Positions 1 through 64,000 of a stretch of 64,000 nucleotides of DNA are shown piece after piece. This DNA is from Octopus vulgaris. Taxonomy: Eukaryota. The translations under genes and the position numbers were made by a program. Within the stretch, counting starts at the first letter, position 1. Each line of letters begins with the position of its first letter. The stretch spans positions 93,620,001 to 93,684,000 of the forward strand of contig OX597817.1 in NCBI GenBank assembly GCA_951406725.2, in the 5' to 3' direction. Below the pieces are notes generated by a model. That model made no database searches, had not been told where the DNA came from, and saw nothing but the letters and a program-made list of their open reading frames with translations.

Positions 1-2324
1 ATTCCGCCCACATGTATTATCACACATGTCTCACCATTATATCATATTTGTTTAACGACGGTTCGATGCCCTTCCTAATACCAACCACGTCATATGTCTA
101 ACCGGAGAATTTTCTCTCGGGAATGTCTCCGTAGCTAAAGGTCTTAATCACACCTAAAGAAAAGCAAACTTGCTTATAGATAAATATATAACTTTTAGAT
201 GTTATAGTTAATGAAATCCTTTGTTTCTATCACGGTTAGGTCTTGTGCATCGGATCTCCTTTCATTTCAGTGAAGGAAGGGTCGCCGAAACAAAAAACGA
301 GACATGTCATAAGAAAGGCTTATGAGGATTGTTCAAGTAGTTACATTGCTATTTACTCATTGATTAAATAGAAAGGAAAGCGAAAAGACTGAGTGAAGAG
401 AGAAGACGAACAGAGAAATAAAGACGGAACGAACAAAACACAACACAAGCCAACGAGAAAGACCCTACGCGCTAGATCAAGTTGCTGGAAACAACAGCCA
501 ATTCCGCACAATATTTATTAATCTATTCCTTTTCAGTGCCGTATATTTCTTTCGTGTCTTTCCATGTACACAATTATTATAAACCAATCCACAACACCAA
601 CGAAATACAGGTGACATATTACTTACAGTGACCAGATATCTACATGATCGAAGCTAACCTTGAGCTCAGCAATAGAAACTACGACGAAAACGGGCACATG
701 AGCAAGCCTGCGTGGGATCGTCTCCGTGGTAGCTGATCTGATGGAAACGGCAGCCGATTTTCCATACCACTGCTATCACTACTACTTGTATAGGTATTCG
801 TATTCTTCACTCTCTCCCAACCTTTTCACCGAGGTTGCCTGACTTAGTTTCTTAATGGCTTGGTCAGGTGAGGAATTATCTCTTTTGAGATACTCTGGAG
901 ATCCTACCAGAGAGTTGGTTCTTCAGATCGCAGAACCAGTCCACATACTTTGCAATAGATTGTACCTTCTTTTAAAAGGTACCCAGAGGTCAAGTGGCTG
1001 ACCTAATTATAGAAAATGCAAGTATGGATTATATTTACATATCAGTACATTCACTAACAACGTGTATACAATAACAACGTTATCTCAAAACTTAAGTGCT
1101 TCCTCTGTGTGTGTGTGTGTGTGAGCGCGCAGCTTGAATCTTGATCCGTAACATAAACATTTGAGTTTAATAAGCAATACATATAAAACACACACCACAC
1201 ATACTGATAAACGCATTACAAATACACTCTTTATCCACACACACATGTATATCACATATATACCTTTATCGACCAAACATAGAGCACTGTCGCATATACG
1301 TGTATACATTCACACATACATACGTATATTTGTGTGTGTAAGTATACATAAACACATATACACACGCACTCAATATGTATACACGTGTATACATGTACAT
1401 TGTATGTACACACACACACACACACACATAACACAAATATGGATCTATTACAGATAAATTCCATCAGATGGGCTTTTTTTTTATATAGTTTTCATTTACA
1501 AGAAATGGGTAAACTCGAAGCGATATAAAGTGATGTATGTCCAAGATGCAACGCAGTGAGATTGAGCCCGGAGCTTCTTAGTTGCGAAGCAAACTACTTA
1601 ACCATCCGGTCAAACTGCGTTACATTCACAAACAGGTAGATATATTACACACACACAGATATGCATACAAAATACAGCGTTATACACACACACATTCACA
1701 TATATACAACGGATGTAATCGGTAAACCGAGACATTCGATTTAAAGAGATCAATAAAGATCGATAAAATGAGTACGAGACTAAATATTAGGTCGATTTAA
1801 TTGAGTAAAACCTTTAAACCTGGTGCTCCAGCATGGTCACGGAACAAAAGAAATATATATTTAAAAATGCATTATGTATTATTGAAGAAAAAGTAAAAAA
1901 AAAAGAAATCAGATTATACACGCTGTCCCTCCCTCAATCATATTCTTTCTCTCTCCCTCTCACACACAAACAATCCATCTAAAACACACCTACCTACTTA
2001 CATTATAACCATAAAATACTGACAGGTGTGTTACTAATGTATGTTGTGTTGTGACATTATACTGTACTTACTGTACAGGTAGGTAGGTAGACCGTCGCAG
2101 CTAAATATAATTAGTAGTAGTTCAGTCGTCTTGACATGTGAACCTTTGCTAAGCCTTTTCTCATTCTTGACATTCTGATATATGTCCTAGGTTTTATAAT
2201 AAACAATGCATAGCAGACTTCATTTCCAGGTGTGTGTGCACGCGCGCATTTCCAGGCATAATAACCTTATTATTCCTGGAAGTGATGCTTTCTTGATTTT
2301 GGACGCAAAGCTACACTTTTAGAC

Positions 2325-2700
2325 GAAGGTATGGCTGTGTGGTTAAGAAGCCCACTTTGGAACCAAGTAGTAGCCCGAGTTAAGTCCTACTGCACGGCAG
2401 TTTGGGAAAGCGTCTCCCACTATAGCCCCAGACTAGGCAATACCTTGCGAGTGAATTTGATAGATAGATTATGTGTAGAAACTTGGTGTGTGTCTTTGTC
2501 ACTCCCAAACTTCGTAAACAAACGTAATAACTTGTTTAAATTTCCGAAACTTAGTGGTTCAGTACAAGAACCGATAGAATAAGTACCAAACTTAAGAACA
2601 GCAAAACAAAAAGGTACCGGGGCCGATTTGTTCGATTAAAACTCTTCAGAGCTGTATCACAATATGGCTGCAATCCAATAACTGTAACAAGTGAAAAGTG
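2325..2700 (+). mobile_element. Diverged tRNA-derived SINE (family S1)
   Basis: Head ggctgtgtggttaagaag... and tail ccgatagaataagtacc...gatttgttcgattaaa, shared with copies at 14490 and 35255. Confidence 0.6.
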
Positions 2701-4139
2701 TCTTCTTAATCTAGCTCATGGTAGATTGGCTTAATTTCGTTGCCAATATCAAAGAACAAATATCACGGAAAACAGTATAGTCCTGGAGATTTAATAAAGA
2801 GCTCATTATAAAATTCCAAGCACGTTACGAAATACGACAGGCAGCGAAGGCTGGAGGGTACAAGGTCCGAAACGTTCCTCTAACTTACCAGTGTCAGTGA
2901 ATAATTACATAAATAAATAAATAAAACGTGGTTTCTGATTTAGGCACAAGGCTAACAATTTTGAGAAGAGGGAGTTTAGTCGATACCATCGACAACATAT
3001 TAGTATTTATGAGTCGAGAGAAACACTTCGAGGAATGTGTAAGACACTTAATCCTGCCAACTCGCTACCCTTAGTAGCAGTAGCATAAAATTTACGCAAT
3101 GAATCTTATTAGGTGCCACAACATAACCGCACTCCAATGAGTGAAATAGTTAAAAAAAAAAACTGTTGGTCTGGGTCATAAAATCCGTTAATAATGTCTA
3201 GGGATTAATAAAATATATACTCACTTCTTCCAAACTTCTTCACATTTTAAGATACGAGTGTATAATTATTACATTTCAAACTTGCAAAATTGAAAAGGTC
3301 ATATCATTACAACACTAAAATCTGTCTTTATATTTATGGCTAACACATTTTCAATAAATGTTCGAAATGTGTGTGTGCGAATTAAATCTGTTGGATATAC
3401 AAAGCAATATATCTTACAAATGTATGCGTTAATGTCACTATAGTGCAGTGATATCGGATATAAGGAATAATTAAAAATGCAGTTAAGCATCTAAATATGC
3501 TGTAAACAACAGAGGTATTGAAATGTGTACGCAGACACTGTGTAGACTTCTGTTGAAAAATAAATTGGCAGAAACGCAATTTAAGGCAAGTACATTCGTT
3601 TATTCAATGGTATTCATAAGACTAATTGTTTCTTCCGAATATCGAAATCGGAAAGAAACATGATTAAATATTGAATAAAAAAATTCACACACATATCGTG
3701 ATTTAATTCAAAAGTCCATTTAGTGCGTGTGTGTTTGTATGTATATATAACAGCCGAGGGTAAAAGTAAGTGTAGCCAACTTTTTGTCACAATAAATATA
3801 TCTATCGACTCTGCTCAACAAACTGAGCTCCATATATGAGAATATATGTAGGGTACACAAGCACAAAGTCATGGGTTCGATTTCTGAAGTGGATGGTACA
3901 TTATGTCAATGAACAAGGCACTTTATCCCACACGCCTTAGTTTGCTCACATGTAATGAGAAACAGCCTGATGCAGGTGTACCCCCCCTTTTCTTCCCAAT
4001 TATCTTACCCTGAATGCTTCATTGTGTTAAGGATGGGAGTACCGAGGGAGGTGTCTATGCTTTTCGACTACATAAAACATGTTAGTGAATGATTAAATCA
4101 TATGGTAACTTGTTGCAGGAGAGAGGATTTTTGAACTGG

Positions 4140-4270
4140 CACAGTGCTTTTTTGTCAATATAGATAAGCTCGCCGGACCACGACGGCGCCAATATTGTCG
4201 GATGGTCTAATAGCGATGTCTTGCGTTTGTAGAATATCTGGAAGGTGTCGACTTTCGATTAAAAATTTTC
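4140..4270 (-). pseudogene. Degraded Penelope-like RT N-terminal fragment
   Basis: Minus-strand translation QDIAIRPSDNIGAVVV resembles the PLE RT motif IxIxPADKGGAVVV. Confidence 0.4.
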
Positions 4271-4961
4271 CGTACATCCGTTCTTAGTTCAATAATCCCA
4301 TTTTTATCCTTCAGCTCCTGTCTCACTTTAATTCCCCCTCCCCACCTCACATTGGCCGTTTCTCTCCCTCCTTTCATTTGTTTCCTTCTCCCTCTCTTGA
4401 TTAGTTTCTCCCTTCTGCTCCTTCATGTCTATGTATGCAATCTTATGTTGTGTTGCGTTTCCCGCTAGTTGCAGCCAGTTGTTTTAAAACAGAATGTAAA
4501 ACTCTGGACTCTGTCCGAAACGTTGGATACCCCACTCCACACGGTAATTTCATTGTACATTTTCTGCCCAAGTCTTGCCGACGCAGATCGCCACCAATTT
4601 CCTTGGATCCTGTAAAGCTTGTTTTTATGTTCAGTTATAATAAAAAACAATTTTACACTAATCTGATGGGTTAACTCTATACTTTTGTAGAGTACAAGTT
4701 TACTTATTTCTTTATTACCCACAAGGGGCCAACGAAGACGGGGACAATACATCATGATTTGGGGTCACGAGACACAAATGGAATTTACATAAAAAATGAG
4801 CTTTTAAAAATATTTACACAAAATCGAAAAAATCGAATGATACACTATGTTTTTAACAACAGCACGACATAAAAGGAACACATGAAGTGGGAACACCAGG
4901 ATTGCCGACCCCACGAGCCCTGTTTTTCCCACCGAAACTCGGCAGCCAACTTACAGCATGT

Positions 4962-7900
4962 TCACGTGGCCCCTTTCACTCGCAGCAATCGTGCCACACG
5001 TTTCCATATTTTTTCGAACTCACACGCAGACAGACACCTTTTCTCTAACTCCACCTTTCTTTTCAGGTGGAACCTGAAATAGGTCACCAAGGCGGAGCCA
5101 GAGATCATGGTGCCTGTCATTACCGCTTTCATTCTAGTCTTCCATATGCACTCTTTCGCTACTGCTACTGTACTGAGAAAGCAATGCTTACCTTCACTTG
5201 TCAAAAAGCTAGGCGAGTCAATTTTTATAATTGTCTCAGCCGATAGCTGTACTCTTCTTCCGTCCGACAACAGGTGTTCGGCATATACCCACACGTCCGA
5301 AACTTCCGGACACTGAACAATAGCGTGCGAGACTGTTTCCAGATCCCGCTCGCATCTTGGACAGCTCGATGGTCCACTCCAACCATGCCTTGTGAGTTTA
5401 TCCCGAACGGGTAAAGCCCCTCTGAAACATTGCCAGGTCAAAGACTTCTGGAAGTTATCCAGTGTCTTCGGCCCGAACGTCCTTCGGAACAGGCTGTCTA
5501 ACTGATTTCGATCGAGGCCCAAGGTCCTTCCTAAGGCATCGTCATTTCCGGCCTCTACCAACCTGCTATAGAAAGCTGCGGTGGTACCAAAGCCGCCGGC
5601 ATTGCCCGAGTTGCGGAAGTGGCAGAGTGCCTTACGGCACTCCGAATACCACATGCTCGATCTAAGTCTACGACGAAACCAGGTTTCTCTGCCACCGAAA
5701 CTGACAAAGCTGGGGAACATCTGCCTCGCAAGCGGGGACCACACCCGTTCACCATCCAGGTAGAGCCAAAGATGCCTTAACCTCAGCGCATGTCTGCGCA
5801 TCATCAGCCAAGGCATCCCTAAGCCACCCTTTAACGGTTTCTGACAGCAAATAGAACGTCTTACAAGAGGAGTGCTTCCCTTCCACAAAAAGCGGAAGAT
5901 CTGCCTCTCCAACTTGCTTAACCACGAATCCGGACAAGGGACGACGGTCAGGCGGTAGGTGATGACCGATGCTAAAAACACATTGGCCACCTCCGCCCTC
6001 CCTTTCAAGGATAGCCACCGTCCGGACCAAGTCCCGACCGCGTGAGCCACCTTGCCCGTCACCTCAGACCAGTTCTTTTCTATCTGGAGATCTGGACCAA
6101 ACCAGATCCCTAGCAGCTTAACCGGGCCCTCCGTCCAGCATCCCACGATGCTATTCGAAGGCATCGACTTGCCCCTCCAGGTGCCGAGTTGCAAGCCGAC
6201 CGATTTTTCCGGGTTAATCTTTGCTCCTGTCGCCGTCTCGTAAGCCTTGATGGCATCTCCCACATTACGTAGGAGTTCCACCTCGGTCACGATGATGGTG
6301 ATGTCGTCCGCATACGATGTCACAGATCCTCCACCTCCTGGATTCATCGGGATGGCGCTCAGCTTTCGCAGCAATGGCTCGAGAGCCATCACATACAAAA
6401 TCGGGGAGAGCGGACACCCTTGACGAACAGACTGTCTGATGCGGAACGGCTTCGAAAGGAAGCCGTTCACCCGAACGATCGAGTCGATGTTATCGTACAA
6501 TTGTATGATCCACCTGAGGAAGCCAACACCCAGACCGAACTGCGCCAGCACGGACACCAGGTACCGATGGTGCACCCTATCGAACGCTTTACTCTGGTCT
6601 AAATGGACCAATGCCCCACCTTTGCCAGAGTCATTCCCAAACCTCTCTATTGTGTAGCGTACTAGGTGAAGATTGTCCTGGATGGTTCTTCCAGGGACCG
6701 CACAAGTTTGTGCCTCCCCGATCAGACCACCCGCGACACGCGTCAACCTTTTCGCTAGCACCTTGGCCAAAATCTTCACCTCTGTGTTTAGCAGTGTGAT
6801 GGGCCGAAAGTTGTCTATGTTGTCCCCCTTGCTCGGGTCCTTTCTGATCAGCGTCACCACTCCCCGACGTACAGATCTGGGAATGAACCCATTCTGTCGC
6901 CAGTTCGCGAAGACTCCGGTCAGCACGTTCCCGAACAAGTCTGGCATTCTCTTATATAGCTCGTAAGGTAAACCATCAATCCCCGGCGCCCTGCCTTCAC
7001 CGCAGTCGACCAGGACCTCAGCTATCTCCTCAGGCGAGATCGACGCTTCACAGCTCTCCGCGTCCTGCCCCGTGAGGCGCGGCAACCCGGCGAGGATGTC
7101 CGTTAGGTCCACCCTCTCCTCCGGCCCGCCGTCGCCCCCAAAGAGCCGAGCGAAGTGCTCCTGAAACGTCCGACACATCTCCTCTGGTTCGGTGATCACA
7201 TCGCCTCGCCCGTTCGTCACAGACTTAATTGTGGAATCGTTTCCACGTTGAGCCTCCACAACTCGTGCCCATCCGGCAGCCCTGATACCCTCGCACCCCA
7301 TTGCGCGAATTCTAGCTCTGACGATGTTGGGCTTCGAGGTGCTGGTTCAACTCCAGTCTCTTCAGCCTAACTTGGGCCCCATCGCCAGCTCTCATGGCTT
7401 CCTCTAAGGCCTTAACTAGCCCCATCTCTTTCCTACGCCCACTAGTTGCTAGACCTATGCTGTATCTAATGGACTCGTATTTGATGGCTCTTTTGAGGGC
7501 GTACCACCATTTGTTGTTAATAATGGAACCGGTTAACGCCCTCTTCACTAATAACTCGATCCGGTTTCTGTACTCCTCAATAGCCAGAAGGGACTTATTG
7601 AGTTTCCAGTAGCCGGATCCCTTACTACCTAACTTATCTAGGTTCAGTTCGCCAGTGACCATCTTGTGATCGCTGTAACTGACCAGGTGAAACTGTGGAC
7701 ACTTAACTAATCCTTTATCTATTTTTCTAATAAAAATTCTGTCTATGTAGGACCTGACAGACCCGTCGCCACTTAACCACGTCCACTGTGGAGCGTTCGG
7801 GAATTCAAGTCTGTAGGGATCCACCAGCTGAAAGCGACTCAGTAGATCCCGGAAGCCAGGGTTTGGTTTTCTATCTTTTGAGCCAACGCCATCGACGCGC

Positions 7901-8337
7901 GCGTCGACTATGGCATTAAAGTCCCCTAGCATGACTATGGATTTTGACGTGCCAAGAAACTTCTCTAGGTCTCGATAAAAATCAGTCTGACCCGAATTAG
8001 GTGCGTATACCGCCACCAGCCTGATTTCTTTACCACAACTGAACGTCAGATCTAAGACGACCAGCCTACCTTCTGAATCAGAAAAAATCAACTTTTTCTC
8101 TGAGACACTATCTTTTTTAAGCAGGACCAACACCCCACTGCCGCCCACATGCCGTCCAGGAGAAATAAATTTCTCGTAGCCGTTCATGAGCGGGAGTAGA
8201 TCTCTTGGCCCTTCGATTCGTGTCTCAGTAGCTACAATTACATTTAAATTCCGCGCCCTGATATCGTTTAGTAAACGACCTTGTTTCCAGTTCGCTACCA
8301 GGGTGCGCACATTTATACAACCAACGTAAACAGCCAT
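4962..8337 (-). CDS. LINE ORF2: APE endonuclease (7312-8337) + reverse transcriptase (4962-7301), one frameshift near 7310
   Basis: APE motifs INVRTL, ETRI, VYAPN, GDFN, IDRIF, SDH, GYWKLN. RT motifs APGIDGLP, NFRPITLLN, DQSKAFDRV, QGCPLSP, YADD, LLGIW. C-terminal CPRC-x7-H-x4-C. Confidence 0.92.
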
Positions 8338-8344
8338 AGTTTGC

Positions 8345-9668
8345 TTACCTTATTTCCTCCGGGTCCGGCCGACGGGGGGGACCCGTCTCTTCTGCCTCCG
8401 AGGGCCGTGGAATCGGCGTACTGCTGTTCTTCTTTTCTACATCCTTCAGGGCATCCCCCTTGCTCATTCTGGATGGGCCTACGTCTTTTCTAAAATCATT
8501 TGCTAACGTGTTGAACCCTCTCAGTCCCATCACGTAGCATCTCCAGTCTCCACCTCTCACTTCCATCTCCACCTCCTCGGTGTGTTGTGTCTCCACTCTA
8601 CGCATCACTTCCCTGTTTGCGGTGTTCATCGCGACGTACACCCTATTTTCCCTCTCCGGCTTCTTCGCCTTCTTCACTTCTCTCTTCTCTTTACTTATGG
8701 TTTTCTCCGGGGAGGGGTTATTGTGTTTTCGCTTTGTAGCCGCAACCTGTGACCACCCCTCCCCTACTTCTGTTGCAGGTGTTGTTTCTATTGCCGCCAC
8801 TTGCGAACTTGGCTTTGTGGGTTCGCTCTTCTCCTTCTCTGCCGGCTTGCAGTCTTTCTTGATGTGGCCCTTCTTGCCACAGGTGAAACACCTGGGCTTC
8901 CGGCCCTCCACCATTACTGCCATCCGGCTCTCTCCTATCTCAATCACCTCGCCTATCTCTTCCAAGACGTCCGGCTCGGCCTGAATGATAATTTTTACTT
9001 TCTGTCCTTGCCACTTTTTGGCGTCTTCCACCGTGGCATCGCGAATCTCTATTTTTTCTTCCAGCCCTGCAGTGACTCCAGCCACTATTAGTTCGGGCTC
9101 AACCTCTGGCGGAATATTAGCAATCGTAATTCTTGAAATGCGCCTTCCTCTATAAATAGGTAGAAGGGTTACTGCCTCTGTTTTCAGGGGTTCCATAGAC
9201 TGCTCCCTTGCTTCTTCCTCTGTTTTGAACCTGGTTTCTCTTACCCCTGGTTAAAAATGTAATTTTTTCCCAGATGGGTTTTAAGCACGCCTCCACTTCC
9301 TTCTCCGAAGAAAAGTCTATTCTTCTTTCCTTATTTCTATAAGTTTTATATATTATTGTTTTTCTTTCTATCTCTTCGAGAGATTCTTTCGTCTGGTTCA
9401 GCTTAATTTTATATCCGTTTCGGGATACTATCTTTTTAACTTCGTCCAACTTGGTTAGGTTTATCTTTCTTTCTTTTGGACTCACCGCTTCAGCGAAGTT
9501 CAGCGCCTTCTTTGCCATGCTTGGCACATCCATATTTCTTCTGACTCGCCTACTTTCCTCTTCGTCCGAGGAAATGTCGGGCAAGGCTACTGTTCCTTCT
9601 AGGCTGGACATCTCTGGACTCAGGACCTGGGTTTGGTCTTCCGTTCTGTCCGCCTTCGGGCTGGCCAT
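8345..9668 (-). CDS. LINE ORF1 (gag-like nucleic-acid-binding protein with zinc knuckle), one frameshift near 9200-9240
   Basis: ORFs 9150-9698 and 8345-9196 overlap in different frames. Knuckle CFTCGKKGHIKKDC, RRM-like RITIANIPPEV segment and a Lys/Glu-rich tail. First ATG at 9668. Confidence 0.8.
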
Positions 9669-10125
9669 TATTGGCCTACCCCTCCTCAGCGGCTTCACTA
9701 AAATTAGTCAAATAAATTCGACTAAAAAAGACAACTTACTTTTTCTTTTGGGTTTTTTTTTTTTCTTTCACAAATAACAACTGGTAGTAGAATGTAGAGT
9801 ACAAGTTTGCTATTCTTAAACAAAAATGAATATGTATATATTTCACATTCGTTATTACATACATATTTAAGCACTTAACGTTTTCTCATGCAAAACCATT
9901 CATACGCAAATACACATACACATGTATGTCAACACACACACAAAATTCGTGAAAAACAGGAAACTTGCTAGGCAAGACTCAAGTTTTGTCAATAACCCTT
10001 TGTCCTTCAGGGATTTTTTCTCTTCTTTGCTTTGGATGGTTTTGTGCGTTTATAGGTAATGTATGTATAGCATCTGTGTTTGTATGTGTACATATTTATT
10101 TGAAATCTGGCCGAACATTTGTACT

Positions 10126-10395
10126 ATGACAGAACAGAAAGAAGTTAAAAGGCTAATGGAAGAGTATAAATGGTATGAAGTTGGTGAGACTAGGTATGCT
10201 GTGATTGAAAAGAAGAACATAGGTGAGTTTATGGGGAAGTGTGAAAGGGAGAATTGGGAGGTGAAAGATATAAGAATGAGCGATGAATTCGTGGAAAATA
10301 TGGAGGAGTATTTCGGAGTAAGAATGGATATGGATGGTCTTCGTATTGGGAAAGAACATTCAAGTGACTATGAAAAACAAAGGACAGGTAAGTGA
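10126..10395 (+). CDS. Small acidic ORF (89 aa) in unit 1 of the tandem retroposon
   Basis: MTEQKEVKRLMEEYKWYEVGETRY...RTGK; frame is conserved in unit 2. Confidence 0.5.
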   Translation: MTEQKEVKRLMEEYKWYEVGETRYAVIEKKNIGEFMGKCERENWEVKDIRMSDEFVENMEEYFGVRMDMDGLRIGKEHSSDYEKQRTGK

Positions 10396-10584
10396 TGCTG
10401 ACGGACGGGGCCGTTGGTATCGCTTTCATTTTATCATTTTTTTCGTTTAACAATTCATGTTCATAAAGTTTAATTATAATGTTCTATGTCCCCATGTTTT
10501 GTTATGTCCGCCATTCTTCGTAGCCCCTTAGTGGGTAATAAAGAAATCACATATTTATTTGAAATCTGGCCGAACATTTGTACT

Positions 10585-10851
10585 ATGACAGAACAGAAAG
10601 AAGTTAAAAGGCTAATGGAAGAGTATAAATGGTATGAAGTTGGTGAGACTAGGTATGCTGTGATTGAAAAGAACATAGATGAGTTTATGGTGAGGTGTGA
10701 AAGGGAGAATTGGGAGTCGAAAGATATAAGAATGAGCGATGAATTCGTGGAAAATATGGAGGAGTATTTCGGAGTAAGAATGGATATGGATGGTCTTCGT
10801 ATTGGGAAAGAACATTCAAGTGACGGTGAAAACCAAAGGACAGGTAAGTGA
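10585..10851 (+). CDS. Small acidic ORF (88 aa) in unit 2 of the tandem retroposon
   Basis: Paralog of 10126-10395 with an in-frame 3-nt deletion and the same stop position. Confidence 0.5.
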   Translation: MTEQKEVKRLMEEYKWYEVGETRYAVIEKNIDEFMVRCERENWESKDIRMSDEFVENMEEYFGVRMDMDGLRIGKEHSSDGENQRTGK

Positions 10852-11949
10852 TGCTAACGGATGGGGCCTTTAGCATCGCTTTCATATTATCATTTTTTTC
10901 ATGTAATAATTCATCCTTCATAAATTTAATTATAATGTTCTATGTCCCCATGTCTTGTGGTGTCCCCTCTGTGTCGCCCCTAGTGGGTAATAAAGAAAAA
11001 GTATGTGTACATGTTTTTGAAAGCATGAATATACGAGTACTGATGGCAGAAACATGCTCTTTTACCTACTTCTGTGTGCTGTATATACTAGTGACATATA
11101 GTGCAGTCTATGTATGCGAGTAATGCTCAAGCTATAAACTCATACTTTCAATGTAACTTGTGTTTATCGACGATATTGCATCCATTTATTTATGTGTGAG
11201 ACATATAAGGCTCATAATGCAGGTGTCTATGAAATATAACCATCCGTACATACATGAATATATATATATATACGTGTGTCACTTTGTATTTTATCTAGTG
11301 TCCGTCACGGCTGTGCTGAAGTATCGCTATTAAGAGTTTTAATCAAACGTATATCGATCCAGAACATATATTACCGGATTTGAATTTATCGAGTCGCTAA
11401 TTTGTAGCTGTGACATAAAAGGAAAAAAGAACCCAAATCTACTGTATATTCCTTGATTTCGAAAAACCATAAGATAGGTTTAACCTCAGAATCTTATTCT
11501 TCCAGAAATATCGAAATCAAATGACGAATGGGGCACTATCATAAAAGCTAGTGGTAATATTTGGAGTACTAAAAGCACCGCATTGAGTAGTTTTTGTTCC
11601 TGCTAATGTTGTCAGACATTGATAATTAATATACGATAAGCCACTCAGTTGTTATACAGACAACATTAAGGTGGTGCTAAAGAACAAGACGAACAGTGTT
11701 ATCAATGTATCCCAACTAGACTTTGACACTATATACAATAATATGTCGTTTAACGCCATGAGTATATTCGTGACCGAGCATTACTATATCTTGCAGATGC
11801 AGGTTTCTCTACAACACACACACACATATACGCTTATACACAAATACACATATTATATATACCATTTTTTGCTTTTTAGTTACCATCATGGTTTGAATTG
11901 AAGCACATATGTATACACACGCACGCACACACACAATATATATTATATA

Positions 11950-12151
11950 TGGAGTGGCTGTGTGGTAAGTAGCTTGCTTACGAACCACAGGGTTCCGGGT
12001 TTAGTCCCAGTGCGTGGCACCTTGCGCAAGTGTCTTCTACTATAGCCTCGGGCCGACCAAAGGCTTACAAAGAATAAGTCTTGCGGTCGATTTGCTCGAC
12101 TAAATGCGGTGCTCCAGCATGGCCGCAGTCAAATGACTGAAACAAGTAAAA

Positions 12152-12155
<4 letters not shown>
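11950..12155 (+). mobile_element. tRNA-derived SINE S1, internally deleted
   Basis: A-box-like tggctgtgtggtaag, ggttccgggtt, CORE-like ggcaccttgcgcaagtgtctt, then directly the tail gctccagcatggccgcagtcaaatgactgaaac. Confidence 0.8.
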
Positions 12156-12193
<38 letters not shown>

Positions 12194-12195
12194 GT

Positions 12196-13010
12196 TGGCG
12201 AACTGAAAAGTTCATAGGCTGATTATGAAGGGGTGGTGCTAGAGCAGTGAAATCTTGTATACATTAATTTCAACACTTATTATTAATAACTGCATTGTTT
12301 CTTTACATGTAAACGGACATCTGACTGCTCAAGAAAGATTTCAAAGGTAACTAGTAGCGACTTCTCTTGAAAATCGACATCATGTTGTTATCTTGGCATC
12401 GTGGTGTTATCAAGCACCTATAGGAAAAGGGTTTAGCCCCCAAGGATATTCATGCTGGGATAACGTTCCAGCTTTATCAACAGTACAAAAGTGGTAGCTG
12501 AATTTAGGAGGGGTCTTGAAGATGACCCAAGATCTGGATGTCCTGTAACTGTCACTATCAAGGAAAATATTGATCATGTTCACCACATGGATGACAGGCG
12601 ATCGACTATAAATAGTCAATGCTTTTAGCATACCTCGTGAGAAGGTTGAAAAAATTCTGCTCAATGACCTTAGCATGACGAAGGTTTCTGCTCGGTGAGT
12701 GCTGGGAAAATCTGACATTGTTTGAGACAGATCCCGCTGGTTTCCTTCAATGTTTCCTCACCCATGATGAACGTTGGTTTCATCACTTTGAGCCACAGAC
12801 AAAGAGACAATCCATGCAGTGGAAACACTCCTCGTTACCTGCTCCATAGAAGACCATGGTCGTTTCATCTGTAGGGGAGACGATGGCTTCAGTTTGGGGG
12901 ATGCAAAAGGCATTGTGTTTATTATTGCCTATCTTCAAAAGTGCCACACTATCGATGGAGAATACTATGCCAACATGCTGAAGCAATTCTAAAAAGGACA
13001 TCTTGGCCAA
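12196..13010 (+). mobile_element. Degraded mariner-type DNA transposon (5' part)
   Basis: Starts with ctgaaaagttcataggctga, the same TIR as at 54968. Collinear with the copy at 54963-56176 and interrupted by a SINE at ~13010. Confidence 0.75.
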
Positions 13011-13290
13011 CTAAGCCTTGAGTGGATTTGGAATACGGAAACTGAAAGAAGTCCGTCTTGTGAGTGTGTGTGATAGTGCATGTCCCTTGCCACCGCTGGA
13101 CAACTGGTGTTGATGTGTTTATATCTCCACATCATAGCAGTTCGGCAAAAGAGACCGATATCACAAGTACCAGGCTTTACAATAAATAAATAAAAAGTAT
13201 TGGTGTCCATTCATTCGACTAAAATTCTTCATGGCGGTGCTCCAGCATGGCCGCAGTCTAATGGCTGAAACAAGCAAAAGATAAAAAATA
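13010..13290 (+). mobile_element. SINE S1, 3' part
   Basis: gccttgagtggatttgg...gaaagaag, then tail ggcggtgctccagcatggccgcagtc. Confidence 0.75.
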
Positions 13291-14485
13291 CACAAGCATA
13301 CACATATAAACATACACGTACATATTTACAGATAATTGCATAAAGAGTGTGTGCATCTTCAGTTCGGCTGTAAAGTTACACATAAGTGACTTAAGCGTCG
13401 AGAAATTCATGAACTGCACTCCAGACCCCTCATTCACACGTGACTTTACAGGTAAGTGACGCGCGCGCAGTGTCCTAGAAAACTGAGTACACATGAGCAC
13501 TTTGGTGTCCTTTTACACACAAAAATATAACGACAAATATCAAATCTCGTTGTTTATAACACACACACATTGAAATATGGGTTAGAGCGCCAATACAAAT
13601 GTAAGGTGTTTTAGCAAATAACATTGGTAAGATTAGAGAAAAGGAACGGAGAGGAGGGAGTAAAACAAACAAAAAAGAAGAGCAAAACGAAACAAAAAAT
13701 AACGTCAAGTTAGGTTTTCAGAAACTATCAAAATAATGAGGAGAGATATCGATCAGGGAAGGAAATCAATAAAAAAGAAACCAGAGTCATGGAAGAAGAT
13801 GCAAAACAGTGATTTTGCTGGCAAAAAACATCAACATCTCTTTTCTCTCTCAGCCTTCATAAAAACTAGAGATTTCTTCGACAAAACGAGGGAACTGCTA
13901 CATGGTCGTACAATATGCTATGCTAAAAGTAGTAGTCAAATCTCTCACAAATCACACCATATTGTATAAGAATAAGGACATATTGGAGAGTGGCGTCCAA
14001 GGCTTACAGTGAATTATAGAATGTCATTGTCAGTCAAAGCTGACAAGATTTCTTTATCGTTCAAAGATTAACGGCGTTTCAAAAATCGCAGGATGTGTTT
14101 TTATTATTTATATACCATTACACACAAATACATCTACTAAAAAAGAAATACACATGTAGATCTAAAAACTATATTTACACATCCATCTACTAACAATCAC
14201 ACCCACATATGCACCAATAACTACACAAATATGATTTATAGAATCCTGACAACTAAGACGGTGCTTTATGAATATATTACTCTTACAAGGTCCTACCAGA
14301 TAGAGACATTGTGTTACATTCGATCATTGTCTCTTGGCAAATAGCAGAGGTGTCACAGCATCTTCGCAAATTGCTGAGAAACTGCAGTACAAACTATCTA
14401 AATATCATGGTAAACAGCTGCGAGACTGTGGTACATACTATCAGAGTGCTGGTGAAGAAAGAGGACAGGTCTTTAGGTTTTTCTT

Positions 14486-14858
14486 AGGCACAGGAGCGGC
14501 TGTGTGGTAAGTAGTTTGCTTACCAACCACGTGGCTCTAGGTTCAGTCTCAGTGTGACACCTTAGGCAAATGTCTTCTACTATAGCCTCGAGCCGACCAA
14601 AGCCTTGTGAGTGGATTTGGAAGACGGAAACTAAAAGAAGCCCGTCGTATATATATATATGTGCTCCCCCCCCCCCCCCCAACATCACTTGACAACCGAT
14701 GCTGGTGTATTTACGTCCCCGTAACTTAGCGGTTCGGCAAAACAGACCGATAGAATAAGTACTAGTCTTACAAAGACTTAAATCCTTGGGTCGATTTGCC
14801 CGACTAAATGCAGTGCTCCAGCATTGGCAGTCAAATGACTGAAACAAATAAAAGAATT
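14486..14858 (+). mobile_element. Full-length SINE S1 (tRNA head + CORE-like block + microsatellite + tail)
   Basis: ggagcggctgtgtggtaagtag...ggttcagtctc...gaagcccgtcg, internal (TA)n/poly-C, tail ending gtcaaatgactgaaacaaataaaaga. Confidence 0.85.
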
Positions 14859-15392
14859 CTGTGAATATGTAAATGTGACAAGACATCGTTGACAAAAAAA
14901 TGACAAGACATAGGACATCATTAGCATGTCAACTTGCCTTCCATATCTTTGTACTCTTAATCACTGTTGAATCACATGGCTGTCCACTAGAATGTCTGAT
15001 AGTTCCTGCAACTTGATACTGTTCTTTTATTGTTCCTTTTCTTCATCTTTCCAAGCATCTGCAAGCTTGAATCTAGCATTATAGCAAGAGTAGCAAAGAC
15101 TGTACTAATACAGACGTGTGATGTGTATGGAGGATAACAGTTGTATAATTAAGTGCTGGGCATTCAAAATGGATGGAATCCAAGACGAAGATCTATGGTG
15201 ACTTGGGACTAAGTGGTGAAAACTGACCTTAAAATACTGAACCTTACAAACATGGTGTAGGACAGCAATGAGTCGTGACAGTTTTGGAGAAGATCCGGAC
15301 ACCCATGCAAGCATTGGCAAAACAGACATTAAAATGATGGTAATAGAGGAATTATGTACATTAGACGGATATTTGTCCTCATCTTGTTTGTT

Positions 15393-15438
15393 AACACAAC
15401 GTTTCGGTTGATATACCTTCCAGCCTTCATCAGGTGTC
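15393..15438 (-). ncRNA. Minimal type I hammerhead ribozyme
   Basis: Stem I gacac/gtgtt, core CUGAUGA, stem II ggctg..caacc, GAAA, palindromic CG stem III, GUU triplet. Confidence 0.7.
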
Positions 15439-15585
15439 TTGGGGAAATTTCGAACTTGGGTTCTCATTCCTAAGGTATTTTTCGATGTTATTAGTAATAT
15501 TATTATTATTATAATTATTATTAATAATAATAACAACATCGAAAACTACCTTAGGAATGAGAACCCAGGTTCGAAATTTCCCCAA

Positions 15586-15631
15586 GACACCTGATGAAGG
15601 CTGGAGGGTATATCAGCCGAAATGTTGTGTT
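15586..15631 (+). ncRNA. Minimal type I hammerhead ribozyme
   Basis: gacac CTGATGA a ggctg gagggtatat cagcc GAAA tgtt gtgtt; C>T change in stem III. Confidence 0.65.
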
Positions 15632-16752
15632 AACAAACAAGATGAGGACAAATATCCGTCAAATGTAAATAATGTATCAACATTTAGTTCTCTCATTCAT
15701 TCTTGTTAGGTCTACTTCCTTTCCCTCATTACTCTCCTCTCCTATTTACTGTGCCATGCTGCATGTGTAACAAGGATGGCGTTGGCACTGCATGTATTCA
15801 ACATTATCATTGAACCTCTCTCCCATCATTATGGTTGTGTAATGGAGAGATGGCATCAGACATCTGTCCATATTCATACTCCTTCCACATTCTTTATCCA
15901 TCACACTTTCTCTCTCTCTCACACACATTACTCCCTCCCAGCTCACTCATTATTCTTATATATTACTCTTACTTCCAGGACTGCTATCACCGTCTCCTTC
16001 CTTCCACTTTCTTTTCCCTGAGTACCGTTCATACTGTTTTAATTAAGTCCCCTTACAAATAAAGATGTTGTTGCTATCACTGTTTCTTTTCTGTAACTCC
16101 TTCCTTTATTACTCACTTGTCACTATCACATTTGTTTTTCATACTACCATGGGTTGGGTAGGTCATCACAGTCCTGGTTTTGGCATATGGCCATTCAGTG
16201 TAGCAGGACTATGCAAGCTAAAATTATTTGGTCACTTTTGTCTTTGCTAAATCCTCATTATTCTCTCTCTGGACTTTTTCATTACTGTCACTGTCAGTTT
16301 GACGTTCTTCAACAACTTTTAAAAATCTTTCTAGAGTGAACTTAACTGTGATGTTGACTTGCTAGATGCCCTCCTGGGAGACCATAAAGAGTAAAGCAGC
16401 AGTTAGAAACATGGATTAATACCATAAAGTTAGATTTGATCCTTGTGTCTACTACTGGAATTGAGAATTAATGCATTGACAGGTGTCTGTGATCACCACG
16501 CATGGCTTGAAAATTTATGTTTATGATGCTGTGATTTACCAGTTGGGGCTGGATCAGCCTATCTTGGATGAAACTTACAAAGATATAAATATAGTAATGA
16601 GGATGAGTGATGAGAGAGTGACAGGGGATAATGTTTAGCAATAAAGAAGGGATGATGACCTAGGAATGGTTGGATACATAGAGATTCAATGAAATGCTGT
16701 CCCTCATAGCAAAGTTGTGATAGAAACGAAATGATAGTATATATGTACATTG

Positions 16753-17122
16753 ATTTCATCCTGCTCTTTTCATATTTTTAAGCGTTTTGTTTGGATAGCT
16801 TGATCTGTTCTCCCTTCGTTCCCCTATTCTCTAAACATGGCGACTTCATGCATTGCATTTTTAAAGTTTATTTTCCTTCAGGGCCATCTTCGATGTTTAT
16901 CCATTCTCCTCCGAAATATGCCCCCTCGTCTCTTACCGTATCTTTTTCATTATTTATCTATTCTCATTCTCTACCGTATTTTTTTCATTATTTATCTATT
17001 TCCATTCTCTACCGTATTTTTTATTATTTATCTATTTTCATTCTCTCTCTGGCTTTCATTCAGTCATTTATCTAATTAATTATTTTTCCCCCTCAAATAT
17101 AGTATTCAAACTAGTTGCTTCG

Positions 17123-17163
<41 letters not shown>

Positions 17164-17653
17164 TTTCCGTCCCCTTCCCTAATTCCCTTATAAAAGCCAG
17201 CGTGCGATCGTATCTGATCCCTATTCACTCGCTACACCTTCAAAGAAAACACAGACTTCCAAAAATGGCCAGCTAAGTCAATTTCATCCTGCTCTTTTCA
17301 TATTTTTAAGCGTTTTGTTTGGATAGCTTGATCTGTTCTCCCTTCGTTCCCCTATTCTCTAAACATGGCGACTTCATGCATTGCATTTTTAAAGTTTATT
17401 TTCCTTCAGGGCCATCTTCGATGTTTATCCATTCTCCTCCGAAATATGCCCCCTCGTCTCTTACCGTATCTTTTTCATTATTTATCTATTCTCATTCTCT
17501 ACCGTATTTTTTTCATTATTTATCTATTTCCATTCTCTACCGTATTTTTTATTATTTATCTATTTTCATTCTCTCTCTGGCTTTCATTCAGTCATTTATC
17601 TAATTAATTATTTTTCCCCCTCAAATATAGTATTCAAACTAGTTGCTTCGATT
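16753..17653 (+). repeat. Near-identical 373-bp direct repeats (period 528) upstream of the RTE ORF, separated by (TC)n and a TATA module
   Basis: 16753-17125 matches 17281-17653; the ORF track gives identical peptides 528 bp apart. Confidence 0.9.
17189..17230 (+). promoter_or_regulatory. Candidate Pol II core promoter (TATAAAA + Inr-like TCACTC)
   Basis: TATAAAAG at 17189, ttcactc at 17224-17230, (TC)n GAGA-type tract upstream. Confidence 0.4.
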
Positions 17654-17803
17654 TTGTCGCCCGCCCTCCCACCACCAATACCGGAAGTTTCTACCCTAAT
17701 ACCGGAAACTACCCCCTCCCCCACTAGCACCTATGTAGGGTTTATCTGAACATATAGCGCAAAAATTGTGAAAAGTATGCAGGTTGTAGTCTAGAGTTTC
17801 CAT

Positions 17804-20800
17804 ATGAAATCTGCCAAATGCAAGCTTTCTTTTCAGGTACATGACACTGCTGTCCCTCGTCCCAGGGTCTCTGATGCCCACACCTCCCAAACCCTCAGAG
17901 TTGGCACGCTCAACGTTGGCACATTGAAAGGTAGGTCTGGAGAGATTGTAGAGCTGCTTGAACGGAGACGTGTGGATGTATGCTGTATCCAGGAAGTAAG
18001 GTGGAGAGGAGGTTCTGCTAGGCTCCTCACGGGCAAGGAACACAGGTACAAGATTTTCTGGGCAGGGAACATTGACGGTGTCGGGGGCGTGGGTATACTT
18101 CTTGCGGAGAAATGGATAGGTAAGGTAATCGAGGTAGTCAGAATAAGTGACAGAGTAATTAAAATTAGATTAGTTCTTCACCATAGGACAGCTACCATCA
18201 TCTCGGCATATGCCCCTCAACCAGGGCTACCGGAAGGACAAAAAGACCAATTCTATGACACCCTATTGCGGACTACCTCATTGACAAATGACAGTGACCT
18301 TCTCTTCGTGGCAGGTGATTTCAATGGACATGTTGGACGACATGTCAGGGGCTTCCATGGCATCCATGGAGGCCACGGTTTTGGCTCTCGAAATGAGGAG
18401 GGAACCAGGCTGCTGGAGTTCTGCGATGCAAATGACCTTATGGTCTGCAATACCCACTTCAGGAAACCCACCTCTCACCTAGTCACCTACCGTTCTGGCA
18501 GACACACCAGCCAGATTGACTACATCCTTGCCAGAAAAAGGGAAAGAGGGCTGATTATAAATGCCAAAACCTTCCCAGGCGAAGAATGTACTCCCCAACA
18601 TAGATTAGTAGTTAGCGACTTCAGGATCAGAGCTAAATGGTCGCCCAGAAGAAGACCAGCTTGGAGGAGAAGGGTCTGGAAGCTTAAAGATCCTGCAAAT
18701 GCACAGAGATTTAGAGACATACTACTCGAAGCCTCTGACGAAATAGAAGGGGATATAGCTTCACTTAATGTGGAAGACAACTGGAGATTCCTACGGGACA
18801 ATCTGCTGACAGCCACTGACCAGATCTGTGGATGGAGCAAAGTACCATCTCGACCCAGAGTAACATGGTGGTGGAACACGGTGGTTGACGGGGCTATTAG
18901 ACAAAAGAGACAGGCTTGGAAGGACTGGAAGAACGGTGGTAGCAGGGAATTGTATCAGACAGCCAAAAGGGAAGCTAGGAGACAGGTTTATATAGCCAGA
19001 GGGGAAGCGGATAAGAAAAAATTTGCCAATGTTCTGAGCCGTGAGGATGAAAGACTTGAGGTATTTCGTGTTGCAAGACAGTGTGTGAGAGAGAATCGTG
19101 ATGTGGTAGGAGAGAAGTGTGTTCGCATGGATGATGGTTCACTTGCGCTAAATGAGGATGCAAAGAGAGAGGTTTGGAGATGCCACTATGAAAGTTTGCT
19201 GAATAAAGAAAATGAATGGGATAAAGAGAGTCTGCCAAATGTTGACCCAACAGAGGGGCCAGCTATCCGAGTTGATAGTTCCGTGGTAGCTAAGGCAATT
19301 AGAAGCATGAAGACAGGGAAAGCCCCAGGCCCATCAGGAATTACTGCAGAGATGCTCAAAATATCTGGCAGTGTCGGCTATAACCTAGTCACCCGTATAG
19401 TCAACCAGGTGATACACGAAGGAGTCATACCCAATGACTGGTGTAGCAGCATACTAGTCAACTGCTACAAAGGTAAAGGTGATGCCCTGGATACAAATAA
19501 TTACAGAGGTATCAAGCTGTTGGATCAGGTAATGAAGGTTACGGAGAGGGTCTTAGCCCAACTAATTAGAGAGAGAGTTAGTTTAGATGAGATGCAGTTT
19601 GGGTTTGTCCCAGGGAAAAGCACCACTGATGCTATATTCCTGGTAAGGCAGCTGCAGGAGAAATACCTAGCCAAGGATAAGCCCCTGTACCTGGCTTTTG
19701 TTGACATGGAGAAAGCCTTTGATAGGGTCCCCCGATCCCTCATCTGGTGGTCAATGAGGAAACTAGGGATAGATGAATGGCTGGTGAGGGCTGTGCAAGC
19801 CATGTACAGAGATGCCGTAAGTAAGGTTAGAGTTGGCAACATGTACACAGAAGAATTCAAAGTAGAGGTTGGGGTCCACCAGGGTTCAGTACTCAGCCCC
19901 CTCCTATTTATCATAGTCCTCCAGGCAATAACGGAGGAATTCAAGACAGGTTGCCCCTGGGAGCTCCTCTATGCTGACGACCTCGCTCTAATCGCTGAGT
20001 CACTATCAGAACTGGAGGAGAAGTTCCAGGTGTGGAAGGAGGGTTTAGAATCGAGGGGCCTTAGAGTCAACCTAGCTAAAACCAAAGTACTAATAAGTAG
20101 AAAGGTAGAAAACCCACAAATATCATCAGGAAGATGGCCCTGCTCGATCTGTAGAAAAGGTGTAGGTAGAAACTCTATAAGATGTACCCAGTGTAAGCTA
20201 TGGACACATAAGAGGTGCAGCAATGTCAAAGGTAGGCTAACTGGGAAGATAGTTTTTGTATGTGGCAGGTGCTCTGGAGCACTGACCTCCGAAAATCTGC
20301 AGAAAACAACTTCTGTCACTTTCCGGGGGAAAAACTAGAAGTAGTTGATAGTTTCCGCTATCTAGGTGACCAAGTCAGTAGTGGGGGTGGGTGCGCTGAA
20401 AGTGTAACTGCTAGAATAAGAATAGCCTGGGCAAAGTTTAGGAGCTCTTACCTCTGCTGGTGACTAAAGGCCTCTCGCTCAGAGTAAAAGGCAGACTGTA
20501 TGATGCATGTGTACGAACAGCTATGCTACATGGCAGTGAAACATGGGCCGTGACTGCTGAGGACATGCGTAAGCTCGTGAGGAACGAAGCCAGTATGCTC
20601 CGATGGATGTGTAATGTCAGTGTACTTACTCGACAGAGCGTTAGTACCTTGAGAGAAATGTTGTACCTAAGAAGCATCAGTTGTTGTGTGCAAGAGAGAC
20701 GATTGCGCTGGTATGGTCATGTGGCGAGAATGGATGAAGAGAGGTGTGTGAGAAAGTGCCAATCCCTAGCAGTTGAGGGAACCCGTGGAAGAGGTAGACC

Positions 20801-20921
20801 CAGGAAAACCTGGGACGAGGTGGTGAAGCACGACCTTCGGACGTTAGGTCTCACCATGGAAATGACTAGAGACCGAGACCTATGGAAGTATGCTGTGCGT
20901 GAGAAGACCCGGCAAGACTAG
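17804..20921 (+). CDS. RTE APE-RT polyprotein with internal PHD finger; two frameshifts near 20325 and 20445
   Basis: TLNVGTL, QEVRW, SAYAPQ, GDFNGHVG, QIDY, NYRGIKLL, DMEKAFDRV, HQGSVLSP, YADD. Continues in ORFs 20260-20463 (FRYLG) and 20460-20921. Confidence 0.92.
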
Positions 20922-21104
20922 TGAAGCCATAATCCGTGGCCCCTACCTGGGACGTAGTCAGTCCACCTGTGCATACCTTCCTTCTTGTGACACTTGTGAA
21001 GACCTGTTGAGGCAAGTGAGAATCGAATCGTATCAAATCAAATCGAACCAAATCAAAATAGATGAACATCAATGGAATTTGTATCCTTGTGGTACCAGTG
21101 CCGG

Positions 21105-21560
21105 TGGCACATAAGAAAACCATCCGAACGTGACCGTAGCCAGTACCGCAATGACTGGCCTCCGTGCTGAGGGCACGTAACAAACACCATCCGAGCATGG
21201 CCGTCCGCCAGCCTCGTCTAGCACCTGTGTCGGTGACACATAAGAAAACACCATCCGAGCGTGGCCGTCTGCCAGCCTCGTCTGGCACCTGTGTCGGTGG
21301 CACATAAAAAACACCATCCGAGCGTGGCCGTCTGCCAGCCTCGTCTGGCACCTGTGTCGGTGGCACATAAAAAACACCATCCGAGCGTGGCCGTCTGCCA
21401 GCCTCGTCTGGCACCTGTGTCGGTGGCACATAAAAAACACCATCCGAGCGTGGCCGTCTGCCAGCCTCGTCTGGCACCTGTGTCGGTGGCACATAAAAAA
21501 CACCATCCGAGCGTGGCCGTCTGCCAGCCTCGTCTGGCACCTGTGTCGGTGGCACATAAA
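21105..21560 (+). repeat. 63-bp GC-rich tandem array in the RTE 3'UTR
   Basis: Unit cacataaaaaacaccatccgagcgtggccgtctgccagcctcgtctggcacctgtgtcggtgg starts at ~21238, 21301, 21364, 21427 and 21490, with diverged units at ~21109 and 21175. Confidence 0.95.
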
Positions 21561-21855
21561 ATCACCCACTACACTCTCGGAGTGGTTGGCGTTAGGAAGG
21601 GCATCCAGCTGTAGAAACACTGCCACATCTGACTGGCCTGGTGCAGCCTTCGGGCTTCCCAGACCCCAGTTGAACCGTCCAACCCATGCTAGCATGGAAA
21701 GCGGACGTTAAACGATGATGATGATGATGATGATGATTGATAAGGGGAGAAGGTGAGTAAGACTGGGTGAATAATGAAGAGAAAATAGTAGCTGGAGAAT
21801 TAATATGAACATAATGGTGAGGAGAGACCCAAATATAGACATGCATTTTGATTTT

Positions 21856-22028
21856 CATCATTATCATCATTTTACATAAGTTTTCCCATGTTTGCAAGGG
21901 TTGTAAAGATTCTTCCCCAACACAGCTCTTCATCATAAGTTATCATTATCATCATTTTACATAAGTTTTCCCATGTTTGCAAGGGTTGTAAAGATTCTTC
22001 CCCAACACAGCTCTTCATCATAAGTTAT
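21856..22028. repeat. 85-bp tandem duplication containing an inverted RTE-type 3' tail remnant
   Basis: tcattatcatcattttacataagttttcccatgtttgcaagggtt...catcataagtta occurs twice. Confidence 0.85.
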
Positions 22029-25000
22029 AGTCTTTTCTCATCATTTTCATGAGGCTCAGCCTTTTAAGATCAGCTTCTCATGTTTCCCTTGGTCTCTTCC
22101 TTCCTCATGCTACATCCACTGAGCTCTCAATACCTCTTTAAAAAATTGATCTCTTTATGTATCACATGTCTATATCAGCCAGTCTTCTCTCTTATAAATC
22201 ACATCTGATTCTTCTTATACCCAACTTATCTCCTAACTCATTTGTACTAAGTGGCTCAACACATGCTAACATTAAAATATTAACTGGAACATACTTTTTT
22301 CCAACATTTGCAATTCTTTTGTATTTAGGGCCAATGTCTTGCTAATGTGGAGTATTGCACATTATACACAAGCAATGAACAATATACCCTTCACTCAAGA
22401 GAGAAACTTTTTGTTGATAACCAATAGCTAAGAACTTGTCTGCTAGAGTTAAAGGTAACTATTGTGCTGATTCCACCTACTGAGGCACAAATGTGTGACA
22501 GCATTAATCCTCTTTCCCTCAATTACATGTTAAGTTCAGAAAAGTTTTGATTCTTGAAATTATCTACTTGTTTCCAAGTTATTTCAGAGTTAATCAAACA
22601 ACTAACATCGTGAACATATTTATATGAAGAACAGGAAACAAACAAGAAGCCATTGTTTACAAATCAAGGTAAATATCAACTTAGTCGCATAAATACACAG
22701 ACAAACATACTTAATGTGTGTATATATATTCAAATATATAATGTATAAATATGCATATTTATAAATAAGCCACACACACACACACACACACAATGGGCTT
22801 CTTTCAGTTTCTGTCTACCAAATCAACTCACAAAGCTTTCATCAACTTGGGATGACAGCGTCACCCAAGATGACACTAGCAATGAGACTGAATTCAAAGC
22901 CATGTGATTGGGAAGTAAATATACACACAAGCCACTGGCCATGTTGTTTCATTTATGCAAATTACCTAAGCCATTAAAGTTCTTTCTTTCTTTTTCATGT
23001 TATGAGTGTCTCATTTGCTGGAGATAAGATAGGACAGCTGCTATGCTGATGATGCCTACTGGGTCAAAAACAGATGTCTACAGCTGTCCTCTTGTCTCTT
23101 GACAATCAGATTCCTTTTTCCTTAAAAGCAAAGCATATTGGAAAATTTTAGAAGAGTGTATTATCTCCTCTTTTGATTTTTAAGCTGGCACCATTCACCA
23201 CCACCCTGGAAGCATAGATAATTTCAATAAATCCAGAATCTTTCATGTATGGTATTCAATAGAAACTTATCATTGCTTTTTTTCTGTGTGTGTGGGGGGG
23301 CACTACACATAATCATACATACACCCTCATACACATATACCAGTTTGTCTAGAGAGCAGTTATTCTGCTTGTCATAAAGTGTTTATACTTCCTTCTTTAC
23401 CCCTACTCCTTAGTATGTATGTGCATGTGTGGTTAATAATGAAGCAGAGAGAGAGAGGATGTTGTTCTTAAATTTCAGGTCTTTTTTGCTAACTTTGAAA
23501 TAGTGATGGAATGAACATTCTAAAGAGTTTCTCCCTTGCCCCAACTGCCATTTTAAGGAGTCTCTCTCTTTCAGTATTTCCACCACCACCATTAACACTA
23601 ACACTCAAAGGAGTTTCCCCTCACTACCACCACTTGGAAGAGTCTTCTCCTTACTGCTCACAACCTCCACCATGGTTAACACTCTCAGGTCCTCTCTCTC
23701 TATCATTGCAACGAGCATTAAGTTATCCAGAGTTAATTCTGGATGTAGTCTCACACTCCTTACAACTACATCCTTTATATTTGCTGTGTTTCAGAAAACA
23801 AAATTAGAACACATTCTCAGCATTATCAAAGTTTACTGGCTTCACTCTTCATATAGTCATTTAGAGTCATGCTCTGGTTACAATCACACCCTTTACCCCC
23901 CCCGCCTTACTTAGTTCCCTAAGTAGAGAGGAAATCAACCCAACTGATTAATTTGTACATTAAAGCATTCTACATCCTCTCCCCAATATCACGTGACTCC
24001 TGATATTGTCATTTGGCATAGAAACCATTTTCATTTCAGTCACATCTGTGAAGGGAATTGATATTAATTACCACAACAGCAGCATATGCATTTTTTAAAA
24101 AAACCTAATCTACCCCCAGTAGAAATAGTGTTGGCACTCAATTAGAATCATCTTCAACTGATTTTAAGGTCCAGGTGAAATTTCAGAATAGATGTCCTCT
24201 TTCACTTTTTTATTATTCCTATGTTTTCATACAATGATAATTATAATTCTAAAGATTTGTGGAGAACTCACTTCAGCCATTCAAAAACTTAACTCAATCC
24301 TTTAATATTTGGTGTCAACATTTGTCAAACTATCTGCAAGTTAGCCACTGATACAGTTTCACAGCAACTGGTTTGGGTGAAGACTGTTGGTGGATACATA
24401 TAGGTCTCAGGGTTTTAAATATAATTTTTTTTTCTTTCAGCCATTCCAGTTGTCATCACCTGGTATTTATTGTAAGTCAGTTCATTTGGCTTTTGGTTGA
24501 AATTGAATGCCTGATTAGAGGAAAAAACTATAAATCTCCTAGGTCTATATAAGTTAGTCAAGTTTTGTCTTAGGCCAGTTTCTGTGTATCAGTGACCAGC
24601 TTGTAGATAGTGTGATGGGCTGTAATTTGCTTTTGTCTTGAGAACTTTGATATTTTTCATTTTTAACCTTTTCCCACTTCTATAACTTCTTCATAAGGTA
24701 TAGGATTTCTATTCTAAAACACCAAGAATTGATATAGAACATTCCAGGCTGCCAAACATTCTTCCAACACAGACTCTTGATAGTGACAAACCATTCCTCA
24801 GACAATAGTTAAAAACAAAACAAAGATTTGTTACAAATTCTTGTATGTATATGCGGGAATGTGTTATGTCTGTCTGCCTATAAAATAAAGCTTGCACTGT
24901 AGGGACATTCCCTGTCTAAAAAGCAGATAATGATTTTGGCACCTGTCAACAGTATGTCTCCCCCAGCAGTGCCAAACGGCTTTGATGCTACCATGAAATG

Positions 25001-25267
25001 TCCAGGTTGTTTCAACCCACAATGTAGTATACTTTTTCCTCACAGCATCCAGTCAGAAGTAACTAATCACACAAACCACGCAGCTTCCAGTTTTGGTCAT
25101 TCTCTCAGAATACCTTTGCCATATCCAAGATGAACTTTGCTTCCTTCACTAAGTCACAAATCACTGCTCTGTATTAAATACAATGCTAGCAACATAGGAC
25201 ATTATATATTGTTTAAGCATGCATGCCCTTCAAAAGGCATGGATGAATTTATCAAATTCACATCAGT

Positions 25268-27060
25268 CTTAGTCAGAGCATCAGCAAAAAACGCTTTGCA
25301 GTATTTGTTCTGCATCTTTACACACTGAGTTCAAATCTTGCCAAGGTCAACTTTGCCTTTCATCCTTTTGAGGTAATACTAGTCAATCGCTAGGATCAAT
25401 GTAATCACCTAACCGCTTGCCTTCAAAACTGCAGACCTTATACCTAAATTAGAAACCATTTATTAGTAATTATTAGAATAAAGTATAAAGTTACAGGTTG
25501 GAATCTGTGAGTGTGTGGTGTCTATGCTTTTCCTAACATAGACACCACACTCTCACAGTAGACTTAGTTGACTCCCCATCAATTTTACCTATTTTATAGA
25601 TGTCTTCATATAAATTTACATACACACACAAGAGTAACAACAAACATACACACAATACAGATAACAGGAAATGAAGTTAATTACATATCATTATCATCAT
25701 TAAGAAATGGCAAAAAAGTCAGTGAGGTGGCAGAATCGTTAGCATGCCGGGTGAAGTGCATAGCAGCATTTTGTCTGTTTTTATGTTCTGAGTTCAAAGT
25801 TCGCCAACGTCAACTTTGCCTTTTATCCTTTTGGGATCGATAAATTAAGTACCAGTCAGGTACAGGGGCTGATGTGATTGACTTCCCCATCCCCCAAAAT
25901 TTCAGGCCTTGTGTCTAAAGTAGAGAGGATCATTCAGGGGTAGCAACAAATTGCAGATCTGGGGTATCTCAGTAAATGACTTATGGTAGTAAGTTATGAT
26001 CCTTTTGTTTTGAGTTCAAATCCTACAGACATTGATTTTGCCTTATGCACCCTCAAACCTACGATAGTGCTTATTACAACTGGATTTGTAGAATTGTTAA
26101 AGCACCAGAAAAAATGGTTTGTTGCATTTATTCTGGCTCTTAACATTCTAGGTAAAAATTCTTTTGAGGTCAATTTTGTCTTTCAGCCTTTGGGGGCCCA
26201 TAAAATAAAAGTACCAATCAAGTATTGGGTTTGAGGATTTCAACTGTCCCATTTTCTCAAAACTGCTGGTCTTGTGCCAGGCAGAATCATTAGCATGCTG
26301 GATAAAATATTTCATCCATATATACATTCTAAGTTCAAATTCCACCGATGTTGACTTTACTTTTCAACTTTTCAGTGTCAATAAGTATCAGTGAAGCACT
26401 GGAATCAATTTAATCAATTCCCCTTCCTTCCCTACAAATTTCAAGCAGTGTGCGTGTAGTAGAAAGGATTATTATTACTATAAGGTGGCAAACTGGTAGA
26501 CGCATTAGGACATCAGTTAAATGTCTTGAAGTATTTCTTCTGAGTCCAAATCCTGCCTGGATCAGCTTTACCTTTCAACCATTTGGAGTTGATAAAAGAA
26601 TATCTGTTAAGTACTGGCATCAATTTAATCAACACATCTTCTCCCCTCAAATTGCTGGCCTTGTGCCTAAATCAAAAACCAATATTATCACTATCATTAT
26701 TATTAATGTTGTTGTTCAACTCCAATCTGCGATCAAGCAGCAGAACTATGAAAGAATGCACTTCAGCCTTGACCACTAGTTCTTGTTTTTATAGATTATA
26801 CGACCCTGTGTATCTGGTGAAATTATGAGGAAGACTTGGCTATTATCTTCTCTATAGTGCTACATTTAGTGACCACGTTTCAGCCAGGGCACAAGATTAG
26901 TAGTAATGATAGAGCAACAGACTAAAAATACTATGCAATATTTAAGTTACATATCTTTACATTCTGATTTTAAATCCAGCTAGAGTTAACTTTATTTTCC
27001 CGTATTAAATCCAGAATTGGTAACAGAACTGCTGAAGTACTGTTTTGGTCTAATGTAATG
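25268..27060 (+). mobile_element. Tandem cluster of about seven diverged SINE units with a Nin/Deu-like domain
   Basis: Recurrent gagttcaaat..gtcaactttgcctttcatccttt.gg..gataaa.taagtaccag at ~25330, 25790, 26010, 26150, 26330, 26540 and 26965. Confidence 0.65.
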
Positions 27061-27124
27061 TATACATACATACACACAAACACACACGTGTATATATACA
27101 TGGTCTAACATACATAATTATACA

Positions 27125-27535
27125 TCTTTTATCTGTTTCAGTCATTAGACTGCAGTCATGCTGGAGCACCACCTTGAAAACTTTTTAGTTGAATGAATTG
27201 ACCCTTGTACTAATTTTTTCCTTTTAAGCCTGGTACTTCTATCAGTCTCTTTTACTGAACTGCTAAGTTACAGGGACATAATCAAACCAACACCAGCTGT
27301 CAAGTGGTGGATATAGACATAAAGACACACATACATATATATATATACACACACACACATATATATATGATGGGCTTCTTTCAGTTTCTATCTATTAAAT
27401 CCACTCACAAGGCTTTGATTGGCCCAAGGCTATAGTATAAGACACTTACTTGCCCAAGGTTCCATGCAGTGGGACTGAACTTGGAACCTCGTGGTTAGGT
27501 AGCAAGCTTCTTACCACACAGCTACACCAGCACCT
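27125..27535 (-). mobile_element. Full-length SINE S1
   Basis: Reverse complement of the 14486-14858 family with internal (TA)/(CA). Confidence 0.8.
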
Positions 27536-29587
27536 ATGCATATGTTTATAATTGTTGAACTTGAGAAGAGCCAAAATATCAAATGACTTTATATCATATA
27601 AACTAGCAAGAATATGAAGATATTTTTAATTATTAATAAAAGTCTGTGGAGAAGGGGAATGCTATTTGAGGCATACAAGTCATTGTTACACAAGTATATA
27701 TAAGACCCTTGTCTTCACATCACATGATGGCTGTAAAATGAGCATCACCATCATACAAGCAATACTGCTCATTTCCAATCTTCTGTGAAATACATGCCAG
27801 GCTGTGAGGAAATATTGCTTTGCTTGGAAGCATGTGATAAGTGAGAATAAGAAGGGCATCCAGCCATAGAAAATCCTTTTCAACAAATTCTGTCTGATCC
27901 ATGAAAGCAAAGAAACGTGAATGATAAAGCAATGATAATGATGACAATACATATTTTTACTGGATATAATCTGTCTTCCCGATAAGATTCCACAACTCTG
28001 GTACCATAAATTTGGATGGAAACTCCACTTTTCAGGAGCAGCACTAACAAGTATAGAAGGCATATTCTGGCTGATCTGTGTATGCCCAATGGCTTGGACC
28101 TCTAGAAAGATACCAAAGCAATGGAAATCTGCAGTAATAATCCCAATGGGTTCCCAGTCCCTTATACACATGCATAGTCTGCTTATTTCTTCATTGAGCA
28201 AGTTTCACTTTGCTGTTGAATCTTAATTTTCATCAGAAACACTGTTTATTATTCAGTTTGTTCATTTAGGTACACTACTACACATGCACCCAATGGGCTT
28301 CTTTCAGTTTCCATCTATCAAATCCACTCATAAGGCTTTGGTTGGCTCAGGGCTATTGTTAATGACACTTGCTCAAGGTACCACTCAGTGGGACTAAACC
28401 CAAGACCACATGGTTGGGAAGAAAGCTTTTCAACCTCACAGCCTGGATATACACGCACGCTACTCAGTGTATGGGTGTGTGTATAATATGTGTATATGAT
28501 GTGTTGATGCAGATTTTCTATGGTTGGATGCACTTCCTATCATTAAATTCACTGGTTTCCATGCAAGGCAATATTTCCTAAAGGCCAAACATTTTCTCAC
28601 AAAAGATTGAAAATGAACACTTGTATAATGGATTGTTCATTTACAAGCATCCTATGATACCAAGACAAGGGTGTATACACACACACACATGTGCATACAC
28701 ATACATGTATATATGATGGGGTTCTTTCAGTGCCTGTTGACCAAATCTGCTCACAAGGGTGGCTTAGGGCTTTAGTAGAAGATACATGTTCAAAGTGCAG
28801 CACAGTGAGACTGAACCTGAAACCAGATGATTATACATATATATATGTACAAGTATCTGCTTATATATATATATATATATAGACACACATATATATATCA
28901 TGGGATGATATGTCACAAACTGCATGACCTTGGTATCATTGGGAAACTAAGGGAGTAGGTGCATGACTTTTTGAAAATAGGAGTCAGGACAGTTGCAGCT
29001 AATACTGCTCCTCCTCTGTCTTTCTCTCTGAGGAGACATCAATACCAAGTGGAGTCTTTCAAGTAGCTATACAACTACTGTTTGTGGTGGCTCTCAGAGA
29101 CATGCCCTCAATCATATAGTCAGCCACTCTAACCAGCTATGCTACTGACATATCCCAACTCTGGGACTGAAAATTATACCATTCACTGGAATTTACGTCA
29201 TTGCATAGTATCAAAGAATCTACTTGCTTTGTTAGGACCCAATACTGCAACAGTTTAGGGTTCAAAGATCCACAACTTTTTTTAATAGTTTGTCAAGAGC
29301 CCACAGAGATCTATGAGAAGTAAATGTGGCTATGTTGCAAGAATAATTACACAAAATTTTATCTGATATATCAGATGAACCCGCATCACAGTAAGAAACA
29401 CAAAGAAGGGCATCCATGTCCAACTTACTACTTCACTAGGAGTGATTCTGGAGTCAAGGTTAGTAAATAAGTCTAAAATATATATATATATATCAAGTTA
29501 TAATGTCATTGCTGTAAAGTATTGATTGGGTATTATCTGATGGTTGATGATTGATTGATTTAAGTATGTTTCTCCATTTTCTCATTT

Positions 29588-29627
<40 letters not shown>

Positions 29628-31156
29628 ACCTATGTAAATGTCTACACATAGACATCCAATGTATGTATATGATCTCTGTCATTTAAGAATGAGAATTCAG
29701 TTGTTTCATGTACTGAATTTCCTGTTTCTAGATTAAGTGGTTTAGCATTCCACAGACACATGTACCCTTAACTTAATTCTCATGAAGAACAGTATGTGAC
29801 ATGACTGTATCTTTCGAATCACAGTATCTCCTTGATGGGGTTCTAAACAGTTTCCACACACCCAGTTTCACAAACATTGTATGTCTCAATCAAAGGCTCT
29901 TGAAAATGACATTTATCTATGATGCAATGTAGTGAGGTTTAACGCGGAACCTTGTGGTTGCAAAACAAACATTTTTGCCATTTGGTTATAATGTACCTAC
30001 AAATATAAACTATTTCTAGCACCACCTTTAATACTTCCATCACGACTCAACATCAATTTCAACTCGCTACATCTTACCCATAACTCCACCTTTATCATGG
30101 TCATCTTTCTGTCTATATGAGTGTATATTTATCTTTCTGTCTTGTTTACATTTGTTTTTGAATCTAATAACAAGTTATGATCACAAGCGTCAAACTAATA
30201 CACATTGTTGTTCCCTAACCTATCTCCGTCTTTTGTACAATTTCGAACCACATACACACACACATGCTGGCATATAATAGGGATTACTGACCCCACCCCG
30301 AGGTTTTAAATGTTTTGAAGAAACATCTTTGTGTGTAAATTACCAAATGTTGATATTCCAAGTCTATTAATCTGAAAAAAGGTGGAAAAAATACCTAAGT
30401 TAAAGTAATAGGTGTATAAAGTCTAGTTAAAAGAAGTGCATGCAAAAAAACTCTTTTCTAAATTTTATCAAGTTAACTGTACACCCTCGAGAAAAGCATC
30501 TGCAACATTTCGTTTAAAAATATGCAATTGTCAGAAAGTTGAGATGAAATAAAAGTCAGCGGCGAGGAGTAGGCACCGATCTGTAGGGATGCCATATAAT
30601 TCTGAAACCAGTTGGATTGGGTGGGCATACATGTATATATTAGTGGTTTAGTAATTGCTTTTCCTCATCACTAAATTAAAATCCGTTTCGAAATACTCAA
30701 ATTATATGTTAGTTACAAAACCTGGTTTTGGGAATTTCGTTACACACACACACACATTTATGAGAAAGAGGCAGGCTAATATCAAACAAAAACGAGTGTG
30801 CACGTCTGTCTGTAAATGGGTGATCTGGTCATCGTTCTTTCCAAAATCTGTTAAAAAGAATAATCGAACCGTCGTTAAGAATTATCTTTACAACTAATTG
30901 ATATTGTGGTAAAGGGGCGCTAGCAAGATTCAGTGTATGATAATACTATGCCTGACAGAAACCACAGCAACGGGATATGTGCATGTGTGTATAAATAGAA
31001 CAAATATATGTATATGCATGAGTGTACACTCACACATACATGAATATAAAAATTCGTGGATGTATGGATGTGAATAAACCTTCATTAATTCCCATACCTT
31101 TTTCAAATAGTTTCTTTATCTTCAAACATCTTGTCATTGCAATTAAGAATAAAGCA

Positions 31157-31202
<46 letters not shown>

Positions 31203-31973
31203 CCACGTATGTGTGTCTACCTTATGTGCCAAGTCAATTTACTAACGTATGTAGATTATTTTGTTTGTATCTGCTCTGTCCACCTCGGTCAGATATAATG
31301 CTTTTGTTTGCGTGCGTGTGTCTTCAAACGTTCGGAAGGAAGTCGGATTCATTAAGTTTCCAGCAAACCTTTAAAGATATTACTTCACTTTTGTATTTGG
31401 TTCACACGATTCTTAGTGTGAAATCTTGTGTTGCAACAAATCTTGTCTTGAGAGAGTCATTACATCAATAATATTGACATGTACAGTGTGTGTAGTATTA
31501 TTATTGGTATAATGACCCTACTAAAATACAATAAGCTTTAAAAATATATCAATCTTGACATACATATATTAAAGAAATATGAAGTATGTTTCTCGTAGAA
31601 GGTATTATTCTCGTTCATTAAGCAGGAGAGGGGTGTTGTCCGAAACATTAAACTGTTTCTCATATCGCCTGGCGGCACAAAGACTTAACTTTAATTACTA
31701 TTTTAAATGTATTCATTTGGTTGGTTTCGTTTTTCATGATAAGCTTAATAACCACATCAACACTATATAACTAGTTTTCTGAGATTCTCATTTCTCATCC
31801 TATCCTTTCATAATTTTTCGGCTGATAGCTTGTATTGTTGGATGTGATGTGTCAGGTTTTCCTTAAGTAGAGGACTATGAAGCACGCATGTACGGCAAGG
31901 GTTTATATGTGTTTATTATGTGTGGTTTATATTCAGCAGCGAGGCATTCAATCCGTGAGCGATATATATATGT

Positions 31974-32252
31974 GGCATTCCTTCGATATAACTCGACAAA
32001 ATCAAAACATTTCACTTGGGGTATTTCCGTGGGTTGTGGAGTAGAGATATAACAAAATTATGCCAGCAATGTCTCATTTTAAACATTGAAAAAAAAAAAA
32101 AAAACCTTTGCATATTTGTTCTTACCTGTTTCATGTGTGTAAGTAAAATCCGCAAATTTCCAAGCAGAAACAGAATCGAACTGTCATTTGCTTCCACGGA
32201 AATACCCGAAGTGAAATGTTTTGATTTTGTCGAGTTATATCGAAAGAATGCC
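31974..32252. mobile_element. MITE-like element with ~58-bp terminal inverted repeats
   Basis: ggcattccttcgatataactcgacaaaatcaaaacatttcacttggggtatttccgtgg is mirrored at 32193-32252. No clear TSD. Confidence 0.75.
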
Positions 32253-33169
32253 GAAGGAAACGATACACACACGTACTTGTGGTTTTCTTTTAGTATCTAA
32301 TTTGAAAATATTTAGTGCAGCAAAAACCGTAATTAATTTTTTTTTTTGTTTCGGAACTCTTTTAGGCATCGTAGATTACGACAAACCAGTTAAAAAAGGA
32401 AAAGTGCCCCACGTAATTTGACTTTCTTTTGAAATGCTATTTTATATATAATATGCCTTAAACATCAAGGAATTTGATTCTTCAAAATCACGCGTAAAAT
32501 AAATCTGAAATATGTCCTTTTCGTTTCTACACATTCGTAAACTACGATGCTTAAAACCTACAGATCCGAAGAAATTACGGTTGGAGGAACAAAAGATAAT
32601 TTCTGACTATTTTATAGGAGTGCACGCACATGTATATGTGTACATGTGGGCATGTATATGTGTGTTAGGAAATGAGGAAGGATTTCTGTATACAAACTTT
32701 GTATGGGTTATTTATTATTCATCAATGGAACCCTGTCTGCAGACAGAGAAAGAGAACAGAGAGTAGTGCGAGTGTTATTGCTCTAGATTAACATGAAATG
32801 TGACTGTATGGTTACAAACATTAACATAGAGATTTGTGCATGTTTGTATGTCGGTAAAGTGAGACAAAAACAGAGAGGACTTGGTGTGTATGTAAAAGAA
32901 AAAAGATCAAAATATAACAGTGTGCACGACTGGTATATATGGAAGGGTGCCTGTGAAAAACCCTGTTGAAATTGTCACTGAGATAGCGACATAACTGTTG
33001 GCGTAAACACATTATATACGTGTGTGTGTGTGTGTAAGTATGTATATATATATACAGAGAGAGAAAGAGAAAGATATTTATGTATGTGTGTATCAACACA
33101 AATGAATTCTTAATGTATTTTTAAACAAATATGCCAATTAGAATAATGTATAGGTTTATATTTACTCAC

Positions 33170-33259
33170 CTGTGACAATGGGACGGTAGTAGAGGCCTGG
33201 CTTTGTAGTACTGCCAACAGACCGAACACAAATAAAGTCGTTTTAAGTAGCATTTCCAT
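33170..33259 (-). CDS. Probable first coding exon of a host secreted or membrane protein (signal peptide)
   Basis: Strong Kozak ggaATGG. Encodes MEMLLKTTLFVFGLLAVLQSQASTTVPLSQ (basic n-region, hydrophobic h-region, S-Q-A cleavage site). Ends in consensus donor CAG|GTGAGT, phase 0, in non-repetitive sequence. Confidence 0.7.
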
Positions 33260-34442
33260 TCCGACTTTGATCTAAGTATGTATAAATATATATATGCAGA
33301 TTATGAACCAATAGGAACAGGGAAACTAACTCCAATAAAGCAATCAGACATATATATATTTACACACTCAGATGTAATCTATATATATATAAGAGTATAA
33401 GATAAATATGTATATATGTATTTATCTTTCCTTTTGAAATTCCGAAATGAGCGATTGAGAAAAACTGATTTGAAAAAATATAAATGGCAAGAAAGAATAG
33501 ATTAAAACACCTTTCTTTCGTAATTTTTTTTGTTTTCTTTATATATATAAATTTTTAAAATCCAGTGGGAATATATTTCGTGTGTGTGTGCGTGTATATA
33601 TATATAAATGAAATATATATATTATATATTTATGTATATATATGTATGTACAACGTGAAGGCGGGAGAGCGGAATATTTAGGATCAGCTCACATAAAATC
33701 TATCGCTTCTTTTGCTGTTATATATCAACACCGTCAACATTATAAGTAAACATGTGTATAGTGTGTGTGTTTTTTTGGGGTTTTTTTTGCCAATTTATAT
33801 ATAACTGAGTGCATATACTTATATTGAGTGAACGTATGTGCTTGAATATAAAACAAAATAAAATTAAAATACAAAATATATATTATAGTCGTCGCTTTCT
33901 TACAGAATCAATGAATGTAGTTTCATATTAAACGGTGATATGGTGGCTAAAGATAACAAGAAAAAAGAATCCAACGTCGCTTTTGATTTGGAATTATTCC
34001 GTCCTCATGTATTATTGCTGTTTTAGTATAAATTGCCCAGATCGTCAATGTATAGGTTGAAATGTGCATGTGTGTATACAGTATGGGTGTTTAAAGCGGT
34101 AATAGCGCTAAGCGACGGGTGGGCGGCGGTGTACAAGTATTTCTATTGAACGACAAGAGTAGCAGTGAAGCAGAGTTACTTGGCATAGGACGGCGAGTAA
34201 ATTATTACGCCGAGCGCGGAAGGATATCATTGCTAAGGCTTTAATGTCAAAAGGGAGGTGGTGTAGCATAAAGAGAGGCTAAGGGGGAGAAAAAGAAAAT
34301 AAAGGAGGAAGAGAAAGAGGAGAGGAGGCAGAATAATAAACGAATGAGAGAAAACAGGAGAGAGAGAGAGAATGGGTAAAACTGATAGACTACCGAGCAA
34401 GAAAAAGAGAATAAGGGCGCTAATGATGTGTGTATATACATA

Positions 34443-34533
<91 letters not shown>

Positions 34534-34961
34534 ATAATTACAGCATTATATAGGGAGAACGACTAAAAGGAGAAACGGAGTGTGAGTGGGTTAGGGAAAA
34601 GCATACTGAATTAAAGAGAAAGAAAGAGATAAAGAGACGTAAGATGAAAACAAGCGAAGGTTTAAAAGACGGAGGGATAGTGAGAGGGTAAATAGAGGTT
34701 ATAAAGATAGGCAAAAGAGGGCGTAAGGGAGAGAAACAGAAAGTGAGTCGGTATTAAGGGGAAGAAACGGAAAGAGCGATGAGAGAAAAAGAAGCCAGGG
34801 TGGTGTAAGTCGAGAAAGCGAAAGAAGTCTGCGTGCGCGTGTATACATGTATGTGTGTGTGTACATTTCATGTGTATTTTGTGTGTGCGCGCGCGCATGG
34901 TAAGTATACATGCATTTATATATGAGTGAGTGTATATATATGTATATATAATGTACATACA

Positions 34962-35200
34962 CCTTTTATCTTTTATCTTTTACTTGCCTCAGTCATTAGA
35001 CTGTGGCCATGCTGGAGCACCACCTTATATATATATATATATATATATACATATATATATACACACCAGGCTTCTTTCAGTTTCCGACTACCAAATCCGC
35101 TTACATGGCATTGGTCGGCCCGAGACTATTGCAAAAAACACTTGCGCAAGGTGCCATGCATTCGGACTGGGCCCGGACTGTGACTATGAAGTAAACTTTT
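34962..35200 (-). mobile_element. SINE S1 (internally deleted)
   Basis: cagtcattagactgtggccatgctggagcacc tail and ggcttctttcagtttcc...caaggtgcc head, both reversed. Confidence 0.7.
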
Positions 35201-35247
35201 TTACCTCAGACCCACGGACATATGTATACGTACGTGTGAGTATATAC

Positions 35248-35611
35248 AGGCGCAATAGTGGATGTGTGGTAAGTAGCTTGCTTACCAACTACATGGTTCC
35301 AGGTTCACTTGGGCAAGTGTCTTCTTCTATGGCTCCGGGCCGACCAAAGCCTTGTGAGTGGATTTGGCAGACGGAAACTGAAAGAAGCTTGTATATACAC
35401 GACGGGCTTCTTTATGTGTGTATATGTTTGTTTGTCCCCGCAACATCGATTGACAATCAATGCTGGTGTGTTTACGTTCCCGTAAATTAGTTATTCGGCA
35501 AAGATAGAATAAGTACTAGGATTACAAAGAATAAGTCCTGGGTCGATTTGCTCGACTAAAGGCGGTGCTGCAGCATGGTCGTAGTCAAATGACTAAAACA
35601 AGTCCAAGAGA

Positions 35612-35615
<4 letters not shown>
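35248..35615 (+). mobile_element. SINE S1
   Basis: tgtgtggtaagtagcttgcttaccaac...gggcaagtgtcttc...gtcgatttgctcgactaaaggcggtgc. Confidence 0.8.
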
Positions 35616-35657
<42 letters not shown>

Positions 35658-35735
35658 TGTATGTATATTTTGGGAATGTGTACGAATAACAAGGAATAAC
35701 ATTTGCGTTTGACTCCATTTCTTAATTTATCCATG

Positions 35736-35774
<39 letters not shown>

Positions 35775-35879
35775 GCACACACACACACACACACACAAAT
35801 ATATATATTGTTTTTTGTTTTGTTTTTTTGTTTTTCCAGTTTCAGCTCTTGAGCTGTGGCCATGCTGGGGCACCGCCAT

Positions 35880-36691
<812 letters not shown>

Positions 36692-36695
36692 TATA

Positions 36696-36757
<62 letters not shown>

Positions 36758-36828
36758 ACACGCTGGAATTGTTTCTCTTTCAGCACACGATCTCAGATCA
36801 GGACACGTGCTATGTAAGTACATCTCCG

Positions 36829-36888
<60 letters not shown>

Positions 36889-36974
36889 GTATATATATAT
36901 ATGCATATATATACATGTGTGTCTCTATGTATATACGCATATATGTGTGTGCGTGTGTGCATATATATATATGC

Positions 36975-37137
36975 AGGCGTGGCTATGTAGAAAGAAGCTC
37001 GCTTCCCAACCACATGGCTTTGGGTTCAGTCTCATTGCGTGGTACTTTGGGCAAGTGACTTCGACTATAGCCTCGGGTCCACCAAAGCCTTGTGAGTGAG
37101 TGAATTTGGTAGACGGAAACCGAAAGAAGCCCGTCGC

Positions 37138-37140
<3 letters not shown>
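36975..37140 (+). mobile_element. SINE S1 head
   Basis: ggcgtggctatgtag...gggttcagtctc...gggcaagtg...gaaagaagcccgtcg. Confidence 0.75.
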
Positions 37141-37175
<35 letters not shown>

Positions 37176-37243
37176 GCATGTGTGTGTGTGTTAATTTCAT
37201 GTCAATAATTACTATACAAAACTACATCATACAGTACTACATT

Positions 37244-37380
37244 TTAGAGATGAGGTATTCTGTACATTATTTACATTGGCCGGATATGTGTCCTTCGTCT
37301 GATTTACTCTGATGTTGTTGTTGTTGTTCTTCTTGTTCTTGTTCTTGTTCTTGTTCTTGTTGTTCTTCTTCTTCTTCTTC

Positions 37381-37434
<54 letters not shown>

Positions 37435-37610
37435 CAGGCACTGCCTTGAATAAATAATAATAATAACATCAGCAAAACACACCTTAGGAATAAGAACCCA
37501 GGGTTGGGTTCAAAATTCTGCCAGAACACCTGATGAAGGCTGGAGAGTAAATCAAACGAAACTTTGTGGTAACAACAAACAAGATGAGGACACATATCCG
37601 TCCAATTTAA
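37244..37610. mobile_element. Palindromic hammerhead element family A, copy 2 (older, left arm partly deleted)
   Basis: Left arm keeps only the tail. Centre is (TTG)(TTC)(TTA)n plus ttccaggcactg. Right arm has CTGATGA at 37530. Confidence 0.7.
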
Positions 37611-37743
37611 AGAAAGTAAATGAATCTATATTATTACACTAAATATGAAATCAATTGGAAAAAAATCTAAGAAATTGAAAAGTGGCAGCAAAACAGAAAA
37701 GATTCTATCTATATATATATATATCATCTATCTATACATATGC

Positions 37744-37798
<55 letters not shown>

Positions 37799-37839
37799 CA
37801 CATACACACACACACTCACACTTCCCAGTACCCACACCA

Positions 37840-38118
37840 TCATCACACACCTACACATTACAGACGCATACACTTACACATTTACACACTCTCACATACA
37901 CACGCACACGCACCTTTGTTTTGGGATCACCAATACTTTATTATCTCCCCTTCTTCCTAGCCCTCTAGTCTAACTGCCTCTGTCCAGCCAACCGCCATGA
38001 TTGACTACTAGCTCCAAAGGTTTTTTTATTTTCTCTCTGTTTATTTCTTCGAGTTCCTTTCTGTCGAAGAGCGTAAGCTCGAAACGTAAAAGACGTTCCC
38101 GGGCGTTCAACTAATACA
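37840..38118 (+). mobile_element. Penelope-like 3'UTR/pLTR fragment (family B) with hammerhead-like motif at 38056-38093
   Basis: Homologous to the reverse complement of 56590-56820. Motif ccttt CTGTCGA a gagc gtaa gctc GAAA cgta aaaga. Confidence 0.7.
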
Positions 38119-38182
38119 TACATACATACACTCGTATGCCGTGAGCTAAACAGTAAACGTTTATCAATCTATCTAGTTATCT

Positions 38183-38225
<43 letters not shown>

Positions 38226-38736
38226 TTTATATATATATATATATGGTGGCTGCCCCCTCGTTATCGAGTATGGCCATTGCCGAAACTTAATCAATGTTGT
38301 TATCGTGCAATGCCTGTGCAAGAAGATTTTTTTTAAAGTGAGGAAAGGCTGTGCACTGAGTTAATCCCACTCACTAAGCAACAGCAGCTATAATCCGAAA
38401 AGAAGAACAAGTCAACATCATCGGTAACCACTGAGCCGCAGGTTTTATGTCAGAGTCATCCCAGTTACCTGAGTTACCTTCTCCTAGAAGGATGCCCTAA
38501 CAAAGGCTAGGAGTCCTTCACTCCCAATGGTTTAACCGCGCGATCGGGTATTTAGTTTGATTATTTCTATGTCAGCCTTAAGATACAGCCTTAAGACATT
38601 TATTGGATGGCTGTTGACTCTCAAGAGTTCTTCCGCCCTTTGACGGGTTCTGTTATTCATCCCGCAGGGTGTCCAATAAACAAGCTTGGTGCAAAATTTT
38701 TCTGGAATAAATAAGTGACGAAAACCACAAAGATCC

Positions 38737-38773
<37 letters not shown>

Positions 38774-38807
38774 ATGTGTGTGTGTGTGTGTGTGTATATA
38801 ATAAAAT

Positions 38808-39046
38808 TAATGCGCCCTTTTAAAGCCTAGCCAGGCTCATGGGCCCGGTTTCAGTGGCGTATGTGTTCCCCAGCTGGACGGGACGCCAGTCCATCGCAGC
38901 GTTACTCATTTTTGCCAGCTGAGTGGATTTGAGCAACGTGAATGGAAGTGCTTTGCTCAGGAACAACGCGTCGCCCGGTCCAGGAATCGAAACCACAATC
39001 TTACAATCATGGTGCTGACACCCTAACCATTAAGCCACGCGCTTCC
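38808..39046 (-). mobile_element. tRNA-derived SINE family S3 with V-domain-like block
   Basis: Head gcgcgtggcttaatggttagg...ggtttcgattcctgg; central ctgcgatggactggcgtcccgtccag resembles the V-SINE domain. Confidence 0.7.
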
Positions 39047-40470
39047 ATACACACACACGCACACAGACACACACATATATATACACACGTGTATGTGTGT
39101 GTATGTAATTTACATATATACCATACATACGTACACACACATATATATATGTATGTGTGTAAATACAAGTGTGTATGTTTTCGTGTTACAGCGCGCGCGT
39201 TATGGGTGCTTGTACGTATGTATGCATGTGTGTATTAATATAAGACTGTGTAGTCATGGCTGAGTTATCTCTTGAGTATTGATCTATTTGCTCTGAGACT
39301 ATCCTGGTATTAAACAACAACAACAATGGCAGCAGCAGCAACAATATATTTTTCTTTAATTAAGGCAAATTCTGTTGAATTCCCGAACAGCTGTAAAGCA
39401 TCTGAAATCGACTTCGGCAGGATTTTCAAGGACAGCAGGATATCTCAACCCCGACACCACTTCATTTCTGCCACTTTATTGCCATTATACACGTTATATA
39501 AATAAATAATTAAATGATTAAAGAATTATATGAAATAAGTAGTAAGTAGTTCTAATTAAATGAACAGATAGATTTTTGATATCTGAAGTGAAATTTAAGC
39601 TGAAGGGAGCTGTTGAAGGAAACGACATGAGGTCCAGAATAGTTGTTATAATGATGGTGTTGATGGTGTAGAGGAGTCGCGCTGATGGCGGTCGGGTCCT
39701 TGCGAAAGTGGTGATGATTGTAATAAGGATGATGGTGGTGATAATAGTGGTGGTGCTAATGGCTTTATTGCTGTTGTTGTTCCTCATCCTAGTGGTTATT
39801 GTTGTTGTTGTTGTTGTCGTTGTTGGTGGTGGTGGTGGTGGTGTAGCTTACTATCATCCCTGAGCATTCAAAAATTGTCGTGACGTAGGTAAGAGTAGAT
39901 AAGCATCCGAACCTACAGGGTGTACCCTACATCCCAGTACTCCTGACTCACCCGGATATTCTTGAATTCTCAACGCATCCGGCATGTCAAAGGCCCAATG
40001 ATTACTGGTGCAATAGTTTATCGTTCGACTAAGATTCCACCCATGACCATCCCATTTTTTTTCTTACTGTACTGAATTCGTTCCATATCTTCTGATATTG
40101 CAAAGTGGTTGTTTATAAGGTTTATCAGCATCCGGGAACCTATATTTGTTTATTCCAGCCTCTGGAAACAACAGTGAACACGTTCTCAAAACATAACCTA
40201 GTCTTTTGAAAAAATAAAAAGAATTGTATAATGCGACTGGTAGATTTTGCAAAAGAAAAAAGACATAACGGTCAATACTGGAATGTCGTTGATCGTAGAC
40301 CAACTCAGACATGTTTGTTCTAGCGCTACAGAACAACAACAAAAATAATAACATTTATCATAGAATCTCTATCCCTTCTCTGAAATATTACGAGGTTACT
40401 TTGATATTATATTATATATTTCTCTTATACTTTTCAAAATATAAGAAATTTTATAAAAGTTTTACAAATG

Positions 40471-40645
40471 TGGAGGCGCAATGGCCCAGTAGTTAGGGCA
40501 GCGGACTCGCGGTCGTAGGATCACGATTTCGATTCGCAGACCGAGGGTTGTGAGTGTTTATTGTGCTTACCAACCACTTGGTTCCGGGTTCAGTCCCACT
40601 GCGTGGCACCTTGGGTAAGTGTCTTCTACTATAGCCTCGGGCTAT
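40471..40645 (+). mobile_element. Chimeric SINE: S2 head fused to S1 head
   Basis: tggaggcgcaatggcccag...gtgtttattg switches at ~40563 to gcttaccaaccac...ggcaccttgggtaagtgtcttctactatagcctcggg. Confidence 0.75.
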
Positions 40646-40647
40646 GC

Positions 40648-40684
<37 letters not shown>

Positions 40685-40785
40685 GGAGTAAACACATAAA
40701 TGTGAAACAAGGTGGAAAAAAGAGTACTCAAATACCAGTGGTAGAGTAATATGCTTTATTTTAAGCAGCAGAAAATTCAACAAAA

Positions 40786-40825
40786 TCTGTTACTCTGAGT
40801 TTCTCGTTGCCGTTCATCAGACAGT
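40786..40825 (-). ncRNA. Minimal type I hammerhead ribozyme (family C)
   Basis: ctgt CTGATGA acg gcaa cga GAAA ctcagag TA acag: stem I ctgt/acag, near-palindromic stem III, GUA triplet. Confidence 0.65.
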
Positions 40826-41829
40826 TTTTGCTAGAATGGAACTTATATATTAATTCAATCTATACTCTTACAAACGCTACACCTTTAAAAGAAATGGACT
40901 TGTTTGATTGGCCCTTTAGAAAAAACGGTCAATCTTCGAGCGATAAACAAAAAGGTCAAAAATATATGTATATATATATAAAAAAACTTATAAGAATTAT
41001 AAAAATTATAAAATCCGAGGAAAAAACCTATTGCCGTTAATGAAGACAGTACAAATTAATGCATAGAAATTAAACCTGTTATAAATACTGCAATACATAT
41101 TTATATTAAAATCCACATATATATATCAACATACACAAAAGGATGCGCGTAAACGCCATACATACATATACAGACGTATGAATATGAATCTAAATTATAC
41201 ACATAAAAGCATGTGTACATATATTCACGCAAACCGTCTCGCACGCAAGCTAAAATTCATCTATGTAGCAATTCTCATATATTGAGCAAGGAGGGGGAAC
41301 GAAAGAAAGGGAAAGAGAGAAAAAGGAACGAAGGAGGGGTGGGGAAAAAACTTGTAGCGATGTTATTGGCATCTATAGAGGCCAGTATACATACACAAGT
41401 TTGAATTGATACATATACATATCGTCGTGTGTATGCGTGCTTAAGCACAAGCATACTTTCACTTACACATACACAGATACGCATGCTTACAAATACATAT
41501 GCTTTGCTATACACATACTTATATAAACATTCTAATTTTGACAACATTGCTTTTTTTAAAAAAAACATTGCTTTTAAAAAATGGGTGCATTAATAAAAAT
41601 ATATACGAAAGACATATAAAATAAAATATAACATCCTATTTTGGGTCATTTATAAATAATCAAGGTAATATAAATAATCAAGGTAATCCTATGCAATACA
41701 ATAACATGAAAACAAAGTTTGTAGGTTTTTCCTAATATATATGTAGAAACAATAAGACTTTGCTATAGATCCGTCATAGCGCCCAAGAGTCAAAATCAAA
41801 ATCAAAAATCAAAATACAAAATATATACT

Positions 41830-42210
41830 CTATCCATATGGTATATTTATATTCGACATTTTAAATTTAGCCGCGTGCCTACATAAGTTCATTAACTCAC
41901 TTCTTTGATTCAAAGAATTATTGTCTTTGAATAAGATGTGCATTTTCTCTAATAAGCAAAGCCTGCACTTGAAATTATATTTGTAAGCTCCATGCCTGTA
42001 TGGTGCCGCCCTGTCCAGAATGCTCCATGTCACGTTGAAAGGTGGGGCTTCCTTTTCTTTTAGTTCCCAGACATATTTTGCTAGGCTGGTTTTCTTCCTA
42101 TTCTCTGGGTATTTAAAAGAATTCTTATGAGAATAAAATCTTGTTTTAAATGAATTTTCTGAAGCCCCTGTGTATGTCTTGTATTCCGATGAGCCTTCCA
42201 CTTGCACCTT
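41830..42210 (-). CDS. GIY-YIG endonuclease C-terminal part of a PLE (Naiad-like signature, tentative)
   Basis: [53 protein letters not shown]. The ORF's apparent N-terminus is microsatellite. Confidence 0.8.
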
Positions 42211-42213
42211 GTT

Positions 42214-42275
<62 letters not shown>

Positions 42276-42318
42276 CATATATATACACACACATATATAC
42301 ATATATATATATATTCAT

Positions 42319-42363
<45 letters not shown>

Positions 42364-42782
42364 AAGTGATGGTTTATAGCCAGCATATTGTGACAGTCCC
42401 AGGAAAGGGATAAATGCTATTGCTATTTAGCCCCAAGAAACACCGTTTCGAGTTGTTTACGTAGCACAAGCGTTCTGTGGCCCCAAACTAAAGGGAGCAG
42501 TAATAATAAAGCATTTATTGGTACCCTACCAATATAGTATTACTTTAAATTCAGTTTAAATGGAACACTTGTAAGTTCTCAAATTTTGAGAGTTCTTTTA
42601 AAATTTGAATTTCCAAATATAACGAATTGTCATCCCGTCCACATTCCAATGCTGGTTGTTCAAGAACCAAATGAAAGGCAGATTTTCAACCTGATTCCAA
42701 AAAGGTATAATATGCCTATGTAGAGTAAATGTAGACTGAGATTCAAGGGTCCCGGAAGGACTGATAGAAAGATTTTCGGGTT

Positions 42783-43640
42783 TATTATTATTATTATTAT
42801 TATTCAGTAGTTTTATTTTTATAGCGTGATTTCACTTCACTACCGAGCGCAGCTCTGTGTGCCTTGGGTATGTGCTGTGATTTGTTGTGATGCTCTGATG
42901 GTTATTGTATGGAAAGTGTTCTGCGTAGGATGTGTGCAGTGCCTAGTAGTGCAATTTTCTGTATGTTATATGTGTTTGTAAGTCCTGGTGTTTTTGTTAT
43001 GTATTTGTCTGAATATTTTTTTATCATGCCTAATGCACCTACTATGATAGGAATTGTTTCTGTTTTCAGGTTCCACATTCTAGTTATCTCTATTTCCAGG
43101 TCTTTGTATTTTGAGAGTTTCTCCATTTCTTTTAGAGACACGTTGTCATCTGCCGGTATTGATACATCAATTAAAAAGCATTTTTTTCTTCATGATCTCT
43201 GACAACTATATCTGGTCTGTTGGCCTTAATTTCTCTATCTGTGTGTATCGGCATATCCCAGAGTATGGTTGCTTTCTCGTTTTCTGTGACCTTTTCTGGT
43301 ATGTGCCTATACCATCTTTTTTCTGTTGTTATTCCATAATGTTGGCATAGCTTCCAATGTATGTAGGTTCCAACTCTGTCATGTCTGTGAATATATTCCT
43401 TCTTAGCCAGGACTGGGCAGCTAGAGATAATATGATTTATTGTTTCTTGTCCATCTCCACATATTCTGCAGTTACTTGTAATATTTCTTTTCATTACATG
43501 TTTTTGGTAATTTCTGGTGGGGAGGCTTTGGTCTTGTGCTGCAATTAAAAATCCCTCTGTTTCTGCTTTGAGTCCTGAGCTTCTCAACCATTGCTGGGAT
43601 TTTTCTTTGTCTATTTCTTTTGAGTTTAGTTTAGTGCAGT
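42783..43640 (-). mobile_element. 5'-truncated R4/Dong-clade retrotransposon (CCHC + restriction-like endonuclease) in (TAA)n
   Basis: ETEGFLIAAQDQ, CRIC..ETINHIISSC, RHD, NRPDIV, EKLSKYKDL, PIIVGALG (ORFs 43171-43587 and 42902-43141, frameshift in a T run). The 3' end runs into (TAA)n. Confidence 0.88.
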
Positions 43641-43660
43641 ATTATTTTATTTTAGTTTAG

Positions 43661-43708
<48 letters not shown>

Positions 43709-44230
43709 GAGTGAGAGAGCAGTGCATGTCATCAAAGTGACACTGTGGTAAAATATACGAAGCCCAGTATACCCATCATGTCTACCCGTCCGATAAGGGT
43801 ACACCAGGCACATGCATCACAACCATATGTGCGCGACATGGTGTCATATCAAGATAAACAGCGCATGACCTTGCAGGTGGGGCCCAGTTAGAATTTTCTT
43901 CTGGACGCGTAGCCCATCCCGCTCAAAAGGTCCCTGAATAAGGGTTGTTTAAGGATGTTGAACGAACCACCCATGTTTCCAAAGGTGAATTATCCAAACC
44001 TCTAAGAATTCCTTTCAACACACGGCTATGATGCTCCCCCACAACTTCTGCTTGTGATCATAGATGCGCATATGGTCAACCACAAAAGGACATGGTGAAC
44101 TGGTTAAGGTCAAACAACTGGCAAGGAAATCTGTAGTACTGTTCAGAATATTTGCTGTAGTCCATCTTTTATACCAAGACAAAATGATGTACATGATAAC
44201 ACTTCCGATCAGTTAAGATCAGAATCCACG
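43709..44230 (-). mobile_element. ~570-bp non-coding interspersed element embedded in (ATT)n, copy 1
   Basis: High similarity to 50552-51118; both are bounded by ATT/TTA repeats. Strand inferred from the AAT tail. Confidence 0.8.
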
Positions 44231-44231
44231 A

Positions 44232-44306
44232 TCTTTATTATTTATTATCGTTATTATTTATTATCGTTATTATTATTATCATTATTATTACTACTACTAC
44301 TACTAC

Positions 44307-44377
<71 letters not shown>

Positions 44378-44423
44378 TTGTTGTTGTTGTTATTATTAGT
44401 AGTAGTATAATTGTTGTTGTTAT

Positions 44424-44488
<65 letters not shown>

Positions 44489-44673
44489 TTATTATTATTA
44501 GTAGTAGTAGTAGTTATATTAGTATTATTGTTGTTGTTGTTATTATTATTATTATTACTACTACTACTATTATTATTATTATTAGTAGTTGTAGTAGTGG
44601 TAATAGTAGTATTGTTGTTGTTATTATTATTATTAGTAGTATTAGTATTGTTGTTGTTGTTGTTATTATTATT
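44232..44673. repeat. Compound trinucleotide microsatellite (ATT/ACT/AGT/GTT)
   Basis: Direct reading. Confidence 0.97.
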
Positions 44674-45640
44674 ACCTCCGCCTTAACGAAGACGGAGGTA
44701 TTGTTTTCAGTCGTGCTTGATTGTTTGTCCATAGGCAAGATATCTCAAGAACCAATTGATGGATTCAGATGAAACTTTCAGGGATGTTTGGCCTCGTGAC
44801 TGGCACGAACTGATTAAAATTTGGGATCCGGTACCGGACAAGGAGTTTGGATTATAATTTATATTTTCTTTACTTTACATGTATATGTAAAGTTTCACAT
44901 AGTTCTCTTGTACACGCACACACGTACACACATATACTCACACTGCAAATATCATTTATCGGCTTTTTCATTCTTTCCTTCATTATTCATCTATCACCCC
45001 TTCCTTTCTCATTCATACGACGCTCTCTTTGCCATTTATCTCCTCTACTTTCACCTCTCACTCCGACTCTATTTTATATATATATAATATAAATATATTT
45101 TAAAAAATAACGCTCATTATTATATTGGGAGATTATACATACACTTTACAGTATACTTACATATATACATAATCCTATACATCGATCTAAAACAACAGGA
45201 TTACTTAAGGAAGACCGGAATTTAAGACTACGATACAGTATGCATTTCATTGCAATTATAATTTTTATGTTCAAATACGCTTCTCTACGAATGTTCCTGT
45301 TGCATTTCAACCAGTGTTTCTAAAACGTTTACTTAGTGACTCCCAAAGACTTATTGACTTGTGTGCGCTCAAGTCATGCAAATATTTTCATTACCCAGAC
45401 GACACACAGTATTTCAAACACGGCCTGCACTCTCACTTGCACATCCCATGACTCCTATTGGGATCGATCAGGTAGCGGACAAGGTATATGGATTATTTTT
45501 TCCATTTGAAAGCGATCGGGTTCATTTTTAGTATTCCCAATTTTATTTCAGATATTCTCATTTTAAAAATCATCTCCGGTTAATTGTTGAGAGGACGTTG
45601 GTGTTGCCTTGGCGGAGGTTTGAGCTCTCTGAGCGCTCTT
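44671..45640 (+). mobile_element. Non-autonomous Helentron/Helitron2-type element (HINE-like)
   Basis: 5' acctccgcc (44674-82) with a local inverted copy gacggaggt. Subterminal ggcggaggt (45611-19) followed by a 3' hairpin gagc..gctc and TT. Confidence 0.7.
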
Positions 45641-45643
45641 ATA

Positions 45644-45675
<32 letters not shown>

Positions 45676-45678
<3 letters not shown>

Positions 45679-45851
45679 CTTTTACTTGTTTCAGTCATTA
45701 GACTGCGGCCATGCTAGGGCGCTCCTTGAAGGATTTCAGTCGAACGAATCGACTCCAGTACTGGTACTGATTCTATCGGTTTCTTTTTGCCGAACCGCCA
45801 ATGCACAGGCACGTAAACACACCAGCACCGGTTGTCAGGTGGTGTGGGGAA

Positions 45852-45925
<74 letters not shown>

Positions 45926-46060
45926 TATGCACATATCCATACATATATGACGGGCTTCTTTCAGTTTCTGTCTACCAAACCCACTCTCAAAGCCTTAGTC
46001 GGCCCCAAGCTATAGTAGAAGACACTTACCTAAGGTGCCAAGCAAACTTGTTACCACACT
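45676..46060 (-). mobile_element. SINE S1 with internal (CA)n
   Basis: Reverse-complement tail cagtcattagactgcggccatgct and head gacgggcttctttcagtttc. Confidence 0.8.
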
Positions 46061-47011
46061 GCCACGAAATATGGTTGTTTTACCATTTGATATAGTAAGA
46101 CCGAAGAAGCAAAAGGAAAGTCTAAATTCAGCTTCAGACCCAGCAGAAATATGCGCCCTCGCATCTCCTCTCTAACCTTTCACATGTACTTCGTTTGCTT
46201 TTTAACTATACACATGAACTCTTCTCAAACTCGCGCGCACGTCTTCGTATTCATATGAGTGTAAAGCATTGCCAAATCTTTTAAGAAGTTCGTGTCATAA
46301 AGATAACGTTTCCAGTTCGATCCTATCACAAAGCATCTAATGTATGTGTCTTTTACCTTACTCTCGGATAAATCGAGATCTTGTGGGTGAAAATGCGTAG
46401 AATGATATTGTGTGTAGGGCTGTCTGATGGAGCATAGTTGTTAAAGTCTAGCCTTCTCATACACCGTAAACAAATTCTGCCTAAAGATTACGTTAAGGTT
46501 ACACGTGTCTGTGAAAAACTCAAAATCTTACAATAGTATTCAATTACTGTATTTTAATTTTCGTTTCAATCCAGTCTTCTTTAGGACTTCATTGTAAGAT
46601 GTTTAGTCGAAAAATTGTCTGTGCACATTTATTTTCTTTTTCTCAATGTGTTTAATTCATATCTGACTTTTGGAAAATTATTAGACAACCATTTGTGTAT
46701 AATTTTCTTCCTGAATGGTTGGATATGTTGTCTAGATATTATAGTAAATAGATTTCTGCAAATTAACAAAGTGACTAAATGTTATATTTCACGATTCTCT
46801 TGGTAAATAATGTTTTCCTATCATTCAAACTTTCTATGATTGACTTTCTTAACACACAGACGGTCAATAGTATCCCTGCATTCGGGATTTTCCCCAGTTT
46901 TAATATTGGATTAGTGTAAATATATTTCTGTGAATTACCGAATTCAAAATCTTTTATGCAGAACTTGCGGTTAAAACACAGACACACACAGACACACACA
47001 AACGCACACAC

Positions 47012-47103
<92 letters not shown>

Positions 47104-47559
47104 TTCTTGCATCAGCTCTTTTTACTCCTTTCCTCATTTCACCGCCTCCATCTCCTATACAATTCTTATTCTGCAACGTACATAACCTTCTCGTAAACTG
47201 CTTCTCCTTCCTTACATCCATTCTCCCTCTGTTATTTTTTACCTGCAGACATCGCTGTTACACTTGCTTTTTTTTAGTCAAACACCACTATCCTCATCGG
47301 ACCCACCCACAGCACCTTCTATACTGGGGACTATTTCTTATGTACCTTTAACGACGCCATAGATGCATTCTCATATTCATTCTGGAATTCGATGTATATC
47401 GGAAAAACCAGCCGTCGACTGTCCAGCAGTTTCGTGGAGCACCTCATACATACATATGCGATGTGATGTGTGTGCGTGTGTATGTGCATGTGTGTGCGTG
47501 TGTATGTGCATGTGTGTGTGTGCGTGTGTTATTGGCTCTAACGCCAATATATAACAAAG

Positions 47560-48000
47560 GTAATAACCGAGGCCAGCAAACTACAAAGTGGTTACCTGAA
47601 AAATCCTTTAAAAGACTCTCAAGAGAATGAAAAATAAAAGAAGAAGCAAAAGGAAAGAGTAAATTCAGCTTCAGACCCAGCAGAGATACAACTGAAGCAA
47701 TTTTTATTGTCTGAAGAATAATTGAAGAAAACAAAAAGGCAACGAATACTTTGACTCTTCAGCTTGTGCATTCAACACAATCTTGAGGAAGTCCTTGTGG
47801 CAGATGACATCAATAGGCTTAAATACCAACTTTTATATAGGACAATAGAAAAATAATGAGTTTGCCATGACCATTGATGGTTAACTGACCGACTGGAGTA
47901 TTCACAGGTCTTACACAAGGAAGCCTGCTATTCTTCATTCTTCTCAATATGACTGGAATTTATCATGAAAGATCTGAAAGATTTAGATGTAAGTTTTTAA
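47560..48000 (+). pseudogene. Highly degraded non-LTR RT fragment
   Basis: FSFRPSRDTTEAIFIV*RIIE (QxGFRxxRxTxDAIF motif) and a later QGxLL-like segment. A ~47-bp piece recurs at ~46105-46150. Confidence 0.5.
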
Positions 48001-48869
48001 CTTGTGCAAAGAAAACAAAAATGAGATCAGATTTTATACCCAAAACTATTATCGGCGAATCTTTTAGAAATAAGTAAACACAATATTGAATGAAAATATA
48101 TCTTTCCACTCAGTGACTTTTTTAAAAACAATCAAGAGGTTTTACCAAACAGGTTTAGCAAGTTCTATGTGTTTTGATGTTTACAAGTTTTTCTAAGCCT
48201 TTTGTCTGAATTTCTGATCAACCGTGACTAAACGTTTTAGAACAAACATTTGGTTTACTTACGTCATCTAACATAATGTCTGCTGTAACAGCAACTTATC
48301 ATTGAGTTCCTTATTTAATCTTGAGCCTCCGGTGAAGACTTAGTGTTCGACATAAACTCCTTGTAGTGCTTGGAAAGTAATATATTATCTCAACAGAAAA
48401 TATCGGATAGATAGAGCTGCTTCAAAACGAATAAACCAGTGAAAAACAATGACAGGGACACACTCCACGTGCTAACCAAGTGGCGCCATTGGCATGGAAA
48501 CAAAAGCTAAGTAAGAGATAACGTACTAAATAAATAAGGAAAATGTTGCTTAAAGCATGTTTGATTATTACATGAATTAAATAAGGGAAGATTTAATTAA
48601 AAATGATTGATTACTACATTATGTAAAACTAACAAAATGATTCAGACCAACTATCAACAGGAAACCTACATTGTCACTTGACTTACAAGAAATAGCACAG
48701 AGGTGTGTTTAAAAGCAAGAAGGGCGCATTAAATAATGTACAAGTAGATAGACTATGTCTGAAAAAAAAAGGAGAAAAAGAAGACTGTTCTAGATGAAAC
48801 GCCTTTGATTATAGGCAGGTTGGTTTAAACCTGAACAGGAACTGAACAACAATATTCTGTTCTATATGT

Positions 48870-49560
48870 TTCTAGGATGGCGAGGGATATGCACTAGAAC
48901 AGCTGCTCTGACCCACGGGGTTCTCACTTGCGGACATTTATCTCCCCGCCACCAATAGTGGGATCAGGGATATCGTCCCGGGGCAGAAAATGCCGGAGAA
49001 CTCCATTGCCTCAGACTCGACTATAAATCTGTCAGAGAACAATAGATACCTTGAGAGTTTGCTTTTCTCAACCTGACAAGCAGCAGAGCCTGCACTGGTA
49101 GCTCAACACACCAAGTCGCCGTTGGAGAAAGTGTCACTGATGAGAAGCCTACCGCCACGGAACAGAAAAACTGTCATAACGTCAGGCCTTTTATCCGTCC
49201 CCTCGATCTAGTCCCGCTGGCTCGAGATGAGAAGGAAGCCTGCAGCATCTCGGCGATGCTTTATGATTTTGTTAAGGGCATGGCGTGAAAGGTGGCCAGC
49301 ATTATAATGGCATGACAGTTGGTGGAACCCAAAAGAATCCACAGTGGATCAGCAGCGGCATTCACCCGGCTCACATATCTGGAGGCCAAGCTTAGGGAAT
49401 CACCGATACGCAGACAGTAGCTATCAAGTCACGAGTGATAGCACTGTACTGAGCCAAGCTCCGCTGTGCGGTTCGGCGGTTGAGCGGAAACCTGCTAGAC
49501 GGTACTGGTCAAGTCAGCCACTAGCTCGTCTGAGATCATGTACAATTGATGGCATCCCGT
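48870..49560 (-). mobile_element. Degraded CRE-clade non-LTR retrotransposon, C-terminal Zn/RLE region
   Basis: Frameshifted minus-strand translation: EPHSGAWL, LGLQICEP, DSFGFHQLSC, LSRH, LEPAGLDRG..KRPD, GSAACQVEKSKLSRY, CISLAI. These follow the CRE C-terminal consensus. Confidence 0.7.
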
Positions 49561-50062
49561 TTCTTTTGAGAAGGACGTCAACAGAAGGGAGAGGAGGTTG
49601 GACGTTAGCAGGGCACGGGCCGAGCTGGTTCCATGTCGCGTAGACTACTTCACGCTCCGAAATTACAGACGATTCAGTTGTGTTGTGGAGAAAACTATAG
49701 GAAAGTATTTGGCAATAATCGACTTCTGCTTTACACTGAGGATTGCTAGTACTCACTTTGATGCGTGAGGCAACGCACCTAAAACATTCAAACAGGAACG
49801 CTGATACTGGACCCACCGTACACACAGGCACATACGCTTACATTCACGAAACACAGATACAGGAATCTCACAAAGAAAGACAAACTGCAAATTAAAAGCT
49901 AATAACACAACGGGTCACTGCCATTCCCATTTTAACACATGTAACAATGGATCTTGATTCACATACCCGACAGAGCCATGTTATGGCGAAACTTGTTGCT
50001 GTATAAAACGGATTATATAGCTATTAATAAATTATATATATATACACACACACACGCACACG

Positions 50063-50101
<39 letters not shown>

Positions 50102-50173
50102 ACGCATGTATGTGTATATGTGTGTGTACATACGAATATGTATGTACACATAAGTAGGTCTATACAGTTTTAT

Positions 50174-50345
50174 ATTTAAGAGATGAGGAATTATGTACAT
50201 TATTTACATTATTTACATTTGACGGATATTTGTCCTTATCTTGTTTGTTGTTAAAAACGTTTCAGCTGATATACCCTCCAGCCTTCATCAGATGTATTGG
50301 GGAAATTTCAAACCTGGGATCTCATTTCTAAGGTATTTTTCGATG

Positions 50346-50398
<53 letters not shown>

Positions 50399-50437
50399 GT
50401 TGTTGTTGTTATTGTTGTTACTATTCTTCTTCTTCTT

Positions 50438-50529
<92 letters not shown>

Positions 50530-51116
50530 CATCATTATTATTATTATTATTGAGTGAGAGATCAGTTCATGCCATCAAAGTGGCACTGGGGTAAAATATA
50601 CGAAACCCAATATACCCATCATGACTACCCGTCTGATAAAGGTCTACCCGTCTGATAGATGCACATGCATCACAACCATATGTGCGCGACATGGTGATCT
50701 CATATCAAGATAAACAGCACATGACCTTGCAGGTGGGGCCCAGTTAGAATTTTCTTCAGGTTGAGTAGCCCATCCCGCTCAAACGGTCCCTGAATAAGGG
50801 TTGTTTAAGGATGTTGAAAGAACCACCCATGTTTCCAGAGGTGAACTATTCAAACCCCAAAGAATCCCTCTCAACACATGGCTATGATGCTCCTCCACTA
50901 CTTCTGCTCGTGATCAGAGATGCACATATCGTCAGCCACTAAGGGACATGCTCAACTGGTTAAGGTCAAACAACTGACAAGCAAATCTGTGGTATTGAGC
51001 AGAATATTTGCTGTAGCCCATCTTTTATACCAAGACAAAACAATGTACATGATAACACTTCCAATCAGTTAAGATCAGAAGCCATGAGAGCCACTGCCTG
51101 GTACTGCATCAGGGCA

Positions 51117-51161
<45 letters not shown>

Positions 51162-51234
51162 CATTATTATTATTATTATTATTATTGTTGTTGTTGTTGT
51201 TGTTATTATCATTATTATTATTATTGACCTGAAA

Positions 51235-51303
<69 letters not shown>

Positions 51304-51449
51304 ACAACAACAATAGTAATAATAATAATTATAACATCGAAAAATACCTTAGGAATAAGAACCCATGTTCGAAATTTCCCCCAAACGAGGGTACATCAGC
51401 CGAAGACAAACAAGATGAGTACAAATACCCGCCAAATGTAAATAATGTA
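50174..51449. mobile_element. Palindromic hammerhead element family A, copy 3, with a nested insertion
   Basis: Left arm 50174-50347 (reverse CTGATGA at 50285-91), right arm 51333-51449 (core deleted). The centre is an expanded trinucleotide tract holding the 570-bp element. Confidence 0.75.
50552..51118 (-). mobile_element. ~570-bp non-coding element embedded in (ATT)n, copy 2 (longer)
   Basis: Homologous to 43709-44230; pure (ATT)n on both flanks. Confidence 0.8.
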
Positions 51450-52199
51450 AGTAGATCAATGCTTGCTAGACTTTACAATTTTTTCATTCAATATCCAGAC
51501 AGTTCTGATCAATTACCAATTGATAATCAATACAAACCAACTGTATGACCGTTGTCAACCTAAACAAGTTACAGAGTTACACTAGATTTACAGATTTCTT
51601 GTTGACAGGAAGTTCAATTCCCACAACGACCTAAATATTTATGTTAATAATCGTACCTTATTGGTTTTATTCCGTTCTGATGTAATGTGTATTGCACAAA
51701 TAAAAGACACAAACACACACACATTTATATATATACATATATATATATATACATATATATATACATACATACATACATATATACATGCGCATAGTTCTAC
51801 TCATACGTTTTCATATACTTTAAATTAACGATGCGATATTTAGATCTTGAATTGATGTCTATCTACTGTTTATTATGTTCATAAACACATACCCACACAC
51901 ATACACATGACACATACATTCTTACACACATGCATAGATACATGCTTACATATATACATTCATATGTTATAGGGTCTCATACATGTAATATAGTCATCTG
52001 AAAAATTTTGTCCAAGTGAAATTTACCAATTTACCAACAGAGGGACATAATCCCAGTGCGATCAATTCATATTCATATTTGTTTAGCGAATAGGACAGAT
52101 CTGGTCTTTAAAGCCAAATGATGGAAGCAATGGATATGTTTCAGTCATATCAGACCTTGTCACTGAAGCATAATCTACTCTGTTAGGAAGACAGAAAGG

Positions 52200-53400
52200 A
52201 ATAATATATGTAGTTGAAATTGAAGTAATACATGTGTGTGTGTGTGTGTCCTATTGTTACATACATAAGAGAAACCCTAGTCGTAAGCACTAATCTTAAC
52301 CTTCCTCGTTTTACCAGTATATTTTGTGACTTACTGTATGACAAAAATATTTGTTGTGTGCACTGTGTACAAGATGCGTCACAGGCTGTTGTAGCACTTT
52401 CCCGCGAGCGCTTGGATTCTACGATCCATGGTAACTGTGAGTGTCTAACTTTCGCACCCATACAGCCAGATTGGAGGTTCTCAGGGATTGTAAAGTTTGA
52501 GCTTTGTGGGGAAAACTGACAGAATTGGTTTTCCAGATGACATTCAGCTTCGTCATAGCAGTAAGACAGGGCTAAATCACGCTTTCATTTCCATTATTGA
52601 GCTGCTGTCCTTGCTGAAAGTAGATCCAAACAATTTAAATTGTCCGCTTCGTAATGATTTTATCATGCTTGCTGCATTCCGATTGTGGCTATCGATCACA
52701 ATATTGCCTTTTCTTGAAAAAACTTCATTGGAAGCATTTGATGCTCTTTTTAGTCCGCTGGTGAGTTCTTGAGTTTTGCTTTGCTACCTCGTCTGAGGTC
52801 AATAATGTCAACAAAATATAGGTTGTATAAAGCCCCTCTCTTATGGTAATAGAGGTGTGGAAGTCACATAATGTTTCTTGCATGAAGTTTTCCAAGACGG
52901 CGTTGAATAATATTGGTGGAAAGAGGGATCCTTGATGAGCTCCATCAATTGTTCGGAGACAACCCGATGTTGCTATTCAGAGGAACTGCCTTGCTTGAAT
53001 TGTCATACTGTGCTTGAATCATTTGGATGTGGTTACTGTTGAAATTGAAATTTTTCACCATTTGCTATAAATCCTCATGCCAAATATAGTCAAAGACTTT
53101 TTAAAAGTTAATGAGTTATGATGGAAGAAGCATTGGTGTTGGAGATGTTTTTCAGCAGTCTTCTTTTTTTTAATTTCTTTTTCTAATGTATTCTTCTTTT
53201 CCTTGCCTTTTGTCTGTTAGGATCTGTTCACCTCTACTTCAGTGTGTTCAGAACTTTCAGCAGTACTTTGCAGGGATGACTGACAAAATATCACACTGAT
53301 GGTTATGTAATTCTGGCAGAATGGGTATTATCAAGAATAGGATCCATTCTTTTGGCTAATGTTTTGTTTCCCATAACATCTGACATATTGTTGTGGCTGA
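52200..53400 (-). pseudogene. Degraded RTE-like RT fragment
   Basis: GAHQGSLFPPILFNAVLENFMQE (GVRQGCxLSPxLFN) and VRHSQLPWIVESKRSR (RTE C-terminus remnant), with many stops. Confidence 0.65.
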
Positions 53401-54887
53401 CAGTGACTGGTTCGGTGGATAATTGTTTCATAATTTGAGTGGTTGATAGACTGGTTAATTTATTGGTCGACTGATTGCTTAGTTGATTGATCAATTAATG
53501 TAAATTGTTTAGTTAGTGTGGTCAATCAATGTTAGATAAATAGATTGGTTAACTGTAGCATTATGTTTATGTGTAGCATTATGCTTATGTGTGAGTATGT
53601 GCGCGCGCATTTGTAAGGCGCGAGTCTGTGTGCATGTGTGTTTATGTGTATATGTACATGTATGTATATACCTACCTACCTACCTACCTACCTACCTACC
53701 TACCTACCTACCTACCTACCTACTTACCTACCTACCTATATACATACATATATACGTAAACATGTGTGAGATGTGTGTATAACCAGCTGAAATTGCAAAG
53801 ATAATCTGGAACTGGATAGAGGAAAGAAAACTTCAAATGACTCATCCTTGTTTTTTCTTGTCCCTCTTTTGTATCATCTGTCTGGATATTTTGTTGTCCC
53901 ATTTTTGTATCATCTAGCTGTCTGGATGTTTTGCGTTCTTGTCTCATTTTTTGTATTCCTTTATATATATATATACACACACATACACACACAAATGCAT
54001 ATTTACATTTGTGTGTGTTTTTGTGTGCGCGCGCGCGTGTGTGTCGCTATAGACCCATATCTGCTTTTCTTAATTCCGGTTCGGCCAATATTTGTCGTTT
54101 ACAGGTGCGTAGTTCGAGAGAAAACAGACGAAGTCTCTCTTAATTTGGTCTATAATCTAACGGTGATTGTTTAGCTTCTTATTCTCTTATTTCATTATTG
54201 CTTTGCCTTTCTAGTCTGAGTATGCATTTTGATGTTTATTTATATGCTATTTTAATTTATGTGTATTTTAATTTTTTTATATCCTAATGTTTCCGATTTG
54301 TTCGTTGTTCCAAAATAGCAATGGAATATATATTTAACGCTGTTCCACACCATCAGAAGTGTAGTGATCTTCCTTTAAAGTGCCGAAGTTACTAGGATAT
54401 CCAATTGGGTAATATCCCTATATAATTAAAATATAATTATATAAAGCGTGTTTTCCTTCTCTCGTTTATGTTTCAGTTCCGTGTGACTGTCCTGTTTCAA
54501 TTGTTTCGCGTTTAGAATAGTGCTGGTTCTTTTTATTTATTTTACTGTCCATTGATATACTATAAATCAGATGTTAATCGGGAAATTCTATTATAGGATA
54601 ATATTATTTTTATAATATAGTCATTCATTATTAGGATCATAGTGTCATTATACAACTGATATGGAGCATACACGCGCGCGCGCGCACACACACACACACA
54701 GTGAAGGCATGTGGCCTGATGGTTAGGCTGTTATACTCACGAAAGCTAAAACGATGTAAAGCGCATTGTGACAAGCGATGTTTAACACCCGAGAGGCTGG
54801 TCGGTCACATGACCACGGTGTCACGTGATACGCGCGCGCGCACAATACACACTCGCACGCATGCCAGTACGCACACACACACACTTG

Positions 54888-54962
<75 letters not shown>

Positions 54963-54965
<3 letters not shown>

Positions 54966-56176
54966 AATGGGCTGAAAAGTTCATAGGCTGATTATAAAGG
55001 AGTGATGCTAGAGCTGTGAAATCTTGCATGCATTAATTTCATATCTTCTTATTAATAACTGCTTCGTCTCTTTTCTGGTAAACTGACATCTGACGGTTCA
55101 AAGAATACTTCAGAAGTAATTAGTAATGACTTCTCTTGAAAATCAACAAAATTTGGCATTGTGGTGTGATCAAGTACCTGTGGAAAAAGATTTAACCCCC
55201 AAGGACACTCATGGTGAAATCGTTGTTACATTAGGGGATGGCGCTCCAGCTTTTTATCAACAGTACAAAAGTGGGCTGCTGGATTTCGGAGGAGACGGGA
55301 GAGTCTTGAAGATCACCTGAAATCTGGACGTCCTGCAAGTGCTACTACCGAGGGGAACATTGTGCTCATCACATGGTGATAGAGGAAAGGCGATTCACTG
55401 TAAAGGAAATAGCCAATGCTATTGGTATAGCCGGTGGAAGAATTGAGAATATTCTACACAATGACCTTAGCATAATGAAAGTTTCTGCTTGGTGGATGCC
55501 ACGTTTTCTCACACCTGATCAAAAGCTCACTACGCTGATCACATCATGGGAAAATATGACATTCTTTCAGGCAGATCTAGCTGGTTTCCTTGAACGTTTC
55601 TCCATCCAGCATGAGTGATGGCTTCATCACTTTGAATCACAGACAACGAGACATTCCATGCAGTGGAAACACTCCTCGTTACCTGCTCCAAAGAAGGGTA
55701 AGGTCGTTTCATCTGCAGGAAAGTGATGGCCTCAATTTTTGGAAATGCAAAAAGCATTGTATTTATTGACTATATTCGAAAGTGTCACACTATCAATGGA
55801 AAATACTATGCCCCCTTGCTGAGGCTGAGGCAGTTATGAAAGGCTATCAAGACCCAGTGCCCAGGAAAACTCACGAAAAGGGTCATGCTTCATCAGGACA
55901 ATGCTTCAGGACTCAAGTCCTTCAATGACTGATGTGCGTGACTGTGGCTTTGAACTGGTTGATCACCCTCAAACCAGTATCGCAGTGATGATGATGTCAT
56001 ATCTGCTGTTAATGACTTTTTTGGTCAAAAGGAAGGAAGCTTCTCCACCAATGGGATCCAAGCGCTGTAACACCGATGGAAGAATTGTGTGGGCTGCAAG
56101 GGGAATTATGTTTAAAAATAAAGTTCAGTATCTTGATCAGCCTAGTCAGCCTAATAAGCTTTTCAGTCGACCCTTT
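54963..56176 (+). mobile_element. Degraded full-length mariner-type transposon
   Basis: TIRs ctgaaaagttcataggctga / tcagcctaataagcttttcag. Transposase remnants RRFTVKEIA, KVSAWWMPRFLT (WVPxxL) and HQDNA. Confidence 0.85.
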
Positions 56177-56217
56177 TGTGTATATATATGCATACATACA
56201 TGCATATATATATATAT

Positions 56218-56520
56218 CACCGTGACCGTGACCGACCAGACCATCAGATGTTGCTACACATCGCTGGTCACAATGCATTTGCATTGTTTTAGCCTTCGAA
56301 CGACGCCACCCCGCTGGCTAACCGAGCAGGCCAACAGAAGAAAGAGTGAGAGAAAGAGTGGTGAAAGAGTACAGCAGGGATCACCACCTCCTGCCGGAGC
56401 CTCGTGGAGCTTTTAGGTGTTTTCGCTCAATAAACACACACAACGCCCGGTCTGGGAATCGAAACCGCGATCCTCCGACCGCGAGTCCGCTGCCCTAACC
56501 ACTGGGCCATTGCGCCTCCA
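56218..56520 (-). mobile_element. Full-length tRNA-derived SINE S2
   Basis: tggaggcgcaatggcccagtggttagggcagcggactcgcgg...ggtttcgattccc head; 3' (ggtcac) repeats; TA flanks. Confidence 0.88.
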
Positions 56521-56529
56521 TATATATAG

Positions 56530-57820
56530 GGAAATTTCACAAAAAACAAAACAAATGACGAACACAGGTGGTTTAGACAACAAACACATATATTAGTTTA
56601 ACGCTCGGGAAGTGAAAAAGTCTTTAACGTTTCGAGCCTACGCTCTTCTACAGAAAAGAACACAGAAAGAAACAAGGAGAGAAAATAAAAAATGTATAGT
56701 GGCTAGCGATGTATCATGGCGAATGACGGACAGAGTGGTCACACAGGAGAGCTAAGAAGAAGAGGAGATAATAAAGTAGTGGTGATGCCAAAACGAAGGT
56801 GCGCGTGCCTGTGTATAAGATAGCATGTATATGGGTGTGGAAGAGGGCTGGTGACCTTGATGTGTGCGTGTGTGTATGTGTAGGTGCGTGGATGATGACA
56901 TGGGGCTGGGAAGTGCTCAGTGCTAGTGTGTGCGTGGTGGTGTGATATGATGTGGTGTTGTGTGGTATAGTGGTGTATGGTGTAGTGGTGTGTGGTGTGG
57001 TGGTGTTGGGACGTGGGGAGGTGAGAGTGGGGAAAGCAAGGGTAGGGTGTGGGTTACGCTGAGGGTGAGGGTAGAGGTGGGGTATATGGGAGTGGGTGTA
57101 AGGGATGGGGTGGGGTGGATGGGGTGGATGGGATGGATAGGGAATGTAGAGTTGGATTGTGTAGGGGGTGGGGTTACGAGGGAGGGGTGACGATGAAGGG
57201 AGAGGGGGAAAGGAGAAGGTGGGTAGGAGCAAGGAGAAGAGAGAAGGAGTGTAGGAGTGAAGAGAAGAAGTAGAAGTCGGAGCAGGAGAGGAGAGGTGGG
57301 TGGGAAGAAAGTAGGTGTGAGAGGGAGAGAGGAGAGGGGAGGAGGGTTAGATGAAGAGAGGAGAAGACTTGAGCCCATGTGGCGCAAAGAAGTGAAGAGA
57401 GAAGATTAATCCCTGTTCACGGCGAAAACGGGAGTCCGGATGGCCCCTGTGCAAGGACAATTCGAACACAGACAAGTGTTGCAAAGAGTGACCGGTAGTG
57501 CGGAAATGGCGCGAGACCGGGGTGCCATTACTGAATCGGATGTCTCGGAGGTGTTCCGCGAACTGGTCAGCCAAGTAGCGTCCCGTTGTATAGAGAAGGG
57601 CAGAGAGAGCAGGAGATGTAGTAGATGATAATTGGAAAAAGTGCAGGTGAAGGAGTCGGTGATATGATAGAGTCGATGATGGGTGTCGGTGAGGAGGGTG
57701 GTGTTGGAGATGTAAGGGCAAATGCGGCAGCGTGGGCGGGAGCAGGGGAATGAGCCGAAAACTTTTCGGCATTTCTCACGCTCTACTTCACACGTTTCGC
57801 TCACCATATGCCGAAAAGTT
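56530..57820 (-). mobile_element. 5'-truncated Penelope-like element (Neptune-like): Cys linker + GIY-YIG remnant, C-rich 3'UTR, pLTR with hammerhead-like motif
   Basis: FPCSRPRCRICPYI..FTCTFSN and TGRYLADQFAEHLRDIR..PVSRHF..H..REQGLIFSL..PHGL in shifted frames. Motif CTGTAGA a gagc gtag gctc GAAA cgtt at 56621-56659. Confidence 0.85.
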
Positions 57821-57969
57821 CCCACTCTCCTATTTTGTTATACAACAACTCTACACATTTCCGTAATTTTAAACATTAATATGTGACTAACACGCAAGAG
57901 CAATATTGGATGGTAATAATGAAATAAGCAGATGTGCATCAAGAGGAAACAGTCAAGATTTGCAGTTCC

Positions 57970-58269
57970 ATATTTAAGAGATGAGGAATTATGTACATTA
58001 TTTACATTTGACGGATATTTGCCCTCATCTTCTTTGTTGTTAACACAACATTTCGGCTGATATACCCTCCAGCCTTCATCAGGTGTCTTGGGGAAATTTC
58101 TAACCTGGGTTCTCATTCCCAAGGTATTTTTCGATCTTCTTCTTCTTCTTCTTCTTCTTCTTCTTCTTCTTCTTCTTCTTCTTCTTCTTCTTCTTCTTCT
58201 TCTTCAGGTCACTGCCTGGAATCGAACTCGGAATATTGGAGTTCGATTCCAGGCAGTGAACTAAATAAC

Positions 58270-58306
<37 letters not shown>

Positions 58307-58456
58307 TCGAAAAATACCTTAGGAATTAGAACACAGATTCAAAATTTCACCGAGATACCTGATGAAGGCTGGAGGGTATATCAGCTGGAACGTTGTGTTA
58401 ACAACAAACAAGATGAGGATAAATATCCGTCAAATGTAAATAATGTAAATAATGTA
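57970..58456. mobile_element. Palindromic hammerhead element family A, copy 4 (most complete)
   Basis: Arms 57970-58135 and 58303-58456 with hammerheads at 58042-58087 (-) and ~58354-58399 (+, GAAA>GGAA). Linkers (TTC)n and (AAT)n. Central 21-bp perfect hairpin at 58209-58259. Confidence 0.85.
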
Positions 58457-59307
58457 GTTAAGATTTATCCTAACTACCTATATTACATGCACACACACAC
58501 ACACGCACACACACATACACACACGCATACACACACACACACACATGCATATATCTTTCTCCCCCACCCCATAAATCAAACGGTAGTAATTCGGACAATC
58601 TCATTTAGTCCGATACTTTTGCAATCGTTTTCACACAGTGAATACTCTAATTGCTAGAAACTGCAGTCAAACTCCTTTAAATCATATTCTATCATAAGGT
58701 CACAATGGAAAATGTATTCCTAGATACACTATTTGAACAAAAGTAGAGATATTGACGCCTTCGATCAGATCAGAAGTGTGCTCGATCAGCGCTGACTTAG
58801 GGTTCAACTGCAAAATGTCAATAACGACAGCACCACGCCTGTCACTAAGTTTTAAATGGGTGGATGTGTGGGGTGAACCAGTGATGCGATTCAATTGCAA
58901 AGGCTGTAGCCAGGAATAGAAACCAGATCGCTGAACTCGACTCTTGAAAGACATCTGTTTAGCAGACGGCACGTCGCTCTCTACAGGCAAAGCGATTTTA
59001 GATTTAAAACACCACCACCGCCGCCACCATCAGCGACTGCAAAAACGCTAATTTATATATATATATATAAAAAAAAATATATAATAAGGTTTTAATTCTG
59101 TATTTTCCTGCCCCGAACTAAACAACGAAAGGTTAAACCAAGGAATTATAAACTGGAGAATTATAAAGATTTAATCTATTCTCATTTAATCTCTTTTAAT
59201 CACAGGTAACAACAATTCTCCCCACCTCTCTCTTTCTCTCTCTAATTACATTTCGTTTGAAAATTTTAGATGAAGATTAATCAATAGAAGAGATTATAAT
59301 ATTTCAT

Positions 59308-59441
59308 TTGGACTGAAAGGCGGTGAAGTTGCAGTAAAGATGGTAGTAATCGGAATAACTCCTTAGTGGTATTTTGGACTGAAAGGTGGTGAAGTTGCGG
59401 TAAAGATGGTAGTAACCGGAATAAATCCCTAGTGGTATTTT
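59308..59441 (+). repeat. 66-bp tandem duplication at the head of a diverged SINE
   Basis: ttggactgaaagg.ggtgaagttgc.gtaaagatggtagtaa.cggaataa..cc.tagtggtatt occurs twice. Confidence 0.85.
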
Positions 59442-59647
59442 CGTACGACCTATTATGTGCTAAGTTCATATTTCTGCTACAGTAGACTTTGACTTTGGTT
59501 CACCTGGACTTGACATAATGGGTACCAGAGAACTACTGGAGAGAAGGTCTGTTTAATTAACTGATCACCCCCCTGTGCTTTTGTTTTAGAAATACTGTTT
59601 CGAGTTCAAAATCATAAATACATTAATGAAAATGATTTTCAACATAT

Positions 59648-59741
59648 AACATGGTTCCGGGTTGTCTTCTACTATAGCCTCAGGCCGATCAAAGCCTTGT
59701 CAGTGGATTCGGTAGGCGGAAACTGAAAGAAACCTGCTGTG

Positions 59742-59772
<31 letters not shown>

Positions 59773-59990
59773 GCTGAATATATCTATATGTGTGTGTCTT
59801 TGTGCCCCTCATCACCGCTTGTCAATCGGCGCTGGTGTGTTTATGTCCTCGTAGCCTATCGGTTCGGAAAAAAGAGACCGATAGAATAAGTACTGGGCTT
59901 AGAAAAATAAGTCCTGAGGTCGATTTGTTCGACTAAAATCCTTCAAGGTGGTGCACCAGCTTGACCGCAGTCAAATGATAGATAAAAGGG
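59648..59990 (+). mobile_element. SINE S1
   Basis: catggttccgggtt..tcttctactatagcc..gaaactgaaaga, (TA)n, tail gagaccgatagaataagtac..gtcgatttgttcgactaaa. Confidence 0.8.
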
Positions 59991-62231
59991 ATCTAGTTTT
60001 TTTTTATTCGCAAAATATGCATTTTTTAAAAGACAGTAAAATATCTGAAAATCGGCTATAATAGTATAGTTTTCTAGTCTAATTGCTATGAAGGTATGAT
60101 TTTGTGGAGAAAAAAAAAATTGGAGGAAAAAGTTACAGAGGTTTAAAAATCGGAAAAACTCTGTATTTTTTAGCCAATAGCGAGACAGAAGTTTTCTGCG
60201 TTTAGTCAACTTTAAGGTTGTACCCTGTGAAATTTATAGTTTAGCGTCTGTGAAATGACCTCTTCATTGTAGGTTTCTAAATAAACAGAAATACCTAATA
60301 AATTCAACATGTATCATCTTACTGTTTCTTTTGTCTCTTCATAGGTTGTATGTTTCTATTATTTTTTTAAAATTTGTTATATTAATATATTTGTCTGCAT
60401 ATGTTTACTTTATGCGTATTTCAGTATTATGTATACCTGTCATGTATTTGTGTACATCATTAATATATAAGTGCTTACGCGCGCGCGTGTGTGTGAAAAG
60501 GGAGCGTCTGTCTCCAAAACTTCAAACATGAGTAACGTTTTCATACTTGGATTTTTAAACTACGATAAGAATAACACTGCTCAACAAAGAATTTGTCCAA
60601 AGAAAAGGAATACCTATATCTTACATGTTTTTACATGCAGAATTCAAAAATAATGTCAAATTATCTGTATTAAGTTCACATAATCCATTCACCTTCGTAA
60701 TGCCAAGAAACTATAAACATCGCAAACAACTTTTGCTATATATGAAAAATATGTAAAATATTAAGACAATTGATGAAAAATATCTACAATAAAATTCTAA
60801 TTGATAAATATAAATTTTTATCAAAACAAAACACGCGGGTGAAGTAAATCTCGTGGTGTGAAGAATCAACACAACAATCAGGTGAAGCAAAACACAACGT
60901 GCGGTTGTCATGGTAACATGCTGTTAATGCCCCGCTGTCTGTTGATTGGCTAAAATTACCCTACTTTCCGAACTTTAATTCCAAATAACATCAGATTCTT
61001 TAATTTACGAGATAAAGTAATTGTAATCAAAATTCAGAGTTGCATCGATACACAAAAATTGAAAGCAATCAGAACAAAATTAAAGGGGTCTCATTTTGCG
61101 AATGAAAAAGACTAGATCTGATAAAAGACATGTACCAGTAATTTAACAGGATTGAGCCAATCAGCTATCTCATATTTCTACCGCTTCACTTTCGCCGGGT
61201 GTGCTGTAGTCACACTAGGTTTCGCCTAGTGGTGTGTTATTGCCATGTTAAGACACCACCATATCCACCAAGTGTATTGTTGTTATGTTACAACACTATA
61301 TTCCTACCAATTGTAGCCATGCTAGGACACTGTGTTTCTCCTGTGTAGCTTATAATCTGTCAGGCTAGGGATCTCATCACAAACTGATGAGACCTGCTAC
61401 AGGTATCACGTAAGCAAATACTACGTGTTCCATGGTTGAGTGATCGACGACTAAACTGGCTCTTCCACTTGTGGAGCTTGCCACTCTTGGGAGGAGGGGG
61501 GGTCTGGATATATAGAAGGACTAAAAACAAGACCTGTCAAAGCGCGGATGTGCTCTTTGTGGCCCAATGGCTATCCAGTTGAGGAAGGCAATGGTAAGCC
61601 ACCCCAATACCTCTACCAAGAAAACACTATATGAAAGTAAGAATGAAGTAATGCTAAGGCTTCATCCGATCGGGAAGACTTTTGTAGTAGTATCATCTAC
61701 AACGGCGCCAAGTTTATGACCATGCTAATATACTGTAATTTCCATCAGGTGTGCTGTACTCTTGCTAGAGTATCCAGATTTTTTATTGATAGTGTTTTTG
61801 AAATTAGTCAAAAAAGAAAAGAAGAAAAAAAAAAGACAAAAGTGCAATACCATTTCTTTTGCAGGTCATCCCATTATAATGATATTATGTGGTTGTCTTT
61901 CATTTAGAATTTCAGTACGGGAACTCTGAGCAAAGAACTTTCAGAGAATGGTTACTATTCTGTGGAATAATTCTTGTTTAGTGCAATATCAGGTTGGGGG
62001 TTGAAGTGACACACAGTATAAATGACATGATGAGACGAGCATAACAGCTGTGTCAAGGTGGAAGGGATATATAACTAATGAGTTTAGAGAGGCCGAGGCC
62101 GTTATCGTAGCGGTAGAAGAGTTTGTACTTGAATGAGCCAGTAATTGCTATTGTTATTTCGCTATAAGTCAACCCTGACCCATACCTGATATATGAGTAA
62201 TGGGCCAGTCGTTATTTTTCCTGCGTAGCCT

Positions 62232-63152
62232 TAGTCCAGCTTGCAAGCGTAATTCTAGACGGAAGACAAGGCTCACAAAATGGAATCGCAGAATAATGAA
62301 ACGTATTGTGTCTAAAAGCTATCGAATTACGACAGCAAAAGAGACAGCTGAGCTAAAACACCATTTTATCAATCATGTGTCAACCAAAACCGTTTGTCGT
62401 TAGCTCCATAAATTTGGATATCATGCATGATAGGGATACAATTACTAAATTTTTGTTGTCCTCCATCAGCATTTGATAAGCAGAAAATATAATATTTAGA
62501 TTATCAGATGTGGTTCAATGGATAAATGGAACAATATCGCTTTTTCTGATGAATCATCATTCACCCTTTTACTGTTTAAATCGAGAGACAGTCCAAAGAA
62601 GCTGTCAGTTCTAAAAGTTTGGCTCCTATAATGAAGCATGGAGGTGACACTGTGATGATTTGGGTAGCCCTATCACGGAATTTTCTGAGTAATTTGGTTG
62701 GTGTATATGATAGAATTAACGCCTAGAATTATTTGAGTATTTTTGCTGACTGTGTTCATCCTATTGTACAAACATTGTTCCCCAATGGTATTGCAATCTT
62801 CTAGAACGATAATGTGCTAATTCGCACAGATAATATTCAAAATGGCTACGAAGTAGGCAACTTGGATTGGCCCCTATAATCACCGGATCTCAATATAATC
62901 GAACATTTATGGTGCATTTCGGAGCATCAAGTAAGGAACTGCTTCTCTCGACCACTGTCACTGAAAGAGCTAAAGTAGGATTTACTTGAAAATGGGCCAA
63001 AATTCCCCTGACAACCGTTCAGAACCTGTACAAACCTCAATTACTTAGTGTGTCAAAGCTGTGATTGATGCTAAATGTAGACCAACACTGTTTTAAACCA
63101 TAAAACTTCCATTAAAAAAGGTGTTTCCATTACTTTACCCACCCTTTGTGTA
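62232..63152 (+). mobile_element. Degraded Tc1-like transposon (transposase + right end)
   Basis: HTH region RRIMKRIVSK..TTAKETAEL..VSTKTV, then FSDESSF, KHGGDTVMIW and WPL*SPDLNIIEHLW. Candidate right end ggtgtttccattactttacccaccc near 63120-63150. Confidence 0.85.
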
Positions 63153-63502
63153 TACATATATGGTAATTGCTGCATCATTACAGATGATTGCTGTCTCCTT
63201 GTGTTTCCTATTGACAATAGTATTTCTAATTTTCCATCCATGATCTCTCAGTCCCGTTGCAGATTTGCAAGATTTGAAGCATTGGTCATGTATGACAGTT
63301 GTAAGTTACTGTGCGCGTCTAACTGGTTAGCTCTGCACACATCCCCACTCTTCTATTGCTATAGGGCTTAAGTAGATGGTGGGGTATGACAAATGAGGTT
63401 ATCATAAAGAGAGTTCTATACTCATTCAATTATAGTGATAAATGCTTGGAGAATATAAGTACCACTCTCTGAGTCTTCATGATTTGGGCTGTAATTTGAA
63501 CT

Positions 63503-63890
63503 GTAATTGCTATTGTTATTTAGCAATAAGTCAACCCTGACACACACCTGATATATGAGTAATGGGCCAGTCGTTATTTTTCTTGTGTAGCTTTAGCCAA
63601 GCTTGCAAGCGTAATTCTAAACCTAAGACAAGGCTCACAGAAAGAGATCGCAGAACATTGAAACGTATAGTGTCTAAAAACTGTCGAACTACGACAGCAA
63701 AAGAGACAGCTGAGCTAAAACATCATCTTACCAACCATGTGTCAACCAAAGCCGTTTGTCGTCAGCTCCATAAATTTGGATACCATGATAGGGATACAAT
63801 TGCTAAATTTTTGTTGTCCTCCATCAGCATTTGACAAGCAGAAAGAATAGTATCTTGATTATCAGACGTGGTCAATGGCTAATGGAACCT
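63503..63890 (+). repeat. ~390-bp local duplicate of 62141-62530
   Basis: Same start gtaattgctattgttatt; paralogous ORFs 62200-62403 and 63562-63834. Confidence 0.85.
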
Positions 63891-64000
63891 AGTGACAGGC
63901 CGAAGCGGGATGACCAGTAATCATGTGAAGCCGCAGATTTTACATCATAGTATTCCTCTTCTTGAAGGATGCTGTAACTGTAGTTAGGAGTCCCTTTCTC

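Follow-up and report, generated by a model that had tools for sequence, protein, structure and literature searches.

A dispersed ~460-nt retroposon family of Octopus vulgaris with a LINE-like 3' tail and an open reading frame of 88–89 codons

What kind of element is the tandem pair of short repeats that lies beside a full-length LINE on contig OX597817.1 of Octopus vulgaris, and does the small open reading frame (ORF) in each repeat play a part in its spread? The locus falls in a 64,000-nt stretch of DNA (the window; positions 93,620,001 to 93,684,000 of the contig), for which the original prediction was a non-autonomous, multimeric partner of the neighbouring LINE that borrows its 3' tail and encodes a stand-alone domain derived from LINE ORF1, possibly a helper or an inhibitor of the LINE particle.

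The predicted arrangement of two tandem units, with the same 5' start and an ORF of 88–89 codons in each, was confirmed by alignment and by the ORF coordinates (Table 1). The units begin at the same base, are 92.6% identical over 458 alignment columns and have identical first 120 nt; TRF on the dimer gave a period of 456 and 2.0 copies. A length of 459 bp had been given for both units, which is correct for unit 1; unit 2 is ~452 bp long. The ORF of unit 2 differs from that of unit 1 by six non-synonymous codons, no synonymous codon and one in-frame codon deletion, and the 3' untranslated region (UTR) of each unit, ~150 nt long and T-rich, terminates in GGGTAATAAAGAAA. Six-frame translation and a Pfam scan found no reverse transcriptase (RT) or endonuclease in the unit and there is no tRNA in the window, in agreement with the prediction of an element with neither an RT nor a tRNA head. 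The pair was also said to be enclosed by a single 12-bp target site duplication (TSD). A direct repeat, GTATGTGTACAT at 10082 and 11001, does enclose it, of which 6 of the 12 bp are unambiguous: the last 4 nt are also the element head (ACAT), and the first 2 nt may belong to the tail, since TA(A/G)GT is the ending both of the LINE and of other copies. Because the ends of the repeat overlap the element head and tail, the TSD of the dimer is put at 6–12 bp.

Table 1. Positions of the features at the locus and elsewhere in the window.
Feature	Position	Strand	Remarks
Unit 1 of mini-retroposon	10090..10548	+	459 bp: 36-nt head, ORF, 3' UTR, tail ending GAAAT plus one extra C
Unit 2 of mini-retroposon	10549..~11000	+	~452 bp; abuts unit 1 tail, no TSD between
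ORF of unit 1	10126..10395	+	89 aa; A/G-rich, 6% C; no Pfam or PDB match
ORF of unit 2	10585..10851	+	88 aa
LINE-like tail of unit 1	10505..10547	+	AATAAA at 10537
LINE-like tail of unit 2	10961..11003	+	stretch on its own also common to other repeat families
Left direct-repeat copy (TSD)	10082..10093	+	12 bp; 6-bp core unambiguous; last 4 nt overlap element head
Right direct-repeat copy (TSD)	11001..11012	+	junction found unchanged in run X9, record 31
Splice-donor-like AG/GTAAGT	10386..10393	+	end of unit 1 ORF; public gene models join ORF to downstream exons here
Adjacent full-length L1/Tx1-group LINE	4702..9792	-	ORF1 with CCHC knuckle, APE, RT plus zf-RVT
LINE ORF1 in two frames	9150-9668, 8345-9196	-	CCHC knuckle
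LINE APE	7312-8337	-
LINE RT plus zf-RVT (APE and RT in two frames)	4962-7301	-
LINE 3' tail matching mini-element tails	4702..4746	-
APE-RT LINE ORF	17804-20338		844 codons
Exact duplication, 528-bp-spaced	16753-17580		just upstream of the 844-codon ORF
63-bp six-copy array	21172-21561		downstream of the 844-codon ORF

The adjacent LINE has APE and RT domains, two ORFs and a CCHC-type ORF1, and its RT is, among solved proteins, nearest to L1 ORF2p (E = 4e-51; R2, E = 1e-24). It is assigned to the L1/Tx1 group by these features and by its closest solved RT, the label Tx1 itself being presumptive. As assembled it has frame breaks in ORF1 (9150-9196) and ORF2 (7301-7337), through decay or sequencing error. 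The LINE is flanked by a 16-bp TSD of its own, at 4686 and 9793, and the dimer lies ~280 bp away, head to head with it; since the LINE has its own TSD, the two are regarded as separate insertions. The TSDs of both insertions (4686-4701 and 9793-9808; 10082-10093) contain GTAC, and at this short distance a target preference is possibly shared.

The tails of both units align to the 3' end of this LINE (minus strand, 4706-4746; blastn within the window, E = 4e-6 and 5e-5). Their local scores were 50 and 52, and 2000 shuffles per unit gave maxima of 26 and 29; as none of the shuffles reached the score of either unit, the predicted match of the 3' end to the terminal ~45 nt of the LINE holds. Upstream of these last ~45 nt the similarity of the 3' UTR to the LINE is at chance level (p = 0.28 and 0.30), homology over the whole UTR was rejected (p about 0.3), and by blastn the head of the unit has no match to the neighbouring LINE. 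Because just the terminal ~45 nt are in common, the adjacent LINE may be a relative of the partner LINE and not the partner itself.

The only Rfam match in 3500-12500 is an AT-repeat outside the unit, no pol III A or B box was matched in unit 1, and runs of T4–T7 precede the tail. Given these results and the lack of a tRNA, the unit is not a pol III SINE.

The pair belongs to a family that is dispersed, multicopy, fixed in its 5' start and often multimeric, as had been proposed. The unit is carried by 123 of the 151 public proteins retrieved, every named one of which is an O. vulgaris gene model; a manual count from the protein tables places the carriers on 21 contigs of >40 Mb and on 2 smaller ones. 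Protein searches gave 33 matches of similar length and 20 longer ones, all O. vulgaris gene models; an exhaustive HMMER search of 1.84 billion representatives returned 30 matches, all of the same family and including members at 51–60% identity, with no homolog outside it. Among the 124 carriers (the 123 public proteins and the window's own; 152 proteins examined) 86 have one unit, 35 have two, 2 have three and 1 has four, i.e. 38 of 124 carry two to four units. First and second unit are unlike in 21 of 26 comparable multimer models (3 of 29 were left out because of offset alignments); these multimers are known from gene models, which do not prove that the units are adjacent in the genome. Gene model P0058 contains both ORFs of the window letter for letter. 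Local tandem duplication of unique DNA was rejected as an explanation by the dispersal of the family; and a host gene family by the TSD, the LINE tail and the arbitrary downstream exons in the gene models.

Sequencing runs gave a comparable picture. The unit was found in 20 runs under three organism labels, none of them recorded as RNA, and four runs, three of DNA type (organisms A, B and C) and one guessed to be RNA, were mapped as contigs on 10500-11200. Element depth was 10^3–10^5 in the three DNA-type runs and that of the unique flank was 6.8 in run X9, a ratio which is a hint of hundreds of copies in X9 and not a copy number; in X1, X3 and X6 the unique flank had no coverage, an observation of no evidential weight. 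The tail is left at 10998 by 21 contigs in X3 and 23 in X6, which pass into unlike flanks (agreement 0.47 and 0.44) that begin TA(A/G)GT, as the end of the LINE does. A tail-to-head junction was present in run X1 (record 1), and in X3 a tail was joined to a 5'-truncated unit. No empty-site allele was listed in the four runs, and one TSD, that of this locus, was readable. In each DNA run 15–23 contigs join at 10961 with different upstream sequence, which indicates that the tail is common to several families. Depth also rises at ~10836, the point from which contigs in X1, X3 and X6 match the UTR; what precedes it in these contigs is other, purine-rich DNA, and this 3' UTR (10836-10998) may serve other cargo as well.

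Sequences of the latter type, which have the whole 3' UTR with other purine-rich DNA upstream, would also be expected if the unit were the 3' part of a longer LINE or of an ORF1-only element, repeatedly cut or truncated at one position; and several contigs extend 39–88 nt upstream of 10568 unaligned. This explanation is nevertheless highly improbable. Both units start at the same base, one flush with the TSD and the other with the previous tail; the first profile position is also the start of 134 of 166 matched units, and a few head types recur among downstream units in multimers; in X9 one contig has a CA-repeat flank directly before a head. No longer parent was found either, there being no protein among the 20 longer and 30 exhaustive matches that ends an ORF1 or ORF2 with the unit. 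Fixed starts and the lack of any such protein together make a truncated LINE end unlikely. The outcomes named beforehand as contrary to the original prediction were a unit unique in the genome, a unit forming the 3' end of a longer LINE and an ORF not conserved in other copies; none of the three was found.

The ~460-nt family is considered real and apparently undescribed. No description of it came up in full-text literature searches; a curated O. vulgaris repeat library (PMC13282606), which is deposited separately, may contain the unit. According to the available text of that source, the library includes 893 unclassified recently active SINE families as well as unknown repeats, and the unit may be among either; 13 recently active L1-Tx1 families are reported for O. 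vulgaris, and 80 families in all.

On the sequence evidence, the best reading of the family is as a non-autonomous retroposon mobilised in trans by a LINE of the L1/Tx1 group. Our preferred explanation, to which we give a probability of roughly 0.45, is that the RT-less ~460-nt elements are likely copied by the ORF2 protein of such a LINE and that the ORF is likely kept open since its translation helps the element's own RNA to mobilise. The element would first be transcribed by pol II or by read-through, as there is no tRNA head, the T-runs would stop pol III and AATAAA is present at the 3' end. Target-primed insertion of an RNA recognised by a LINE is established non-LTR biology, and in the second step the last ~45 nt would be recognised by the LINE ORF2 protein, whose target-primed reverse transcription of the RNA would create the new insertion with its short TSD. 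A tail in common with the partner LINE is described for non-autonomous elements in the available text of PMC4494074. Multimers of unlike units within one TSD would be made either from a multimeric transcript or by an RT that, having reached the 5' end of one RNA, continues on the tail of the next; template jumps of this sort are described (PMC3414825, available text). Given that the units are unlike, that one TSD encloses them, that none lies at the junction and that one extra base is found there, a template jump or dimeric transcript fits the dimer better than sequential, TSD-sandwiching insertions of the SINEU-3 type. A template jump leaves unaccounted for the identity of the units over their first 120 nt, which suggests conversion or a shared master.

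The evidence that the ORF is coding is mixed. When unit 1 was shuffled 5000 times and the three plus-strand frames were read, 0.14% of the shuffles contained an ATG-to-stop frame of at least 88 codons. Between the two units, 8 of 267 nt are different in the ORF and 17 of 146 in the UTRs (p = 0.0008). Among the 12 indels listed of 27, 11 are of frameshift size and all lie outside the ORF, the one within it being in-frame (p = 0.0015 under uniform expectation), a contrast to be read with the homopolymer-rich UTR in mind, which raises its indel rate. The frame is also open in four divergent members, at 76, 60, 60 and 51% identity, where neutral simulation predicted a stop in about 75–94% of runs per member; the gene predictor, however, pre-selects open frames in gene models, so that this comparison carries an ascertainment bias. 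Minus-strand and alternative-frame ORFs were rejected, the frame concerned being open, for 78 codons, in unit 2 only. In the one run guessed to be RNA, the unit is covered by contigs and the flank is uncovered.

At the level of residues the result was different. For 40 of the 95 variant rows, the 23 run variants in the ORF comprised 16 replacement and 3 silent codons, a pN/pS of about 1.07 on the assumption that neighbouring variants are in phase, and the purifying selection on amino acids that a dN/dS check across copies might have shown was not borne out. Substitutions in the four divergent members were no more conservative than in neutral simulation (p = 0.23–0.68). None of the 23 variants introduces a stop, which has a probability of 0.26 under neutrality. 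The reading frame thus looks constrained by these comparisons and the residues do not.

A pN/pS of about 1 and a neutral-like substitution spectrum are what would be expected of an incidental ORF, in which case the element would be mobilised in the same way as a non-coding passenger resembling Sadhu or SVA, its purine-rich, C-poor body being open by chance in a few recently amplified masters. Consistent with this, the peptide has no homolog outside the family among the 1.84 billion representatives, its predicted fold has a pLDDT of 55, and it is carried solely by ab initio 'hypothetical' models. This account must set against these points a frame that is open at 51–76% identity despite the stops expected (ascertainment uncorrected), listed indels that avoid the ORF and the rarity of such a frame in shuffles, and we consider it rather unlikely. 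Under the preferred explanation, of an ORF kept open for the benefit of its own RNA, selection would act on the frame more than on the residues; and because selection on the frame exceeds that on the residues, the product would most likely be a fast-evolving orphan protein accessory in cis, and not a conserved ORF1 fragment.

The descent of the peptide from the C-terminus of LINE ORF1, a central part of the original prediction, found no backing in the comparisons made. The best BLASTP match had an E-value of 0.075 and did not lie at the C-terminus; hhalign probabilities were 0.46% and 0.09%; 12 shuffle tests all stayed above p = 0.05, the lowest being 0.062; no intact LINE ORF1 was present among the 30 exhaustive HMMER matches; and the three motif matches to the ORF1 C-terminus seen by eye were recovered by no tool. 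The comparison set consisted of ORF1 proteins of related Octopus families and three C-terminal domains, with shallow profiles (Neff 1.2–1.8), and a comparison of two Octopus Tx1-like ORF1 C-terminal domains with each other was likewise negative (hhalign 0.13%); for both reasons the homology tests are weak. By AlphaFold, the ORF1 domain of the window is predicted as β-α-β-β-α-β-α (pLDDT 84; best matches ferredoxin/RRM-like, Z up to 5.8) and the peptide as α-β-β-α-β-α-β (pLDDT 55). The two predicted folds are loosely compatible, in an order of elements that is common. An ORF1 origin of the peptide is therefore considered unsupported by sequence comparison.

Other searches with the peptide gave no relative. 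The best Pfam match was Ephrin (E = 0.04, below the cut-off), matches to PDB sequences had E-values of 1.7 or worse, and the ESM atlas gave no usable match for the peptide, nor for a Tx1-like ORF1 C-terminal domain; with an atlas recognition value of 2065, the peptide falls short of what known families typically reach. With the peptide model, Foldseek found nothing at E ≤ 0.001 and the best VIA-align match had a Z of 4.2, neither result showing a new fold. None of 76 pattern matches in a metagenome scan was confirmed. When the peptide was modelled as a complex with one ORF1 C-terminal domain, without alignments, the score was 0.00, which counts neither for nor against an interaction.

These data also bear on whether the unit is a minimal HAL1-like element, whose peptide would be a diverged C-terminal domain of Tx1 ORF1 that co-assembles with ORF1p as a helper or a dominant-negative inhibitor. 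The predicted order of elements would be compatible, the ORF is purine-rich like ORF1, and homology could lie below detection given that ORF1 C-terminal domains are too diverged to match one another; moreover, a Tx1-type ORF1 follows the unit in 7 of 124 models, and HAL1, HeT-A and Ag-Sponge are precedents (PMC5786205, available text). Against this, no sequence or profile match to the three ORF1 C-terminal domains was significant, no ORF1 with a C-terminal unit occurred among the 20 longer or 30 exhaustive matches, and a pN/pS of about 1 is unexpected for a domain that docks on ORF1p. We consider a helper or inhibitor of this descent unlikely.

At the end of the unit 2 ORF there is likewise a consensus splice donor (10842-10849), and it is through this predicted donor that many unrelated exons are attached to the ORF in gene models. 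A broader and doubtful reading of the family is as miniature coding LINE satellites, whose tail would hijack a Tx1-type RT and whose units would form mixed head-to-tail arrays; the orphan 89-aa protein would steer the LINE machinery to its own RNA or poison the LINE particle, and the strong splice donor would fuse the domain to host transcripts.

Several described elements share features with the mini-element. HAL1 (half-L1), HeT-A and Ag-Sponge are, like it, RT-less with one ORF and a LINE-type 3' end, and presumably have a pol II transcript that is mobilised in trans; in the available text of the sources they encode an ORF1p-type protein and retain parts of both the 5' and the 3' region of their parent LINE (PMC5786205; PMC5753468), whereas the mini-element is of 460 nt, with an 89-aa ORF, no zinc knuckle, no detectable ORF1 homology and a LINE match of ~45 nt. 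SINEU of crocodilians is a short non-autonomous partner of Tx1-clade LINEs, as the mini-element is presumed to be, and often tandem, with heads from U1/U2 snRNA and tandem copies that sandwich a TSD (PMC4494074, available text); the mini-element differs from it in that no Rfam family matches the unit, an ORF follows the head and adjoining units are not separated by a TSD. Sadhu of Arabidopsis and SVA of primates similarly combine an unrelated body with a LINE-dependent 3' end and no pol III head. In the accounts available, however, Sadhu is non-coding and SVA is a composite of 2 kb, in contrast to the 89-codon frame of the mini-element, open across subfamilies, and its multimers. Finally, R2/R1 SIDEs and bipartite non-autonomous LINEs (Bov-A type) are short pol II-type passengers that keep the 3' recognition sequence of their partner, and for these template jumps are documented (PMC3414825, available text). 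Elements of the SIDE/Bov-A type are, in the same partial accounts, non-coding 5'+3' fusions from the RTE, Ingi, Vingi and R2 clades, whereas the body of the mini-element is an ORF and its 5' end gave no match to the neighbouring LINE.

ORF1p is the product of the protein-coding non-autonomous LINE partners described in the available text of PMC5786205 and PMC5753468 (HAL1, HeT-A, Ag-Sponge); an element of SINE size whose protein is minimal or unrelated would, if true, widen what a LINE parasite can carry. It would also provide a small, testable handle on the competition of passengers for ORF2p. For annotation, at least 123 O. vulgaris 'hypothetical protein' gene models are repeat-derived and not a lineage-specific gene family. 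They include chimeras with a CFAP65-like gene (P0071, with the unit at its end) and with other transposon ORFs.

The seven models in which the unit is spliced to a downstream Tx1-type ORF1 (P0054, P0070, P0074, P0075, P0145, P0146 and P0152) involve ORF1s of other families. Accession numbers of mini-element models and of those ORF1s are often neighbouring, which could reflect mixed arrays or the predictor's liking for open transposon frames. One Tx1-type ORF1 family occurs in consecutive gene models (P0120, P0131-P0134 and P0141) with no ORF2 model among those listed; this may be an ORF1-only, HAL1-like family in tandem, or the ORF2 models may have been removed by filtering. In P0072, P0084, P0095, P0113 and P0114 the unit is joined to the same downstream helix-turn-helix exon, which we take to be Tc1-like, and a target preference for a DNA transposon, as of SINEU for Mariner-N4, is possible. 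Elsewhere in the window, the 844-codon APE-RT ORF, presumably RTE-like, lies between an exact duplication and a six-copy array (Table 1).

Follow-up and report, generated by a model that had tools for sequence, protein, structure and literature searches.

The region analysed, hereafter the window, is a 64,000-nucleotide (64-kb) stretch of Octopus vulgaris DNA, and all coordinates refer to its first base. Comparison of one repeat arm with the window by BLAST recovered eight arms arranged as four head-to-head pairs, which bears out the four inverted pairs of the original prediction. In the sense of the element, each arm runs from a truncated head through a trinucleotide tract into a body of approximately 145 nt with a hammerhead motif, and one arm of a pair continues into a 3′ tail. 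The four insertions are as follows.

15346–15676, copy 1: inverted arms that meet inside the microsatellite; hammerhead cores at 15433 (−) and 15591 (+); shortened tail; search for a duplication negative
37230–37617 (start approximate), copy 2: older pair, approximately 80 % identity; left arm reduced to the 3′ end with tail; remnants of both heads at 37432–37449
50151–51457 including duplications (pair itself 50161–51449), copy 3: tail; head remnant at 51225–51233; foreign insert from 50552 to about 51118; target-site duplications at 50151–50160 and 51448–51457, 9/10 identical
57962–58456 (start approximate), copy 4: inverted pair with tail, truncated heads and hammerhead motifs

Copy 4 is composed of the following parts.

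57951–57961, no strand: left target-site duplication, 10/11 identical to 58456–58466
57962–57993, −: 3′ tail of 32 nt, on one arm only, common to copies 2 and 3; loose contig ends continue into it
57994–58136, −: left arm body, pseudo-LTR (pLTR)-like, from arm alignments
58042–58087, −: minimal type I hammerhead of the left arm, a descriptor match whose minimum free energy fold shows stems I and II
58137–58202, −: left-arm trinucleotide tract, (GAA)n in element sense, read from the sequence
58203–58238, −: 5′-truncated tRNA-like head of the left arm, with variable loop, T-loop/B-box-like motif and 3′ part; extended in the protein model P0001 (below)
58209–58259, no strand: perfect 21-bp palindrome (stem 58209–58229/58239–58259) made of the two truncated heads
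58239–58265, +: 5′-truncated head of the right arm, from sequence comparison
58266–58304, +: right-arm (TAA)n tract, read from the sequence
58305–58456, +: right arm body without tail, from alignments and contig ends
58354–58399, +: hammerhead of the right arm, core broken by a change in GAAA at 58388; the family-majority core is intact
58456–58466, no strand: right target-site duplication, paired with 57951–57961

The long arms are 78–96 % identical to each other in the window alignment; identity between the arms of one pair ranges from 76 to 92 %, and cross-pair identity reaches 96 %. Gene conversion between arms was rejected, since same-pair identity does not exceed cross-pair identity. Both arms of copy 1 nevertheless have a 3-nt deletion in common, and both arms of copy 2 have diagnostic bases in common, traits that would fit one template lineage per insertion event followed by independent decay. 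Each of the eight arms stops at or before the head, a limit that suggests a short template, and their ends fall within approximately 80 nt. In copies 1, 3 and 4, the right arms had been thought to stop at the same base; all three do finish on a common 9-nt motif, but copy 4 carries an additional unit, and contigs from three DNA runs terminate in either register, some at 58447 and others at 58456. An unrelated repeat of approximately 570 bp, lodged in the microsatellite of copy 3, splits that copy in two. This repeat (about 540–570 bp, 50552–51118, ending in (TAA)n) has a second copy at 43709–44231, which adjoins a LINE 3′ fragment.

The marks left at the insertion sites are those of Penelope-like elements (PLEs). 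According to the accessible text of the sources concerned, PLE insertions comprise an inverted, 5′-truncated copy and a 30–40-bp tail (PMC8557442), and inverted pLTRs have been described with a 31-bp tail and 8–10-bp duplications, their head-to-head junctions being palindromic (PMC3846280). In the window, inverted head-to-head 5′-truncated copies are found in four of four insertions, as in PLE insertions. A tail of 32–33 nt is present on one arm in three of the four (copies 2, 3 and 4; full but diverged in copy 2) and is cut short in copy 1. The extra left-arm tail noted originally is thus real, but it is longer than had been stated, starting at about 57962 in copy 4, and it occurs in copy 2 as well. 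In three DNA runs, contigs either terminate where the tail-less arm does or extend into the tail. Two of the four insertions (copies 3 and 4) have a target-site duplication of 10–11 bp around the whole pair, scores that were equalled at 4/3000 and 2/3000 random positions, respectively; with the tailed and tail-less ends of all four insertions compared, no duplication was found in copy 1, and the best in copy 2 was 7/9. In all four insertions the tail is borne by the left arm, an outcome with a chance of 1 in 8 that may reflect a strand bias.

Each pair therefore looks like a single PLE insertion, given that inversion, tail, duplication and minimal hammerhead are all published PLE features, and PLE-type mobilization of the octopus repeat is well supported by these sequence marks. 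The proposal of a non-coding, high-copy, PLE-mobilized family is upheld by the same four traits. A LINE as the reverse-transcription partner was rejected, the insertion marks being of PLE type and a simple-repeat 3′ tail being absent from the arms. As far as the available text of PMC11167929 goes, the anole PLE protein cuts and extends both strands in vitro, initiates reverse transcription at two sites bounding the tail and works without hammerhead cleavage; head-to-head junctions may also arise by self-priming on an antisense template, a route proposed elsewhere (PMC3846280, in excerpt).

The 21-bp stem at the centre of copy 4 is far more stable than expected (fold z −11; none of 200 shuffles as stable). 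The 9-nt loop of the hairpin consists of further head sequence of the left arm; thus, the hairpin marks where two heads of unequal truncation meet. The original description of a perfect 21-bp central hairpin containing a B-box/T-arm-like motif was accurate, but the hairpin is an inversion junction rather than a structure of its own.

The hammerhead motif was examined in the arms and in the family as a whole. The left-arm motif of copy 4 has a stem I of 5 bp, the core, an extra A, a stem II of 6 bp and GAAA, with no stem III; its C15.2 has decayed to U, and the predicted cut site lies after 58047. A CUGANGA core is present in six of the eight window arms, and a descriptor that also checks the stems is passed by two of eight (two matches in the window vs 0.02 per shuffle over 50 shuffles); no window arm matches the family-majority hammerhead in full. 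In the three DNA runs, A at 58388 accounts for 99.6 % of aligned depth in each, C at 58386 for 71–76 % and C at 58356 for 89–99 %, and these depths indicate a family majority with an intact core, stems I and II and a palindromic ACGU. The variants listed within the motif comprise CpG decay, a loop position and the free position N7 (5–11 %); those reaching at least 5 % are CpG decay and N7. The minimal type I hammerhead originally described for each arm, where intact, is thus seen with a complete core in the family majority; in the window, six of eight arms keep the CUGANGA core and only two pass the stem-checked descriptor.

Published minimal hammerheads are characterized, in the accessible text of PMC4209133, by an extra base before stem II, G10.1–C11.1, palindromic 15.2–16.2, a long stem II and a 5-bp stem I. 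The octopus hammerhead shares all of these traits. Its family majority carries the CUGANGA/GAAA/UH core, stems I and II, an extra base after A9, G10.1–C11.1 and palindromic 15.2–16.2, and its position 17 is U, as in the Hydra-1_Obim hammerhead, whose stems differ from those of the octopus repeat. The stem covariation that had been set as a check was not found, as none of 11 stem pairs shows a two-sided change over the eight arms, a comparison with little power in a young single-master family. Hammerhead folding was no better than that of shuffles (z −0.8 to +1.1). Rfam gave no hammerhead match in the whole window or in three small stretches, its matches being restricted to hairpin, microsatellite and other sub-threshold hits, and the exact motif had no match in metagenome, GTDB and viral contigs. 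When two hammerheads were co-folded, the stem-III dimer was not the lowest-energy fold, a result that is uninformative for a 4-bp helix. PLE minimal hammerheads have been reported as pairs 100–700 bp apart on opposite strands, with no cleavage as monomers and low cleavage as dimers (PMC4209133, accessible text). In the octopus pairs, a cis dimer of the two hammerheads is impossible because they occupy opposite strands. The predicted arm-to-arm duplex of a read-through transcript comprises 151 pairs in copy 1 and 171 pairs in copy 4, and since the sense hammerhead would be buried in this duplex, the inverted pairs are unlikely to self-cleave. The PLE end may carry the hammerhead along as a passenger that cleaves only in dimeric form or when assisted by protein.

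Evidence for a tRNA-derived head comes from the window and from a gene model. The heads of copy 4 contain the only two occurrences of the T-loop/B-box 10-mer in the window, and the head remnants suggested earlier for copies 2 and 3 were located at 37432–37449 and 51225–51233. A phmmer search with a spurious antisense frame returned two matches. The weaker, P0002 (E 5e-4, 21 % identity), was dismissed as unrelated repeat sequence. The better, P0001 (E 2.5e-9, 70 % identity), is a Nup42 gene model of Octopus bimaculoides, the last 50 residues of which (145–194) read body, tract and head; this segment is an antisense copy of the element, either exonized or an annotation artefact. The head–tract–body join is seen in three window insertions (copies 2, 3 and 4) as well as in P0001, and the remnants together with the P0001 copy show it to be a family trait. 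The head keeps one orientation and position in P0001 and in the window arms that retain it (both in copy 2, both in copy 4, the right one in copy 3), and no free head was found elsewhere in the 64-kb window.

P0001 continues for eight codons (24 nt and the presumed stop) beyond the last residue common to the window arm; this extension of the head is one protein read back through degenerate codons, with the end of the model assumed to be the stop. Anchored on the T-loop, the codons fix A21, pyrimidines at 20/20a, A38, C39 and A44, allow C32–U33, and force a 29–41 mismatch in the anticodon stem and C at 26; overall, P0001 is compatible with tRNA positions 20–53. The presumed stop places Y-Y-A at 20/20a/21, with the A 32 nt before the T-loop. 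The same 32-nt spacing is found in both of the other tRNA-like heads in the window, and a first stop at that P0001 codon would arise by chance in approximately 3 % of cases. The two heads that served as spacing controls, at 56465 (−) and 38993 (−), belong to other tRNA-like SINEs and contain motifs resembling the A and B boxes.

In the octopus head itself, three of the five T-arm stem positions pair. No A box was seen in the window DNA, where the heads are cut off before the A-box position, and neither Rfam nor ARAGORN (0 genes) found a tRNA in the window; a control head with A and B boxes was also missed. The sense strand lacks a T4 run, which is compatible with Pol III transcription but common by chance. 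The predicted tRNA-like head is therefore partly sustained, by its B-box/T-loop motif, by three window insertions and a gene model, and by its tRNA register, but no A box was observed and no tRNA model matched; a tRNA head is likely, albeit incompletely seen.

The abundance of the family was estimated from contigs of four of 24 listed runs aligned to the element. Three were DNA runs, one each from organisms A, B and C, in which 15,695–18,927 contigs matched per run. Summed depth divided by the median depth of eight listed long pieces corresponds to 0.8–2 × 10⁵ arms, an order of magnitude only and not a copy number, and the estimate of approximately 10⁵ agrees with eight arms in 64 kb. These alignments exclude the head and tract (skipped as repeat) and say nothing on the head. 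The fourth run, guessed to be RNA, yielded 38 contigs, which say nothing on expression, strand or editing. The element is thus short, dispersed, high copy and non-coding, as tRNA-derived SINEs are. One run, X10, contains go-back joints in window coordinates 58357–58427 with depths of 557 and 966 (approximately 31 single-copy depths). These joints imply a head-to-tail repeat of a unit of approximately 75 nt with the whole hammerhead, possibly a retrozyme-like tandem offshoot able to form cis dimers.

No ORF with reverse transcriptase (RT) and GIY-YIG domains lies in or beside the arms in the window, nor was an autonomous partner sharing their 3′ end found within it. A sense frame (57964–58116 (−) and its equivalents) is open through the hammerhead and tail in five of the six long arms; 3.7 % of 20,000 shuffles of one arm did as well, a null in which the copies are not independent. 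An atlas search with this frame gave weak matches only, and the partner's ORF may begin with it; pLTRs often overlap the start of the PLE ORF (PMC3846280, accessible text). A GIY-YIG-like endonuclease fragment at 41830–42200 (−), 5′-truncated and inserted in (TA)n, has an atlas score of 0.95 and no Pfam match, and resembles Hydra-clade PLE C-termini by eye. It has nothing recognizable in common with the arm, its 3′ flank does not match the arm, and no hammerhead core was found downstream. Word-index protein searches with two spurious frames and with this fragment returned no matches.

Taken at the level of sequence, the repeat is best explained as a high-copy, non-coding retroposon, likely a tRNA-headed, Pol III-transcribed SINE copied by a PLE, to which we assign a probability of approximately 0.6. 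These odds are coloured by presumed longer octopus copies with an A-box-like start, which are not used as evidence. A master of approximately 300 nt with a full tRNA-derived head would be transcribed by Pol III, and its 3′ 170 nt, derived from a PLE pLTR, would be bound by the PLE RT/GIY-YIG protein. This protein would nick both target strands approximately 10 bp apart, and each nick would prime reverse transcription, the far start site giving the tailed arm and the near site the tail-less arm, by analogy with the anole PLE in vitro. Joining of the two cDNAs at their truncated head ends would then leave a palindrome within one duplication. The window copies, whose heads have lost their 5′ portion, would no longer serve as templates.

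Alternatively, the arms may be the ordinary 5′-truncated pLTR ends of a longer, perhaps autonomous PLE transcribed by Pol II, with the tRNA piece an old SINE fragment in its UTR. Each insertion mark is generic for PLEs, including opposite-strand hammerhead pairs at the published spacing of 100–700 bp (PMC4209133, in the text available), no A box was seen, and the frame open in five of six long arms (3.7 % by shuffle) is expected if the body overlaps the start of a PLE ORF. However, such a frame is also expected if a SINE borrowed the pLTR, none of the eight arms runs past the head, with all ends within approximately 80 nt of each other, and the head keeps its tRNA register in P0001; on balance, this origin is considered rather unlikely. 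Head and body could also be two independent elements that meet repeatedly at the (TAA)n tracts favoured by both, one a simple tRNA SINE ending in (TAA)n and the other a PLE end. The copy-3 insert demonstrates that other repeats do enter the tract, but the constant position and orientation of the head in P0001 and in copies 2, 3 and 4 (only the right arm in copy 3), the lack of a free head elsewhere in the window and the single duplication spanning a whole pair make repeated encounters improbable.

The original prediction also called the elements retrozyme-like, and a non-LTR retrozyme, in which hammerhead-processed circular RNA is inserted as tandem units, would share with them a type I minimal hammerhead and a link to PLEs (bioRxiv 10.64898/2026.07.22.740005, accessible part); the go-back joints of one run, implying a head-to-tail repeat of the 75-nt hammerhead unit, point the same way. 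The label does not fit the window, where the copies are dispersed inverted pairs (four of four insertions) and none is a head-to-tail tandem; moreover, the tandem joints amount to approximately 31 single-copy depths against approximately 10⁵, and the unit ends are not at the predicted cut site. This is the least probable of the explanations considered, with very little weight. To return to a tRNA-headed SINE copied by a PLE, we see an even chance that this large octopus repeat family is a true Pol III SINE with a PLE partner, its tRNA head fused to a pLTR, and that it has supplied tens of thousands of 150–250-bp inverted repeats, each recording two-ended PLE priming and each a potential dsRNA substrate of ADAR.

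The octopus repeat works like a PLE-mobilized non-autonomous element. As far as the accessible text of the sources extends, PLEs with inverted pLTRs (PMC4209133, PMC8557442, PMC3846280, PMC11167929) resemble it in having a minimal type I hammerhead, arms inverted head to head about a junction palindrome, a 30–40-bp tail at one end and a short duplication enclosing the whole unit. It differs from endonuclease-positive PLEs in that no arm has RT or GIY-YIG and in having a unit of approximately 300 nt with a tRNA-like head and approximately 10⁵ arms. The octopus hammerhead motif was not found in the Naiad/Hydra supplement, in which line breaks and cut runs could hide a match. The closest known elements, on the portions of the literature available, are schistosome Sm-alpha/Sj-alpha and PLE-derived retrozymes. 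Sm-alpha/Sj-alpha already combine a tRNA-related SINE with a hammerhead, and are likewise reportedly Pol III-transcribed and high copy, with a type I hammerhead. However, they are described as tandem or satellite-like units freed by a ribozyme active in vitro, and their descriptions, in excerpt, give no PLE tail, inverted-pair insertion or PLE partner, whereas the octopus repeat is inserted in the form of inverted pairs bearing PLE marks. Animal non-LTR retrozymes (bioRxiv 10.64898/2026.07.22.740005, main text) are also non-coding, hammerhead-bearing and proposed to be PLE derivatives, but they are defined by head-to-tail tandem units, and tRNA is unmentioned in that main text. The tRNA-derived SINEs, as presented in the accessible text on SINEBase (PMC3531059), are similarly short, non-autonomous and present at very high copy, with a head–body–tail organization and a 3′ part borrowed from the partner; the definition given there names LINE partners, whereas the octopus repeat has a PLE-type 3′ end, an internal microsatellite and palindromic pairs.

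The architecture apart from the head has hence already been described for PLEs, and a hammerhead-bearing tRNA-related SINE is known from schistosomes. No description of the family, or of a tRNA-headed PLE-dependent SINE, was found in the available text of the literature searched, including octopus repeat papers, PMC3531059, PMC10886601, PMC6962438 and bioRxiv 10.1101/596502; an earlier annotation, for example in Repbase or Dfam, is possible. If the repeat is tRNA-headed with a PLE end, the trans mobilization of Pol III RNAs would be among the activities of PLE enzymes and would reach very high copy numbers. With thousands of short insertions in which tail, duplication and junction are intact, the two-start, both-strand model of PLE integration could be tested statistically. 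Each insertion is also a built-in inverted repeat, in animals known for heavy A-to-I editing.

Other repeats are present in the window. The LINE 3′ end at 42805–43640 (−), which contains zf-RVT (Pfam) and which we take to be R4/Dong-like, ends in (TAA)n and has the same five bases before its tract as the head. Two long LINE-like elements with endonuclease and RT frames, presumably L1/Tx1-like and RTE-like, respectively, are located at 4962–9707 (−) and 17795–20921 (+). Finally, 16753–17652, 21090–21561 and 62141–63888 comprise an exact 372-bp duplication, a 63-bp tandem array and a diverged 392-bp duplication.
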